From: an uncultured Nitrospiraceae bacterium
Lineage (GTDB): Bacteria; Nitrospirota; Thermodesulfovibrionia; Thermodesulfovibrionales; UBA6898
Length of the DNA: 64,000 nucleotides
Direction: 5' to 3'
Assembly (NCBI GenBank): GCA_963811165.1
Contig: CAWEQH010000010.1
Span: 256,001-320,000 of the forward strand
Shown in pieces: positions 1 to 64,000 of the stretch. How positions within the stretch are numbered: position 1 is the first letter of the stretch; each line of letters starts with the position of its first letter. Below the pieces are notes generated by a model. The model was given only the letters and a program-made list of their open reading frames with translations. It searched no databases and was not told the origin of the DNA. The position numbers and the translations under genes were made by a program.

Positions 1-1944
1 GGCGAAGTATTTCTCCCATAAAAAGGAGAACTCCTTCTGGAACGCCTTGTAAAACGGAGGGTCCTGTCGATATGCAAAAAGAAACTCCCGGAGTCTGTCG
101 GGAGTAATGTCAGGATGGTCAGCATGGAGCAAGGCGCCGAAAATATCTCCGTGTATGAAGGTAGAAAAAGAAAGGTCATCCATGGGCGAATCAAGGAAGT
201 GCAGGAGCGCAACGATCTCGCCGGTTATCTTCCTTCTCCGTATGTCGAGGTTGCTGTATGAAATGAATTCGATGTTCTTTTCATTCAGCCAAAGGGTAAT
301 CTTTACCACGTCTTCATTGCTGCGGGTCAGTATGGCTATGTCGCCGTAGCTGAACCCCCGCGATCTAAGCTGTGCGACAAGGTCCTGTATGACGCCGCGC
401 TCCGGAATGGTCTCGTCATCTCTTTCCTGCAGCACCACTTCGCAGTATCCCTGAGAGCTGCCATCCCTGGCGCATTGGACGTAGTCCGTCAACCCGCTCC
501 TAGACCCCGCCTCCTGGTACTTGCCATTTCCGGCCACAATCTCCTTAAATATTTTCTCATTGAACTCAAGGATCTTCCTTAGGCTTCTGCGACTCGTCGT
601 AAGTTCTTTTACGTAATGCGCTGCGGAAGGGAAGGGGTTGGTGCGTTCATACTCTTTCATGATCGTGTAGTCGGCGTTTCGGAAGCCGTAGATTGCCTGT
701 TTAGTGTCGCCTACAACGAAGAGGCTCCCGCCCTGAGACAGGGAGTTTTCGAAAAGGGGGAAAAGGTTGTGCCATTGAATCAGGGAAGTGTCCTGGAATT
801 CGTCGACCAGAAAGTGGTAGATTGTCTCTCCCATCCTGAAATAGATGTCCGGGACGATCTCCTCGTTAAGGTATTGAGCAAGGTTTCTGCTTATGTCTTC
901 GATAAATACCTTTCCCTGATGTCTTTTGACGGCTTCGACGATTTCTCTGAAAGATTCATATACCTTAAGATACGGCATGGAACGGGACCGGACGTGGAGG
1001 GCAATGTATTTGTTGATAAGACCGGTGGCCCTCTCCCACTGTCCGACGATCCCATCGAAAGAGGTCTGAAGGTCTGATCGGCCTTTCCCCGGCTTATTGA
1101 CAGGCGGGTTCTTTAGCCCTTTTCCGATCAGGTCCGCGAACCTTCCCTCCCTCACGAGATCGCCGATCGCCTTAAAAGAAGAGTTTGCACGACCCGCGAG
1201 CCCAGACTTGAGGACCGCTTTTTCAAGGTCCTCGACGGCAGTCCTTATTTCCTCTTTTATATCGTCAACGGCCCCTGAGTAGTCCTCTATCATAGGGATC
1301 TTGCCGGTCGCCGAGAGCTTTCCGTAGAGGCTTTTCACTTCTTCGAGCAGCGCTGATGAGGGGTCCCACATATAGGTCTCCTGACCCTGTTTTCCTTCCT
1401 GGATCGCCGCGATTATGTAGAGAAGGAGTTCTGCCTCCTTCGTGCCCTCCCTCACGTTTCTCAGGAAGAGATCGAAGGAGTATGCCATGAGTGGATCGCC
1501 ATTCATAAGGATATCGAACTCAGTGTTGAAGCCAAAGTCGATGGCCGAGGTCTTGAAGATCGACGTCATAAAGCTGTCTATGGTCCTCACCTCAAAATCG
1601 GCATAATCCCGGAGTATCTCCTCCACCATCTGCCCGGCCCGGTCGGCCAGTTTCTCACGGTCGAGGGAGACCGCCTCAAGCATTTGTTCGGTCAATTCCG
1701 GGTCGCGGAAATAAAGCAATTTGAGCCAGTCGATGATCTTTTCCTTCATCTCCTTGGCGGCATTGTTCGAAAAGGTAATTGCGAGAATATTCCGCAGTCT
1801 GTTCTTCGATATTCTTTCGGAAAGAATGAACTGAACGAACCTCTTCGTCAGCATGTGGGTTTTGCCCGAGCCTGCGGAGGCCTTCAGCACGGTAAAATGA
1901 GGGAATTTCAGCTCAGAGTCCTTTTCTATAATAGGGATTTCCAC
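1..1944 (-). CDS. UvrD/AddA-family ATP-dependent helicase (3' end runs off the window)
   Basis: Absent from the ORF track because it is truncated; read by hand from GTG at 1944. MEIPIIEKDSELKFPHFTVLKASAGSGKT (Walker A), ILAITFSNNAAKEM, VDEFQDT and VGDTKQAIYGFR are SF1 helicase motifs. Confidence 0.9.
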   Translation of the reverse strand, partial: MEIPIIEKDSELKFPHFTVLKASAGSGKTHMLTKRFVQFILSERISKNRLRNILAITFSNNAAKEMKEKIIDWLKLLYFRDPELTEQMLEAVSLDREKLADRAGQMVEEILRDYADFEVRTIDSFMTSIFKTSAIDFGFNTEFDILMNGDPLMAYSFDLFLRNVREGTKEAELLLYIIAAIQEGKQGQETYMWDPSSALLEEVKSLYGKLSATGKIPMIEDYSGAVDDIKEEIRTAVEDLEKAVLKSGLAGRANSSFKAIGDLVREGRFADLIGKGLKNPPVNKPGKGRSDLQTSFDGIVGQWERATGLINKYIALHVRSRSMPYLKVYESFREIVEAVKRHQGKVFIEDISRNLAQYLNEEIVPDIYFRMGETIYHFLVDEFQDTSLIQWHNLFPLFENSLSQGGSLFVVGDTKQAIYGFRNADYTIMKEYERTNPFPSAAHYVKELTTSRRSLRKILEFNEKIFKEIVAGNGKYQEAGSRSGLTDYVQCARDGSSQGYCEVVLQERDDETIPERGVIQDLVAQLRSRGFSYGDIAILTRSNEDVVKITLWLNEKNIEFISYSNLDIRRRKITGEIVALLHFLDSPMDDLSFSTFIHGDIFGALLHADHPDITPDRLREFLFAYRQDPPFYKAFQKEFSFLWEKYFA

Positions 1945-2168
1945 GCTATCTCAATAGTACGCTCAAGAGATTTCATTTTTCAACTTTGCATTCCGAAGAA
2001 GGCCTGTCCGAATGCCCCTCCAGTTGAAATTTGTCGTGAAGTTGATAGTATGGAAGATAAGGATCATGCAATACTGCGAGGGGGCGTGGTCCTTTGTAGT
2101 GGCTGTCCACAGGAAAAAGCCGGATAATGTCCGGTTTTATATTTTTAATCAGGGGATAAGATTAAGAG

Positions 2169-3347
2169 ATGAACAGGACCTCAAGATTGATCGATGAGCC
2201 CAGGATGGAAAGGTCGAAAGGGCAGTCTTACGGCGTCGGCAAAGACAAGAAACTGGTCCGGGAAATACTCTCGGCTGCCGGAATTACCATTAACGGGGAC
2301 AGACCCTGGGACATCAGGGTCAGGGAAGAAAGGTTTTATTCGAGAGTGCTGCATAGCGGCAGTCTCGGCCTTGGAGAGTCTTATATGGAGGGGTGGTGGG
2401 AGTGTGAGAAACTGGATGAATTTTTCTCTAGAATTGTGCGAACCGATGCGGAAGAGAAAATAAAGAATTGGAAAGTTGTTCTTCATGCCCTAAAGGCGAA
2501 AATTGTCAATTTGAGCGGCAAATCAAGAGCGTTCGAGATTGGAGAGAAACACTACGATGTTGGCAATGAATTATACAGGGCGATGCTGGATAAGAGAATG
2601 GTCTATAGCTGCGGTTACTGGAAAGACGCTAAGAATCTTGACGAGGCGCAGGAAGCGAAACTCGATCTGATATGCAGAAAAATAGGGCTGCGGAGGGGTG
2701 AGAGAATACTCGATATCGGCTGCGGATGGGGCAGTTTCGCAAAGTACGCAGCGGAAAAATATGGCGTTGACGTGGTTGGTGTAACTGTATCGAAGGAACA
2801 GGCGTTACTCGGAAAAGAATTGTGTCAAGGATTGCCCGTTGACATCAGATTACAGGATTATAGGGAAATTGACGAAAAGTTTGATCACATAGTCTCTGTC
2901 GGCATGTTTGAACATGTTGGCTATAAGAATTACAGAACGTTTATGGACATCGTACACAAATGTCTAAGGGATAATGGGTTCCTTTTATTGCATACTATAG
3001 GAAATAATATCTCAGAAGTTACGACAGATCCATGGATTTATAAGTACATCTTTCCAAACTCATTGATTCCGTCGATGGCTCAGATCAGTAAGGCTGTCGA
3101 AGGGTTGTTCATCATAGAAGACTGGCATAATTTTGGGATTTACTATGATGCCACTTTGACCTCTTGGTACCATAATTTTATTAAGAGTTGGGATAAGTTG
3201 AAGGAATTCTATGATGAAAGATTTTTTCGAATGTGGAAGTATTATCTTTTAAGCAGTGCCGGATCGTTTAGAGGCCGGCATTTGCAAGTTTGGCAGATTG
3301 TGATGTCTAAAAAGGGAGTTTTGGGAGGGTATATTCCGATTTGCTGA
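2169..3347 (+). CDS. cfa: Cyclopropane-fatty-acyl-phospholipid synthase
   Basis: HYDVGNELY, MVYSCGYW, LDIGCGWG (SAM binding) and SVGMFEHVG motifs. Start may be the later Met at 2205. Confidence 0.93.
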   Translation: MNRTSRLIDEPRMERSKGQSYGVGKDKKLVREILSAAGITINGDRPWDIRVREERFYSRVLHSGSLGLGESYMEGWWECEKLDEFFSRIVRTDAEEKIKNWKVVLHALKAKIVNLSGKSRAFEIGEKHYDVGNELYRAMLDKRMVYSCGYWKDAKNLDEAQEAKLDLICRKIGLRRGERILDIGCGWGSFAKYAAEKYGVDVVGVTVSKEQALLGKELCQGLPVDIRLQDYREIDEKFDHIVSVGMFEHVGYKNYRTFMDIVHKCLRDNGFLLLHTIGNNISEVTTDPWIYKYIFPNSLIPSMAQISKAVEGLFIIEDWHNFGIYYDATLTSWYHNFIKSWDKLKEFYDERFFRMWKYYLLSSAGSFRGRHLQVWQIVMSKKGVLGGYIPIC

Positions 3348-3436
3348 GTTGAGTCGTCTTTTATGCTGATCGCAATAATGAAAAACTTTGGAACACGAAT
3401 TTATTAGGACCATAGGATAGACGTCGCACTGAAGTT

Positions 3437-3472
3437 AAACGCTGCTGCCCGTCAGACGGGGAGCAGCGTTTT
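3437..3472. terminator. Long hairpin between convergent cfa and prc; probable intrinsic terminator
   Basis: AAACGCTGCT-G-CCCGTC-A-GACGGG-G-AGCAGCGTTT inverted repeat. Confidence 0.55.
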
Positions 3473-3659
3473 GGGGGCGTTGCTGCAAGTCGTTGCTTTT
3501 TTTGAGGGGTGGCGCGTCATTTCTTGCGTATTCGGGTTCAAAGCTCTGCCGTCGAGGACTGCGATGTTACAGAAGCCCAGGATATATCCTTGATGTTAGT
3601 TCATAGCAATTAATCAGCTGGACCTCGCTAGCTGTAGTTCTGTCAGCGGATCGGGATGA

Positions 3660-5927
3660 TCATTTGGGCGTGAGGGCGAAACTTGCTGCCGGCGCGTCAG
3701 TGACTGCGCGCCCGGCATTTTCAGAAATAACGTCGGTCAAAACAGCGATCCCCTCCTGGACATAGGGGTCCTTTTCCACTTCCTTCAGCCATAATTGCCG
3801 TCTTTTCTCATCCGAAAGGTTCGAAGCGTCCTGCTCTTTTTCACCGTCTTTTTTGACCGTTGATTTTTTTGCGTCGTGTTTTGCCTTCATTGCCGTCAAT
3901 GTTTTGCGCTCTTTGGCGGCCTCCGATATGTTGAGAGGCTGGAGCGTCTTTTTTTGTCTTTCGAGCAGTTCCCTGCTTTGTTCTGATATGTCCATGAATT
4001 CCTGCTCCGCACTTACCCTCTTATTGCTTCTCGCCCTCAGTTCCCGAAGGTCGATCCGAAAATCAGTCCATCTTGAATAAGGGACCGGCCGTATGGTGTC
4101 CCAGGGGAGGGCAAAATCGAGAAATTGCTCGCCGCTTTTGAGGCCCTGAAACTGGTCGGGCAGTATAATGTCTGGGGTAACACCGCGATACTGGGTCGAT
4201 TCCCCGGTGATCCTGTAAAACTTCTGGGTAGTAAGTCTCAGCGCGCCAAGGGAGCCGTCTTTCTTTATTTCCGCAGCGGTGTTGCCGCTGTGATAGGAAA
4301 AGAAATTGTCGAGATCGATTATCGTCTGGACCGTTCCCTTGCCGTGAGTGTGCTCGCCGCCTATGACAATGGCACGCCCGTAATCCTGGAGCGCTCCCGC
4401 AAGTATCTCGGAGGCCGATGCGCTGAATTTATTTACGAGTATCGCAACGGGTCCGGTGTAACTTATGTCGGGGTCATCGTCTGAGAGGACCGAGATTTTT
4501 CCGTCGCTTGCCTTTATCTGGACGACCGGGCCGGCCTTGATAAATAGTCCGGCTATTTTTACCGCGTCCATGAGGGCCCCTCCGCCGTTGTTCCTTAGGT
4601 CGATGATGAGGCCGCTCATCCCCGCGGTCCCTATCTTTTTTAGCTCCTTGATCACATCATCGGTAGAGTTGCGCCCGGCCCCGCCGTTTTTCGTATTTTC
4701 GAAGTCCCGGTAAAAAGAAGGTATCTTGATATACCCGAAGCTCCTGCCGCTCTTTTGGTCCTTCAAAGAGACGCCTTTTACAGAGGAATCTTCGAGTTTA
4801 ATCACGTCGCGCACGACGGAAACGACCAGTTGGGCGCCGCCGGGTTTTTTAATCGAAAGCGTTACTTCGGTGCCCTTTTTTCCCCTGATCAGCTTTACTG
4901 CGTCCCTGACACCCACAAAGGTGATATCGACAGGTTCCTTGTCCTTCTCGCCGACCTTAAGGATAATATCCTCTGCATGAATGTTTCCAGTCCTGGCCGC
5001 CGGACTGCCCGGAACGACGGACACCACTTTGATATATCCGTCTTCTTCTTTCAGCGAGGCGCCGATACCTTCGAGTGTCCCCCTCATATCGATGTCAAAG
5101 TCCTCTTTATTGGCCGGAGGCATATACTCCGTATGAGGATCGAAGGTCTTGGCGATCGCGTTAAAGAAACGCTCATAATTCTCTCTCTCTTTCGTCTCCA
5201 GGATCCTGGAGAAAAAAGTCTTGTGGCTGCGCAGTACCCGTTGACGCGCCGTCTGCTGAAGCGCCTCCGGATTCTGCGGTGCGTCCTTTCCGTCTTTATC
5301 CTCTGCCGAGGTGTTTTCACTCAGGGACAGATACTGCTGAAGTACCTGCAGTTTGAGATATTTCCTCCATCGTTCCCGTAAGTCTTTCTCAGTGTCGCAG
5401 TAAGCGGTCTTTTCCGGGTCGGTTTCGTAGTATTCATCGGTCGAAAAGTCAAAATCGCCGGCAAGGATCCCATCGGCTATCTTCTCTGCATCGGCAGCCC
5501 TTTTGGCAAGGATAGCGGCTGCCAGCTGTGGCAGCTCGAAGGTGCCGCTATTTATTTCGTCGTCTATTTTATCGGAATAGACCGAGAGCTTCTCTACGTC
5601 CTTTTTCAGGAGCAGGAGTTTTTGGCCGTCGAGTTGCTTGAGGTATTGAGAGAATGCCTCTTTCGAGAGGGTATCGTCGATCTTCTTGTGAGTGAAATGC
5701 AGGTTGCTCAGGTCCTGACGGAGGACGAAGGCAAGGACCTTTGCCCTCAGATATTCATGGTTTTCCGCCCCACTTCCGTAAGCGAGCGTTCCGCCAAAGA
5801 GCGAAAGAATAAGGACAAGGATGAGAAATCCCCTCAGAAGAAGCGATGTATTTGCGGCTCTCAGCGCGTTCGTCAGGGGAGTAGGGGGAACTCTTCTTTC
5901 AGGTATCGTTTCTCTGTTACTTCTCAC
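3660..5927 (-). CDS. prc: Carboxy-terminal processing (tail-specific) protease, S41 family with PDZ domain
   Basis: FDPHTEYM, LEGIGA, DLRNNGGG, SASASEI and GKGTVQ motifs; N-terminal signal/TM segment. Confidence 0.9.
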   Translation of the reverse strand: MRSNRETIPERRVPPTPLTNALRAANTSLLLRGFLILVLILSLFGGTLAYGSGAENHEYLRAKVLAFVLRQDLSNLHFTHKKIDDTLSKEAFSQYLKQLDGQKLLLLKKDVEKLSVYSDKIDDEINSGTFELPQLAAAILAKRAADAEKIADGILAGDFDFSTDEYYETDPEKTAYCDTEKDLRERWRKYLKLQVLQQYLSLSENTSAEDKDGKDAPQNPEALQQTARQRVLRSHKTFFSRILETKERENYERFFNAIAKTFDPHTEYMPPANKEDFDIDMRGTLEGIGASLKEEDGYIKVVSVVPGSPAARTGNIHAEDIILKVGEKDKEPVDITFVGVRDAVKLIRGKKGTEVTLSIKKPGGAQLVVSVVRDVIKLEDSSVKGVSLKDQKSGRSFGYIKIPSFYRDFENTKNGGAGRNSTDDVIKELKKIGTAGMSGLIIDLRNNGGGALMDAVKIAGLFIKAGPVVQIKASDGKISVLSDDDPDISYTGPVAILVNKFSASASEILAGALQDYGRAIVIGGEHTHGKGTVQTIIDLDNFFSYHSGNTAAEIKKDGSLGALRLTTQKFYRITGESTQYRGVTPDIILPDQFQGLKSGEQFLDFALPWDTIRPVPYSRWTDFRIDLRELRARSNKRVSAEQEFMDISEQSRELLERQKKTLQPLNISEAAKERKTLTAMKAKHDAKKSTVKKDGEKEQDASNLSDEKRRQLWLKEVEKDPYVQEGIAVLTDVISENAGRAVTDAPAASFALTPK

Positions 5928-6007
5928 AATATTTTTATATTACAAATTTATTGCTTGCATTTGCAAACGGAGGGATGTTTGCGGCGACAATGTGTACTCT
6001 CCCGGGA

Positions 6008-6090
6008 ACACCGCCAAATTGCGGGTAATGGCACACCGTTCCACTACCAAATTTGTTAGTAATGGCACATTGGTCCCACTACCAAATTTT
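6008..6090. repeat. Tandem repeat with ~34-bp period in the divergent prc/tetR promoter region
   Basis: GTAATGGCACACCGTTCCACTACCAAATTT (6025-6054) and GTAATGGCACATTGGTCCCACTACCAAATTT (6059-6089), plus a degenerate partial copy CACCGCCAAATT near 6009. Confidence 0.75.
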
Positions 6091-6093
6091 CCG

Positions 6094-6147
6094 TTGACAA
6101 TGAAAAGGGGATTGTCCTATAGTAAAATGTAAGTAAGCGCTAACATT
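6094..6147 (+). promoter_or_regulatory. Sigma70 promoter and putative TetR operator
   Basis: TTGACA (6094)-18 bp-TATAGT (6118), then the imperfect palindrome AATGTAAGT-AAGC-GCTAACATT (6126-6147) just before tetR. Confidence 0.6.
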
Positions 6148-6156
6148 AATAGAGCG

Positions 6157-6786
6157 ATGACAAAGGACACGAAAGAGAAGATATTAGACGCCGGCCTGAG
6201 CCTTTTTTCCAAGAAGGGCTACCTCGGCGCGACAACGAAGGAGATCGCTAAAAAGGCGGGAGTGGCGGAACTGACGCTCTTCAGGCACTTCTCATCGAAG
6301 GAAAGACTGTTCGAGGAGGCGATAAAAAGGCGGTCTTTTCTTCCCACGCTTAAGGGTCTTTTGCCTGAGCTTAGGGGCCTGGCATATGCGGATGCCCTGA
6401 TCGAGATCGCGAACCGCTATCTCGAGAGGTTGTCAGAGAGAAGGGACCTTATAAAGATCATGCATTCGGAGATACATCTATACCCTGCAAAGGTGAGGGA
6501 GATCCAGCAAAAATTTGTAGGGGAAATAGTCGGTACGCTTGCGCAATACTTCAGAAGCCTTCAGGATAGACGCCTGCTGAAGGAGTTTGATCCTGAACTG
6601 GGAGCGCGGGCGTTTTTGAGTATGTTTTTTTCCTATTTTACCTCTCAGGAATTCATAGCGGACAAGAAACAGAGGTTTTCCGACAAGGATGAAGTGGTCG
6701 GTGAATTCGTAAAGATATTTATTTCCGGAACGATGGTGGCGAACCCAGGCGCTGAAGGCGGCCCCGGTGGCAGATGCGAACATTAA
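6157..6786 (+). CDS. TetR/AcrR family transcriptional regulator
   Basis: N-terminal HTH: KILDAGLSLFSKKGY..TTKEIAKKAGVAELTLFRHFSSKERL. Confidence 0.92.
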   Translation: MTKDTKEKILDAGLSLFSKKGYLGATTKEIAKKAGVAELTLFRHFSSKERLFEEAIKRRSFLPTLKGLLPELRGLAYADALIEIANRYLERLSERRDLIKIMHSEIHLYPAKVREIQQKFVGEIVGTLAQYFRSLQDRRLLKEFDPELGARAFLSMFFSYFTSQEFIADKKQRFSDKDEVVGEFVKIFISGTMVANPGAEGGPGGRCEH

Positions 6787-6837
6787 CACTCTCTTATTTC
6801 AAAAAAGATTAGTCACGAAAGGGTCAGGTTTACTGCA

Positions 6838-8041
6838 ATGAAAAAGATTTTTATCGGAATTGCTATTTTGGCAATTATAGGGGTTGGGGTCTTCTTCGTG
6901 CTCCGTGACAAGGGGAACGTTCCTCAATTCAGGACGGAAAAGATCACAAAGGGAGATTTAACAACAGTGATTACCGCAACGGGAACCATGAATGCGGTAA
7001 CGACCGTCCTTGTGGGCACACAGGTTTCCGGTACGATAAAGACGATCCATGCGGACTTCAATTCGCGCGTAAAAAAGGGACAGATGATCGCACAGATAGA
7101 CCCGGCCCTTTTCCAGGCGCAGGTCGAGCAGGCCAGGGCGAGCCTTGTCACCGCAAAGGCCAACCTGGCAAAATCGCAGGTGGCGGTTGTGGACACCAAA
7201 AGGACACTGGAGCGTAACCGCCAGCTTTTTTCGAAGAACCTCATCGCCCGGTCCGACCTCGATACGGCCCAGACCAACTATGACAGTGCAGTCGCCCAGG
7301 TGAATGCGAATAAGGCGCAGGTGGAGCAGGCTGCTGCGGCGCTTAGCACCGCCGAGACAAACCTGGCGTATACGCGCATACTTTCTCCGGTGGACGGCAT
7401 CGTTGTTTCGAGGAATGTGGACGTGGGCCAGACCGTTGCGGCGAGTTTCCAGACGCCCACGCTCTTCACCATTGCTCAGGACCTCACCAAGATGCAGATA
7501 GACACGAGCGTGGCGGAGGCGGACATCGGAAGCATAAAGGTCGGTCAGGATGTTGAATTTACCGTTGACGCCTATCCTGACAGCACCTTCAAGGGCAAGG
7601 TGTGGCAGATCAGGAACGCGCCGATCACGGTCCAGAATGTTGTCACCTATGACGTTGTCATAAGGTGGACAATCCAGAGTTGAAGCTTAAGCCGGGGATG
7701 ACCGCCAATGTTTCGGTCATCATGTGGACGAAAAGAAAGACGTCCTGAAGATACCGAATGCGGCCCTGAGGTTCAGACCGTCCGAAGGAAAAAGGGCGGG
7801 ACGGCTGATCTGACAAAGGAGGTTCGGCTGCGAAGGCTAAAGGCGGAACAGGCGAAAAAGGACCGGGTGTATGGGTCACTCGAAAACGAAAAACCCAAAC
7901 GCATTCCAGTAACTGCGGGCATAAGCGACGGCAGTTATACGGAACTTCTCTCAGGCGGACTCAAGGAAGGACAGGAAATAATAGTGGAGTCCCTTATCAA
8001 GGCAAAACATCAGTCGTCCTTCAGGCCCGAGGATGTTCTGA
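6838..8041 (+). CDS. MacA-like efflux periplasmic adaptor, frameshifted near 7665 and further downstream
   Basis: VLVGTQVSG, SPVDGIVVSRNVDVGQTV motifs. The continuation LKPGMTANV..VLKIPNAALRF..GISDGSYTEL lies in shifted frames. Confidence 0.8.
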
Positions 8042-8042
8042 T

Positions 8043-8748
8043 ATGGCACTCATAGAAGCACAGGAGATCACAAGACATACAGGCTTGGTGATATTGAGCT
8101 GCATGCCCTCAATCATGTCTCGCTAGCTATAGAAAAAGGCGAATTTGTTGCGATCATGGGGCCTTCAGGCTCGGGCAAATCTACGTTTATGAATATTCTC
8201 GGATGTCTTGACAAGCCTACAGGCGGAAGATATCTGCTTGAAGGGATCGATGTGGGCAGCTTGGACAGGGATGAACTTGCAGGCATACGGAACAAAAAGC
8301 TGGGTTTTGTTTTCCAGGGATTCAATCTTCTGCCGAGGACATCTGCCGATCGAAAACGTTGAACTTCCGATGCTTGTATGACGGTCTTCCTGCAAAGGAG
8401 AGGACAGAGCAGTTCGCTGAGAGCGCTTCAAAAGTGTCGGGCTCGAAGGAAGGGGGACCACCATCCCAACCAGCTCTCAGGCGGGCAGCAGCAGAGGGTT
8501 GCCATTGCAAGGGCGCTTGGTGAACAACGCTCCCATAATTCTTGCTGACGAGCCGACCGGAAACCTCGACTACGAAGACGAGCGTCGGAGATCATGGAGC
8601 TTTTCGTGAAACTGAATAAAGAATCAAACATCACGGTAATACTTGTGACCCATGAGAATGATATAGCCGCATACAGCAAGACGGATAATCAAGTTTCCTT
8701 GACGGCCGTTGTCAGCGACGTACACGGAAGGATCGTGAAAGTCATGAT
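8043..8748 (+). CDS. MacB/LolD-type ABC transporter ATP-binding protein, multiple frameshifts
   Basis: GPSGSGKST (Walker A), [41 protein letters not shown] and VILVTHE are distributed over several frames. Confidence 0.8.
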
Positions 8749-9981
8749 CAACATCCCTTCAACTATACGAATATCCTTCAGGGCGCTAAGGGTGAACAAG
8801 ATGCGCTCTGCCCTTACCATGCTCGGCATTATCATCGGCGTCGGCGCTGTCATCGCGATGCTTGCCGTGGGCACAGGCGCAAGCAGGAAGATTGCGGAGC
8901 AGATCTCAAGCATGGGAAGCAACCTGCTCATGATACTCCCCGGTGCGACAACATCAGGAGGGGTCAGGATGGGCGCAGGGACCCAGCCTACGCTTACCAT
9001 GGCAGATGCTGAGGCGATACAGAAGGAATGCCCTGCGGTATCGGATGTGGCGCCTGTGCTCAACGGTGTGGCGCAGATTGTCTACGGCCATCAGAACTGG
9101 TCGACCGGGCGTGCAGCGGGACAACCCCCGGCATGCTTAACGTGAGGGACTGGCCATTGGCGTCAGGGAGGTCTTTTACGCGATCAGGACGTCAAGAGCG
9201 CGACAAAGGTCTGTCTGTCTGGGACAGACAGTTGTGGAAAACCTTTTCGGGGACTATAGACCCCGTCGGCCAGATCATCAGGATCAAGAAGGTGCCTTTC
9301 ACGGTTGTCGGCGTGCTCGCGGCAAAAGGACAGTCTCCCAAGGGCCAGGACCAGGACGATACGATCTATGTCCCTGTCACAACGGCCCAGAAAAAACTTT
9401 TCGGCACTACTTTCCCGGGCATGGTCAGGATTATCATGGTGAAGGCCAAGAGCGCTGAAGACCTCGGTCCGAGCGGAAAAACAGATAACCGAGCTGCTAA
9501 GGCAGAGGCACCACATCGGTCAGAAACAGGAGAACGATTTTACGGTCAGGAACCTTACCCAGATCATGCAGGCTGCGGAACAGTCAACCAAGGTGATGAC
9601 CCTGTTGCTTGGAGCGATAGCCTCTGTTTCCCTTCTTGGTTGGAGGCATCGGCATTATGAACATCATGCTTGTCTCGGTCACTGAAAGGACAAGGGAGAT
9701 CGGCATCAGGATGGCGATCGGCGCAAAGACATGGGACATAAGGCTGCAGTTCATCATCGAGGCGCTCACTCTTTCGTTGATCGGTGGCGTTGCGGGATAA
9801 TCTATAGGGATATCGGGTTCGAAGATAATTGCTATGGTGGCGGGCTGGACCACTGTTGTCTCGCCTTTCTCGGTCGTGATCGGCCTTCGGTTTTTCAGGC
9901 CTGGTTGGGATATTCTTCGGGTTCTATCCGGCATATAAGGCGTCGCTTCTTGACCCGATAGAGGCGTTGAGATATGAATAA
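8744..9981 (+). CDS. MacB-type ABC transporter permease, multiple frameshifts
   Basis: [50 protein letters not shown] and terminal PIEALRYE* occur in different frames. Confidence 0.8.
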
Positions 9982-10013
9982 GCTATCTAAGATAACGCCC
10001 CCAGCTCCGCTCT

Positions 10014-10036
10014 CCCCCTCTTTAGCAAAGAGGGGG
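10014..10036. repeat. REP-like palindrome upstream of tolC
   Basis: CCCCCTCTTT-AGC-AAAGAGGGGG. Confidence 0.6.
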
Positions 10037-10048
10037 GCAGGGGGAGTT

Positions 10049-11354
10049 ATGATTCCTGTCCTTCTTTTGTTGATCATTGCGGGCATACTATTTTCGTGCG
10101 CTACCGCATCTGCCGAGGTGTTGACGCTTCCCGAAGGACTGAGGCTGGTCACACAAAACAGCAGGCTTATTAGGATATCCCTCGGCGATGAAAGAATATC
10201 CGAAGCCGATTCGTGGATCGAAAAAGCCAGGCTATATCCCACGGTAAATGCGGCCGCAGGCGGTACCCTTCTTGCGCACCAGCCTGGCGCGGTCTTCGGC
10301 GACATCTCGGTCCCCATGTCGCAGAAGGATTTTTATAACTACAGTTTGAACGTCCGGCAGACCCTCTACGACTTCAGGGAGAACGCCTCCAGATACGGGT
10401 CGTCCATGATGAAAGTGGAGGCGAAGAAACTCGACACGCGAAGGATAAGAAATCTTGCTGCGATCGAGTTCGCGGTCATCTATTTCGACATCCTCGAATC
10501 AGAGAAGATGGTCTATGTGGCAGAGAAGGAGGTCGAGAGGCTCGAATCCCACCTGCGCGATGCCAAAAACCTCTATGATGAGGGCTCAATAACGAAAAAC
10601 GACCTGCTTCAGGCAGAGGTGAGGCTTTCAGACGCAAGACAAAGGCTGCTGATCGCAAAGACCGGCAGGGAGATAAACGCCTCCCGCCTCAATAATTCAC
10701 TTGCCAGGCCGCTTAAGACCCGAGTGGAGGTGGTCGATGTGAGGGAAATTCCCCGGGAGTTCCTCGATGTCAATATGGACATGGAAAAGGCGTGGGAGGT
10801 TGCGGAGAAACAGAGGCCGGAGATACAGATAGTGGATGCAACGCTTAAGTCCCTCGATTTAGACGAAGAGGCGAAGAAGGCCGAATTTTACCCGAAGCTC
10901 TTTGCGGAGGGTTCATATGATTATACCCAGAACCGCTACGCGACCGCCCAGGGGAACTGGGCCGCGACTTTGGGCCTCGGCATCAACCTTTTTAGCGGCG
11001 GAAAGACAAAGGCGGAGGTGGCGAAGGTCAGGTTTCAGAGGGAGAAGCTGATCGAGCAGAGGAACCAACTTGTTGATGAGATAAGACTTGAAGTCGAAAG
11101 ATATATCCTCGATTCAGTCACGGCGCGGGACAGGGTGAAGGTCACAAAGGATGCTGTCCGCCAGGCGGAGGAGAATCTGAGAATAAACAGGGTAAGGTAC
11201 ACGGAGGGAGTCGGCACGGCCACTGAAGTCCTCGATGCGGTGACATTGCTCTCCGTTGCCGAGACGAATTACTATAGATCGGTCTATGATTTAGGGAAAG
11301 TCGGAGATATCGGTGCTCTATGCGATCGGGAAAGACTTGGTGGAGGTATACTGA
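10049..11354 (+). CDS. TolC-family outer membrane efflux protein
   Basis: Signal peptide from ATG 10049 (the ORF track starts at 9974); OEP-type repeats (RLYPTVNA, FYPKLFAEG, RYTEGVGTATEVLDA). A probable +1 indel near 11295 puts the natural end at ..YAIGKDLVEVY* (TGA 11352-11354); the ORF track ends at 11371. Confidence 0.85.
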
Positions 11355-11387
11355 TAACGACCCTCTACTGAAGCCATAACTCCGCAA

Positions 11388-11412
11388 ACCCCCTCTTATC
11401 TTAAGAGGGGGT
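11388..11412. repeat. REP-like palindrome downstream of tolC
   Basis: ACCCCCTCTTA-TCT-TAAGAGGGGGT, related to the palindrome at 10014. Confidence 0.6.
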
Positions 11413-11464
11413 GTCCGAAGGACGGGAGCGTTACTTTAAGAATGGGAGTTACTGTGAGGATAAA

Positions 11465-12580
11465 ATGGACGAAATGAAACAGAACGAGGGTAATCAGCCC
11501 CTCAACAATAACCAGAGTAGAAAAAAGACGGCCTTGATTGTCTTTGCCGCCCTTGCAATCATCGGCGCCGTAGTAGTCTATTTTTATCTGCAGTATAAGA
11601 GCACTCATATCACCACAGACGACGCCTTTATAGACGGCCACATCCATACAATAGCGGCAAAGATAAACGGTACGGTAAAGAAGGTCTATGTGGAACATAA
11701 TCAATTGGTAAAGCAGGGCGACATCCTTGTCGAGGTAGATCCGATTGATTACGATGTGAAAGTGAACGAGGCAGCATCTGCAGTCAATGCGGAAAAGGCA
11801 AAGCTTACCGAAAGGGAGGCGGGGATTGAGGCCTCCAAAAAATTACTGGCGGAGCTTGGGGCAAGACTTGAGGCCGCAAAGGCGAACCTGCAACTTCAGG
11901 AGGCCAACTTTAAGCAGGCCGAGATTGATGTGCGCCGGGCAGAGGGGCTTTTCAAAAAAGATACAATCTCGAAAGAAAGACTCGAAAGGGTGCAGACTGC
12001 ATATGATGTTTCAAAGGCACAGGTCAAGTCAGCAAGGGAACTCCTCAAACAGGCCGAGGTTGCGCTAGAAACCCAGCGGGCCATGGTAAAGCAATCAGAG
12101 GCCGCAAGAGCGACGCAATCGGCAACTGTTAAGCAAAAGGAAGCGACCTTAGAAACCGCAACGCTGAATTCCGGCTATACAAAGGTTGTTGCGCCGATAG
12201 ATGGTTATGTAACGAAGAAGTCTGTTGAGGTGGGCAACCAAATACAGGCGGGACAGCCTATCATGGCGGTTGTACCTCTTAGCGATATTTATGTGACTGC
12301 GAATTACAAAGAGACCCAGCTTGAGAAGGTGAGGCCCGGACAGAAGGTGGATATTAAGGTCGATACCTATCCGGGAAAGGTATTTAAAGGCAAGGTCGAA
12401 AGTATTATGGCCGGCACCGGCGCGGTCTTTTCTCTTTTTCCTCCTGAGAACGCAACCGGAAATTTTGTGAAGGTCGTGCAGAGGATTCCGGTAAAGATCG
12501 TGTTCGAAAAGAATGCCGACCCTGATCATGTGCTTAGGATGGGGATGTCGGTGGAGCCGACCGTACTTATTGAGAAGTAA
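11465..12580 (+). CDS. emrA: EmrA/HlyD family efflux membrane fusion protein
   Basis: TDDAFIDG and FSLFPPENATGNFVKVVQRIPVKI signature. Start chosen at MDEMKQ (ORF track 11411). Confidence 0.9.
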   Translation: MDEMKQNEGNQPLNNNQSRKKTALIVFAALAIIGAVVVYFYLQYKSTHITTDDAFIDGHIHTIAAKINGTVKKVYVEHNQLVKQGDILVEVDPIDYDVKVNEAASAVNAEKAKLTEREAGIEASKKLLAELGARLEAAKANLQLQEANFKQAEIDVRRAEGLFKKDTISKERLERVQTAYDVSKAQVKSARELLKQAEVALETQRAMVKQSEAARATQSATVKQKEATLETATLNSGYTKVVAPIDGYVTKKSVEVGNQIQAGQPIMAVVPLSDIYVTANYKETQLEKVRPGQKVDIKVDTYPGKVFKGKVESIMAGTGAVFSLFPPENATGNFVKVVQRIPVKIVFEKNADPDHVLRMGMSVEPTVLIEK

Positions 12581-12627
12581 CGCGCAATGGCGGAGGCTGC
12601 TGCGCATATCTCGGGATAATCTGGCTC

Positions 12628-13422
12628 ATGGACGACTGGAAGCAAAACATCTATTTTGTCCTTGTGGAACCGAAGGAGCCGGGGAATATCGGGGCATCGG
12701 CAAGGGCGATAAAGAACATGGGGTTCAGAAACCTCTGCCTTGTGAAGCCGCCTGCCGAGATGTCCGGGGAGGGGAGGTGGTTCGCCCGCAATGCTCATGA
12801 CGTACTCGATGCCGCGGAGGTCTATGATTCTTTGGGGGAGGCGATAAAGGACAAGGCCTTGGTCGTGGGGACGACGAGAAGGAAAGGGAAAAGGCGCGGG
12901 GTCATTTTGCCGGTAGAAAAAGGGGTGACAAGGGTCTGCGACATGGCGGCCAAGAATAAGGTCGCCATCCTATTTGGCCGGGAGGCAAGGGGTCTTTTTA
13001 ACGAAGAGGTCGAGGAATGCGGTTTCATGCTCAACATCCCAAGCAGCAAGATCCAGCCCTCTTTGAACCTGGCCCAGGCAGTCTTACTTACCGCATACGA
13101 ACTTTCGAAATGCGGATATCTGCCCGGGGACGCGGGCAGCGAAATAGGAAAAAAGAAATTAAACAACTGGTCCCTCAAAGGAGACCTTGCCTCCCATGGA
13201 GAGGTCGATCCTTTATATGAGAGGATATCCGGCGTGCTCGAGCTTCTGGATTATATCCCCAGGGGCGACAGGAACCTAAGCAAAAAAATCATCACGAACC
13301 TCAAGCATTTTATCGGAAGGGCAGGGCTTACCGAGTGGGAGCTTAACATGCTCCACGGCATATGCACCCAGATAGAAAAGAAGGTGCCCAAGAGACAGTC
13401 GATTAAGGACCCTCATGAATAA
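12628..13422 (+). CDS. trmJ: SPOUT tRNA methyltransferase, TrmJ/LasT family
   Basis: VLVEPKEPGNIGASARAIKNMG, AILFGREARGL and SLNLAQAV motifs. Confidence 0.85.
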   Translation: MDDWKQNIYFVLVEPKEPGNIGASARAIKNMGFRNLCLVKPPAEMSGEGRWFARNAHDVLDAAEVYDSLGEAIKDKALVVGTTRRKGKRRGVILPVEKGVTRVCDMAAKNKVAILFGREARGLFNEEVEECGFMLNIPSSKIQPSLNLAQAVLLTAYELSKCGYLPGDAGSEIGKKKLNNWSLKGDLASHGEVDPLYERISGVLELLDYIPRGDRNLSKKIITNLKHFIGRAGLTEWELNMLHGICTQIEKKVPKRQSIKDPHE

Positions 13423-14956
13423 ATGGAGTAAATGGATCATCGCTCTGACCGTCATGCTCCCGACCCTGATCGAGATCATCGACACGTCGGTGGTGAACGT
13501 GTCGTTAGACCATATCAGGGGCAGCCTTTCGGCGGGCATCGACGAGTCGACATGGACAATCACCTCTTATCTTGTCTCAAACGCGATCATCATCCCCATG
13601 ACCGGATGGCTGAGCAGGCTCTTCGGAAGAAAACGGTACCTCGTCATTTCAGTAACGCTCTTTACCATTAGCTCTTTCCTCTGCGGTATGGCATGGAGCC
13701 TCCAGAGCCTTGTTATTTTCAGGATACTTCAGGGCGTAGGCGGCGGCGCTTTCCAGCCGATATCACAATCCATATTGCTTGAGACCTTCCCACGAAAACA
13801 GCACGGCATGGCGATGGCCCTTTTCGGGGTCGGCATAATGTTCGGCCCGATAATCGGGCCGGTCCTCGGGGGATGGATCACGGACAACTGGTCCTGGCAC
13901 TGGATATTCTTCATCAACATCCCGATCGGCATCGTTTCGGTCCTTATGATACTTTTATTCATACAAGACCCGCCCTATATGCAGCGGATGAAGATGAAGA
14001 TCGATTACTGGGGTCTTGCACTTCTGAGCGTCGGGCTCGGCAGCCTGCAGATAGTTCTGGACAAGGGCCAAAGGGACGATTGGTTTTCCTCTGAATTCAT
14101 CACGGTGCTTACCCTTGTTTCGGCGGTCTCCCTTTTTCTTTTTGTGATTGTAGAGCGCTATTTTGCCGAGCATCCGATCGTGAACTTCAAGACCTTTAGA
14201 AACATGTCATTCAGCACCGGCAACGCAGTCATGTTCTTTGCCTTTTTCAACCTCTTCGGCAGTATCGTGCTGCTCCCGATCTATCTGCAGACCTTGATGG
14301 GCTATAATGCGACGCTGGCCGGTCTGGTGCTCGGCCCGGGCGGTATCGCTACGCTGATCGCCATGCCTATTGCAGGGCGACTGGTCACAAAGGTGAACCC
14401 AAAGGCCCTTCTTGCCTTCGGCATCACCGTGGCGGCATATTCGACCCATCTCATGTCACAGTTCAGTCTGCTGGCCGATTTCCGCACCGTCATATGGCCG
14501 AGGATCGTTTTAGGTGTCGGTATGGGATTTCTCTTCATTCCGCTTACTACGATGACGATGTCCAGTATCAAAAAGGAGGACATGGGGAATGCATCTGCGA
14601 TATACAATCTCCTTCGGAACCTCGGGGGGAGTTTCGGCGTTGCCTTTGTGACGACGATCATCGCCAGAGGCGCGCAGACGCACCAAAACAGCCTCGTTGA
14701 ACATCTTACCCCGTTTGACAGGGGGTATCAGATAGCGGTTTCGCAGGCGGGGCATGCACTGGCATACTCCGGAATGAATCCTGTGGTGGCCCGTAGCGCC
14801 GGTCCTGAAACGATATATGGGCAGCTCCTTCGTCAGGCGTCGATGCTTTCTTTTAATGAGGCATTCTATCTCCTCAGTATCTTCATGATCCTGATCCTCC
14901 CGCTCGTCTTTCTGATGAAGAAAGCGAAGGGCGAGGCGCAGGCGGGGATGCATTGA
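13415..14956 (+). CDS. emrB: DHA2 family MFS efflux permease
   Basis: IDTSVVNVSL, WTITSYL, GPVLGGWITDNWSWHWIFFINIPIG; many TM helices. Confidence 0.9.
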   Translation: MNKWSKWIIALTVMLPTLIEIIDTSVVNVSLDHIRGSLSAGIDESTWTITSYLVSNAIIIPMTGWLSRLFGRKRYLVISVTLFTISSFLCGMAWSLQSLVIFRILQGVGGGAFQPISQSILLETFPRKQHGMAMALFGVGIMFGPIIGPVLGGWITDNWSWHWIFFINIPIGIVSVLMILLFIQDPPYMQRMKMKIDYWGLALLSVGLGSLQIVLDKGQRDDWFSSEFITVLTLVSAVSLFLFVIVERYFAEHPIVNFKTFRNMSFSTGNAVMFFAFFNLFGSIVLLPIYLQTLMGYNATLAGLVLGPGGIATLIAMPIAGRLVTKVNPKALLAFGITVAAYSTHLMSQFSLLADFRTVIWPRIVLGVGMGFLFIPLTTMTMSSIKKEDMGNASAIYNLLRNLGGSFGVAFVTTIIARGAQTHQNSLVEHLTPFDRGYQIAVSQAGHALAYSGMNPVVARSAGPETIYGQLLRQASMLSFNEAFYLLSIFMILILPLVFLMKKAKGEAQAGMH

Positions 14957-14968
14957 GACGGGCGGTCA

Positions 14969-15102
14969 CATGCCGGAGAGGACCATCTTTTCGCTCATTC
15001 TCGGCCCCGAAAGTTATCGAGGTCTCCGAGGCAATTTCTCACATCGCCTGCCCAGGCAATGCGAGAAATTGAAGCTGCTCAAAGACGGTCCTCTCCGGCG
15101 TG
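14969..15102. repeat. 134-bp highly structured intergenic element (MITE/REP-like or ncRNA)
   Basis: Terminal inverted repeats CATGCCGGAGAGGACCATCTTT / AAAGACGGTCCTCTCCGGCGTG enclose two internal hairpins. Confidence 0.65.
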
Positions 15103-15157
15103 ATAACAAGAGCGTTTAGTAGTATCATAAATTTGGCAAATAAATGCGAAATTTGTT

Positions 15158-15186
15158 TTGACATTTATTTTTAGAATATGTATCAT
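15158..15186 (+). promoter_or_regulatory. Sigma70 promoter of csp
   Basis: TTGACA-17 bp-TATCAT with extended -10 TG. Confidence 0.65.
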
Positions 15187-15314
15187 TCGTACTGAAGTTT
15201 AAGGAGTTTTTGTTTCTGACGAGGCCACAAAGACTTTTAGCTTTGCGGCCTTTTTTGTTGATGCGGTGCAGTCACATCCCGAGACTTTAGTTTATACGTA
15301 AGGAGGTAACCGAT

Positions 15315-15515
15315 ATGGCGAACGGAACAGTGAAATGGTTCAACGAGTCAAAGGGGTTTGGCTTTATCACTACCGAAGACAGCGGCGATGTATTTGTTCA
15401 CTATTCCGCCATCCAAAGCAACGGGTTTAAGTCCCTTGCAGAGGGTGATGCGGTCAGCTTCGACATTGAAAAGGGCCCGAAGGGTCCCAAGGCGATAAAC
15501 GTAGTTAAGGCCTAG
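15315..15515 (+). CDS. cspA: Cold-shock protein
   Basis: [15 protein letters not shown] and VFVHYSAI (RNP1/RNP2); AGGAGG RBS. Confidence 0.95.
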
Positions 15516-15539
15516 TCGAATTTCGATAATTGTTTAGAT

Positions 15540-15568
15540 AAGTCCCCCTGCAAACGGGGGACTTTTTT
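15540..15568 (+). terminator. Rho-independent terminator after csp
   Basis: AAGTCCCCC-TGCAAAC-GGGGGACTT followed by a T run. Confidence 0.8.
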
Positions 15569-15721
15569 GTGTGCGGATACGAATCCATTGGCACCGTGAG
15601 AAGACGTTCTCCCTTCTCACAGGGTTGACATTTTCCCCTGGATTATTCTATAAAAAGTAAGGGCTTGCATCATTCACGCCCGTCGCGGCAAAATCTGATT
15701 ACCATCATTGTGAGGTGTGAT

Positions 15722-17638
15722 ATGACTGTGCAAAAATTCGAATTCAAGACTGAAGTTAAAGAACTTCTCAACCTGATGATCCATTCCCTTTATTCCCATA
15801 AGGAGATATTCCTCCGGGAGCTGATCTCAAACGCCTCAGACGCCATCGACAAGGCACGGTACGAGTCCCTCACTAATAGCGGAATCATAGACGCTGCCGG
15901 CCCATGGAAGATCATGATAAAAAGGGACAAGGCCGCCGGGACGCTGACTGTCGGCGACAACGGTATCGGCATGACAAAGGATGAGATGATAGAGGCCCTA
16001 GGCACGATCGCCCATTCCGGAACGACCGACTTTCTCAAGGCTCTTCACGACAAGGACGTCAAGGACAAGCCGGAGCTTATCGGACAGTTCGGTGTCGGTT
16101 TTTATTCTTCTTTTATGGTTGCCGACAAGGTTGTGGTTATCTCGAGAAAGACCGGTGCGGCGGACAAGAAAGCGGTCTCATGGCAATCCGCCGCGGACGG
16201 TCTCTTTACGGTGGATGAAGCCGAAAAAGAGACGGTCGGTACCGACATTGTGCTGTACCTTAAAGAAGAGGAAAAGAAATATCTCGAAGAATGGGAGTTG
16301 CGTTCCGTCATCAAGAAATACTCCGACTACATCGAATACCCGATCGTCATGGAGGTAGAGAGGGAAAAGGAGGACGAGAAAGAGAAGGGCAAAAGGGTAA
16401 AGGTAACGGAGGAAGAGACGATCAACTCCGGAAAGGCGATCTGGCTTAAGGACAAATCCGAGGTTCAAGACAGCGAATACAAGGAGTTTTATAGGCATAT
16501 TTCGCATGATTTCGGAGACCCGGCAAAGATCATCCACTATAAGGCAGAGGGGACCTCGGAATTTACCGCCCTCTTTTACATACCTTCCAAGGCCCCTTTG
16601 GGGATGTTTTACAAGGATTACAAGATCGGTCCGGCCCTTTATGTGAAGAGGGTCCAGATCATGGACCATTGCGAGCAGCTGGTCCCGGAGTACCTTAGGT
16701 TTATAAAGGGCGTGGTCGATTCGTCCGACTTGCCATTAAACGTTTCGAGGGAGATTCTCCAGAACAACAGGCATGTGGAGATCATAAAAAAGAATGTAGT
16801 AAGGAAGGTGCTCGACACCCTCGCTGAGATGAAAAAAAACGATTATCCTCAGTACGTCGATTTTTACAAGGAATTCGGCAGGGTACTGAAAGAGGGCATT
16901 CATTACGATTTTTCCAAGAAGGAACAGATAGCAGACCTTCTCCTTTTCCACTCGTCAAAGACCGGGGCCGATACGTTTACTACCCTCCAGGATTACGTAA
17001 ATGCACTGCCGGCCGGTCAGGAGGACATCTATTATATTACCGGAAAGACGTACGAGGAGGTCTCGAAATCCCCTTATCTTGAGGCGTTCAGGGAGAAGGA
17101 CTACGAGGTGCTTGTCATGCTCGACGATATCGATGATTTCATCATGGGCGACCTTTTTGAATACAAGGGAAAGAAATTGAGGTCCGTGGTCAAGGGCGAC
17201 ATCGATCTGGACAAGGACGGGGCATCGGCAAAGGAAAAGGTAAAAGGGGAATACGAGAAACTGATCGAGTTTGTCAGGGAGATGTTAAAGGACGATGTCA
17301 AGGACGTAAGGCTCTCCGGACGGCTGAAGGACTCTGCCTGTTGCCTTGTTACGGAAGAGGGCGGTCTCGACCCCAATATGGAGAAGATGCTTAAGGCCAT
17401 GGGCCAGGAGGTCCCCCCAACGAAGAGGGTCCTCGAAATAAACCCTTCTCATCCCCTGCTTGAAACGATGAAGGCGGTACTTGAGAAAGAGGGGAGGGCG
17501 CCTGTATTAAAAGAATACGCCGAACTCCTCTATAACCAGGCATTGCTTCTGGAGGGGTCACGGCCGAAAGATCCCGCGACATTTGTCAAGTCCATTTCGA
17601 AACTCATGGTCGATAACGCCAAACAAAAGACCGGGTGA
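15722..17638 (+). CDS. htpG: Molecular chaperone HtpG (Hsp90)
   Basis: YSHKEIFLRELISNASDA, IGQFGVGFYS, DLPLNVSREILQ. ATG 15722 follows a GAGG RBS. Confidence 0.96.
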   Translation: MTVQKFEFKTEVKELLNLMIHSLYSHKEIFLRELISNASDAIDKARYESLTNSGIIDAAGPWKIMIKRDKAAGTLTVGDNGIGMTKDEMIEALGTIAHSGTTDFLKALHDKDVKDKPELIGQFGVGFYSSFMVADKVVVISRKTGAADKKAVSWQSAADGLFTVDEAEKETVGTDIVLYLKEEEKKYLEEWELRSVIKKYSDYIEYPIVMEVEREKEDEKEKGKRVKVTEEETINSGKAIWLKDKSEVQDSEYKEFYRHISHDFGDPAKIIHYKAEGTSEFTALFYIPSKAPLGMFYKDYKIGPALYVKRVQIMDHCEQLVPEYLRFIKGVVDSSDLPLNVSREILQNNRHVEIIKKNVVRKVLDTLAEMKKNDYPQYVDFYKEFGRVLKEGIHYDFSKKEQIADLLLFHSSKTGADTFTTLQDYVNALPAGQEDIYYITGKTYEEVSKSPYLEAFREKDYEVLVMLDDIDDFIMGDLFEYKGKKLRSVVKGDIDLDKDGASAKEKVKGEYEKLIEFVREMLKDDVKDVRLSGRLKDSACCLVTEEGGLDPNMEKMLKAMGQEVPPTKRVLEINPSHPLLETMKAVLEKEGRAPVLKEYAELLYNQALLLEGSRPKDPATFVKSISKLMVDNAKQKTG

Positions 17639-17645
17639 CGCCTTC

Positions 17646-18230
17646 TTACAGTACGTGAACGCCGAATTTCTTGAGGGCCTCTGCCAGGGCGCTCAGGGGG
17701 AGACCGATGACATTGAAATAATCTCCCTCGATTTTTTCAACTATCAAAGAGCCCAGGCCCTGGATTGCATAAGCCCCCGCTTTATCCAGGGGTTCCCCTG
17801 TCCTTACATAGGACAAGATCTCTTTTTTCGTCAATTTTCTGAACCATACTTTTGTCTCGACCGACCTCGAAACGATCTTGCCGGTTTCAGTATCGATGAT
17901 CGTAAGTCCCGTAACGACTGAATGGGACCTTCCGTTGAGAAGTCCAAGCATCCGGATCGCCTCTTTCTCGGTGTGGGGCTTCCCCATCAGGTGATCCCTA
18001 TAAACGATGAAGGTGTCTGCCGCAATAATAAGCGCATCGCGGTATTTTTTTGCCACCGTCTTTGCCTTTTCCGAGGAAAGACGCCGCGCCAGAAAGCGTG
18101 GGTTCATTCCCGGGAGCAACACTTCCTCATAACTGCTGGGATCGACACTAAAAGGCAGCCCTGTTATGGCAAGCAGCTCCTTTCTCCTTGGAGACGAGGA
18201 AGCCAGCACTATCTTCTTTCTGTCAGACAT
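17646..18230 (-). CDS. maf: Maf family nucleotide pyrophosphatase
   Basis: LASSSPRRKELL, IIAADT, DKAGAYAIQG, NVIGLP. Confidence 0.93.
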   Translation of the reverse strand: MSDRKKIVLASSSPRRKELLAITGLPFSVDPSSYEEVLLPGMNPRFLARRLSSEKAKTVAKKYRDALIIAADTFIVYRDHLMGKPHTEKEAIRMLGLLNGRSHSVVTGLTIIDTETGKIVSRSVETKVWFRKLTKKEILSYVRTGEPLDKAGAYAIQGLGSLIVEKIEGDYFNVIGLPLSALAEALKKFGVHVL

Positions 18231-19398
18231 ACCGTCCCGCAGCAGAACCCGAGGCCCAGGCCCAATGGAGATTGAATCCCCCCAACTGTCCGGTCACATC
18301 GAGGACCTCACCGATGAAGTAGAGACCCGGAACCTTCTTTGATTCGAATGTCTTAGAGGACAGCTCTTTCGTATCGATACCCCCCACCGTGACCTCGGCC
18401 TGAGCGTACCCGCCGGTGCCCGCAGGTCTAAGAGACCACTGATGCAGTCCCCGGGCGATACCTTCGAGTTCTCTCTGGTTGTACTGATAAAGGGGCCGCG
18501 AAACAAAATGGCGTGAGCAAAACATCCTGCCGAACCTCTTCGGAAGATATCGTGCCAGCAGGGTATGCATCTCCATCCTGCTTTTCGACTCCTGCATGAA
18601 GAGCTCCAGGGCGTCGAGGCCGGGCAGTAAGTCGATTGTGATCGCGTCGCCGCTTTTCCAGTAAAGCGAGGTTTGGAGGATTGCCGGGCCGCTCATGCCG
18701 CTATGGGTAAAGAGGATTTCGCCGCGGAACAGCCTTTTTCCGCAGGAGATGGATGCGTCTAGCGATACGCCGCTTAGTTCCCTGAAAAATGCTGCATCGC
18801 CCGGGGGAAAGGTAAAAGGAACGAGACCGGGATGCAGGGGCGTGGTCCTGATGCCGAACTGGCCTGCGATGCGGTATCCAAGATCGCTTGCTCCCAGTGC
18901 GGGATATGACAACCCTCCGGTCGCAACTACCAGCGACTGGGATTCAAGGACATCCCGGCCGGCCACTATGTTGAAGAGGTCCTTCTTCGCGACGGACTCC
19001 ACTTTTTGATGAAGGCGTATTTCAACGCCCGCCTTCCTACATTCGTTATGAAGCATTTCGACAACGTCAAAAGAGGTGTTCCTGCAGAACAATTGACCGC
19101 TTTCTTTCTCATAGTAAGGGATGCGGTAGCCGTCGAGAAGAGCCATGAAATCTTCGGGGGTAAAACGGGAAAGCGCTGATTTGCAGAAATCGGGGTTGTG
19201 GGACAGGTAATTGCCCGGGCATGCATGGAGATTCGTGAAATTGCAGCGACCGCCGCCTGAGACGCGAATCTTGGACGCGGTCTTCCCTGCGTGATCGATG
19301 AGCAGCACTGAGCGTTTCCTCTTCCCGGCCTCTCTTGCACACATAAGGCCCGAAGCCCCGGCGCCTATGATGATTACATCCGTCCTAAACGACATCAC
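18223..19398 (-). CDS. HI0933/YhiN (BaiN) family flavoprotein oxidoreductase
   Basis: IIGAGASG, SGGGRCNFTN, ATGGLSYP, GQLGGFNLHWAWASG. Confidence 0.9.
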   Translation of the reverse strand: MMSFRTDVIIIGAGASGLMCAREAGKRKRSVLLIDHAGKTASKIRVSGGGRCNFTNLHACPGNYLSHNPDFCKSALSRFTPEDFMALLDGYRIPYYEKESGQLFCRNTSFDVVEMLHNECRKAGVEIRLHQKVESVAKKDLFNIVAGRDVLESQSLVVATGGLSYPALGASDLGYRIAGQFGIRTTPLHPGLVPFTFPPGDAAFFRELSGVSLDASISCGKRLFRGEILFTHSGMSGPAILQTSLYWKSGDAITIDLLPGLDALELFMQESKSRMEMHTLLARYLPKRFGRMFCSRHFVSRPLYQYNQRELEGIARGLHQWSLRPAGTGGYAQAEVTVGGIDTKELSSKTFESKKVPGLYFIGEVLDVTGQLGGFNLHWAWASGSAAGRYV

Positions 19399-19483
19399 TG
19401 ATGAGTATTGTACAACACCGCCTTCCCGGAATGTTACTGCGGGGACTTTTTAAACATGCGGCTGAAAATAGTACAATAGGTGC

Positions 19484-20473
19484 GTGAGCTTTTTTGACTC
19501 CTATATAGGGATGTTTGTACTTCAGTCGGTTGTCCACTCGTTTGTTACCCTGCTTATTGTGGAGATGTCGCTTCGGATATGGGAGGTCGATATCGCCCGT
19601 GAACGCTTTCGATACAGGCTTCTTGTGCTCATTCTCCCATTTTTTATGTTCCCGGTCTTCCAGCTGATCAATCCCGACAGGAGTTCTTTTTATTTTATTG
19701 AAGACACCGCCCTTTTCAGCAGTTCACGCTGGTTGGGGATACAGATCCTCGGACTTCGGCCTCTGCTTTACTTTTTCTATTTCGTCCTCGCTATTGTATC
19801 CGGCCTTGTTATTTTGCAGGAGATGGTCCCCATTTTCAGGGACTGGCTCAACAAGCCCCAGGAATACGGCAGTGAAGGCCGTCCGGCGGGTACTGAGATC
19901 GACCGCCTGGTGGGAGAGATCAGCCGGGTACTGAAGACGCCCAAACCCGCGGTTTTTGTCGTCGATGACCCCAACCCGCTCATATTTACGACCGGCACAA
20001 CAAATCATTCAATCATACTGTCGGAACCTCTCTTTTCTGTCTATAGCGCCACAGAGCTGAAAAGCGCACTTGCCCATGAGATCGCCCATATAGTGAGAAG
20101 GAGCAACGTTACCACCCTGCTCGTCTTCCTTGTCAGAATTTGCATGTTCTTTAATCCGATTCCCCTCCTTGAATTCCGAAAGCTCGTTCAGGACGACGAG
20201 CACATATGCGATGATATCACTGTTTCCGTGACGGGCGATCCCGGCGCCCTTGCTTCTGCACTGAGGGTGTTTTGTCTGGACGTACCCCATAGCGATGTTT
20301 TCAAGTTCTCCTTCGTAAAAGAGGCCATCGAGAGTTCCAGCCATAACCTCCTTTTGCAGGAGCGGATAGAAAGGCTCGAGAATAAGGGTAATTTCGATTA
20401 CCATGCGTATGGATGGGGAAGGTACGTCCTGACCCTGACGGTGATCATTGCGGTGAACTACTATGTCGTTTGA
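19484..20473 (+). CDS. M56/M48-like membrane zinc metalloprotease (BlaR1 N-terminal-like)
   Basis: Several TM segments, LAHEIAHI zinc motif, FFNP..E..CD motif. Confidence 0.75.
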   Translation: MSFFDSYIGMFVLQSVVHSFVTLLIVEMSLRIWEVDIARERFRYRLLVLILPFFMFPVFQLINPDRSSFYFIEDTALFSSSRWLGIQILGLRPLLYFFYFVLAIVSGLVILQEMVPIFRDWLNKPQEYGSEGRPAGTEIDRLVGEISRVLKTPKPAVFVVDDPNPLIFTTGTTNHSIILSEPLFSVYSATELKSALAHEIAHIVRRSNVTTLLVFLVRICMFFNPIPLLEFRKLVQDDEHICDDITVSVTGDPGALASALRVFCLDVPHSDVFKFSFVKEAIESSSHNLLLQERIERLENKGNFDYHAYGWGRYVLTLTVIIAVNYYVV

Positions 20474-20484
20474 GAGGGTATGAG

Positions 20485-21015
20485 ATGAGGGGTTTACGAA
20501 AATATATCATTTTCGGGGCCATGGTCGTTGCAGTCACAGTTGTGCTGAACGTCCTTAACTGGGTTCCGACAATATTTCAGAGGGAAGGGGTAAGGAAATA
20601 CAAGACCGTCGAGGACGCAAAGGTCGAGCTCAAATTAAGTAAAATATTCCTTCCCTCCTATTTCCCGCAATATCTGATGTGGCCTCCTTCGGAGATTTAC
20701 GGCCGCAGGAAGCCGGCCAAGATGGTCTTAATGCATTTCATCAGTTATGACAGAAAGGATGTCGTACTTTCCGTCATGCAGGCTGAATCCAGAGATCCGC
20801 ATCCTCTTAAGTCGAGAATTGAACCTGTAAAGATAAGAAAAAGGGAAGGGATACTCATAAAGGGCAGGAGGGGAGAGCTTTCTCTTGCCCTCTGTGCCGG
20901 AGGAGAGCCTTGCAATTCGGTGACCTGGGAGTCTGAGGGGTATACCTTTACCATTATCGCGAAGGACTCCGTGGAAGAGCTGCTGAAGATCGCTGAAAGC
21001 ACGATTTCCGAGTGA
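20485..21015 (+). CDS. Hypothetical membrane-anchored protein
   Basis: One N-terminal TM helix, LPSYFP motif; operonic spacing after the M56 gene. Confidence 0.65.
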   Translation: MRGLRKYIIFGAMVVAVTVVLNVLNWVPTIFQREGVRKYKTVEDAKVELKLSKIFLPSYFPQYLMWPPSEIYGRRKPAKMVLMHFISYDRKDVVLSVMQAESRDPHPLKSRIEPVKIRKREGILIKGRRGELSLALCAGGEPCNSVTWESEGYTFTIIAKDSVEELLKIAESTISE

Positions 21016-21314
21016 GGCTGCCCGTCCTGGCGGACAGGCTGTCTTGTAGCGTAAAATAGGAACTATTCCCGATTGTTTCGGGTTGTCGCATCTGTTAACC
21101 TTTATTGAAGGAAAGAGAAACGGGTGGGCCCAAAGGCAGGGGCGCCAGAAACGAGGGTCTAATATGTTAACATTAAAGCACATAGGCGGCGAGATGAAGG
21201 AAGAGTTAGACGACCAGTATCAAAATGGAAGAATTAACAGATGGGTGAATTCGCGGAAGGGACCGTTTCAAGCGGTACATGACGGCCCTTTGTCCTTGAC
21301 GCCTGGAGGGCTAC

Positions 21315-22700
21315 ATGGTTAAGCGTAATGCATTGTTGCTATTGGCAGTCTTCTGCATCTTCTATGGGTTTTCAAGAGAAAGCCTCGCTGCCCACCCGCA
21401 AAGCGAAGAGGGCTCAGTATGTCTGGGTTGTCATCAGGACAGGGACATGTCACTTGTGTTTAAGAGTGGAGAAAAATTGTCCCTCTATGTGGACGGCGGC
21501 GCGCTCGTGGGGTCGGCGCATAAAGATCTGGCATGTTCGGGTTGCCATGGCTTTTCTGCAGGCGACCACCCGAAGATGCAGTTTAAGAACAAGAGAAGCT
21601 TTATCCTGTCGGTTTCCGACGGCTGCAAGCAGTGTCATTCATTTAAGAAGGGCATCCACCTCAGGATGATAAGCATGCTCAAGCAAGTCGCCTGTGTCGA
21701 CTGCCACGGCTCACATTCCATAAAGACCGTAAAGGAATCCGGGGATTCCTGTTTCGGCTGCCACAAGTACGGTTTTTCGCTGTCTTTCAAAGACGGCGGA
21801 AGGCAGTCCCTTCAGATAGAGGAAGAGGCACTTAAGACCTCGGTCCATGACAAACTGAGATGTGCCGACTGTCACTTCGGCTTTTCTTCGAAGGAGCATC
21901 CCGAGAGGACTTTTCCGGACAAGAGAAACTTCACGATCGTGACGTCCGAAACCTGCAGGCGATGCCACTTCGACAAGTACACAAAGACCCTTGAGGGCAT
22001 CCACTTCAATATGCTTCTTAAAGGGAACCTCAAGGCGCCGGTATGCGTCGACTGTCATGGCTCCCATTCCATTGAATTTGGCAGGAAGGAAAAGATACAG
22101 AGCGCAAGGAGGTGCCAGACGTGCCACCAGGACATTTATGCGACTTATTCGATGAGCGTTCACGGCAAATCCCTCCTGTCTACGAACAACCAGGATGTGC
22201 CGGTATGTTCTGATTGCCACAGGGCGCACGACATTTCGGACCCGAGGATGGCTGATTTCAGAAATAATATTCCCCAGATGTGCAGCAACTGCCACGCCAA
22301 CGAGGAATTGATGAGACGCTACGGCCTTTCGACCGCCGTGCTGCAGTCGTACCTGGAGGATTTCCACGGTGTTACCGTATCGTACTATAAGAAGCAGAAG
22401 ACCTCGGTCAGGCATATCGCAGTCTGTACCGATTGCCACGGGATACATGATATCACGCGAACGAAAGGGCCGGATGCCTCGATCGTAAAAGCGAACCTCA
22501 TCAGAAGATGCAGGAAGTGCCATGCCGGGGCTTCGGAGAATTTCCCGGACAGCTGGATATCGCACTACGAACCTAACTTTAAGAGGGCGCCGCTCGTGTA
22601 CGTCATCAATCTCATATACACGATATTCATCCCGTTTATGATAGTGGGGCTTGTCCTTCAGATAATCCTGCATATCTGGCGCTATGCGGTGAACAGGTAA
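21315..22700 (+). CDS. Membrane-anchored multiheme cytochrome c (13 CxxCH)
   Basis: Signal peptide; CLGCH, CSGCH, CKQCH, CVDCH, CFGCH, CADCH, CRRCH, CVDCH, CQTCH, CSDCH, CSNCH, CTDCH, CRKCH; C-terminal TM helix. Confidence 0.92.
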   Translation: MVKRNALLLLAVFCIFYGFSRESLAAHPQSEEGSVCLGCHQDRDMSLVFKSGEKLSLYVDGGALVGSAHKDLACSGCHGFSAGDHPKMQFKNKRSFILSVSDGCKQCHSFKKGIHLRMISMLKQVACVDCHGSHSIKTVKESGDSCFGCHKYGFSLSFKDGGRQSLQIEEEALKTSVHDKLRCADCHFGFSSKEHPERTFPDKRNFTIVTSETCRRCHFDKYTKTLEGIHFNMLLKGNLKAPVCVDCHGSHSIEFGRKEKIQSARRCQTCHQDIYATYSMSVHGKSLLSTNNQDVPVCSDCHRAHDISDPRMADFRNNIPQMCSNCHANEELMRRYGLSTAVLQSYLEDFHGVTVSYYKKQKTSVRHIAVCTDCHGIHDITRTKGPDASIVKANLIRRCRKCHAGASENFPDSWISHYEPNFKRAPLVYVINLIYTIFIPFMIVGLVLQIILHIWRYAVNR

Positions 22701-22712
22701 AGGGGGAGGCAT

Positions 22713-23477
22713 ATGATCGAAGCTGAAAAGAAAAATATCGAATATATAAGAAGGTTCCATCCCCTGCGCATAATAGAGCATCAGGCCAATGCCATCGCCT
22801 TCATTGTGCTCGTCGTGACGGGACTGTCGCAAAAGTTCCATGATTCGTCATGGGCCGAATGGGTGATCATGAACTTAGGGGGGATCGATAACGCCAGACT
22901 CATCCACCGCTACACAGGACTCCTCCTGGGAACCCTCACGCTGCAGCATATATTGATCGCCTCTTACGGCGTCATCAGGAAAAAATGGATGCCGTCCATG
23001 GTCATCAACGTCAAAGACTTTACGGACGCCATAGACAATCTGAAATATTACTTCGGCATTACCGACAGCCCGGCCAGATGCGACCGTTACGACTACAAAC
23101 AGAAATTCGAGTACTGGGGAGTGGTGATAGGCGGGATACTTATGGTCCTGACGGGTCTCACCCTATGGTTCCCGACGAAGGTTTTTCATCTTATACCGTT
23201 TCTTCCCGGCCAGATCATTCCGGCGGCCAAGGCCCTGCATACGAACGAGGCAATGCTTGCCTTTCTCGTTATCGTCATATGGCATGTCTACAATTCAGTG
23301 TTCAGCCCGGACGTTTTTCCCCTCGACACTGCGATATTTACCGGTAAGATTTCCAAAGAGAGGATGATCCATGAACATCCTCTTGAGTACGAGAGACTGA
23401 CTGGGGTAAGACTGCAAGACGAGGATGCTCATGACGCCGGGGAGGCAGAGGAAGATAATGTAAAGAGCACATCATAG
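22713..23477 (+). CDS. Cytochrome b (FdnI/HydC-like, CbcL cytochrome b domain-like)
   Basis: IEH..LVVTGL, RLIHR, RYDYKQKFEYWG, ALHTNEAMLA..IWHVY, EHPLEY. Confidence 0.85.
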   Translation: MIEAEKKNIEYIRRFHPLRIIEHQANAIAFIVLVVTGLSQKFHDSSWAEWVIMNLGGIDNARLIHRYTGLLLGTLTLQHILIASYGVIRKKWMPSMVINVKDFTDAIDNLKYYFGITDSPARCDRYDYKQKFEYWGVVIGGILMVLTGLTLWFPTKVFHLIPFLPGQIIPAAKALHTNEAMLAFLVIVIWHVYNSVFSPDVFPLDTAIFTGKISKERMIHEHPLEYERLTGVRLQDEDAHDAGEAEEDNVKSTS

Positions 23478-23552
23478 GACACGGTCTTTTATGGACGGCA
23501 AAGGACGACCTTGTGAACCCCTGAGGAGGGCTGATATAATGCGGCAGAGTCG

Positions 23553-25418
23553 ATGCAGAAGAAAATAATAGTCTCGACGTTGCTGAGCGTTGTCGTTATT
23601 CTCCTAGCCCTCGGGATCATAAGTAACCTCAGTATCAATGACAGCATAGGACACTCCCTTACCGAAAGAAGCGACCTGGCCGCTATCCTGGCGAGCTATA
23701 CCGATTACCGCCTCCAAAACAATCTTACAAGGCTTTACGACATTTCTCTGTCCGGCACAATAGACCTCAACGACAACGACTGGGAACCGGAAGACAACGC
23801 TTTGAATACGGCCTATCAGTATTCGATATTCACGGACGGCATATTTCTTCTCGATCTTAAGGGAAACGTCGTAAGGTCCTATCCTCCGGGGCAGCAAAAA
23901 AGGAACCTCATGAGTATTCCGTACGTAAAAAAGACGATTGAGGAGAACAAAGCGGTCATCTCGAACATTTACACGGAGGAGGGAACGAAAAGAAAGGTGA
24001 TTTATGTCCTCGTTCCCCTGAAAGATAGAAACGGCCGGACTATCGGTGCCGTCGGAGGGGAGATTAACCCCACGAATTACGTTCTGACGAATCTCATAAG
24101 GGCGATACCGACGCGAGGGGACACGATTATAGAACTCGTCGACAGTTTCGGTGTGGTGATCGCATCGAACAATCCCGTGAGGGTGTTTGCCTGCAGCGAC
24201 CGAAACAAGATACTGGGCAATCTTATCGCCACGAAACAGAAGGCGGTGATGAAGTGCCACAGGTGTCATGAAGGGGAAAATCCGCCCGGCACTGCAGAAC
24301 GCGTAAAGACTACCGACATGCTTGCCTTTGCCCCCCTTTCGGAGGCGCCATGGGGTATCTCGGTGAGGGAATCCGAAAAGAGGGTCTTTGCCCCATCCTC
24401 GCAGCTTAGAAAGAAGTTTCTGATATTGGGCCTGATATCGATCGGAAGCGCACTGGTTTTTTCATTGGGAATAAGCAAAAGTATTGTGAAGCCCATCAGG
24501 TCTCTTACGATGGCTACCAAGAAGATTGCGGGCGGCAATCTGAAAGGCGGTCCTGTCACGGTCGTATCCCGGGACGAGATCGGAGCGCTCGGCATGAGTT
24601 TTGAGATAATGAGACGGAGACTATCCGATTCTCTCGATAAAATCCATAAATATAATACCGAGCTTGAGGAGAGGGTGGTAGAGAGGACGGAAGAGCTGCA
24701 ACAAAGCCGCAAGAGACTTTCCATATTGCTTCATGAGGTCATACGGGCCCAGGAAGAGGAGAGAAAGCGTATCGCCAGGGAACTCCATGACGAGACGAGT
24801 CAATCCATAGCGGCGCTCGGCATGTCGATCGAGATTGCGGCAATCGCGCTTAAGGAAAATGCGCTTACCCCGGAAAAAATATACGAACTCAGGGGGAGGG
24901 TGACCCAATTGCTTGAGGGCATCAGCCGCCTTATCCAGGACCTGAGACCCCCGGTCCTCGATGATCTGGGGCTTGAGTCCGGGGTGCGGTGGCTGCTTGA
25001 AAGGCACCTGGCCGTAAAGGGGATAAAATACCGGTTGAACGCCTCTAAGGAATTCCAGGGCCTTATATCGAGTGAGGAAACGATACTGGATGAAAAAACG
25101 GTCTTCAGGCTTTTCAGGATAATCCAGGAGGCCGTGATCAATGTCTCGAAGCACGCGGAGGCATCGAACGTGGAGGTATCGCTTCTTTTCGATGGTCAGG
25201 CGGTCAAGGCATATATTAAAGATGATGGCATCGGTTTCGACGTGCAGACGGTGCTCAGAGAGGCGGATTCCGGCGAACGGTCGGGATTCGGACTGATAGG
25301 ACTCAAGGAGCGTGCCGCCCTTCTTGCGGGGACCGTGGATATCCGTTCAGTCCCAGGCGAAGGGACTGAAATCACCATAAGTATACCGCTAAGTTCCCTG
25401 GAGGTTCAGAATGTCTAA
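23553..25418 (+). CDS. HisKA_3 sensor histidine kinase with Cache and HAMP domains and a periplasmic CxxCH
   Basis: Two TM helices, EEERKRIARELHDETSQ, DDGIGF, GFGLIG; KCHRCH lies in the extracytoplasmic part. Confidence 0.9.
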   Translation: MQKKIIVSTLLSVVVILLALGIISNLSINDSIGHSLTERSDLAAILASYTDYRLQNNLTRLYDISLSGTIDLNDNDWEPEDNALNTAYQYSIFTDGIFLLDLKGNVVRSYPPGQQKRNLMSIPYVKKTIEENKAVISNIYTEEGTKRKVIYVLVPLKDRNGRTIGAVGGEINPTNYVLTNLIRAIPTRGDTIIELVDSFGVVIASNNPVRVFACSDRNKILGNLIATKQKAVMKCHRCHEGENPPGTAERVKTTDMLAFAPLSEAPWGISVRESEKRVFAPSSQLRKKFLILGLISIGSALVFSLGISKSIVKPIRSLTMATKKIAGGNLKGGPVTVVSRDEIGALGMSFEIMRRRLSDSLDKIHKYNTELEERVVERTEELQQSRKRLSILLHEVIRAQEEERKRIARELHDETSQSIAALGMSIEIAAIALKENALTPEKIYELRGRVTQLLEGISRLIQDLRPPVLDDLGLESGVRWLLERHLAVKGIKYRLNASKEFQGLISSEETILDEKTVFRLFRIIQEAVINVSKHAEASNVEVSLLFDGQAVKAYIKDDGIGFDVQTVLREADSGERSGFGLIGLKERAALLAGTVDIRSVPGEGTEITISIPLSSLEVQNV

Positions 25419-26064
25419 GATAAGAGTCATGATAGTTGACGACCATTCCCTCGTCAGGGAAGGAATTACCGCCCTCTTGAAGTTTTATGAGGACGTTGAA
25501 GTCATAGGAGAGGCATCGGACGGCAAAGAGGCGATCGAAGCTGCCGCGAGGCTCAAGCCCGATGTCATACTCATGGATATCGCGATGCCGGGGCTCGGAG
25601 GACTCGAGGCCACCCTGGAGATTAAAAGACACAACCCCGATATAAAGGTACTTGTCCTGAGCCAGTATGACGACAGGGAATACGTAAGCAGATTTCTTAA
25701 AGCCAATGCCTCGGGTTATATCCTCAAAAGAGCGGTCGGCGGAGAACTTATTTCCGCAATCAGGGCGGTTGCCAAGGGGGAATGTTATCTCCATTCATCG
25801 ATTGCAGCAAAGGTCGTCGACGGCTATATTGGAAAGACCGTGGAGGTTTCCGATCCTTACGAATCTTTGACTGACAGGGAAAAACAGGTGCTGAAACTCA
25901 TCGCCGAGGGTAATACCCATAAGGAAATGGCAAGTACTCTGGGCATCAGCGTCAAGACCGCGATCGCGCATCATACGAACATATGCGACAAATTGGGACT
26001 CAGGTCGAAGGCGGAGCTTATCAAATTTGCCATACAAAAAAACATAATCAGACTCGAGACCTAA
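25411..26064 (+). CDS. NarL/LuxR family response regulator
   Basis: IVDDH, ILMDIAMP, LTDREKQVLKLIAEG HTH; overlaps the kinase stop. Confidence 0.93.
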   Translation: MSKIRVMIVDDHSLVREGITALLKFYEDVEVIGEASDGKEAIEAAARLKPDVILMDIAMPGLGGLEATLEIKRHNPDIKVLVLSQYDDREYVSRFLKANASGYILKRAVGGELISAIRAVAKGECYLHSSIAAKVVDGYIGKTVEVSDPYESLTDREKQVLKLIAEGNTHKEMASTLGISVKTAIAHHTNICDKLGLRSKAELIKFAIQKNIIRLET

Positions 26065-26119
26065 GGTGAGTTCTCTTAAACAGACGATGAGTAACCCCTG
26101 AACTGGCTTCACTATGTAT

Positions 26120-26223
26120 GTCGGGCTCGTCCGGTCTACCACTCGTAGAGAATCTTTTCTGACTTTTCGGAAGGATTCCCGACCTGCCTGCCTGCCGGCA
26201 GGCGCGCTTCGATTTGTGGGAAT
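26120..26223. repeat. Degenerate nested palindromic (REP-like) intergenic element
   Basis: Perfect palindrome GCCTGCCGGCAGGC (26190-26203) within ATTCCC/GGGAAT arms, plus GTCGGG/CCCGAC arms. Confidence 0.5.
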
Positions 26224-26307
26224 AGCACCCGCTCCTTAATATTGTTTTCAAATGAACAATAAGCCGGTCCGCTCTTATGCGTAAATTAGTTGTGATAGAA
26301 TTGTCAT

Positions 26308-28035
26308 ATGAGATTCGAGAGGCACCGGATTCCCCTTAAAATAAGTCTTATTTACCTCTTTGCGGGAGGAGTCTGGATCCTTTTCTCCGATCTTTTCGTA
26401 TCGGCGCTGTTTAGTGACCCCTCGATCATCACACGCCTGCAGATATTCAAAGGATGGTTCTTTGTAGGTGTTACGGCGATCATGCTTTATGTCGCCATAG
26501 AGCGCAACATCAAGGCAATCCAATCGTCGAAGGAGGCGCTTCGGGGAAGCGAGGAGCGTTTTCGTCAGTTGGTCGAGGGGATTACGGATTATGAGATCTT
26601 CATGCTCGATCCGTCGGGGCAAATCATAAGCTGGAACATAGGGGCCGAGAGGAGCAAGGGGTATAGTCCCGAAGAGGTGATAGGAAAACACCATTCGATT
26701 TTTTTTACAAAGGAAGATGTGGAGCGCGGCCTGCCGGAGATGGAACTGAAGATTGCCGGCGACAAAGGAAGGTTCGAGGACGAGGGCTGGAGGGTAAGAA
26801 AGGACGGATCTCTCTTTTGGGCAAGTGTGCTGATCACTGCGCTAAGGGATGAAGAGGGGTATCTCCGCGGGTTCTCTAAAGTGATCAGGGACATTACGGA
26901 GCGAAAAATGGCAGAGGAGACACTTAGAGACAGCGAGGAGCGGTATCGCATCATTGTGGAGACCGCATCGGATGCGATTATTACCATAGATGATATGAGC
27001 AACGTGGTATTTGCAAACCCTGCTACCTTAAAAATTTTTGGGTATATACCGGAAGAGATCGTCGGGGGAAAGCTGACCGTATTGATGCCCGAGCGATTCA
27101 GGGAGGCCCATTTGGCGGGGATGAGACAGCATTTGATGACGGGCGAAAGAGATGTTAAATGGGAGGCATTGGAACTGCCAGGCCTGCATAAGAGTGGCCG
27201 TGAGATACCTCTGGAAATTTCTTACGGGGTCTTCATAAGGCAGGGAAATAGCTTTTTTACGGGGATCGTCCGCGACATCACCGAAAGAAAGCTCGCCGAG
27301 AAAGAGAAGGCATATAAGGGCATGCTGGAGAGGTTTAACCAGGAGCTGGAGACGCTCGTGGCAGAAAGGACGATGAGCCTGATGGCCCTCAGACTGGCCG
27401 ACAGGGTACGGACCCCTGCTTCCATAATAGGGCTTTTGGGGAAAAGGATTTTAGGGAGGGCTGATGCTTCGGACAGGACGCATGAAGCCGTCGGGACCAT
27501 CGTAGCCGAGGCGGAAAAGCTCGATATCATCGTGAAGGAATTTCAGGCGCTGCTTAAGAAGAAATCAGTTTTCAGTTATGAAGACATAAATGACATTATC
27601 AGGGATGTACTTACGATTATAGAGCGGGAGGCCGCCTCGAAACATGTAGAAATGAGGGTAAGGCTGGCACCGCAGCCATTGAAAATCAACGCACAGAAGG
27701 CCCTTTTAAAAATGGCTGTTTTCAATATACTGAGAAACGCCGTCGAGTCCTCCGGCGAGGGCTGCTGTATCACAGTAGAGACGTCGGGTGACAGCGACTA
27801 CGTGCATCTCTCGGTTTCGGATACCGGTCACGGGATACCAAAAGAAATTCTCCAAAAGATATTCGATCCGTTTTACAGCGCTGAGATCTACCGGTTCGGC
27901 ATGGGTCTGCCTCTTATTAAACAGATAATATCGGAGCATCTCGGCGAGATTCAGGTCCAAAGCGAAACAGGCAAGGGCACAACGTTCACAATCACTTTTC
28001 CGATAAGATGGCAGGAAAAGACGGACCATCCCTGA
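26308..28035 (+). CDS. Membrane PAS-PAS histidine-kinase-like protein with an atypical H-box
   Basis: Two TM helices, two PAS/PAC domains, HATPase boxes (NILRNA, DTGHG, IFDPFY, GMGL, GKGT); the H-box reads ADRVRTP. Confidence 0.85.
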   Translation: MRFERHRIPLKISLIYLFAGGVWILFSDLFVSALFSDPSIITRLQIFKGWFFVGVTAIMLYVAIERNIKAIQSSKEALRGSEERFRQLVEGITDYEIFMLDPSGQIISWNIGAERSKGYSPEEVIGKHHSIFFTKEDVERGLPEMELKIAGDKGRFEDEGWRVRKDGSLFWASVLITALRDEEGYLRGFSKVIRDITERKMAEETLRDSEERYRIIVETASDAIITIDDMSNVVFANPATLKIFGYIPEEIVGGKLTVLMPERFREAHLAGMRQHLMTGERDVKWEALELPGLHKSGREIPLEISYGVFIRQGNSFFTGIVRDITERKLAEKEKAYKGMLERFNQELETLVAERTMSLMALRLADRVRTPASIIGLLGKRILGRADASDRTHEAVGTIVAEAEKLDIIVKEFQALLKKKSVFSYEDINDIIRDVLTIIEREAASKHVEMRVRLAPQPLKINAQKALLKMAVFNILRNAVESSGEGCCITVETSGDSDYVHLSVSDTGHGIPKEILQKIFDPFYSAEIYRFGMGLPLIKQIISEHLGEIQVQSETGKGTTFTITFPIRWQEKTDHP

Positions 28036-28293
28036 ATGGATATGCACGCTCCATTCTTTTTTTTTGAGGTGACTACCTTTTTTCTGACATGAATGATTCG
28101 CCGGATCGCGACGCCGGAGAGTGAATTACCCGTATGAGTCAAACAGCCGTTTACTGTCGCTTGCAGGACAGGGCTCAACCTTATTTTTTTGCGTCGTTAA
28201 TTTGCATTAAGAGATGTGAATGCCTAAAATATTACAGCTAACGCAGGACATGATTTTTCATGGCCATACAATTACTTTCAGAAAGGAGTTCTC

Positions 28294-28998
28294 ATGAAAC
28301 GGTTATTGGCAGTTGTTGCAGCAGGCACGCTTTTTTTGGCGGTGCAGGTGTATGGGGAGGAGATTTCGTTGAAGGACAAGAAAGACAAGGTGAGTTACGC
28401 CATCGGGTTGGATGTCGGCAACGCGATGAAAAAACAGTCCATCGATCTCAACACCGATATTTTTGTGAAGGGGTTAAAAGACGCTTTATCGGGTGAAAAA
28501 AAGTTGATGACGGACGATGAAATACGCGAAACCATGACCGCCTTTTCGCATGAGATGGCGGAGAAGCAGAAGGAGAAGATGCAAAAAGTCGGCGAAAAAA
28601 ACAAGGAAGAAGGTGATGCGTTCCTGGCCGATAACAAGAAAAAAGAGGGCGTAAAGACACTGCCGAGCGGTCTTCAGTATAAGGTGATCGAGGAAGGCAA
28701 GGGTAAGACGCCGAAGGCGGGCGATACCGTGACCGTTAATTACCGCGGGACACTTATCGACGGGACCGAGTTCGACAGTTCTTACAAACGCGGCCAGCCG
28801 GCAACATTTCCGGTGAGCGGGGTGATCAAAGGATGGACCGAGGCCCTGCAGTTGATGAAGGAGGGGGCGAAGTGGCAGCTCTTCATCCCTTCTGATCTTG
28901 CTTACGGCGACAAAGGTGCAGGAGGCATGATCGGACCGAATGCGGTCCTTATTTTTGATGTTGAACTGATCTCGGTCAAGGAAGCTCAGGCGAAATAG
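28294..28998 (+). CDS. FKBP-type peptidyl-prolyl isomerase (FkpA/Mip-like)
   Basis: Signal peptide, SYAIG, YRGTLIDGTEFDSSY, VIKGWTEAL. Confidence 0.93.
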   Translation: MKRLLAVVAAGTLFLAVQVYGEEISLKDKKDKVSYAIGLDVGNAMKKQSIDLNTDIFVKGLKDALSGEKKLMTDDEIRETMTAFSHEMAEKQKEKMQKVGEKNKEEGDAFLADNKKKEGVKTLPSGLQYKVIEEGKGKTPKAGDTVTVNYRGTLIDGTEFDSSYKRGQPATFPVSGVIKGWTEALQLMKEGAKWQLFIPSDLAYGDKGAGGMIGPNAVLIFDVELISVKEAQAK

Positions 28999-29002
28999 AC
29001 AA

Positions 29003-29048
29003 AAAAGAGAAAGGCCGGCTTTTTGATCATAGCCGGCCTTTCTCTTTT
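29003..29048. terminator. Bidirectional intrinsic terminator
   Basis: Perfect 18-bp inverted repeat AAAAGAGAAAGGCCGGCT / AGCCGGCCTTTCTCTTTT between convergent genes. Confidence 0.85.
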
Positions 29049-29069
29049 AACCGCGATGCTCGTGCCCGC

Positions 29070-29759
29070 TTATTTTTTCAGGCTCGCTTTTTCCATAATC
29101 ACTTTGTATTTATAATTACTCCCGAAGTCTTTGTCTTTTGCGATGGTGCCGGTGGCGGTAATGATGGTCCCGACCTCTGCGTTTTCTCCGGTCGTGACGA
29201 CCAGGTCATGGCTGCCTTTTTTCGGGTCTCCGCTGCCGTCCTGAAGGTGTATCCAGGTCATATTCATTATCCCCGTCGAGACCTTCACCACCTTTCCCCT
29301 TACGGAGACCGTCTTTTTATCGAGGCTTTCTATGTTTTTGTATATCTCCTCAACAGTATAGGCGTTCGGTCCCGATGCCTTTTCGACCTTGATCTTTTCA
29401 GGAGGTGCGACGATCGCCCCTTTGCTGGGGGCGCTGGCAGCAGCATCGTGGGAAGACTCGCCCGATGCGACCCCGGCGGAAAAGATGATCTTGTCGAACG
29501 TACGGTTCAGTGTCTTACTCTGAAAATTAGCCATTTCAGCCCCGGGCTGAAACGTTACCGTCTGCCCTTTCGCTATTTTTGTCTGGGGGACGGCGACCCA
29601 TATTTTTTTATCGCCTTTTTCGATGAGGGCATAGGTGTAGCCACCACTGCTCATTGTCTCCACAACCTTGCCCGACAGTTCGTCAGAGGCAAAGGCGCCC
29701 GTCACAAATACCGCCAGAAGCGCTGCTATCACCCCTGCTGACGCTAAAAGCTTTTTCAT
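29070..29759 (-). CDS. Exported OB-fold protein (NrfJ-like, uncharacterised)
   Basis: Signal peptide, GKVVETMSSGGYTY, SKTLNRTFDKIIF, WIHLQDGSG, KDFGSNYKY. Confidence 0.65.
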   Translation of the reverse strand: MKKLLASAGVIAALLAVFVTGAFASDELSGKVVETMSSGGYTYALIEKGDKKIWVAVPQTKIAKGQTVTFQPGAEMANFQSKTLNRTFDKIIFSAGVASGESSHDAAASAPSKGAIVAPPEKIKVEKASGPNAYTVEEIYKNIESLDKKTVSVRGKVVKVSTGIMNMTWIHLQDGSGDPKKGSHDLVVTTGENAEVGTIITATGTIAKDKDFGSNYKYKVIMEKASLKK

Positions 29760-29886
29760 GTATACTCCTTTCGATAATGATGATCTCCGCGGGCATCAGA
29801 TGCCTCAATTCGGTATACAGATATTATAAAGAAGTCGACTCTTTTTTTTCCTCAATTCCGATAAGCAGGTTATAATAATCGGTAGA

Positions 29887-31071
29887 ATGAGGAGGAAAAG
29901 CAAAATAGTGGTCACTTGTCCGAAAGGACTGTCGCCTTTTCTTGCATCTGAGGTTCTTTCACTGGGGTTGCCGGTTGCCGCCGAGACGGTCGCGGGAGTA
30001 ACGACGGAAGGGACCATGGAAGATGTCTTGAGGCTTAACCTGTTCCTGCGGACCGGTCATCGTGTGCTTTACCATCTGGCGGATTTCGTCGTGGCAGGCC
30101 CGGGGGACCTTTACGACAAGATGTCGGGCATACGTTGGGAAGATTATGTCCCGGAGGACGGTTATCTGTGCGTATCGTCGAGTGTGGACCATGAGAGCGT
30201 CAGGGATTCGCGCTATGCCAATATGAAATGCAAAGACGCAATAGTCGATCGGATTAGGGCAAAGAAGGGCCGTCGCCCCGACTCAGGACCCTCAAAAGAA
30301 GGGGTGGTAGTTTTTTTTCATTGGAAAGGGGACAGGTGTGCGGTGTATCTGGATACCTCGGGTGAGTCGCTCTCAAAAAGGGGATACAGAAAAACTCCGT
30401 TGAAAGCCCCTCTTCAGGAAACCCTTGCCGCCGCACTTATAATGTCCACAGGTTGGGACGGAAACGCCCATTTCATAAACCCCATGTGCGGCAGCGGTAC
30501 GCTTGCAATCGAGGCCGCCCTTATAGGACTGAAAAAAGCACCCGGATTAATCAGGGACAATTTCTCCTTCATGCACCTTAAAGGGTTCGATGCAAACGTA
30601 TGGAAGCGGCTCAAAGAAGACGCCGAGAGCGAATCGAATAAGGAGTTAGGGGGCAGGATCATCGCAACAGACTTAAATCCCGAGGCTGTTACCGCTGCGA
30701 AAAGGAACGCTGCGAATGCGGGCGTTGCCGACTTGATCGAATTCAAGGCCTGCGATTTCGCAGAGACTGAGGTCCCAATCGGTGGCGGGGTCGTACTCCT
30801 TAATCCGGAATACGGCGAGAGGATGGGTGAAGAACGCACCCTCTTGGACTTGTACAAGAGGATAGGAGATTTTTTTAAGCAAAGGTGCAAGGGATACTCC
30901 GGATATGTATTTACAGGCAATCCTTCCCTGGCAAAAATGGTCGGATTAAGGGCCAAACGAAGGCTGCAGTTTTTCAACACTACGATAGAATGCAGATTGC
31001 TCGAATACGAGCTCTACGAAGGAAGCAAAAAGAGAAGGAGCGAAAACGATGCAGGAAGCAAACCGAAATAG
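29887..31071 (+). CDS. THUMP-domain rRNA methyltransferase (RlmL-like)
   Basis: SLSKRGYR, APLQETLAAA, PMCGSGTLAIEAA, NPEYGER. Confidence 0.88.
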   Translation: MRRKSKIVVTCPKGLSPFLASEVLSLGLPVAAETVAGVTTEGTMEDVLRLNLFLRTGHRVLYHLADFVVAGPGDLYDKMSGIRWEDYVPEDGYLCVSSSVDHESVRDSRYANMKCKDAIVDRIRAKKGRRPDSGPSKEGVVVFFHWKGDRCAVYLDTSGESLSKRGYRKTPLKAPLQETLAAALIMSTGWDGNAHFINPMCGSGTLAIEAALIGLKKAPGLIRDNFSFMHLKGFDANVWKRLKEDAESESNKELGGRIIATDLNPEAVTAAKRNAANAGVADLIEFKACDFAETEVPIGGGVVLLNPEYGERMGEERTLLDLYKRIGDFFKQRCKGYSGYVFTGNPSLAKMVGLRAKRRLQFFNTTIECRLLEYELYEGSKKRRSENDAGSKPK

Positions 31072-32863
31072 CAGTCTGAAGTGGGACCTTGCCAGGCTTT
31101 TCAGGGCCGACGATGATCCGCGAATCGAAGAAGTAATCCGTAATGTCGAGAGAGAAAGCTATCGCTTTATCCGCAAATGGAGGCCGCGCAGGGATTATCT
31201 GTCTGATCCTGCGGTCCTTCGGGACGCCCTGAAGGAGTACGAGCTCTGGAAGAGACGCTTTGGTACCGACGGGGATGCGGGATACTACTTCTGGCTCAGA
31301 ACCGAGCAGGACCAAAACGACCCGGACCTCAAGGCCAGATTCAACAAGATTGAAGAGTTCGGCAGGAAGATAGAAAACGACATACAGTTTTTTTATTTGA
31401 GGTTGGCTAAAATTTCCCGAAAGAAGCGTAACAACTTCCTCCGCTATAAAGGACTGCTCGACTACAGGCATTTTCTTGAGAAGATCTGGGCCGAATCGAA
31501 ATATCTGCTCAGCGAGCCTGAAGAGAAGATACTAAACCTCAAAATGTCGACTTCCTATTCCAACTGGATAAAGATGACGTTCGGGCTCCTGGCAAAAGAA
31601 GAGCGCAGGGTCAGACTGGAAGAAGGCGCTTGGGGCGTTCGGCCTTTTTCCGAGATAACCGGCCTGATAAACAGTAATGACAGGAAGACAAGAGACTCTG
31701 CAGCAAGGGCCTTTAACGACATCCTGGCCGGCAACATTGAGGTGGCTGAAGCGGAAATAAACTCGGTCCTTTCGCATAAAAAAACCGAGGACGAACTCCG
31801 TGCATTTCCGAGACCCGACCTGTCGAGGCATGTCGCAGACGACATAGACAGTCATGTCGTCGATTCACTGATCGCGTCGGTCTCGAAGAGGTTCGATATC
31901 CCCTCACGGTTTTACGGGCTAAAGGCCCGCTTGATGGGTGTAAAAAAACTCAGGTATCATGAACGAAATATCGTCTATGGGAACATCAGGACGAAATACT
32001 CGTTTGCGGCCTCCTGTAATCTCGTCCGCAAGGTGCTTTACAGGCTTGACCGGGAGTTTGCCGGGATTTTTGACGGATTCATCAGGGACCGGCAGATCGA
32101 TGTCTTCCCCAAAAAAGGAAAGGCCGGCGGCGCGTTCTGTGCGCACCACCTCATCTCGCAGCCTACCTATATTCTTCTTAATCATACCGGGGAACTGACC
32201 GATGTCCTTACGCTTGCCCATGAAGTCGGCCACGGCATCAATAACGAACTTATCAGAAGGAGTCAAAACGCCCTTAATTTCGGGACGCCGACCTCGACGG
32301 CCGAAGTGGCGAGCACCTTCTTGGAAGACTTCGTGCTTCAGGAGATACTTAAAAAGTCGCGCGGAGAATTGAAGCTTGCGATCATGATGAAGAAACTGGA
32401 TGACGATGTTTCGACTATTTTCAGGCAGGTCGCATGTTACAGGTTCGAGGCCGCCCTCCATGAGCTTTTTCGAAAGAGGGGCTATTTATCGAAGGAGGAG
32501 ATAGGAAAGCTGTTTAGTGAGCATATGGCGGCTTACATGGGTGATTGCGTGGAGCAGACGAAGGGCTCTGAAAACTGGTGGGTCTACTGGAACCATATCC
32601 GCTACTTTTTTTACGTCTATTCCTACGCAAGTGGTCTTCTCATTTCGAAGTCTCTCCAAAACTCGGTAAAAAAAACCCCGGCGTATATGAGCAAGGTCAA
32701 GGACTTTTTGTCGGCGGGTCTTTCGGATTCTCCAAAAAACATCTTCCTCGGGCTCGGGATAGAAATAGAAAACGGGGATTTTTGGGAGAGTGGCCTGGGG
32801 GAGGTCGAGCGTCTGTTAGAAGAGACGATCAGCCTGGCGAAGAAACTAGGCAAATTGCGATGA
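31049..32863 (+). CDS. M3B oligoendopeptidase F
   Basis: KGKAGGAFC, TLAHEVGHG, AEVASTFLE, FYVYSYA. Confidence 0.9.
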   Translation: MQEANRNSSLKWDLARLFRADDDPRIEEVIRNVERESYRFIRKWRPRRDYLSDPAVLRDALKEYELWKRRFGTDGDAGYYFWLRTEQDQNDPDLKARFNKIEEFGRKIENDIQFFYLRLAKISRKKRNNFLRYKGLLDYRHFLEKIWAESKYLLSEPEEKILNLKMSTSYSNWIKMTFGLLAKEERRVRLEEGAWGVRPFSEITGLINSNDRKTRDSAARAFNDILAGNIEVAEAEINSVLSHKKTEDELRAFPRPDLSRHVADDIDSHVVDSLIASVSKRFDIPSRFYGLKARLMGVKKLRYHERNIVYGNIRTKYSFAASCNLVRKVLYRLDREFAGIFDGFIRDRQIDVFPKKGKAGGAFCAHHLISQPTYILLNHTGELTDVLTLAHEVGHGINNELIRRSQNALNFGTPTSTAEVASTFLEDFVLQEILKKSRGELKLAIMMKKLDDDVSTIFRQVACYRFEAALHELFRKRGYLSKEEIGKLFSEHMAAYMGDCVEQTKGSENWWVYWNHIRYFFYVYSYASGLLISKSLQNSVKKTPAYMSKVKDFLSAGLSDSPKNIFLGLGIEIENGDFWESGLGEVERLLEETISLAKKLGKLR

Positions 32864-32941
32864 GCCTCCCCCTGCAGGGCTCGTTATATCTGATATACTT
32901 CTTCTATAGGCTAGGCCTTTGTTTCATCCGTGTGAAGAGGT

Positions 32942-34828
32942 GTGAAGGTGGATACCAGACTTAAAGAGGTGATGGCCGCATACCCTGAGAAGTTTGCCGC
33001 CGAAGAAGAGATATTTGCCAAAATACACGCCGGGGACAGGATATTCGTGGGGACGGGCTGCGGAGAACCGCAGTGTCTTGTGCGGGCGCTCATAAAGTAT
33101 GTCCGGTCCCACCCGAAGGCCTTTTTCGACGCCGAAGTGCTGCAGGTATGGAACCTCGGAGTGTCGCCCTACGCAGACGAGAAGTTCAGGGACAATTTCC
33201 GGTACAACTCCTTCTTCATCGGAAAAAACTCCAGAGACGCCGTCAATCGCGGTGCCGCGGATTATACGCCGATTTTTCTGTCGGCCGTGCCCGGTCTTTT
33301 TTATAAGAAGCGGATACCGGTCGATGTCGCGCTCATACAGACTTCGGTGCCTGATGCGCACGGCTTTATGAGCCTCGGCGTAAGCGTCGACATAGTCAAG
33401 GCGGCGACGGAAAGCGCCTCGCTGGTCATTACACAGGTCAACTCCCGGATGCCCAGGGTCCACGGCGACACTTTCATTCACATCAGGGACGTTGACTTCA
33501 TTCTCCCATGCGACGAGCCGCTGCTCGTATTTGAAACGGTGGTGCCGGATGAGATCGCGGAGAAGATCGGGAAATATGTGGCGAGGATAGTGCAAGACGG
33601 CGACACGATACAGGTCGGGTATGGAAGCATTCCCAATGCGATACTCGCACATCTTCGCGGGAAACGTCATCTCGGGGTGCATACGGAACTTCTCACCGAC
33701 GGGATCGTGGACCTGATGAAGAGGGGGGCCATAGATAATACTATGAAGGACCTCAACAGGGACAAAACCGTAGCCGCGTTCTGTATGGGCAAAACGGAGA
33801 CTTATGAGTTCATCAACGACAACCCGAGCATAGAATTCAGGCCGGTAAGTTACACGAACAATCCGCTCACTATTGCCAGGAACAAAAACGTTACGGCAAT
33901 AAACAGCGCGCTTGAGATAGACCTCACCGGTCAGGCCACTGCGGAATCCCTGGGAAAATATTTTTTTAGCGGGATAGGCGGCCAGGCCGATTTTATGAGA
34001 GGGGCCATTCTTTCTCAGGGGGGCAAGACGATCCTCGCCCTGCAGTCTACCGCCGAAGAGGGTGAGGTGTCGAGGATCGTGCCTTACCTTAAGGAAGGAG
34101 CAGGAGTTACCCTGACGAGGGGAGACCTCCACTATGTAGTTACGGAGTTCGGCATAGCTTATCTTCACGGGAAAAACATCAGGGAAAGGGCGATGGACCT
34201 CATTGCCATAGCCCACCCGAAGTTCAGGACATGGCTTATCGAGGAGGCGAAGAAACTTTCGTTGATCTATAAGGACCAGGCCTTTATACCTGGAGAAAAG
34301 GGCGAGTACCCCGAGACGCTCGAGACGTACCGTACGACAAAGAGCGGGTTGAAGATATTTCTCAGGCCCGTAAAGATAACGGATGAGCAATTGCTCAAGG
34401 ATTTTTTCTACTCACTGTCGGGCAACAGCATGTACCACAGATTTATCTCGATACGCGCGGATATGCATCATGACCGCATCCAGCAGTTCGTCGTGATCGA
34501 TTATACGAAAGAAATGGTCATCCTTTCAGTAGTGCAGGAGGAGGATAAGGAAGTGATCGCCGGCATGGGGCAGTACTTCATCGATGAGAAGACCCATACT
34601 GCGGAGGTTGCCTTTTTGGTCCGTGATGAATATCAGGGCCGGGGGATAGGCAGCGAGCTCCTCTTATACCTTACGTACCTCGGGAAAAAGAACGGGCTGC
34701 ACGGTTTCACTGCGGAGGCGCTGGTAGACAACAAGGCGATGCTCCAGATCTTCGTAAAAGCGGGTTTTGCGATCGAAAAGCACTCCGAAGCGGATATGTA
34801 CGAGCTGACGATGTCCTTCCGGGATTGA
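32942..34828 (+). CDS. Acetyl-CoA hydrolase/transferase fused to a C-terminal GNAT domain
   Basis: SLGVSVD, LGVHTEL, GQATAES, SGIGGQADF, VVTEFG; C-terminal AEVAFLVRDEYQGRGIG. Confidence 0.9.
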   Translation: MKVDTRLKEVMAAYPEKFAAEEEIFAKIHAGDRIFVGTGCGEPQCLVRALIKYVRSHPKAFFDAEVLQVWNLGVSPYADEKFRDNFRYNSFFIGKNSRDAVNRGAADYTPIFLSAVPGLFYKKRIPVDVALIQTSVPDAHGFMSLGVSVDIVKAATESASLVITQVNSRMPRVHGDTFIHIRDVDFILPCDEPLLVFETVVPDEIAEKIGKYVARIVQDGDTIQVGYGSIPNAILAHLRGKRHLGVHTELLTDGIVDLMKRGAIDNTMKDLNRDKTVAAFCMGKTETYEFINDNPSIEFRPVSYTNNPLTIARNKNVTAINSALEIDLTGQATAESLGKYFFSGIGGQADFMRGAILSQGGKTILALQSTAEEGEVSRIVPYLKEGAGVTLTRGDLHYVVTEFGIAYLHGKNIRERAMDLIAIAHPKFRTWLIEEAKKLSLIYKDQAFIPGEKGEYPETLETYRTTKSGLKIFLRPVKITDEQLLKDFFYSLSGNSMYHRFISIRADMHHDRIQQFVVIDYTKEMVILSVVQEEDKEVIAGMGQYFIDEKTHTAEVAFLVRDEYQGRGIGSELLLYLTYLGKKNGLHGFTAEALVDNKAMLQIFVKAGFAIEKHSEADMYELTMSFRD

Positions 34829-34845
34829 GAGCGGACAGGGTGAAA

Positions 34846-35526
34846 TTACTTCTTGCCCGATCTTTTTTCGATAAAGGCCCCTATCGCCGCCCTGGCGGAG
34901 GGCTGTAGCCCGACGTATCGCACGCCGAAGCGGAGCACACCGTCGTCGCTTTTGACGACTCTCATTACCTCGGCATCGGTTTCGATCCGCTCGGCGCCGG
35001 GAAGAAAGAAACAACAGGTCAAGACGTCCCCTCTTTCCAGCGCCTTGTCCGCCTCAAGCAGGAGACCTGTTGCACTGATGTCTTGCGAGGAGCAGAAAAA
35101 AGGTTTGTTGTCGAACTTGCCGTCGACCGTGGCCTTGAGGAGTACACGGTAGCTCTTTCTTTCTTGGACATCGAGCAGTTTGCTTACACTTTCGAGAAAC
35201 TGTAGCGGCCGGATGGGCTTTGTGACATGCACGGTTGCCTTACACCTCGTTATCCGGTGCAGGTCGGCCTCACTGCCTCCGCATACCATGATAAACGGGA
35301 CATATTTCAACTCCTCATCGTTTCTGATAGCAGCGCACAGCTTGTCGCCGCTCATGCCGGGCAGGTCCAGGTCGGCGATGATAAGATCGACTTTTTCCTT
35401 CCTGTGTAAAGCGAGTGCTTCTTCCCCCGATGCAGCCGTAAATATTTTGATGTTGTTCCTGTTGAGGATAGTGCGTTCTCTTTCTATAAGGTGGCCGAGG
35501 TCATCCACCAGTAATACTTTCTTCAT
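34846..35526 (-). CDS. Receiver domain plus PilZ domain protein
   Basis: VLLVDD..DLIIAD..KP receiver; ERKSYR and DISATG match the PilZ RxxxR and DxSxxG motifs. Confidence 0.85.
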   Translation of the reverse strand: MKKVLLVDDLGHLIERERTILNRNNIKIFTAASGEEALALHRKEKVDLIIADLDLPGMSGDKLCAAIRNDEELKYVPFIMVCGGSEADLHRITRCKATVHVTKPIRPLQFLESVSKLLDVQERKSYRVLLKATVDGKFDNKPFFCSSQDISATGLLLEADKALERGDVLTCCFFLPGAERIETDAEVMRVVKSDDGVLRFGVRYVGLQPSARAAIGAFIEKRSGKK

Positions 35527-35647
35527 GGCCTATTGTTTATACGTGAATCGGACTCTCTTTGTCAAGAAACATCACCCCGTTATACTCTCAACGGCAAAGC
35601 ATTTGTGAAGCACTTGCGGTATCGTGCAGAGAGAGAAGTGAAACGCT

Positions 35648-36439
35648 TTAGTCCATTATCCTGTTGACCTTGACCGCAAAGAGCAGATATGCCGCGGTAA
35701 GCGGGATGCTCGTCAGCCACCAGAGGGCAAGAACGCTTCCCGCTATGTTAAAGAGCGCGCCAAGGACCATCGCCGGGGTCATTGATACTGCGGCCAAACG
35801 CATATACGTTCGGTAACTCAGCGGCGGGCCCGGTGACTTTGTGAGAAGAGACGCGAGCAGCGCGAGAATTACCACTTCAATAAGACGGATTAGGAAAGAA
35901 AAGAATACCGCCAGAGGATACAGGATGAAGAAAAGCGATTTTGACAGTTCTTCGATCCATGTGTAAAGGAGCCGCCTGTCCAGAGAGAAATCGTCGACCC
36001 CGGAGAGATCGATGGTCCTGGTCCGCCCATCTTCGTTTCTGACCGTCACCGCTGCCTGAGAAACAAGCATGACCGCCTTCGAACCTGCCAGCGAGCGGAC
36101 CTTACCGGTCGTGTCGAATATGATGAGAGGATCTCCTGATTTGTCGTCTTTCACGTAATAAGGCTCCGGTTTGTCTATCGAAACTTTCCCCTTGCTGATC
36201 TTGATCGCCGGCATCTGTCTTACTATTCTTGGCGCTTGCTCATTCAGCACGTCGGAAAGCTCCCATTGAAGAAGAAGGACAAAAGGGATTGTGCAGAGTG
36301 CAACTGTCGAAAAGAGGAAGACAAGTCCGGGTCCCTTCCAGTTCCTGCCCACATCCTGATACAGCGACTTTGAAAAAAAAGCCATAAAAAGCGGATGGAG
36401 CAATGTGTATCGTCGCGCTGTATGCTCGTAAGAAGTCAA
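35648..36439 (-). CDS. Membrane protein (DUF1189-like)
   Basis: Multiple TM helices around a soluble insert (PAIKISKG, IIFDTTG). Confidence 0.65.
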   Translation of the reverse strand: MTSYEHTARRYTLLHPLFMAFFSKSLYQDVGRNWKGPGLVFLFSTVALCTIPFVLLLQWELSDVLNEQAPRIVRQMPAIKISKGKVSIDKPEPYYVKDDKSGDPLIIFDTTGKVRSLAGSKAVMLVSQAAVTVRNEDGRTRTIDLSGVDDFSLDRRLLYTWIEELSKSLFFILYPLAVFFSFLIRLIEVVILALLASLLTKSPGPPLSYRTYMRLAAVSMTPAMVLGALFNIAGSVLALWWLTSIPLTAAYLLFAVKVNRIMD

Positions 36440-36452
36440 GGTGGTCTTCTCC

Positions 36453-36911
36453 TTACGTGCGCGGCCAGACCGACCTTATCACGAGGAGCGCTATCCCTAT
36501 GGTAAGAGCGGAATCCGCCACGTTAAATGCCGGCCAGTAGAAGTTTCCGGCGTAGACCTCCAAAAAATCGATCACGTATCCGTGGGCGATCCTGTCGGTA
36601 AGATTCCCTGCCGCCCCTCCAAGGATAAGGCAAAATCCCAGTCTGTTTTCGTGGTCCTTTACGATCATGACGGAGACCGCCACAATTGCGGCTGCCGATA
36701 TAAATATAAAAAAGGGATTTCCCAGCCCCTTGAACATACCGAAGGCCGAACCTATGTTGCGGTAATATACGATATTAAAGCAGGGCATGGCTTTAATGAC
36801 CTGATAGAGGTTCAGGTTTCTCATGATGAGGTATTTTGTACCCTGGTCGAGCATAAAGATGACAAAGGCCAGCACGAAGTAACCGGCGGTCCTGGATTTC
36901 ATTCCGGTCAA
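36453..36911 (-). CDS. lspA: Lipoprotein signal peptidase II
   Basis: DQGTK, NIGSAFG, GNLTDR, VIDF, FNVAD. Confidence 0.95.
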   Translation of the reverse strand: MTGMKSRTAGYFVLAFVIFMLDQGTKYLIMRNLNLYQVIKAMPCFNIVYYRNIGSAFGMFKGLGNPFFIFISAAAIVAVSVMIVKDHENRLGFCLILGGAAGNLTDRIAHGYVIDFLEVYAGNFYWPAFNVADSALTIGIALLVIRSVWPRT

Positions 36912-36917
36912 CCCCGA

Positions 36918-37370
36918 TCAGAAAGTGAAGATCAATGCGAATTCGTCGCATTCCGGGAATTTTGGACATCTGATGCAATCGCCCCAAATCTTTTGGGGGA
37001 GGTCCGATTTGTCAATATCTGTAAACCCCAATTTTTTGAAGAATAAAGGTTGATACGTAAGGGCGAACACCCTTTTTACCCCGAGGGCTTTTGCCTCGTC
37101 AAGGCATTGGGTTACCATTTTTTTCCCTATCCCCTTCCGCTGGGACTCCTTCTTTACTGCGAGAGAACGGATTTCAGCGAGGTCTTCCCACAGGACATGC
37201 AACGCGCAGACACCGAATATCTTTCCCTTCTCTTCACTTACCACAAAATCCCTGATATTTTCATAAAGCTCATTGATCGACCGCGGGATCATTTCTTCCT
37301 TCCGCGCGAATTCATTGACGAGCTTCTGGATGTCCCTTATATCAGCTATCTTTGCTTTTCGTATCCTCAA
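36918..37370 (-). CDS. argA: Short GNAT N-acetylglutamate synthase (ArgA-like)
   Basis: PRSINELYENIRDF, LAEIRSLAV, LPQKIWGDCIRCPKFPECDE. Confidence 0.82.
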   Translation of the reverse strand: MRIRKAKIADIRDIQKLVNEFARKEEMIPRSINELYENIRDFVVSEEKGKIFGVCALHVLWEDLAEIRSLAVKKESQRKGIGKKMVTQCLDEAKALGVKRVFALTYQPLFFKKLGFTDIDKSDLPQKIWGDCIRCPKFPECDEFALIFTF

Positions 37371-37899
37371 TGTACTGTATCCCTTTCAAGATAGAATTTG
37401 TATTTGCTCTTATCCCGTTTCCCCCCGCCGACTTCGACGGTCCCTCGACGATCTTCAGTATCGAAGACCTCCGCAGAAGCGCGGTCTCTGCGATCATCGC
37501 ACCGAGCATGACCATGTTGGCAGATTTTGTGTTGCCCGCGGCGCTTGCCAGTTCGGTTGCAGGGACGGATATTGCCCGCGCATCGTCCCTGAGGGCCGGA
37601 TCCTTAATCAGAGAGCTGTCGTAGAAGATTAATCCGCGCCTTTTCAGTCTCGTCTGAAATTTCTCAAGAGACTCTTTGTTCATGATAATAAGGATGTCGG
37701 AACTCAGGACCACCGGCGAACCGATCATTTCGTCGGAGATGATGACCGTGCAATTGGCCGTGCCGCCCCGCATCTCAGCTCCGTAGGAAGGAAACCAGGT
37801 AACTTCCTTGTTTTCTCCCATTGCCGCATACGCCAGTACCTTGCCCAGAAACAGAATCCCTTGTCCCCCCGAGCCCGCGATGACCACCCTTTTTTCCAA
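37342..37899 (-). CDS. 2-oxoacid:ferredoxin oxidoreductase gamma subunit
   Basis: [25 protein letters not shown]. Confidence 0.9.
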
Positions 37900-38649
37900 T
37901 TAGCTCTCCTCCCCATATCTGTCTTTCACTGTCCCGGTAGGGTAGACCTTCAGCATTTGCGACTTTATCCATTCAAGCGATGCCCGCGGAGACAACCCCC
38001 AATCAGTAGGACAGGGGGAGAGCATTTCGATTAAGGAAAACCCCTTTCCCTCCATTTGATATCTGAAGCACTTCTCTATTGCAGACTTTGCGACGACAAG
38101 ATTTTTGTAAGAATCAAGAGAAACCCTCTGGATAAAGGCCGCGCCTTCAATGGTAGCGAGCAGTTCGGATACCCGCAGGGGGTAGCCCTCGAACGCGGCA
38201 CTTCTTCCCGCAGGGGTGGTAGTCGTGCGCTGTCCCAGAAGCGTGGTGGGGGCCATCTGTCCTCCCGTCATGCCGTAGTTGGCGTTATTGATGAAAAAGA
38301 CGGATATGTTTTCTCCCCTCACAGCAGCGTGGACGATTTCGGAAGTGCCGATTGCAGCGAGGTCGCCGTCGCCCTGATAGGAAAAAATTATCCTGTCGGG
38401 CATAACTCTTTTTAAAGCCGTTGCGACTGCCGGCGGCCTGCCATGGGCCGATTCGAGGATATCAAAATTGAAGTAGTCGTAGGAGAAGACCGCGCATCCG
38501 ACAGGCGCGATACCGACGACTCTCTCACGGATATCGAGGGCGTCTATACACTCCGCGATAAGCCGGTGCGCAATGCTGTGTCCGCACCCCGGGCAATACC
38601 GGAAAGCAGCCGGCTTCAAACTCCTTGGTCTACGGAACATCTTTTCCAT
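37900..38649 (-). CDS. 2-oxoacid:ferredoxin oxidoreductase beta subunit (TPP-binding)
   Basis: YCPGCGH, HGR, QGDGD..NNANYGMTGGQ, SPCPT. Confidence 0.92.
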   Translation of the reverse strand: MEKMFRRPRSLKPAAFRYCPGCGHSIAHRLIAECIDALDIRERVVGIAPVGCAVFSYDYFNFDILESAHGRPPAVATALKRVMPDRIIFSYQGDGDLAAIGTSEIVHAAVRGENISVFFINNANYGMTGGQMAPTTLLGQRTTTTPAGRSAAFEGYPLRVSELLATIEGAAFIQRVSLDSYKNLVVAKSAIEKCFRYQMEGKGFSLIEMLSPCPTDWGLSPRASLEWIKSQMLKVYPTGTVKDRYGEES

Positions 38650-40018
38650 CTATTCTTCCTTTGTAGCATATAACCTTATTCTTACCGGATGACTTCGCCC
38701 TGTACATTGCGGAATCCGCAGCGTCCAGGAGGGACCGCGCATCCACAGCGTTTTGGGGATATGACGCGATTCCGCCGCTCAAAGTTACGCTCGTCCCCCC
38801 GTCCCGTCCCGTCAAAAAAATATTTTTCTCGACGGCAATCCGTGTCCTGTCCGCAAGGTGTATGGCATCCTTTTCGGACGTATTGGGGAGGATCACTATA
38901 AATTCCTCGCCCCCGTATCTTACCACGATGTCGGTCTCGCGGGAAACCTCACGCAGGATCAAGGCCAATTCATGCAACACATCGTCGCCCGCCCGGTGGC
39001 CATAAGTATCATTGAGCTTCTTGAAGTTGTCTATATCGAAAAGGATTACCGAAAAAGCATATGCATATCTGTGCGATCTCGCTATCTCGAGATCCAGCTG
39101 CTTATATAAATATCTCGTGTTATACAGTCCTGTAAGGCCGTCGGTAATGGACAAGCGCTGTGTTTCCTCGAATAGTCTGATCTTGTCGATTATCAGGGAT
39201 ACGTGGTTCCCCAACAAAGATAGCAGGGAAGCAAAATCGTTATCCAATATTTTTTTCCTGCCGCTTCTGCCCGCCAGGAACAGAAACCCGATCGCCTCCA
39301 TGTTCGTCGACAGCGGGACCCCCAGCATGAAGACGATTCCCTCCCGGCGGAGCGTGCCGTTTTTCACCAGAAATGAGGAATCGACAACCGGCAGAATATC
39401 CCCTCTGCCGAGGAGGTCCTCGCAAATCGAATTCATTGAGCCATCCTCTATTGCACGCTGTGATTCGGGAGAGATTCCGCTGGAGCACTTAAGCCGGAAT
39501 ATGTGATCTTCTCTGATAATAAGTATTCCTATGCCGAAATCGGTAGCCAAGAGGATCTTCCTGAGCAGGTTCTCCATAACGAGGTCCATATTTTGTGACG
39601 ATATGAATGTCCCTGATAAGGTATTGATTATCATAAGCTCCTTGTTTCTTCTGATGAGCTCCTGTTCAAGATTTACGAAGTTGGAAATATCCTTCAATAA
39701 GACACGAACAAAGATTGAACCATCCTCTGACTCAAACGGAAGGACAAACACTTCATGATGCTTTCCCTCCCTTAGGATCACTTCAAAATCCTCGTTTCCG
39801 GAGGAAACGGCCTCATTCACTTTCATGGCAAGCGGTCCGAGCGGTCCGATCTCCGCAATATTTTTTCCGAGGAGATTTTTCCGGGTGTCCCCTAAAAACC
39901 TTGCGCAATGGGCGTTCAGATCGTGCACCCTGCCATCGCTCTGTAATATGATTATGGGATCGGGAACGAGATCCAGGCAGAAATACGCAGGGACCGTCTT
40001 TAGCCTCAGATATGCCAT
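38630..40018 (-). CDS. PAS-GAF diguanylate cyclase
   Basis: DGLTGLYN, DIDNFKKLNDTYGH, RETD I-site, RYGGEEF. Confidence 0.92.
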   Translation of the reverse strand: MAYLRLKTVPAYFCLDLVPDPIIILQSDGRVHDLNAHCARFLGDTRKNLLGKNIAEIGPLGPLAMKVNEAVSSGNEDFEVILREGKHHEVFVLPFESEDGSIFVRVLLKDISNFVNLEQELIRRNKELMIINTLSGTFISSQNMDLVMENLLRKILLATDFGIGILIIREDHIFRLKCSSGISPESQRAIEDGSMNSICEDLLGRGDILPVVDSSFLVKNGTLRREGIVFMLGVPLSTNMEAIGFLFLAGRSGRKKILDNDFASLLSLLGNHVSLIIDKIRLFEETQRLSITDGLTGLYNTRYLYKQLDLEIARSHRYAYAFSVILFDIDNFKKLNDTYGHRAGDDVLHELALILREVSRETDIVVRYGGEEFIVILPNTSEKDAIHLADRTRIAVEKNIFLTGRDGGTSVTLSGGIASYPQNAVDARSLLDAADSAMYRAKSSGKNKVICYKGRIDGKDVP

Positions 40019-40144
40019 TATTTCTCATTTTAGATTGTGGAGTTTCTTTTCGCAAGCTCATGATTTGCAGTCATAATAGATTGGGCTATAATGTGCCTAG
40101 GCGAAAAAGACGAGCAATATCTATGCGGGGAAGGAGAGTACGGC

Positions 40145-40459
40145 ATGAATAGGAACATGAAATGGGGTCTTTTGGGCAGCGTGGTCGTCATTTGCGTTCT
40201 CATTTTTATATTTACACAGGGTTCACCCAACGGGGCGGAACTTTTTAGGAGCCAAGGGTGCATCAGTTGCCACAGCTTTAAGGGGAAGGGCGGAGAGCTA
40301 TGCCCTGATCTAACTGGAGTTACCGGTAGAAGAAGCGACAGTTGGATACGTGTACAGATAAAAGACTCCAAAAAACATAATCCGAACTCAAGAATGCCCA
40401 GCTTCGGGCATCTTTCCTACAGGGAGATAAGCGCAATAATCCGTTATTTGAAGTCCTAA
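40145..40459 (+). CDS. Small monoheme cytochrome c
   Basis: N-terminal TM helix, CISCH, PDLT, distal Met in RMP. Confidence 0.85.
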   Translation: MNRNMKWGLLGSVVVICVLIFIFTQGSPNGAELFRSQGCISCHSFKGKGGELCPDLTGVTGRRSDSWIRVQIKDSKKHNPNSRMPSFGHLSYREISAIIRYLKS

Positions 40460-40624
40460 GTTAGCTTCTTCGGGCAAAAAATTATGATTATGCATTTAAG
40501 TATGCTCTTAATTGGACATAACTCATGGTTACCGAAGGTAACAAGTTATGGCAAATTCTGACACTATTTTTTTTTATAGCTCGTGGGATTCCGTGTCGAG
40601 ACGCCATACGAACGATTGCGATAA

Positions 40625-40640
40625 TGGCATTGTTTATGCT
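40625..40640 (+). promoter_or_regulatory. Putative sigma54 (-24/-12) promoter of the hyb operon
   Basis: TGGCATTGTTTATGCT has GG-N10-GC spacing and lies ~105 bp upstream of hybO. Confidence 0.55.
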
Positions 40641-40746
40641 GATTTTTTGCAAACAAATTGTTTACTAATTAATGCTAAAAAAATTGTTGCTTTTCGACAT
40701 CTTATGAACTAAGCTTTAAAAATAAAAACCATTGAGGGGGTGTTTT

Positions 40747-41913
40747 ATGAAAGATTTCTTGGATGGTCTTCCTGCAGAGCCTGGAGAATCCCTTGAGAGG
40801 CTCGCAAGAAGTGGTCTGTCGCGCAGAGATTTTCTTAAGTTCTGTACGGGCGTGGCGGTTATGCTGGGATTGCCCATAGGCATGGGCTCCAAAATCGCTG
40901 AGGCTGTAATGAGCGCCAAAAGGCCTCCTGTGCTTTGGCTGTCTGCCCAGGAGTGCACGGGCTGTACCGAGAGCCTCTTAAGAACAAATCATCCTACTCT
41001 TGACAAGTTGATCCTTGAGCTTATCTCTCTTGATTATCATGAAACCCTTGAGGCCGGGGCAGGGCATCAGGCCGAGGCCGCCCGGGTAAAGTCTATGCAG
41101 GAGAATAAGGGAAAATATATATTGGTGGTAGACGGCTCCATCCCTGTTAAGGACGGCGGAATATACTGCAAGATAGGCGGTAAAACCGCTCTTTCACTCT
41201 TAGAAGAAATGGGGTCCCAGGCAGCGGCAGTCATAGCCATCGGTTCCTGTGCCTCCTGGGGCGGCGTGCCTTCTGCAGATCCGAATCCGACCGGCGCTAC
41301 CCCGGTTCATGAAATCTTCAAGAGCAAGGGCATAAAAACACCTGTAGTAAATATTCCGGGATGTCCTCCGAACGGATATAATTTCCTGTCCACGGTACTG
41401 TACTTTGTGACGTTCAAAAAGCTTCCTGAGCTTGATGATCTAGGTCGTCCCAAATTTGCTTATGGCAGACTTATTCACGACAATTGCGAACGAAGGCCGC
41501 ATTTCGATGCGGGCAGATTTGCAAAAGAATTCGGCGATGAGGGCCACAGAAAAGGATATTGCCTTTACAAGCTCGGATGCAAAGGCCCTGAGACATATAA
41601 CAACTGCCCGACACTGCTCTTCAACGACGTCGGGGCCGGGGCATGGCCGGTAGGCACAGGACATCCTTGCTTCGGATGTTCAGAAAAAGGCGTCGGCTTC
41701 TCGGCAGCTCTATTCAGCCCGGCAAAGCTTAAAGACACAACGCCTTTTATAGGCTTCCCCGGTATAGCTGAGGATAAAGGCAAAGGTGCGACAATTGCTG
41801 GCGTTGCAGTGGTTGCAGGTCTTGCAGGGGCAGCGATAGGCGCTGGGGTTTCGACGGCAAAAAAACTCGACAAAGCGGATAAAGATAAGACCGGACCAAA
41901 GTCTAAGGAGTAG
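40747..41913 (+). CDS. hybO: [NiFe]-hydrogenase small subunit, Hyb type
   Basis: Tat signal SRRDFLK, AQECTGCTES, IGSCASWGG, PGCPP, HDNCER, CLYKLGCKGP; C-terminal anchor. Confidence 0.93.
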   Translation: MKDFLDGLPAEPGESLERLARSGLSRRDFLKFCTGVAVMLGLPIGMGSKIAEAVMSAKRPPVLWLSAQECTGCTESLLRTNHPTLDKLILELISLDYHETLEAGAGHQAEAARVKSMQENKGKYILVVDGSIPVKDGGIYCKIGGKTALSLLEEMGSQAAAVIAIGSCASWGGVPSADPNPTGATPVHEIFKSKGIKTPVVNIPGCPPNGYNFLSTVLYFVTFKKLPELDDLGRPKFAYGRLIHDNCERRPHFDAGRFAKEFGDEGHRKGYCLYKLGCKGPETYNNCPTLLFNDVGAGAWPVGTGHPCFGCSEKGVGFSAALFSPAKLKDTTPFIGFPGIAEDKGKGATIAGVAVVAGLAGAAIGAGVSTAKKLDKADKDKTGPKSKE

Positions 41914-41916
41914 GCC

Positions 41917-42882
41917 ATGGATATAAAAAGAAGAGATTTCTTGAAGATAGTTGGAGGCGGGGGTCTGCTCCTGGCGTCAAATATTGCGCCGGCGCTGGCG
42001 ATTTCAAGGCCTCCTAAGAGCATGCCTCCGGAAGCGGTCGGGATGTTTTACGATTCGACTATCTGCATAGGTTGTAAGGCCTGCCAGCACGCCTGTAAGC
42101 AGTTCAATGAAATGCCGGCAGAACATACCATCAGACCTCCGGATATGATGGATGAACTTTGGGACAACCCGGCAGACCTTTCGGGAAAGACACTGGAGAT
42201 CATTAAGGCTGTTAAGACAGGCCCGGGAGAGGAGAAGAACATAGACTTTGCATTTGTAAAGAGGAATTGCATGCATTGTGTTGATCCCGCATGCGTTTCG
42301 GCATGTCCGGTGTCGGCATTAAGGAAAGATCCCAAAACGGGTGTCGTGACTTACAATAAGAAGGCATGCATAGGCTGTCGTTACTGCCAGATGGCATGCC
42401 CGTTCAATATCCCTAAGACAGAGTGGGACAAGGCATTTCCTCAGATACGAAAGTGCGAGTTCTGCAACCATAGGTTTGCCGAGGGCAAATACTCGGCATG
42501 CTGTGAGTTCTGTCCTACAGGGGCTTCTATCTTCGGTCCCGCAAAGGACCTCCTCGCGGAAGCCAGGAAAAGGTTGACCCTCAGGCCCGGCGATTATTAC
42601 AACTATCCTCTGCAGACGGTTAACTCTAAGGACAAGATGCGACAGAAGGTAGCCCCGTACGTTAATCACGTTTACGGAGCAACCGAGGCCGGAGGCACGC
42701 AATTCATCATGCTGTCGGCTCTACCCTTTGACAGTCTCGGCATGCCCCCTCTGTCGGACAAACCTGATGCGGCATTTTCCGAAGGAATACAGCATACGCT
42801 TTATAAGGGGATGATTTTGCCCGCTGCAGTACTTGCCGGTCTCATGTTTGCGGCATACAAGAACACCAAGAAAGATGAATAA
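41917..42882 (+). CDS. hybA: Hydrogenase-2 4Fe-4S ferredoxin subunit
   Basis: Tat signal KRRDFLK, CIGCKAC, CMHCVDPACVSACP, CIGCRYCQMACP, KCEFC; C-terminal TM helix. Confidence 0.92.
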   Translation: MDIKRRDFLKIVGGGGLLLASNIAPALAISRPPKSMPPEAVGMFYDSTICIGCKACQHACKQFNEMPAEHTIRPPDMMDELWDNPADLSGKTLEIIKAVKTGPGEEKNIDFAFVKRNCMHCVDPACVSACPVSALRKDPKTGVVTYNKKACIGCRYCQMACPFNIPKTEWDKAFPQIRKCEFCNHRFAEGKYSACCEFCPTGASIFGPAKDLLAEARKRLTLRPGDYYNYPLQTVNSKDKMRQKVAPYVNHVYGATEAGGTQFIMLSALPFDSLGMPPLSDKPDAAFSEGIQHTLYKGMILPAAVLAGLMFAAYKNTKKDE

Positions 42883-42912
42883 AATCATGCAACCTATAAG
42901 GGAGAAAAGATT

Positions 42913-44049
42913 ATGAGCGAACCCAAACCGATAGGAGGAAAAATAATCACAGCGCCGTTTCTTTTCTTTTCTGCGCTGGCGGCGATCGCCGTGATATTGA
43001 TTATCAAGCGTTTCATCTTCGGACTCGGCAACGTGACAAACCTGAACGACGGCTATCCCTGGGGAATCTGGATAGCCTATGATGTCGTAGTAGGAACGGC
43101 CTTTGCCTGCGGCGGATACGCAATCGCGCTTCTTGTATATATTTTTAACAAGGGGGAGTTTCACCCGTTCGTCAGGTCGGCCCTGCTGGCCAGCGCCTTC
43201 GGCTATACACTCGCCGGCGTGTCGATCTTCTTTGACGTAGGACGTTACTGGCAGGCGTATAACCTGTTTCTTCCTTGGTATTCGCAATTGAATTCGGTGA
43301 TGTTTGAGGTTGCCTTCTGCATCTCGCTGTACATCTTTGTATTATGGATAGAGTTTTCACCTTCGTTTATGGAGTGGATGAGCAAGAAGGGACTTGTCAA
43401 GACAATGAATAGGCTGATGTTTGTCTTCATTGCCATAGGAGTACTCCTCCCTACCATGCACCAGTCCTCACTGGGAACTCTTATGGTCGTAACCGGGCGT
43501 AAATTGCATCCTTTATGGCAGACGCAGATGATCCCGCTGCTTGCGTTGATTTCTGCCATAACGATGGGATACTCGATCGTTATCTTTGAAGCCATCGTCT
43601 CGTCGGTTTCTCTAAAAAGAGAGATAGAGGTGCCCCTGCTGTCCAAGCTTTCGGCACTGATCCCCTGGCTTATCGGGGCCTATCTTGTGGTGCGGTTCGG
43701 CGATCTTTTGTACAGAGGCCAACTGGGATTAGCCTTCACCAGCGGGTTTAAAGGCATAATGTTCATTATCGAAAATGTTCTTTACATAGTTCCATTGGTT
43801 ATCCTGTCATCCGCAAGCAGCAGGATGAGGCCAAAGATGCTGTTCGTTTCTGCCGTCATTATGCTTCTGGCGGGAGCGGTTTACCGTTTCGATACATTCC
43901 TTATAGGGTTCGACCCTGGCCCGGGCTGGCACTATTTCCCCTCGGCACAGGAAACGCTTATAACAGTGGGGCTGATATCTATGGAGATTGCCGGTTATAT
44001 GGTTATCGTTAAGAAACTACCTGTGCTGCCCGATTTGCGGCATGCATAA
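42913..44049 (+). CDS. hybB: Hydrogenase-2 integral membrane subunit (NrfD family)
   Basis: GLGNVTNLNDGYPWGIWI, DVGRYW, LPTMHQSSLG. Confidence 0.92.
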   Translation: MSEPKPIGGKIITAPFLFFSALAAIAVILIIKRFIFGLGNVTNLNDGYPWGIWIAYDVVVGTAFACGGYAIALLVYIFNKGEFHPFVRSALLASAFGYTLAGVSIFFDVGRYWQAYNLFLPWYSQLNSVMFEVAFCISLYIFVLWIEFSPSFMEWMSKKGLVKTMNRLMFVFIAIGVLLPTMHQSSLGTLMVVTGRKLHPLWQTQMIPLLALISAITMGYSIVIFEAIVSSVSLKREIEVPLLSKLSALIPWLIGAYLVVRFGDLLYRGQLGLAFTSGFKGIMFIIENVLYIVPLVILSSASSRMRPKMLFVSAVIMLLAGAVYRFDTFLIGFDPGPGWHYFPSAQETLITVGLISMEIAGYMVIVKKLPVLPDLRHA

Positions 44050-44067
44050 GATACTTTAGGAGGAGAT

Positions 44068-45768
44068 ATGGCAAAAAGAATAGTTGTTGATCCCGTAACA
44101 AGAATAGAGGGACATCTGAGGATTGACTGCGAAGTTGATGGCGGCAAAGTCACAAACGCCTGGTCTTCCGGGCAGATGTGGCGAGGGATAGAGGTTATCC
44201 TCAAGGGTCGCGATCCGCGCGATGCGTGGCTATACACCCAGCGCTTCTGCGGCGTCTGAACGACGGTCCACGCACTGGCTTCAGTGCGTTCGGTAGAAAA
44301 CGCCCTGGGGATGGAGGTCCCCGTGAACGCCCAATATATAAGGAACATGATGATGGGCGCTCACGCAACACATGACCATATCGTCCATTTTTATCATCTT
44401 GCCGCGCTCGATTGGGTGGATATCGTCTCGGCCCTCAAGGCCGATGCAAGAGCGGTTTCGAACCTGGGCCAGAAGCTTTCTCCATGGACGGGGAACAGCT
44501 ATAGCGAGGTAAAGGCATCTCAAGACAGGCTGAAGACTTTTGTGGGTTCAGGCCAGCTCGGTGTGTATGGAAGCGGCTACTGGGGCCATCCGGCCATGAA
44601 GCTTTCGCCCGAAGTGAACATGCTTGCGGCCCATCATTATCTTCAGGCGCTTGAGTACCAGAGGGAGATTAATAAAGTCGTCGCAATTCTCGGTTCCAAG
44701 ACCCCTCATATACAGAACGTGGCCGTGGGGGGAGTTTCCAATGCCATCAACCTAGACAGTCCTTCGACTCTTAATATGGAAAGACTGTATTATATCAAGA
44801 CGCTCATCGACAAGGTCGGAGACTTCGTTGAAAATGTTCTTCTCGTCGACACAGCTGCGGTCGCGGCATTCTACGCGGAGTGGACGAAGTATGGTGCGGG
44901 TGTGACAAATTACCTTTCAGTTCCGGATATGCCGATGGATACGAAGGGGACGACCTTTGCGCTTCCCGGCGGTTACATTCCGAACGGAGACATAGGAAAG
45001 TTCCAGGCGATCAAGAGTTATCAGGACCCTTTCTTCAGGGATAGCGTCAAAGAGAGCATCAAGCATTCCTGGTACGACGGCGACTGGGACCGCCACCCGT
45101 TTGAAGAAGATACTGTCCCAAAATATACCGACTTTCAGGACAAGGGAAAGTATTCATGGGTCAAGTCGCCGACCTTCAAGGGGAAACCTGCACAGGTGGG
45201 GCCGCTGGCGAATGTCCTTTGTATGTTTGCGGCAGGTCACGAGCCTACAAAGAAATACGCGACGAAGATGCTCGATACAATAAGTGCAGTAGCAGGTACT
45301 AAAGTCGGATTGGCGGCACTGCATTCGACTATTGGGAGAATCGGTGCAAGGTCGATCAGGTGCGCGGTCCTCTTCGATACCTTAAAATCGCAGTGGCAGG
45401 CGCTTGTAGAGAATATCTCGAAGGGAGATGTCAAGACCTTCAACCATCCGACTTTCCCGGCCGGGGAACAGAGGGGCTATGGCTTTCATGAGGCCCCAAG
45501 GGGCGCGCTCTCCCATTGGATCGTGATCAAGGACGGCGTAATAAAGAATTATCAGGCCGTTGTCCCGTCGACCTGGAATGCAGGTCCCAGAAATAGCGAA
45601 GAGGCACTCGGGCCGTACGAGGCTTCCCTTATCGGAAACCCGGTGATAGATGCCGAAAAACCTCTCGAGGTTCTGCGGACGGTGCATTCTTTTGACCCCT
45701 GTCTTGCCTGCGCGATCCATATGGTAGATAAGACCAACAATGAAATCGTGAAGGTTAAGGCGGTATGA
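44068..45768 (+). CDS. hybC: [NiFe]-hydrogenase large subunit, Hyb type; in-frame TGA at codon 64 read as selenocysteine (566 aa)
   Basis: ORFs 44068-44259 and 44284-45768 are in the same frame. [47 protein letters not shown] plus a 15-aa cleavable tail. Confidence 0.9.
44270..44289 (+). promoter_or_regulatory. Putative bacterial SECIS element of hybC
   Basis: Perfect 8-bp stem ACGCACTG / CAGTGCGT with loop GCTT (G first); the loop starts 18 nt after the UGA. Confidence 0.75.
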
Positions 45769-45775
45769 AGACGGC

Positions 45776-46297
45776 ATGAACGTTCTTGTGCTGGGAATAG
45801 GCAACGTCCTCATGATGGACGACAGCGTGGGTGTGCGCGCAATCGATGAGCTTGAGAGAAGATACCATTTTCCCGATGAGGTGGAACTTCTGGACGGCGG
45901 GACATCCGGTATCGAACTTCTTTCATATTTCGGCGACCGAGATTATTTGATTATCATCGATGCACTGAAATCCGGGTCCGCTCCGGGGACGGTTGTGAGG
46001 GTGGAAGGGGATGATGTCCCCGCCAGATTTATGACGAGGATATCGCCCCACCAACTCGGCTTGTCCGACGTACTTGCTGCGGCCACAATTTCCGGCCGGC
46101 TCCCGGAAAATTTGGTGCTCTTCGGGGTCGAGCCAAAAACAGTAGAACTCGGCCTAGGACTTTCCAGTGAGGTTCGGGCAGCCCTCGACAAAGTCGTTGG
46201 GGTAGTAATAGAAGAACTCAGACGTATCGGCTATGCAGGAGAGCCGCTTGAGACCGTATCGTCCGGGAAGACACTATGGGAGAAGGTGCAGGGGTAA
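45776..46297 (+). CDS. hybD: Hydrogenase maturation protease
   Basis: VLGIGNVLMMDDSVG, LDGGTSG, IIIDA, SPHQ. Confidence 0.93.
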   Translation: MNVLVLGIGNVLMMDDSVGVRAIDELERRYHFPDEVELLDGGTSGIELLSYFGDRDYLIIIDALKSGSAPGTVVRVEGDDVPARFMTRISPHQLGLSDVLAAATISGRLPENLVLFGVEPKTVELGLGLSSEVRAALDKVVGVVIEELRRIGYAGEPLETVSSGKTLWEKVQG

Positions 46298-46507
46298 CAG
46301 GGATACTCTTATCCTGATACTCTTTCCGCATAAGCGGGTCGAAAGTGTCGTAGCTGCTTAGTATACGCAGTCTTTCAATGCCATTCCTTTCGGTCAGGGA
46401 CTTTTTCCCCGGGATCCCGATTGAATATTATCATTGCTTCTTCGGTTGAAGGATGTCATACGTCATCATCGCGTGATTTTTCCCTCTTAATAGAGATATA
46501 ATAAAAC

Positions 46508-47194
46508 ATGAGAGTTTTGTTGGTTGAAGACGAGCAGAATGTGGCTTCTTTTCTTAAGAAAGGGCTCGAAGAGGAGTTTTATACCGTCGATGTTGCCGAG
46601 GATGGCGGAAATGGTTTGGCCATGGCAACATCCAAGGAATATGATTGTATCATACTGGATGTCATGTTGCCGGAGATCAGCGGTATCGAGATATGCAAGA
46701 AGTTGAGAAGCACAAACGTGAAAACCCCGATACTGATGCTTACGGCCCTCGATTCCGTGGGCAGTAAGGTCGAAGGTCTCGAAAGCGGGGCCGACGACTA
46801 TCTTACAAAGCCCTTCGCCTTTTCCGAGCTTCTTGCGAGGATAAAGGCCTTGCTCAGGAGGGCTCCGGATTCTGTAAGTGAGCTGACGATGAACGATCTT
46901 CGCATGGATCTGCTGTCAAGAAGAGTTTTCAGGGGGGACCAGGAGATCATCCTCACCCAGAAGGGTTTTGCCATTCTCGAGTATTTCTTAAGAAACAAGG
47001 GGAGGGTGTTGTCGAGAACACAGATTATCGAGAACATCTGGGGATATAATTTCGATCCCAACACCAATGTGGTAGACGTACATATAAAGTTTCTGAGAGA
47101 AAAAATAGACAAGGGATTCCAGAAAAAATTGATTCATACAGTGAGGGGATCGGGTTACGTACTGAAGGCCGAAGATGATGGTCAAGACCTTTAG
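46508..47194 (+). CDS. OmpR/CusR family response regulator
   Basis: LLVEDE, ILDVMLP, GADDYLTKPF, TNVVDVHI, HTVRGSGY. Confidence 0.93.
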   Translation: MRVLLVEDEQNVASFLKKGLEEEFYTVDVAEDGGNGLAMATSKEYDCIILDVMLPEISGIEICKKLRSTNVKTPILMLTALDSVGSKVEGLESGADDYLTKPFAFSELLARIKALLRRAPDSVSELTMNDLRMDLLSRRVFRGDQEIILTQKGFAILEYFLRNKGRVLSRTQIIENIWGYNFDPNTNVVDVHIKFLREKIDKGFQKKLIHTVRGSGYVLKAEDDGQDL

Positions 47195-48545
47195 GTTAAG
47201 GCTGACCATAATCTACACATTGGTCGTTGTGGGAATTCTTTCGGCGTTTGCGACTGCGATTTATTTTCAGTACAGGCGTAGCCTCTCGGAAAAGATCGAT
47301 AGTTACCTTCTTAAGGAAGCAAACGAGGAAATCCTCGTCGAGAGCAACCCTAAACTCCCGCCCAGGAATCGGCAGGTCATAAAGAGATTCGGCGACGAGT
47401 TTTTTGAAATCATAGATAATAAAGGGCAGGTGCTCATTACGTCCCTCGCCGCGGAGGGCGAGCGCTGGCCGCTCGACAGTGAGACGATGATGAGTGCATT
47501 CAAGGGGTCTCCACAGTTCAGTACCATTAACTTCAGAGGTTTGAATTACAGGGTCCTTTACTTTCCCATCAACGGAGAAAAGATATTGAGAATAGTCCTT
47601 TCTCTGGGAGAGATCGAGGGGAGCATCAAAGGACTCAGGAACCTTTTTTTCTTCTCTCTGCCGTTTGTTATTTCGTTATCCTTTGCCGCCAGCTGGTTCC
47701 TCTCCGGTAAGGCTCTGGCACCCATTGTAAAAATCGGGTCGCTGGCGAGTCAGGTGAGGGAGGGAAGGTTGGGCAAGCGGATAGAAATGGAAACAAAAGG
47801 GAAAGAAATCCAGGACCTCGTGATCATGTTCAACGAAATGCTCGACGGCATCCAATGCTCCGTCGAGGCGCAAAAGCGCTTTACTGCGGCAGTATCTCAT
47901 GAGGTGAGGTCGCCTCTCACCTCGTTGAGGGGAAATATAGAGGTTGCACTGAGAAAGAAAAGGACCCCGGAGGAGTATGAGGACCTCTTAAAGACGAATC
48001 TCTCCGATATTATAAGACTGTCAAGGATTACCGACAACCTCCTTTTTTTTACAAAGGCTGACAATAATATCATCGAGGTGAGGAAGCAGTGGTTTGAGGT
48101 TGCACATCTCTTCCAAAATTTAGTTGAGCGCCTCAGATACAGGGCCTCATCCGCCGGCATTACAATCTTGGAGTCATATCAGGAGGGTCTCGAGATGTGG
48201 GGCGACATCGACCTTCTCGAACAGGCATTTTCGAATATCATAGAGAACGCAATTAATTATACCCCCCCCGGTGGGACGATAACGGTGTCTTCGAAAAAAG
48301 AAGACGTTCGGATTATGATTTCGATCAGCGATTCAGGTATCGGCATTCCGGAAGATGAAATCCCCCATTTATTCGAAAGGTTCTATCGGGTCAATAAGGA
48401 ACGTTCGAGAAAGTCAGGTGGAACGGGGCTCGGGCTCTCGATAACAGAGTGGGTCGTAATCGCCCATGGAGGGAAAATTGGGGTAAGTAGTGCGCTGGGT
48501 TCAGGAAGCGAGTTCATTATCTCATTCCCGGTCCCTCAGGATTAG
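47175..48545 (+). CDS. HAMP sensor histidine kinase (CusS-like)
   Basis: Two TM helices, VSHEVRSPL, NAINY, DSGIGI, GGTGLGL. Confidence 0.92.
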   Translation: MMVKTFRLRLTIIYTLVVVGILSAFATAIYFQYRRSLSEKIDSYLLKEANEEILVESNPKLPPRNRQVIKRFGDEFFEIIDNKGQVLITSLAAEGERWPLDSETMMSAFKGSPQFSTINFRGLNYRVLYFPINGEKILRIVLSLGEIEGSIKGLRNLFFFSLPFVISLSFAASWFLSGKALAPIVKIGSLASQVREGRLGKRIEMETKGKEIQDLVIMFNEMLDGIQCSVEAQKRFTAAVSHEVRSPLTSLRGNIEVALRKKRTPEEYEDLLKTNLSDIIRLSRITDNLLFFTKADNNIIEVRKQWFEVAHLFQNLVERLRYRASSAGITILESYQEGLEMWGDIDLLEQAFSNIIENAINYTPPGGTITVSSKKEDVRIMISISDSGIGIPEDEIPHLFERFYRVNKERSRKSGGTGLGLSITEWVVIAHGGKIGVSSALGSGSEFIISFPVPQD

Positions 48546-49543
48546 GCCGGCGCACTGAGCCCCCTTCTTTCCTTTCCCGCTGCGGCAAGTCCCAGCTGGC
48601 CTATGGTCTCAAGCATCTGGGCTTTCGTGGTAGCGTGAAACGCCTTTTCTCTGAGAGGCTTTGATCCATACAGGGATTTTGTGTACCATGTATAAAATTT
48701 TCTAAAAACCAGGGTCCCCGTAGCTTCGCCCTGGAAATCGCAACACATGGTGAGATGGGCAGCCATCGTAGCCACAATGTCTTGTATATGCGGTCTTTCA
48801 AGGATTTTTCCCGTCTTTATAAGTTCATCCGTCTCTTTGAATATCCAGGGGTTTCCCAGCGCCCCCCGTGCGATGATGACGCCGTCACAGCCGGTCTCAT
48901 CGAACAACTTCTTTATCAATGAGGGAGAGAGGGCATCACCGCTTGCTATAACCGGAATGTCAAGCGCAGCTTTCACTTCCCCGATAATACGGTAATCTAC
49001 ATTGCCTCCATAGCCTTGCGACCGTGTCCGGCCGTGGATAAAAAGGGCCTTGATGCCCGCCTCGCGCGCATACAGAGCCACTTCTTTTGCGTTTACGGAG
49101 TCTTCGTCCCAGCCGGAGCGGATCTTGAGGGTAACGGGGAGCGGTGAGTGGCCTATCAATGATTTGAGGAGGTCCCTCAGTTTTCCGGGATCTTTCATCA
49201 GCGCGGCGCCTTCACCCTTTCGAATCACTTTATAGACCGGGCAAGCGGCGTTTACATTGAGGAGATCGAACTCCCTTGAAGACAGGATGTCTACCGCCTG
49301 CTTCATAACCTCCTTGTCATCTCCCACAAGTTGGACCCCAAGTGGTCTGTCTTTGCGGCCTGACGACAGCATGCTCATCGTATTATCACTTTGATAAACA
49401 AGAGAGCGGGCGCTAATCATCTCCGTAAATGCAAAGCCGCATCCGAAGGATCGGTTCAACATCCTAAAGGGAAGGTCGCTTATTCCTGCAAGTGGGGCAA
49501 GCATCAGAGAGGTAAATTCTTTTCCGGCGATTATTAACGACAC
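48542..49543 (-). CDS. dusB: tRNA-dihydrouridine synthase
   Basis: LAPLAG, FTEMIS, NAACP, IHGRT, ARGALGNPWIF. Confidence 0.9.
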   Translation of the reverse strand: MSLIIAGKEFTSLMLAPLAGISDLPFRMLNRSFGCGFAFTEMISARSLVYQSDNTMSMLSSGRKDRPLGVQLVGDDKEVMKQAVDILSSREFDLLNVNAACPVYKVIRKGEGAALMKDPGKLRDLLKSLIGHSPLPVTLKIRSGWDEDSVNAKEVALYAREAGIKALFIHGRTRSQGYGGNVDYRIIGEVKAALDIPVIASGDALSPSLIKKLFDETGCDGVIIARGALGNPWIFKETDELIKTGKILERPHIQDIVATMAAHLTMCCDFQGEATGTLVFRKFYTWYTKSLYGSKPLREKAFHATTKAQMLETIGQLGLAAAGKERRGLSAPA

Positions 49544-49675
49544 ACTGATATTTTACATGATAAGTATCCCGGCCGTGTTCGTTTATACGCAAGAAACGCG
49601 TTGGGCTGAGAATATTCTTTATCTCCGAAAAGTTGTTATAATGTAGTGAAAATTCTACATGAAGAAGGTGACGTT

Positions 49676-49927
49676 ATGGCAAAGGTAATTACCTACGGAT
49701 GCAAGGAATGCGGTTGCGAGATCATAGTGAGTGGATCGCACGAAAGCCATCTGCGGCCCATTTTCTGCTGCGGGGTCGAGGTTGTGAAAATCTCGCCTGC
49801 TTCGAAAGAGACTTCGAAGAAGACGAAGGGAAAGAAGGTCTCAACGGCGGTGAAGAAGGTAACGCGGAAGACAACGGTCAAAACAGAGGTTAAGAAAATG
49901 GCAACCGCACGGAGGAAGACGACCTAA
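49676..49927 (+). CDS. Small desulforedoxin-like Cys protein with a Lys/Thr-rich basic tail
   Basis: YGCKECG...IFCCG motif, then KKTKGKKVSTAVKKVTRKTTVK. Confidence 0.65.
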   Translation: MAKVITYGCKECGCEIIVSGSHESHLRPIFCCGVEVVKISPASKETSKKTKGKKVSTAVKKVTRKTTVKTEVKKMATARRKTT

Positions 49928-49937
49928 GGGTAAAGTC

Positions 49938-50279
49938 ATGTCGAGGGGCGTTCGTGAGACAGAGAGGTTGCTTTCCGCCTATCGTTTTTGGGGACTTGCT
50001 ACGCTGGCCTTTTTTGGATTGTTTCTTCTGTCGGTGTTTACCGCATTATCGAGTACGGGGCTAAACAGGGTTATGCTCGTGGCGCCGCTTTTTTCCGGAT
50101 TCCTCTGGATAGGAACAACTTCTCTTAGTCGCCATTCACTGATTCAGCTCAAACGATGCATGGGCAAAGAGGTAGGGTTGCTTGAGTTTGTCTCGACGCA
50201 GTTTGTCTTTGTCCTCTTTCCCTTTACTTACAGAGAGTTAAAAAAAGAAGTTTCGGCGTACGCAAACCACCGCCTCTAG
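49938..50279 (+). CDS. Hypothetical membrane protein
   Basis: Hydrophobic 113-aa ORF 10 bp downstream of the previous gene. Confidence 0.5.
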   Translation: MSRGVRETERLLSAYRFWGLATLAFFGLFLLSVFTALSSTGLNRVMLVAPLFSGFLWIGTTSLSRHSLIQLKRCMGKEVGLLEFVSTQFVFVLFPFTYRELKKEVSAYANHRL

Positions 50280-50304
50280 AGGGCCGCAAAAGGTATGGAC
50301 GAAA

Positions 50305-51225
50305 TCAGTTGCCGTTAAGAACTTCTTCTATTGTGATCACCACGGATTCTCCCAGGGAAACAAGGTCGTACCCGCCTTCAAGACAAAAGACATGGGGTAT
50401 ATCTTTCCTGCAGCCGGTTATCGATCTGACGATATTTCTGATGCCCTCGTTGGTCACCCTGATTCCCGCAAGCGGATCATTTACGTGGATATCATATCCG
50501 GCCGACACAAGGATAATATCGGGCCTGAAATTGTTTACCAGCGTCGGGAGAATATCATGGAAGGCTGCAAAATAGTCTTTGTCGCCTGAGCCGTGATGCA
50601 CCGGGATGTTGTAGGTAAAACCCCTTCCCCTCCCTTTTCCCCGTTCGGCGTCACTGCCGGTCCCGGGGTAATGCGGATACTGGTGGGTGCTGAAATAAAA
50701 AACGGAATCGTCCTCCTCAAATATGTGCTGCGTGCCGTTTCCGTGGTGGACGTCGAAATCGATCACAAAAACCCTCTCATACCCGATTTTTTGTGCATGT
50801 CGCGCCCCTATCGCCACATTGTTGAATATGCAAAACCCCATAGCCCGATTTGCCTCAGCATGGTGACCCGGCGGTCTCACCGCACAAAAAGCCCCATCCA
50901 GATATTTTTCTCTGCACCTGTCGATTGCTCCGATTACCGCGCAAGCAGCGGATAGGGCCGCCTCGATGGAATGCGGCGAGACGTATGTGTCGGCGTCATA
51001 GTAGCCGGTAAAGGTGATTATCTTCTCATAATAGGAGGTGGTATGTACTGAAAGGATATCTTCCTTCGCGGCCTTTAAAGGCGGCAGATGAATGAGTTTT
51101 TCCCACAAATCCACCTTTTTGAGGGCGTCATTGATTGCGATAAGCCTGTCCTTTGATTCAGGGTGGTTTGATGGCGTATCGTGGAGGAGGAAGATGTCGT
51201 CATAAATGAATCCTATCTTTTTCAT
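50305..51225 (-). CDS. Histone deacetylase family protein (AcuC-like)
   Basis: HPES, RPPGHHA, GFCIFNN, DFDVHHGNGTQ, SAGYD, LEGGY. Confidence 0.93.
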   Translation of the reverse strand: MKKIGFIYDDIFLLHDTPSNHPESKDRLIAINDALKKVDLWEKLIHLPPLKAAKEDILSVHTTSYYEKIITFTGYYDADTYVSPHSIEAALSAACAVIGAIDRCREKYLDGAFCAVRPPGHHAEANRAMGFCIFNNVAIGARHAQKIGYERVFVIDFDVHHGNGTQHIFEEDDSVFYFSTHQYPHYPGTGSDAERGKGRGRGFTYNIPVHHGSGDKDYFAAFHDILPTLVNNFRPDIILVSAGYDIHVNDPLAGIRVTNEGIRNIVRSITGCRKDIPHVFCLEGGYDLVSLGESVVITIEEVLNGN

Positions 51226-51281
51226 GGGTACTCAATTGTATCATGCAATTTTAAAAAAATGGATATCGGCACGACCAGGTG

Positions 51282-52606
51282 TGTTGTCAACAAATAGAGT
51301 TGTCCGGTTTTAGAGCAGATAAACTGTCCGGTCCGTAGCTAGTTGATATCAGGCTGCTTTTTTGTTTAGTTTTGAGACCTCCTTCCCCTTGGAATTAAAG
51401 GCTATCAATTTTCTGTGCCCATGGAATATTGCTAGGTTGCCGTTTGGATAGCGATGGACACGGACCTTTACTTTGACATAGTGAAAGCGATATTTATCGG
51501 CTGGAATCTGAAGGGTCAGGGCATCGAATTTGACACAGTTGTTGTTGCCGACCGTCCGCTCATATTGTTCGCAGAGGATGTCTTGAAGAGGTGTTCCGGC
51601 CCAAGGGACAAACATACTGGCAGGCTCCTCAGCGGATACGGCAAATTCATCGTTAAAGGCGGGAAGATACACATCACGGATATAGGCATTGGCCTGTTTC
51701 ATCTCAGTGATGCCGGCCATGGCAAGTTCCTTTACAAGGCGCTCCTGATGAGTGCGGAAGGCGCGTTCAGAGCGTCCTCGGGCCTCAGGGGAATAGGCCG
51801 GGATCATCTCTATCCCTAACTGCCTCATGGCACGGCCAAATTGTGTCAGATTCTCCTTATCCACCTTCCCCCCAGCCTCTGGGGTATTCCAGTAGTGGCT
51901 GCCGCGATCCGTGTACAGTGAGGCAAATACTCCATGCTCGACGATCACCTCACTAACTCCCTGAAAACTGCTCTGAGTTCCTTCTTCATCGATAAAAAAC
52001 ATCGAGTAATGTCCATTGCTGGCATCATCCATTGTTACAATCAGATCCCATAACTTCCCAGGCACCCACTCATGTGTGGAGCCGTCCTGATGCAGCATCA
52101 TGCCAATATACGGAGCTCTTGGACGCTGTCTCCGGTGGGTTCCCTTTCTCGAATCCTTATGCACAAGTCCCTTGCCCTGAAGAGTATTCTTTACCCAGGT
52201 GTAGCTCCTCATGCCCTCATGAGCCCGCCTGTACCAACTGTAAAAGTGCTTAACCGTCAATCCCTGGTACCTGCGGCTGTATAAATCTGCCAGGGCCATT
52301 ACCTCATCAACAGGCGCACTGCGGTGCGATATCTGTCCTAAACGCCTATCAATAAGTCCCTCCATCCCCTGCTCCTCATATCGAACCAGATATCGACGGT
52401 ACGTCCGGTCGCATACTCCAAGCAGCCTCGCCGCTTCCTCCTGCGTCAATCTCCCCCTTTGACATCCCTCATATGCTTCCTCAAATCTCATCTTCCGTAC
52501 CTCCTGTAGTAGTGCTGTCCTCTTCATCAATGGCACCTCCGTGCCATCCAATCTTAACCGGACAGTTTATGTGCTACAGATACGGACAGTTTATTGGCTC
52601 GCTACA
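51282..52606 (-). mobile_element. Complete 1325-bp IS1202-family (ISNCY) insertion sequence with a 16-bp target-site duplication
   Basis: TGT...ACA ends; subterminal ATAAACTGTCCG repeats at both ends; TCGGCACGACCAGGTG flanks both sides (51266-51281 and 52607-52622). Confidence 0.9.
51349..52551 (-). CDS. ISNCY/IS1202-type DDE transposase
   Basis: HTH (LTQEEAARLLGV), MLHQDGSTHEW, TMDDAS, LYTDRGS, SPEARGRSER. Confidence 0.92.
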   Translation of the reverse strand: MDGTEVPLMKRTALLQEVRKMRFEEAYEGCQRGRLTQEEAARLLGVCDRTYRRYLVRYEEQGMEGLIDRRLGQISHRSAPVDEVMALADLYSRRYQGLTVKHFYSWYRRAHEGMRSYTWVKNTLQGKGLVHKDSRKGTHRRQRPRAPYIGMMLHQDGSTHEWVPGKLWDLIVTMDDASNGHYSMFFIDEEGTQSSFQGVSEVIVEHGVFASLYTDRGSHYWNTPEAGGKVDKENLTQFGRAMRQLGIEMIPAYSPEARGRSERAFRTHQERLVKELAMAGITEMKQANAYIRDVYLPAFNDEFAVSAEEPASMFVPWAGTPLQDILCEQYERTVGNNNCVKFDALTLQIPADKYRFHYVKVKVRVHRYPNGNLAIFHGHRKLIAFNSKGKEVSKLNKKAA

Positions 52607-52715
52607 TCGGCACGACCAGGTGTTGCAACACTAAGGAATGCATATTATGATGAAATCAACCAAGTACCTCAGGGAAGGAGCTAAGATATGAGCAGTTCGG
52701 GGAAGGAGTGACAAC

Positions 52716-53861
52716 ATGAAGATCCTTTCGGGTTTTTTGGGAATGGCGCTCATACTCATTGTGCTTTGGGATGCCTTCGAGACAATTATCCTGCCTCGCC
52801 GTGTAACCCGTAAATATCGCCTCACCCGCCTTTTTTATCGTTATACATGGTTTTTATGGAATTCGGCAAAAAGGATATTTTCATCAAGACGCCAGGAAAC
52901 CTATATGGCATTCTATGGTCCTCTGTCAGTCATTCTTCTCCTTAGCGTATGGGCGCTCGGGATTATCCTGGGGTTCGCCTTTTTGCTTTGGGCAGCGGAC
53001 TCTCCCGTAAAGACTCCTGAGGGGACAGCAGGTTTCTTTATGGACTTTTATCTGAGCGGTACGACTTTCTTCACTCTCGGAATGGGTGACGTCATCCCGA
53101 TTTCCGCATTCTCGAGGGCCTGTGCAGTGGTCGAATCCGGCCTCGGTCTTGGTCTGCTGGCGATCGTCATCAGTTATCTGCCAGCTCTTAATCAGTCTTT
53201 TTCCAGGCGTGAAGTAAATATATCTCTTCTTGATGCGCGTGCAGGATCCCCGCCAAGCGCCTACGAGCTCTTACAGCGTCGCTGCCACGACAATGCGGGT
53301 ATGGAAACACTTCTTCAGTATCTCAGCGAGTGGGAACACTGGGCCGCAGACCTCCTCGAAAGTCATCTGTCGTATCCGGTTCTCGCTTACTTTCGGTCTC
53401 AGCACGACAACCAGTCGTGGCTTGCTGCCCTTACGACAATTCTTGACACGAGCGCATTTGTGATCGTAGTGATGGAAGGCCCGTGCGAAAGGCAGGCGCG
53501 ACTGACCTTTGCAATTGCGCGGCATGCGGTTGTCGATCTCTCGCTCGTTTTTTTTAGTCCGCCCTCAAAAAGCAGACGTGACCGTTTCCCCCACGAGGAT
53601 TTTGTGAAATTCTCTGAAGGCCTGAAATCAGCCGGGCTGTCGGTTCGAAAGGGAGAGAAGATTGAGGAGGAACTCGCCAGGCTGCGCAATATGTATGAGC
53701 CTTATGTCCGCTCACTTGCCAGTCACCTGCGTCTTTCAATCCCTCCCTGGGTTGCCAGGGAGGTCCCTACGGATAACTGGCAAACAAGCGCGTGGGAGAA
53801 GCGTCTGGGATCCGGAAAAGAAGGTGACGGTTCGGGCAAGGGGGAGGGCTGGCATTTCTGA
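52716..53861 (+). CDS. Potassium channel family protein
   Basis: TM helices with the filter-like TFFTLGMGDV; ESHLSYPVLAYFRS. Confidence 0.8.
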   Translation: MKILSGFLGMALILIVLWDAFETIILPRRVTRKYRLTRLFYRYTWFLWNSAKRIFSSRRQETYMAFYGPLSVILLLSVWALGIILGFAFLLWAADSPVKTPEGTAGFFMDFYLSGTTFFTLGMGDVIPISAFSRACAVVESGLGLGLLAIVISYLPALNQSFSRREVNISLLDARAGSPPSAYELLQRRCHDNAGMETLLQYLSEWEHWAADLLESHLSYPVLAYFRSQHDNQSWLAALTTILDTSAFVIVVMEGPCERQARLTFAIARHAVVDLSLVFFSPPSKSRRDRFPHEDFVKFSEGLKSAGLSVRKGEKIEEELARLRNMYEPYVRSLASHLRLSIPPWVAREVPTDNWQTSAWEKRLGSGKEGDGSGKGEGWHF

Positions 53862-53893
53862 TAAATGATGCGGGTGCGCCGATATTATTAAAC

Positions 53894-53922
53894 AAAAAAA
53901 GGGCAGGGGAGTCCCTGCCCTT
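53894..53922 (-). terminator. Rho-independent terminator of fhs
   Basis: GGGCAGGG-GAGT-CCCTGCCC with an A7 run on + (U-tract on -). Confidence 0.75.
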
Positions 53923-53944
53923 CTGATCTCCTATTATAATAATC

Positions 53945-55708
53945 TTAGAACAATCCGCTCACCTTTCCGGTATTGACGTCTACGTCGACCCTTCTGAACG
54001 CGGGATTGGAACTTGTTCCGGGCATTAGGCTGATTGTCCCGGCACATGGGCAGAGGAATTTCGCGCCGGAATAAATCAGGACGTCCCTTATCGGAAGTGT
54101 CCACCCCTTCGGCACCCCTTTGACAACCGGATCGTGGGTTAGGCTCAGGTGCGTTTTTACCATCATGGTGGCAAAGTCCGCGTACTTAGGATCGTCTTCG
54201 AGCATCTTTGCCTTTGCCTCGGCCTCGGGCAGCCAGGATACTCCGTCAGCCCCGTAGACTTCCTTTGCGATCAGTGCCACGCGGTCGCGCAGCTTCATCT
54301 CTAGCGGATAGAGGTACTTGAAGTCATTTTTCTCGTTGCAGGCGTCGATAACCGAATCAGCCAGTTCAAGAGCTCCGTCTCCGCCTTTGAGCCAGTGCTG
54401 GGATTCAGCGCAACGGGCGCCCGCTGCCTCTGCAGCCTTTTTGACTACCGCCACTTCGGCATCTGTATCAGTGTAGAAACGGTTGACGCAGACAACCGGA
54501 TTAATACCTGATTTCCGAATGACCTTGATCATGTGAACCATGTTTGCGCAACCTTTTTCGACAAGGGCTATGTTTTCCTTTGTATACTCATCAGGCAGGG
54601 CTTTACCGGCAACAACCTTAGGACCGCCGCCGTGCATTTTGAGCGCGCGGACAGTTGTGGTAAGCACCGATACATGGGGTTTCAGGCCGCTGAAGCGGCA
54701 CTTGACGTTCCAGAATTTTTCGAAGCCGATGTCAGCGGCAAAACCCGATTCGGTCACATGGTAGTCGAACAACTTTAGTCCGACACGGTCGGCGATGATG
54801 GAGGACTGACCTACCGCTATGTTTGCGAAGGGTCCGGCATGGACAAAACAGGGATTGTATTCGGCAGTGCACATCAGTGTAGGGTTGATAGTATTGCGCA
54901 TAAAGGCTGCCATGGCGTTGCCGACTTCAAGGTCGCCAGTGGTGACGGGCTTTCCGTTTTTGTCGAAGGCAACGGTAATGTTGTTAAGTCTTTTTTTCAG
55001 GTCAGCGAGATCGTTGGCAACAGAAAGAATGGCCATGCATTCAGAACCCACGGCGATACCGAACTTAGATTGCATCATGTATCCGTCCTGCCTGCCGCCG
55101 ATGCCGATAATAATATTACGCAGGCTCTGTGCACAGAAGTCCATGATCCAGCCCATCTCCACCCTGGTGGGGTCTATATCCAGACGCCTCATCTTGGTAA
55201 GACGCGCCAACTGCTCGTCGTTATAATTACGCTCATGCTGCATCCTCGCAGTAAGGGCGACCATAGCGAGGTTATGGGCGTTCATGATATCGTTGATGTC
55301 ACCGGTGAGTCCAAGGGAAAACTCGGTCATGGGGATTAGCAGCGAATTGCCGCCGCCTGCTGCCGTGCCCTTTACGTTCATGGTGGGGCCGCCGGAGGGC
55401 TGGCGCAGTGCCCCGCCCACGTTCACGCCGCGCTTGCCCAAACCCTCCATCAGGCCGCAGGAGGTTGTGCTTTTGCCTTCGCCCAGTGGGGTAGGGGTGA
55501 TTGCAGTCACCTCAATGTATTTGCCGTCAGGCTTGTCCTTTAGCCGGTTGATGATCTTTAGAAAGTCGATCTTCGACAGCCGGCCCATAGGCAGCATCTC
55601 GTCCTTCTGCAGGCCGAGCTTATCGCGCCACTGTTCTGGGGTAGGCATGTTCTTTTCTGCCTCTTCTGAAATCTGCCAATCGGCTAATTTCGTTGCATCA
55701 TACGGCAT
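53945..55708 (-). CDS. fhs: Formate--tetrahydrofolate ligase
   Basis: [44 protein letters not shown]. Confidence 0.95.
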
Positions 55709-56165
55709 AGTAATTCCTCCTTTTTTAAATGCATGATATTTATTATTTATGCCTGCAGGCCGGGCCTGGACAGAGCAAAAACTGACTATTACTTATAAAA
55801 TGATAAGAAACTTTAATGATTAATGCAAGAAAAAAATGATGGCATCTTCCCTGTAATCTAGTAGCTGATATGCTCGTGTAAGAACCTTTCGTTCATTCGC
55901 CTAAAAAGGCGGCGATAAAACCAGATACCCGCGTCCTCCTCCCTGTGAACTTTTATATATCTTTTCCAGGACTTTTTCCACCGGAATCCATTATTATAGA
56001 AATATGGTTTTGCAAATTATCATATAAGAATAAACACTGTCAAGAAAAACAAGGGGGTTAGTTCATTAATAATATTAATATATATATGTATCTGCATCAT
56101 AGACTCTCTGTTATTATGGAGGCATAAATCCCATTTGTAAGAGCAGAGTATCCGGAGGAAAAGAA

Positions 56166-57122
56166 ATGTTTAGATTAAAGTTTTCACTGGTCGTTATTTT
56201 TTTATTAATAGGCGCCGCATCCAGCCAGGCCGGCGTGTTGCTCGATAAGGTAGTGGCGGTCGTTAACCAGGAGGTCATTACCTGGAGCGAGTTATACAAG
56301 TCCATGGAGGCCGACGCCTCTCCACAATTGAAGGAAATGAAAGATAATGAGAGGCGGCAAGTATTTAAGGAAAATGAGGCTTCTTTTCTTGATACTCTCA
56401 TCGGCGTCAAATTGCAACTGCAGGAGGCCAAGAGTTTGGGAGTCAACGTGAGTGAAGAAGAACTTAAGGAGGGTATCGATAACATCAAGAAGAAATACGC
56501 TATGACGGATTCAGCTTTCATAGACTCCTTAAAGAAGGAAGGATATACCTTTGAAGAGTATAAGAAGAGGCTTCGTGAGCAGATCATGATGAGCAAAGTT
56601 GTAAATATGCAGATCCGCAGTAAGATACTGGCATCGGATGCCGACGTTAAGAAGTTTCTCGAGGAAAACAGGGATTTTTCTGAGTCGGGGGAAGGGTACA
56701 GGTTAAGCCAGATATTCTTTAAGAAGCCAAAGAATGATGGGGAAAAAAGCAGCGTTGAAGAGAAGGCGGCTGTCGTACTCAAGAAACTGAAGGAGGGTGT
56801 TAATTTTGCTGACCTGGCAAGGCAGTATTCTGAAGACTCCTCGGCTTCAGCAGGTGGAGATCTCGGCCTGATAAGAAAAGCTCAGATGGCGAAGGAGTTC
56901 GCCGAGGCTCTTTCAATGATGAAACCTGGGGAGACAAGTGCTCCTTTTTGGACATCGGGAGGCCTACACATCATCAGACTACAGGAAAAAATCGGAGCGA
57001 GAAGCCCTGATCAGATCAAAGAAGAGGCGAAGACGGCTTTCATCAACAAGACCTTCATGGAAAGGTACGCTGCCTGGATGAAGGGTCTGCGGGAAAAAGC
57101 CTATATAGAAATTAGGCTCTAA
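56166..57122 (+). CDS. surA: SurA-like periplasmic chaperone/PPIase
   Basis: DKVVAVVNQEVIT, FADLARQYSED, GGDLG. Confidence 0.85.
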   Translation: MFRLKFSLVVIFLLIGAASSQAGVLLDKVVAVVNQEVITWSELYKSMEADASPQLKEMKDNERRQVFKENEASFLDTLIGVKLQLQEAKSLGVNVSEEELKEGIDNIKKKYAMTDSAFIDSLKKEGYTFEEYKKRLREQIMMSKVVNMQIRSKILASDADVKKFLEENRDFSESGEGYRLSQIFFKKPKNDGEKSSVEEKAAVVLKKLKEGVNFADLARQYSEDSSASAGGDLGLIRKAQMAKEFAEALSMMKPGETSAPFWTSGGLHIIRLQEKIGARSPDQIKEEAKTAFINKTFMERYAAWMKGLREKAYIEIRL

Positions 57123-57228
57123 CCGGCTTGTGTTCCGCACTTTTCTTTTACAGAGAGGTGGGGTTTCTTTTTTTTCAGGGGAGGGCGATTATGATGCCGA
57201 CTGGCCTTATAAGACGGAGGAATAATTC

Positions 57229-57879
57229 ATGGACGGTCTCAGGATAGGAGTCCTTGCATCGGGACGTGGTTCGAATTTTCAGTCAATCATAGATGCGATC
57301 GAAGCCGGGTATATAAAGGCGGGGGTGCGCGTCCTTATAACTGATAATCCTGAGGCGTTTGCTATCGAAAGGGCGAAGAAACACCTCATAGAATACATGA
57401 CAATGAGTCCGAAACAATTTGCTTCGAAAGATGTCTACTTTCAGAAAATCGCCGACGAAATGAAAAGCCGCGGCGTGGGGCTTGTGGTCCTTGCGGGTTT
57501 CATGCGTATAGTCGGAAAACCCCTGATCAATGCGTTTCATAATCGGATCATGAATATCCACCCCGCTCTCCTGCCTTCCTTCCCGGGGCTGCACGGACAA
57601 CAGCAAGCCCATGACTATGCGGTGAAAATATCGGGTTGTACAGTTCATTTTGTCGACGAAGGGATGGATACCGGTCCCATCATTATCCAGGCTGCTGTCC
57701 CTGTAAAAGACGACGACACGGAAGAATCATTGTCCGATAGGATCTTGAAGTTCGAACACAGGATCTATCCCGAGGCGATCAGACTTTTCTCCGAAGACAG
57801 GTTAAGGGTGGTCGGCCGCAAGGTGATTATAGAAAAGGCCTGCATTGATGAGGAAGGCCTTATAAATCCCCGGCTGTAA
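57229..57879 (+). CDS. purN: Phosphoribosylglycinamide formyltransferase
   Basis: SGRGSNFQ, LAGFMR, NIHPALLPSFPG, GCTVHFVDEGMDTGPII. Confidence 0.96.
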   Translation: MDGLRIGVLASGRGSNFQSIIDAIEAGYIKAGVRVLITDNPEAFAIERAKKHLIEYMTMSPKQFASKDVYFQKIADEMKSRGVGLVVLAGFMRIVGKPLINAFHNRIMNIHPALLPSFPGLHGQQQAHDYAVKISGCTVHFVDEGMDTGPIIIQAAVPVKDDDTEESLSDRILKFEHRIYPEAIRLFSEDRLRVVGRKVIIEKACIDEEGLINPRL

Positions 57880-57961
57880 GAAATAATTTCTGCGGCTGCT
57901 TCATCCATGCTTCATTTGAAACAGAGACTCCTCGCCGCGGGGCGATGCTTGTTAGGGTGTG

Positions 57962-58489
57962 CTATTTCTTGCCGTCTAATCTTTTTTTGAGAAGACCCCT
58001 GGCCTTAGTGAAGAACTTAAGAAATTGATCGTCCCTGTAGTCGAAGTATGTATAGGGAAGGGGGTTGAACCTCCCTTCCTGATAAAACAGCTCCAGTTCG
58101 CAGAATACGCCCATCCCGAGATAAATACGATGGGAATAATTCTTCTTTGAGGCGAGAACGACCTTTGCAAGGGTCATATATCCGGGATCGAGATTGATCT
58201 GCCTTTTTCCATTTGCCGAGAATCTCTCTTCAATTTCCATCACGGCAAGTTTAGCCTCCACAAGGGAGGAAGGGTCGGTAATGCTTTCAAAAAACATGAG
58301 GTGACGGTAAAGAGGCGTACCAAGCTCGCCGTCATAATACGTGCTGTAATTCCAAGGCAGGGAAGGGGTTTCGAAATAGATACGCCCGAACAAGTCTAGG
58401 AGCTTTGGGGCTGTGGCGTTAAGAACCTCCTGTGAGGAAAAGAGCGAGGCAATGAACATGACGGCATCCTCGGGATAGTTGCGGCGCAT
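57962..58489 (-). CDS. DUF4416 family protein
   Basis: YYDGELG, RQINLDPGY, LASKKNYSHRIYL, PYTYFDY. Confidence 0.8.
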   Translation of the reverse strand: MRRNYPEDAVMFIASLFSSQEVLNATAPKLLDLFGRIYFETPSLPWNYSTYYDGELGTPLYRHLMFFESITDPSSLVEAKLAVMEIEERFSANGKRQINLDPGYMTLAKVVLASKKNYSHRIYLGMGVFCELELFYQEGRFNPLPYTYFDYRDDQFLKFFTKARGLLKKRLDGKK

Positions 58490-58500
58490 AAATGCCGTTT

Positions 58501-59013
58501 TCAGAAGAGCGCTTTGATCTGACTCTTCTCATCCGGAGAGTTCCAGTCAGCGCCGCCGATTACACGCCTGACCAGCATACCCTTCTTGTCGACAATATAA
58601 GTCTCCGGAACACCGGTCACTCCATAATTTCGCGCTGCAGCTCCGCCGGGATCGACGTATACCGGGAAAGTGTACCCTTGTGATTTCATATACGCAAACG
58701 CATTTTCATGACTGTCATTGTAAAGGATCGTGATCATGATAAAGTCGTTGTTGGCCGCCATCTCTCTGCAAAGCGCCTCGACCGAGGGCATCTCTTCTTT
58801 GCACTGTTGTCACCACGACGCCCAGAAATGTACGAAAATTATCTTGTTCTTCAGGTCAGAGGAAGACAGACTCTTGCCGCTGATGGGATCGTTCACCACG
58901 AAATCTGGCGCGACGGGCCCTTTTCCGACATTATTATTGCGGGTGGTATCAAAAAAAAGAAAGGCCGCACCTGCTAAAAGCAGGACGGCCAAAATTATGA
59001 TCTTGTGTTTCAC
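58501..59013 (-). CDS. TlpA/ResA-like thioredoxin-fold selenoprotein (UxxC), 170 aa
   Basis: ORFs 58810-59013 and 58501-58791 join in frame across TGA (58812-58810): FVHFWASW*QQCKEEMP...YGVTGVPETYIVDKKG. Confidence 0.85.
58767..58803 (-). promoter_or_regulatory. Putative bacterial SECIS element of the TlpA-like gene
   Basis: On the - strand: TGCAAAG..CCTC-GGTC-GAGG..CTTTGCA, with a G-first apical loop 26 nt after the UGA. Confidence 0.65.
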
Positions 59014-59019
59014 GAACGC

Positions 59020-61461
59020 TTAGTTTACCCCGGTAAGAAGGGATGCCTCCTCTTCCGAGATAAATACTGGGGCATCTGTTTCCAGAAGGACCTTAATTTT
59101 GTTGGCCCCCTTGAATCTGCCTTTGAGTATCTCTTCGGAAAGCGGATCCTCTATAACCTTTTGGACGGCCCTGCGCATAGGTCTCGCACCGTAGGCAGGT
59201 TTGTAATAATGCTCCAAAATCCATTCCTTGACTTCCTGTGACACCTCGACCACAAGTTCCTGTTCTATCAACTGTTTGTTGGTCTCCTCTATAAGAAGGT
59301 TGATAATGGAAATAAGATGTCCCTTGTCAAGAGGATGGAAGACCACGATCTCGTCTATGCGGTTAAGGAATTCCGGGTTGAACGTTTTCCTAAGCTCGCC
59401 CAGCACATTGTCTTTTATATTCTCATAGACTTCCCCCGTCCCGCTGCGCTGAAAACCGAGCGGGGTGGACTTTTCGATGATCCTCGCACCGACGTTAGAA
59501 GTCATAATGATAACCGTGTTTCTGAAATCGACCCTTCTGCCGAAACTGTCGGTAAGAACTCCTTCATCCAGCACTTGCAGCAGGATATTAAAGACGTCCG
59601 GGTGCGCCTTTTCTATCTCATCGAAAAGGATGACGGAATAGGGCTTCTTGCGTACCTTTTCAGTAAGCTGCCCGCCTTCTTCGTAACCCACGTAACCCGG
59701 AGGAGCACCCGTAAGCTTAGATACATTAAATCGCTCCATGTATTCGGACATATCGATTTTGATTAGCGAGCTCTCATCGTTAAAAAGGAAGCTGGCTAGT
59801 GCTTTTGCCAGTTCGGTCTTGCCTACCCCAGTGGGCCCGAGGAAGAAGAATGAGCCTATGGGCTTCTTGCTGCTCTTAAGTCCAGCCCTAGATCTCCGCA
59901 GGGCCTTTGAAACTACCCTTACCGCCTCTTCCTGCGAAATGATGCGCGTGTGGAGTTCCTCTTCCATTCTGAGGAGTTTCTCCGACTCTTTCTCCTCTAT
60001 TTTTATGATCGGGATGCCGGTCATCTTTGAAACGGTATATGCGACGTCCTCCTCATCTATTATGGGGATTTCCTTGTTGAGGTCATCCCGCCATTTTTTT
60101 TGCATCTGTTCATATATTTTTTTGGTTTTTTCTTCTTCCGTCCTAACCGAAGACGCCTTGTCCAGGTCGTGCAGCTTCACATACAGGTTCTTTTCCTTGG
60201 TAAGTCTGTTCATCCTGTATTCCAATTCCTTTAGCTCAGTAGGCGGAGTAAACCTTTTCAGCTTGATCCTAGAGCCCGTCTCATCCAGAACGTCTATTGC
60301 TTTGTCTGGAAGAAATCTATCTGGGATATAACGATCCGAGAGTTTAGCGGATGCGTTTATCGCCTCCTGGCTGATTTTGACCCTGTGATGCGCTTCATAA
60401 CGTGATCTCAAGCCGGCCAGGATCTCGACGGTGTCTTTCACGTCCGGTGGCTGGATATTGATAGGCTGGAACCTCCTTTCAAGTGCCCTGTCTTTCTCGA
60501 TATATTTCCGATATTCATCGGGTGTCGTTGCTCCTATGCACTGTATTTCTCCCCGCGAAAGGGCAGGCTTAAGCATGCTAGAGGCGTCGATGGATCCCTC
60601 GGCGGCTCCCGCGCCTATTAGAGTGTGAAGCTCATCGATAAACAGGATAATGTTATCTATCTGGACTATCTCCTTCATCACGATCTTCAAGCGCTCTTCG
60701 AATTGCCCGCGATATTTGGTTCCTGCAATTAGCGCCCCGAGATCAAGTGATATGATTCTTCTGCCCAACAGGCTTTCGGGCACGTCGCCGGCCACGATCC
60801 GCTGGCAAAGACCTTCAACGATGGCCGTCTTGCCGACACCAGGCTCGCCGACGATCGCGGGGTTGTTCTTTATCCTCCTGCCTAGTACCTGGAGCACTCT
60901 CTCAATTTCATCCTCTCTGCCGATTACGGGATCGAGGCGGTTTTCCTTAGCCATCTGGGTCAAGTCCCTTCCAAATTCATCAAGGGCCGGAGTGGCGCTG
61001 CGTTTTTCACGCATATTCGCATATGACTTCATGGAAAGGTTTATAGTCAACTGTCTGGCGCCTAGAAGGTTAGCACCCAGATTCCTCAGTATTTTGCCCG
61101 CGATCCCCTCATCTTCCCTGATAAGACCCAAGAGAAGATGCTCACTGCCTATATAATTATGTCCCAGGAGTCTGGCCTCCTCGACAGCCAGTTCCAGCAC
61201 TTTTTTGGCCCTCGGCGTAAAAGGGATATCCCCGAAGGTCAACAGGTTCATGCCCGCCGGCAGGTTCCTCTCGATCTCCATCCTCAGTTCTTCGACGGTG
61301 AGCCCCATTTTTTTTAATATCGCAACAGGAAGACCGTCGTCCTCCCGCAAAATAGCCAGAAGAAGATGTTCGGTGCCAAGATAGTCGTTTTGGCGTTTCT
61401 CGGCCTCTTCCTTAGCGAAAATAATGACTTTTCTGCCCCGTTCCGTAAATTTCTCAAACAT
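59020..61461 (-). CDS. clpC: ATP-dependent Clp protease ATP-binding subunit
   Basis: [12 protein letters not shown], two AAA modules ([16 protein letters not shown]), YGARP. Confidence 0.95.
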
Positions 61462-61619
61462 TGTAAACTCCTTCTCAGAACCTTATCGTTCCTAATAAAA
61501 TGATACTTTTTTTAGGGGGTCAAAGTCAATAAAGGGTATGTATTGCAGAGGCCTCCCCGAGACGGAGTTAATTCAAAGAGAATAACGATAACGTATGCGC
61601 GTCACTAGGGGATAAATCT

Positions 61620-62360
61620 TTAGTCCATTTCCTGACTGGCATTAATGAGATACTTCGCAGCCACTGCTTCAAGGGTGAAGGGAGCGGACTTCCCCTGGTA
61701 GAGCGTACGTAGCGTCTCCAAATCGGACTTCCACACAATATCACCGGGCGCGAGTAATGAAACGCTACCCGGTTCGTGGCCCGTAAGAAGCATGTTATCC
61801 TTGTAATAATAATGTATTTCGTTTATCTCCGTGGAGTATGCGCGCATCGATGGAGGAATATCAATGGGCCGGAACCATAGCTTTATTTCCCGTTCGGCAT
61901 CGCTGTTCGTCGCTGAGGCGTGGATCAGATTATCCATGCGATCGCCGATTATTTTTCCGTCGGCATCCTTAATTGGAACAATCGTGCCCAGGGAGCGAAC
62001 GCATCCGGGTCTAGTATCGCGGGCGACATGCGGATTTGTCGGACCGCAAATATCGCGCATCTTTTTAGTTGCATCGGGTCCCTGATATACAAATGCGATC
62101 ACTCTGCGTTTACCAGGTAGTTCGGGATAGTGAAGGCGCCCCATTATATAATCTATTAGTGAAGGATAAAACACTTTTCCGCGGTGCTCGGCATAATGTT
62201 CCTCGGCAAGCATCCTGGTGACGTGGACTATCTTGGCTCCGGCGAAACGCAGGCCTGTGTGAAATTCTGAAAGAAGGGATAACACATATCCAGTCAATGA
62301 ATTTTTGAGTGCATCCGGTTTAATCAATACAAGTGTCTGCTCAAAGTCCTCTTTCAACAT
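61620..62360 (-). CDS. Nucleoside-diphosphate-kinase-like protein with a C-terminal extension
   Basis: EQTLVLIKPDA, HYAEH, GPTNP, NLIHAS (catalytic His), AEREIKLWF. Confidence 0.8.
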   Translation of the reverse strand: MLKEDFEQTLVLIKPDALKNSLTGYVLSLLSEFHTGLRFAGAKIVHVTRMLAEEHYAEHRGKVFYPSLIDYIMGRLHYPELPGKRRVIAFVYQGPDATKKMRDICGPTNPHVARDTRPGCVRSLGTIVPIKDADGKIIGDRMDNLIHASATNSDAEREIKLWFRPIDIPPSMRAYSTEINEIHYYYKDNMLLTGHEPGSVSLLAPGDIVWKSDLETLRTLYQGKSAPFTLEAVAAKYLINASQEMD

Positions 62361-62637
62361 AATGGTCCTTTCTGCCCTGTTTTTTAAGCCAGCGATCTCT
62401 CCAGTAGACCCTTTGCCGATCCTGTCGATTTATTGATTCCTTCTTTTCCTCGTCCGTAAGGCCCAGTTCCATTATCTTCTCTACCCCTTTTCTCCCCAGA
62501 ATGACAGGCACACCGACAAAAAAGCCACCTTCCATGATGTCATAAAGGACTATATCGGCAAGCCCTGATTGTAAAATTAATTGGGCTGTTGTCGTGCCGA
62601 CGCGGCCTGCCCCGATTATGGACACCTTGGCTTTCAT
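62341..62637 (-). pseudogene. mdh: Malate dehydrogenase remnant with a large internal deletion
   Basis: The N-terminal KVSIIGAGRVGTTTA..DIVLYDIMEG is joined directly to the C-terminal GFFVGVPVILGRKGVEKIMELGLTDEEK. Confidence 0.75.
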
Positions 62638-62703
62638 AGGATCGTAATTATAAAAAAATACGTTCGTGATTGGCAAGTCATTTATGTTCGATGTTATTTG
62701 TTC

Positions 62704-62732
62704 TTGACATAAAAAGCAATCTTTGCTATAAA
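62704..62732 (+). promoter_or_regulatory. Sigma70 promoter of ino1
   Basis: TTGACA-17 bp-TATAAA. Confidence 0.65.
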
Positions 62733-62786
62733 AATTTTGCAGTATTCCCGCTTAAATATAGAGATAAAGAAGAAGGATAAGGTGTA

Positions 62787-63890
62787 ATGAGACAAATACG
62801 CATTGCAATCGCCGGCGTCGGAAATTGCGCAAGTTCGCTTGTTCAGGGCATCGATTATTATAGAACCATCAAGGGGAATAGTGCCCAGCGCTCGCTGGGG
62901 TTGATGCACTATAACCTCGGCGGTTACTCTCCCGGCGATATTCAAATCGTCGCCGCCTTCGATATAGACAAGAGAAAAGTGGGCAAACCTGTAACCGATG
63001 CCATAGCGAGTGCGCCGAACTGCACAAAGAAATTTCATGCGATATCCAGACGTTCTCCAGCGAAAGTCCTTATGGGTAATGTGCTGGACGGTGTGGCCGA
63101 ACATCTCAGCAATTACCCCGAGGAGAGAAGATTTATAATAGCCCGCAAGAGGCCTGCAAATGTTTCTAAGGTGCTGAAAGAAACGGGGGCGGAGATTCTT
63201 CTAAATTACCTGCCTGTGGGATCCGAAAAAGCCACCGCTTATTATGCCGAGGAATGCCTCAAATCAGGCGTCAGCCTTATCAACTGTGTCCCTGTTTTTA
63301 TCGTCTCAAACAGGGTATGGGCCAAGAGATTTAAAGATAGGGGGATACCTGTAATAGGCGATGACGTGAAAAGCCAGATAGGCGCTACGATTATTCACCG
63401 TTGTCTGGCAAAACTTTTCGAAGACAGAGGAGTAAAGATCGACAGTACCTACCAACTTAATGTGGGTGGCAACACTGACTTTCTGAATATGCTCAACGGC
63501 ACGCGCCTTCGGATGAAAAAGATATCCAAGACCGAAGCGGTGCAGTCACAGCTTCAGGTACCTCTGAATCTTGAAAATATCCATATAGGTCCTTCCGATT
63601 ATATTCCATGGCTGAATGACAACAAGGTTTGCTTTCTACGAATGGAGGGCAGGGGGTTCGGCAATGTCCCCATGCACCTCGAAATGAGATTGTCTGTCGA
63701 GGATTCTCCTAACAGCGCAGGGGTCGTCATCGATGCCATACGCTGCTGCAAAATCGCTCGCGACAGAAAAGTGGGAGGCGTCCTTGTCTCGCCGTCTGCA
63801 TATTTCATGAAACATCCTCTTACACAGTTCCCGGATGAGGTAGCAAAGGCAATGGTAGAGGACTTTATCGACGGCAAGTTAGAAAGATAA
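62787..63890 (+). CDS. ino1: Myo-inositol-1-phosphate synthase
   Basis: IAGVGNCASSLVQG, NYLPVGS, GDDVKSQIG, QLNVGGNTDFLNM, DSPNSAG. Confidence 0.94.
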   Translation: MRQIRIAIAGVGNCASSLVQGIDYYRTIKGNSAQRSLGLMHYNLGGYSPGDIQIVAAFDIDKRKVGKPVTDAIASAPNCTKKFHAISRRSPAKVLMGNVLDGVAEHLSNYPEERRFIIARKRPANVSKVLKETGAEILLNYLPVGSEKATAYYAEECLKSGVSLINCVPVFIVSNRVWAKRFKDRGIPVIGDDVKSQIGATIIHRCLAKLFEDRGVKIDSTYQLNVGGNTDFLNMLNGTRLRMKKISKTEAVQSQLQVPLNLENIHIGPSDYIPWLNDNKVCFLRMEGRGFGNVPMHLEMRLSVEDSPNSAGVVIDAIRCCKIARDRKVGGVLVSPSAYFMKHPLTQFPDEVAKAMVEDFIDGKLER

Positions 63891-63941
63891 AATTGCTCGG
63901 AAACAAGTTCGGACATTTTTTAGACCGGCCGCTTGGAAATC

Positions 63942-63957
63942 TGGCACGAGCAGTGCC
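63942..63957 (+). promoter_or_regulatory. Putative sigma54 promoter for a gene beyond the window
   Basis: TGGCACGAGCAGTGCC has GG-N10-GC spacing. Confidence 0.45.
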
Positions 63958-64000
63958 TTTTCACCCCAATACCCTGACAGTGGCCGGATTCCTGCTAACC

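Follow-up and report, generated by a model that had tools for sequence, protein, structure and literature searches.

We found that hybC in the window, by which we mean the whole stretch of 64,000 nucleotides of DNA that was analysed, probably encodes an intact, membrane-bound [NiFe]-hydrogenase of group 1c in which an in-frame UGA, codon 64, is read as selenocysteine (Sec), placing selenium in one Ni-Fe bridge. The TGA is real, conserved and almost certainly recoded. A first-pass annotation had proposed a natural group 1c enzyme with a selenium-bridged site. Recoding, the bridging position and the group 1c assignment all stand, but Sec is not the sole residue available for the codon, because the genome also carries a selC*-like tRNA. 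Below, G000 is the genome carrying the window, and other G, L and P labels denote relatives' genomes, loci and database proteins.

The hybC frame (44068..45768, plus strand, as are all features of the operon given below) comprises 566 codons, and the TGA at codon 64 (44257..44259) is its sole internal stop; the terminal stop codon of the gene is also TGA. Over its first 460 residues, HybC aligns with its E. coli counterpart without gaps, which sets codons 61 and 64 on C61 and C64 of the E. coli protein. Its L1 motif reads RFCGV-U-TTVH and its L2 motif (DPCxxCxxH, 45694..45720) reads DPCLACAIH, with both ligands, C545 and C548, encoded as Cys. By homology, Cys61 (TGC, 44248..44250) would be the first L1 ligand, terminal on Ni, and codon 64 the second, Ni-Fe bridging, with Sec as the predicted residue; the bridging role of the second L1 ligand is also described in the accessible part of PMC13582414. 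The four-Cys ligand set of L1 and L2 is thus not fully encoded in hybC, since the second L1 codon is TGA. His551 is followed by a 15-residue C-terminal extension. The gene thereby shows what is expected of a selenoprotein gene, an in-frame UGA at a conserved Cys with the frame kept on both sides. The earlier reading of hybC as one frame broken only by this TGA, with the codon on the second L1 Cys and L2 intact, was therefore correct.

The genes around hybC match the subunits of hydrogenase-2 (Hyd-2). The operon contains hybO (40732..41913), a small subunit with a Tat signal (TIGR00391, 453.6 bits, over cut-off; best match NF007779; TIGR01409), hybA (41917..42882), a periplasmic ferredoxin subunit (NF008134, 427 bits, cut-off 263), hybB (42913..44049), a membrane subunit (NF008133, 542 bits, cut-off 450), and, behind hybC, the maturation endopeptidase gene hybD (45776..46297; TIGR00140, 158.2 bits, cut-off 151.8). 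All four are intact, as had been noted from the sequence. A gene for a small single-haem c-type cytochrome (40091..40459) lies upstream of hyb both here and in G004, and hypD is found elsewhere on the same contig. For HybC itself, the best of 13 NCBIfam models was NF007778 with 876 bits, under its cut-off of 969, and in a PDB comparison the best 7 of 40 sequences were Hyd-2, led by 6EN9. Gene set, model and structure matches agree with the group 1c anatomy claimed earlier. Compared with E. coli Hyd-2 (HybOABC, group 1c; 6EN9, 6EHQ), operon order, subunits and L1 numbering are the same, and the two-Cys L2, E14, D103 and the canopy Arg motif are retained in the alignment to E. coli HybC; the difference is codon 64, which is UGA and is accompanied by a conserved hairpin. 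The HydDB table, as far as PMC5037454 was accessible, places [NiFeSe] variants under 1a, 3a and 3c and not under 1c. Promoter and terminator scans at hyb gave values near shuffle level. A lookup of RNA data listed none for hybC, a result that has no bearing on expression. Further along the window, an ORF of 400 codons on the minus strand (51349-52551) is transposase-like, of integrase-core type by reading of its sequence.

In the proposed mechanism, SelB would bind the hybC hairpin and bring Sec-tRNA to UGA64. With the help of Hyp proteins, C61/U64/C545/C548 would then receive Fe(CN)2CO and Ni, HybD would remove the tail after His551, and the Tat signal of HybO would export the HybO-HybC dimer. 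Electrons would presumably reach the quinone pool by way of HybA and HybB, as they do in E. coli Hyd-2. These steps are drawn from what is established for Hyd-2 and for Sec insertion in general.

The hairpin predicted to serve as the upper stem-loop of a SECIS element lies at 44270..44289 (plus strand), where 44270-44277 pairs with 44282-44289 in 8 bp around the loop GCTT. It starts 10 nt past the TGA, as the first-pass annotation had described, and its loop 18 nt past it. Among 4766 TGA codons that close open frames of at least 100 codons in G000, 63 have a hairpin of at least 8 bp with a G loop at that distance, and 13 have one as stable as that of hybC. We rejected folding energy as evidence for a SECIS element: taken as a whole, the 54-nt fold is matched in stability by shuffled sequences (z 0.29; 113 of 200 shuffles fold as well), so that the case rests on position and conservation. 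A SECIS element is expected to be a downstream hairpin with G at loop position 1 or 2, and hybC agrees with this both in position and in synonymous conservation. The loop position of +18 is also that of one of the two formate dehydrogenase selenoprotein genes of G000, the loops of which lie at +18 and +23.

Conservation was examined after six duplicate pairs had been taken out of 143 rows. In 25 distinct full-length genes of clade A, to which the window's gene belongs, third positions of the fourfold-degenerate codons within 69-75 show 84-100% conservation, while none of 156 fourfold sites outside codons 62-76 reaches 90% (mean 48%). The 64 Cys-type Hyb genes show no such peak at codons 69-75, where they vary freely. 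Judged by these silent sites, the clade-A hairpin is under selection as RNA. The first-pass annotation had suggested looking for conservation or covariation of the hairpin; the former is strong, but the stem is nearly invariant in 18 aligned clade-A genes and offers no two-sided compensatory change. In clade B (six Hyb genes), a near-identical peptide is encoded with other synonymous codons and forms another hairpin with its loop at +23, and HyaABC-type genes have a third hairpin, its loop also near +23. Only a weak hairpin was found in the TGA64 genes L080 and L105.

The genome is equipped to decode the codon as Sec. G000 has selA, selB, tRNA-Sec and selD, the last with a TGA of its own, so that all four genes that the first-pass annotation had proposed to look for are present. 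Among 61 relatives, selA scores over cut-off in 60, and the exception has no hydrogenase match; in distant TGA64 genomes, selA was found in 5 of 5 and a tRNA-Sec model match in 4 of 5. A search for tRNA-Sec in five genomes missed it in four, all of which are drafts and three of which have a selC*-like tRNA. Six other likely selenoprotein genes of G000 (C4:318259, C8:341463, C10:105465, C8:483419, C10:825549 and C1:386934) comprise MsrA, two formate dehydrogenases, SelD and two weaker candidates (UGC, UxxC), with names based on motifs except for SelD. A tRNA-Cys(aca) called by ARAGORN at G000:C4:644207-644298 has poor stems, lies inside a coding region and is probably false.

A different residue could be placed at the same codon if a tRNA like selC*/tRNA-ReC, together with SelB and the same hairpin, inserted mainly Cys, which would leave an ordinary all-sulfur Hyd-2. 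We consider this unlikely, though more probable than the other alternatives. At G000:C4:471036-471130 (L009:1501-1595), G000 carries a Sec-like tRNA with a GCA anticodon, U73, a long variable arm and a 4-bp D stem, near genes for LysR, a carboxymuconolactone-decarboxylase-like protein, a rhodanese and a YedF-like protein (the last two named by reading their sequences). By its features, this second Sec-like tRNA fits the selC*/tRNA-ReC type, which is reported in the accessible literature to place Cys at SECIS-marked UGA codons. According to the available part of Mukai et al. 2017 (PMC5389517, cited for selC* tRNA-Cys together with PMC7609411), selC* occurs in Thermodesulfovibrio and Nitrospirae; the likeness to that system extends to the Sec-like body, U73, the GCA anticodon and a genome with full selABCD. 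PMC13582414, citing Vargas-Rodriguez 2018, says in the part available that both anticodon types of tRNA-ReC recode UGA, and names Cys insertion by tRNA-ReC as a limit of predictions such as ours. We found a selC*-like tRNA in 8 of 17 genomes with a full-length CxxU gene. G053 and G006 have it, but tRNA-Sec was not found in them.

Several observations speak against Cys as the main residue. No selC*-like tRNA turned up in the other 9 of these 17 genomes, and a deeper search in five CxxU genomes, including the single-contig G042, returned none (0 of 5); selC* thus does not seem to be needed for the UGA. The tRNA is also present in G045 and G057, whose hydrogenase match has Cys codons. Linkage of selB* and cysS* to selC* is described for some lineages only; G000 has neither gene adjoining the tRNA, and one selB scores over cut-off genome-wide. 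Relative to the copies in relatives, the 3' acceptor strand of the G000 tRNA is longer by one base. Finally, retaining a UGA and a hairpin merely to insert Cys would bring no clear benefit. Motif and homology scans of G000 recovered no Cys-type Hyb copy, only a distant large subunit, which suggests that selC* would be the only route to a Hyb enzyme without selenium. Taken with these points, Sec remains the residue that we favour at codon 64.

Some features of the tRNA and synthetase genes stand by themselves. Transfer RNAs resembling selC* are longer by about 10-32 bases in L195 (G041:C1:1469861-1469987), G043, G044 and G048; in G041 the extra bases sit in the variable arm. We rejected G041, a single-contig UxxU genome, as an example free of selC*, because a covariance model found the copy with its long variable arm. 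G000 also has a second cysS-like gene of 404 residues (C10:697737-698951; L042:1498-2712), unlinked to selC*, which is without the C-terminal domain and has changed residues near the zinc site.

The TGA recurs far beyond the window. Among 61 genomes, full-length orthologues at 84-100% identity read TGC61/TGA64 in 17 of 17 cases; the G046 orthologue, at 73% identity, reads TGC/TGC and has a different sequence behind it. In 54 genomes of the family, all 28 full-length orthologues contain one TGA, the position of which was read in 15 of the 28. At the level of the phylum (301 genomes), the 101 matches listed (E 1.4e-56 or better; 17 more went unlisted) contain one TGA in 31 cases, two in 37 and none in 33. 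From these we retrieved 22 loci with TGA, and in them every TGA falls on an L1 ligand. Within the phylum of G339 (301 genomes), a single TGA is present in 8 of 96 matches and a pair in 4, with the position read for G339 only. A scan of 10 of the 64 parts of a genome collection kept 80 loci, 65 with TGC or TGT and 15 with TGA64, and records titled Nitrospirae, Desulfobulbus, Desulfobacca, Rokubacteria and Nitrospinaceae are among those with TGA64. The comparison of TGA with TGY across homologues that had been proposed earlier thus finds TGA64 in several genera, families and phyla. The closest titled record to HybC comes from a Thermodesulfovibrionales genome (95% over the first 150 residues).

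This distribution decides against a sequencing error or nonsense mutation that would make hybC a pseudogene or split gene. Such a reading could appeal to the single assembly and to gene callers, which choose an internal start and predict a protein of 494 residues; forms of 485-494 residues without L1 make up 25 of the 120 best database matches, much as the first-pass annotation had expected of annotation pipelines. However, the same codon is TGA across the taxa listed above, the remaining frame and the operon are intact, the nucleotides behind the TGA are strongly selected, and the short product would have lost two of the four metal ligands. The TGA itself is seen in a public contig identical to the window over 44193-44427 (depth 3.2; possibly from the source sample), and a second public contig across that stretch has 33 differences, none of those listed being at the TGA codon. 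Judging from this conservation, we regard an error or pseudogene as already refuted and its probability as very low. A general reading of TGA as Trp or Gly, or leaky read-through, is even more improbable: we found no point in its support, hybC itself stops at TGA, tRNA-Sec is the only UCA-anticodon tRNA found in G000, and the second-ligand codon is only TGC, TGT or TGA in 143 tabulated L1 motifs, in a pattern that itself selects C or U. The selenoprotein genes of G000 likewise suggest that TGA is a stop throughout the genome unless a SECIS element marks it.

How the L1 UGA arose was addressed with trees. In a tree of 125 proteins, the state of ligand 2 changes six times, and among the Hyb rows four changes are required by starred branches. 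With 43 chosen rows, a single clade for 13 chosen Hyb UGA rows, a group named after the first tree, was rejected (AU p 5e-5), and a single origin of the Hya-type UGA rows was not (p 0.365). Gains and losses of the L1 UGA cannot be told apart by tree counts. Because their hairpin registers differ, we favour separate gains in clades A and B. Comparison of the genes indicates that several Hyb lineages, whose hairpins differ, have a UGA in L1. Clade A also holds database proteins with Cys64, among them P0002, which groups as sister to the window's protein at the end of a long branch; selenium therefore does not appear essential. P0002, P0122 and P0124 all have Cys64, are 89% identical to the window's protein and lie on a long branch inside the UGA clade; their Cys64 is possibly a reversion. 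Residues shared by Sec-type Hyb proteins (e.g. M96, Y167, I425) were rejected as a Sec signature, being indistinguishable from shared ancestry.

Two recoded ligands were found only in HyaABC-type enzymes, where UxxU is present in 16 full-length genes that form one clade. In G004, hyb (CxxU) is directly followed by hya (UxxU), and this UxxU hya operon is absent from the corresponding place in the window. The HyaABC-type group 1 UxxU loci are L162:9898-13400 (G004:C22), L032-L040 and L187-L193; a further HyaABC-type clade, L175-L181, is CxxU and has the same hairpin as the UxxU clade. The Hyb gene of G343, with two TGA codons, was rejected as a Hyb UxxU because the second TGA is a stop past a frame break; this locus, L211 (G343:C18), is a Hyb CxxU gene with its frame break near codon 226. 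Tentatively, and with more doubt than confidence, these genes might be seen as one Nitrospirota family of selenium-bridged uptake hydrogenases (Hyb CxxU; Hya CxxU/UxxU), in which the UGA would have been gained or lost several times, the hairpins differing where the peptide is the same, and in which tRNA-Sec and a selC*-like tRNA would compete at the same UGA to give a selenium or a sulfur bridge according to selenium supply.

We compared the enzyme with known systems. Canonical [NiFeSe]-hydrogenases (Hys, 1a; 3a, 3c) likewise have a Sec codon for one large-subunit Ni ligand, and according to the text available their Sec is the terminal L2 ligand (UxxC), with Ser in place of the canopy Asp (Hyd-1 D118). 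In contrast, the L2 of the window's enzyme is CxxC, its D103 is kept and aligned with D103 of Hyd-2, and HybC scores 357 bits on NF045518, the cut-off of which is 780. In the literature consulted, all characterised natural [NiFeSe]-hydrogenases have selenium at the terminal L2 ligand; PMC8020662 argues that this position is special, and selenoproteome reviews, in the portions available, list hydrogenase large subunits as UxxC only.

Sec at the second L1 ligand has been predicted before. In the available part of Takano et al. 2026 (PMC13582414), 47 group 4 enzymes have a predicted L1 Sec, groups 1-3 being excluded, and UXXU is called previously unrecognised, with the remark that tRNA-ReC may yield Cys. 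The group 4 CXXU/UXXC/UXXU enzymes resemble ours in the predicted Sec at the second L1 ligand, an apical-loop G, selABCD, tRNA-ReC in some genomes and patchy gains or losses, as far as that text goes; the window's enzyme differs as an exported uptake type with a codon fixed across a family. The same source cites Baltazar et al. 2011 for two group 1 sequences and one group 3 sequence with an N-terminal CXXU, and Evans 2021 (PMC8020662), in the part available, cites Baltazar 2011 for the other bridging Cys, C579. Should both group 1 sequences turn out to be Hyb-type, the window's enzyme would be less novel. We found no paper on a natural Hyb with an L1 Sec or on group 1 UxxU in a search that covered mostly titles and the opening lines of abstracts, with few subscription journals, and the accessible portions of PMC4730141, PMC9437257, PMC8762117 and PMC11291895 contain nothing on a bridging-Sec Hyb variant. 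The earlier statement that the variant was not known as characterised therefore holds for natural enzymes in the literature found, but CxxU had already been predicted and C79U engineered. The window's enzyme is a Hyd-2 variant that was predicted in passing and is uncharacterised in the literature found.

An engineered counterpart exists in the C79U variant of E. coli Hyd-1 (Evans et al. 2021, PMC8020662), an active enzyme with Sec at the equivalent ligand; it is artificial and built on a group 1d scaffold, whereas the window's gene is natural and under selection. As reported in the accessible part of that paper, C79U is the most active of four Sec variants, at 13% of native, has a lower apparent KM for H2 and a higher activation enthalpy, and is almost inactivated at 10% O2, being slower and less O2-tolerant than native Hyd-1. 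The benefit of a selenium bridge is hence not evident. The lower KM and the near-inactivation by O2 point to H2 scavenging rather than to O2 protection, and the natural enzyme may differ. By analogy, our guess is that the selenium bridge might raise H2 affinity in anoxic, low-H2 habitats and would not protect from O2.

That a lineage has a UGA fixed at the bridging ligand of a Hyd-2-type enzyme suggests that selection found a use for the selenium bridge, and hybC offers a natural scaffold, close to the well-studied Hyd-2, in which effects of such a bridge on H2 affinity, catalytic bias and O2 damage may be studied. Because gene callers shorten 25 of the 120 best database matches, H2 uptake by sediment Nitrospirota has probably been under-counted.
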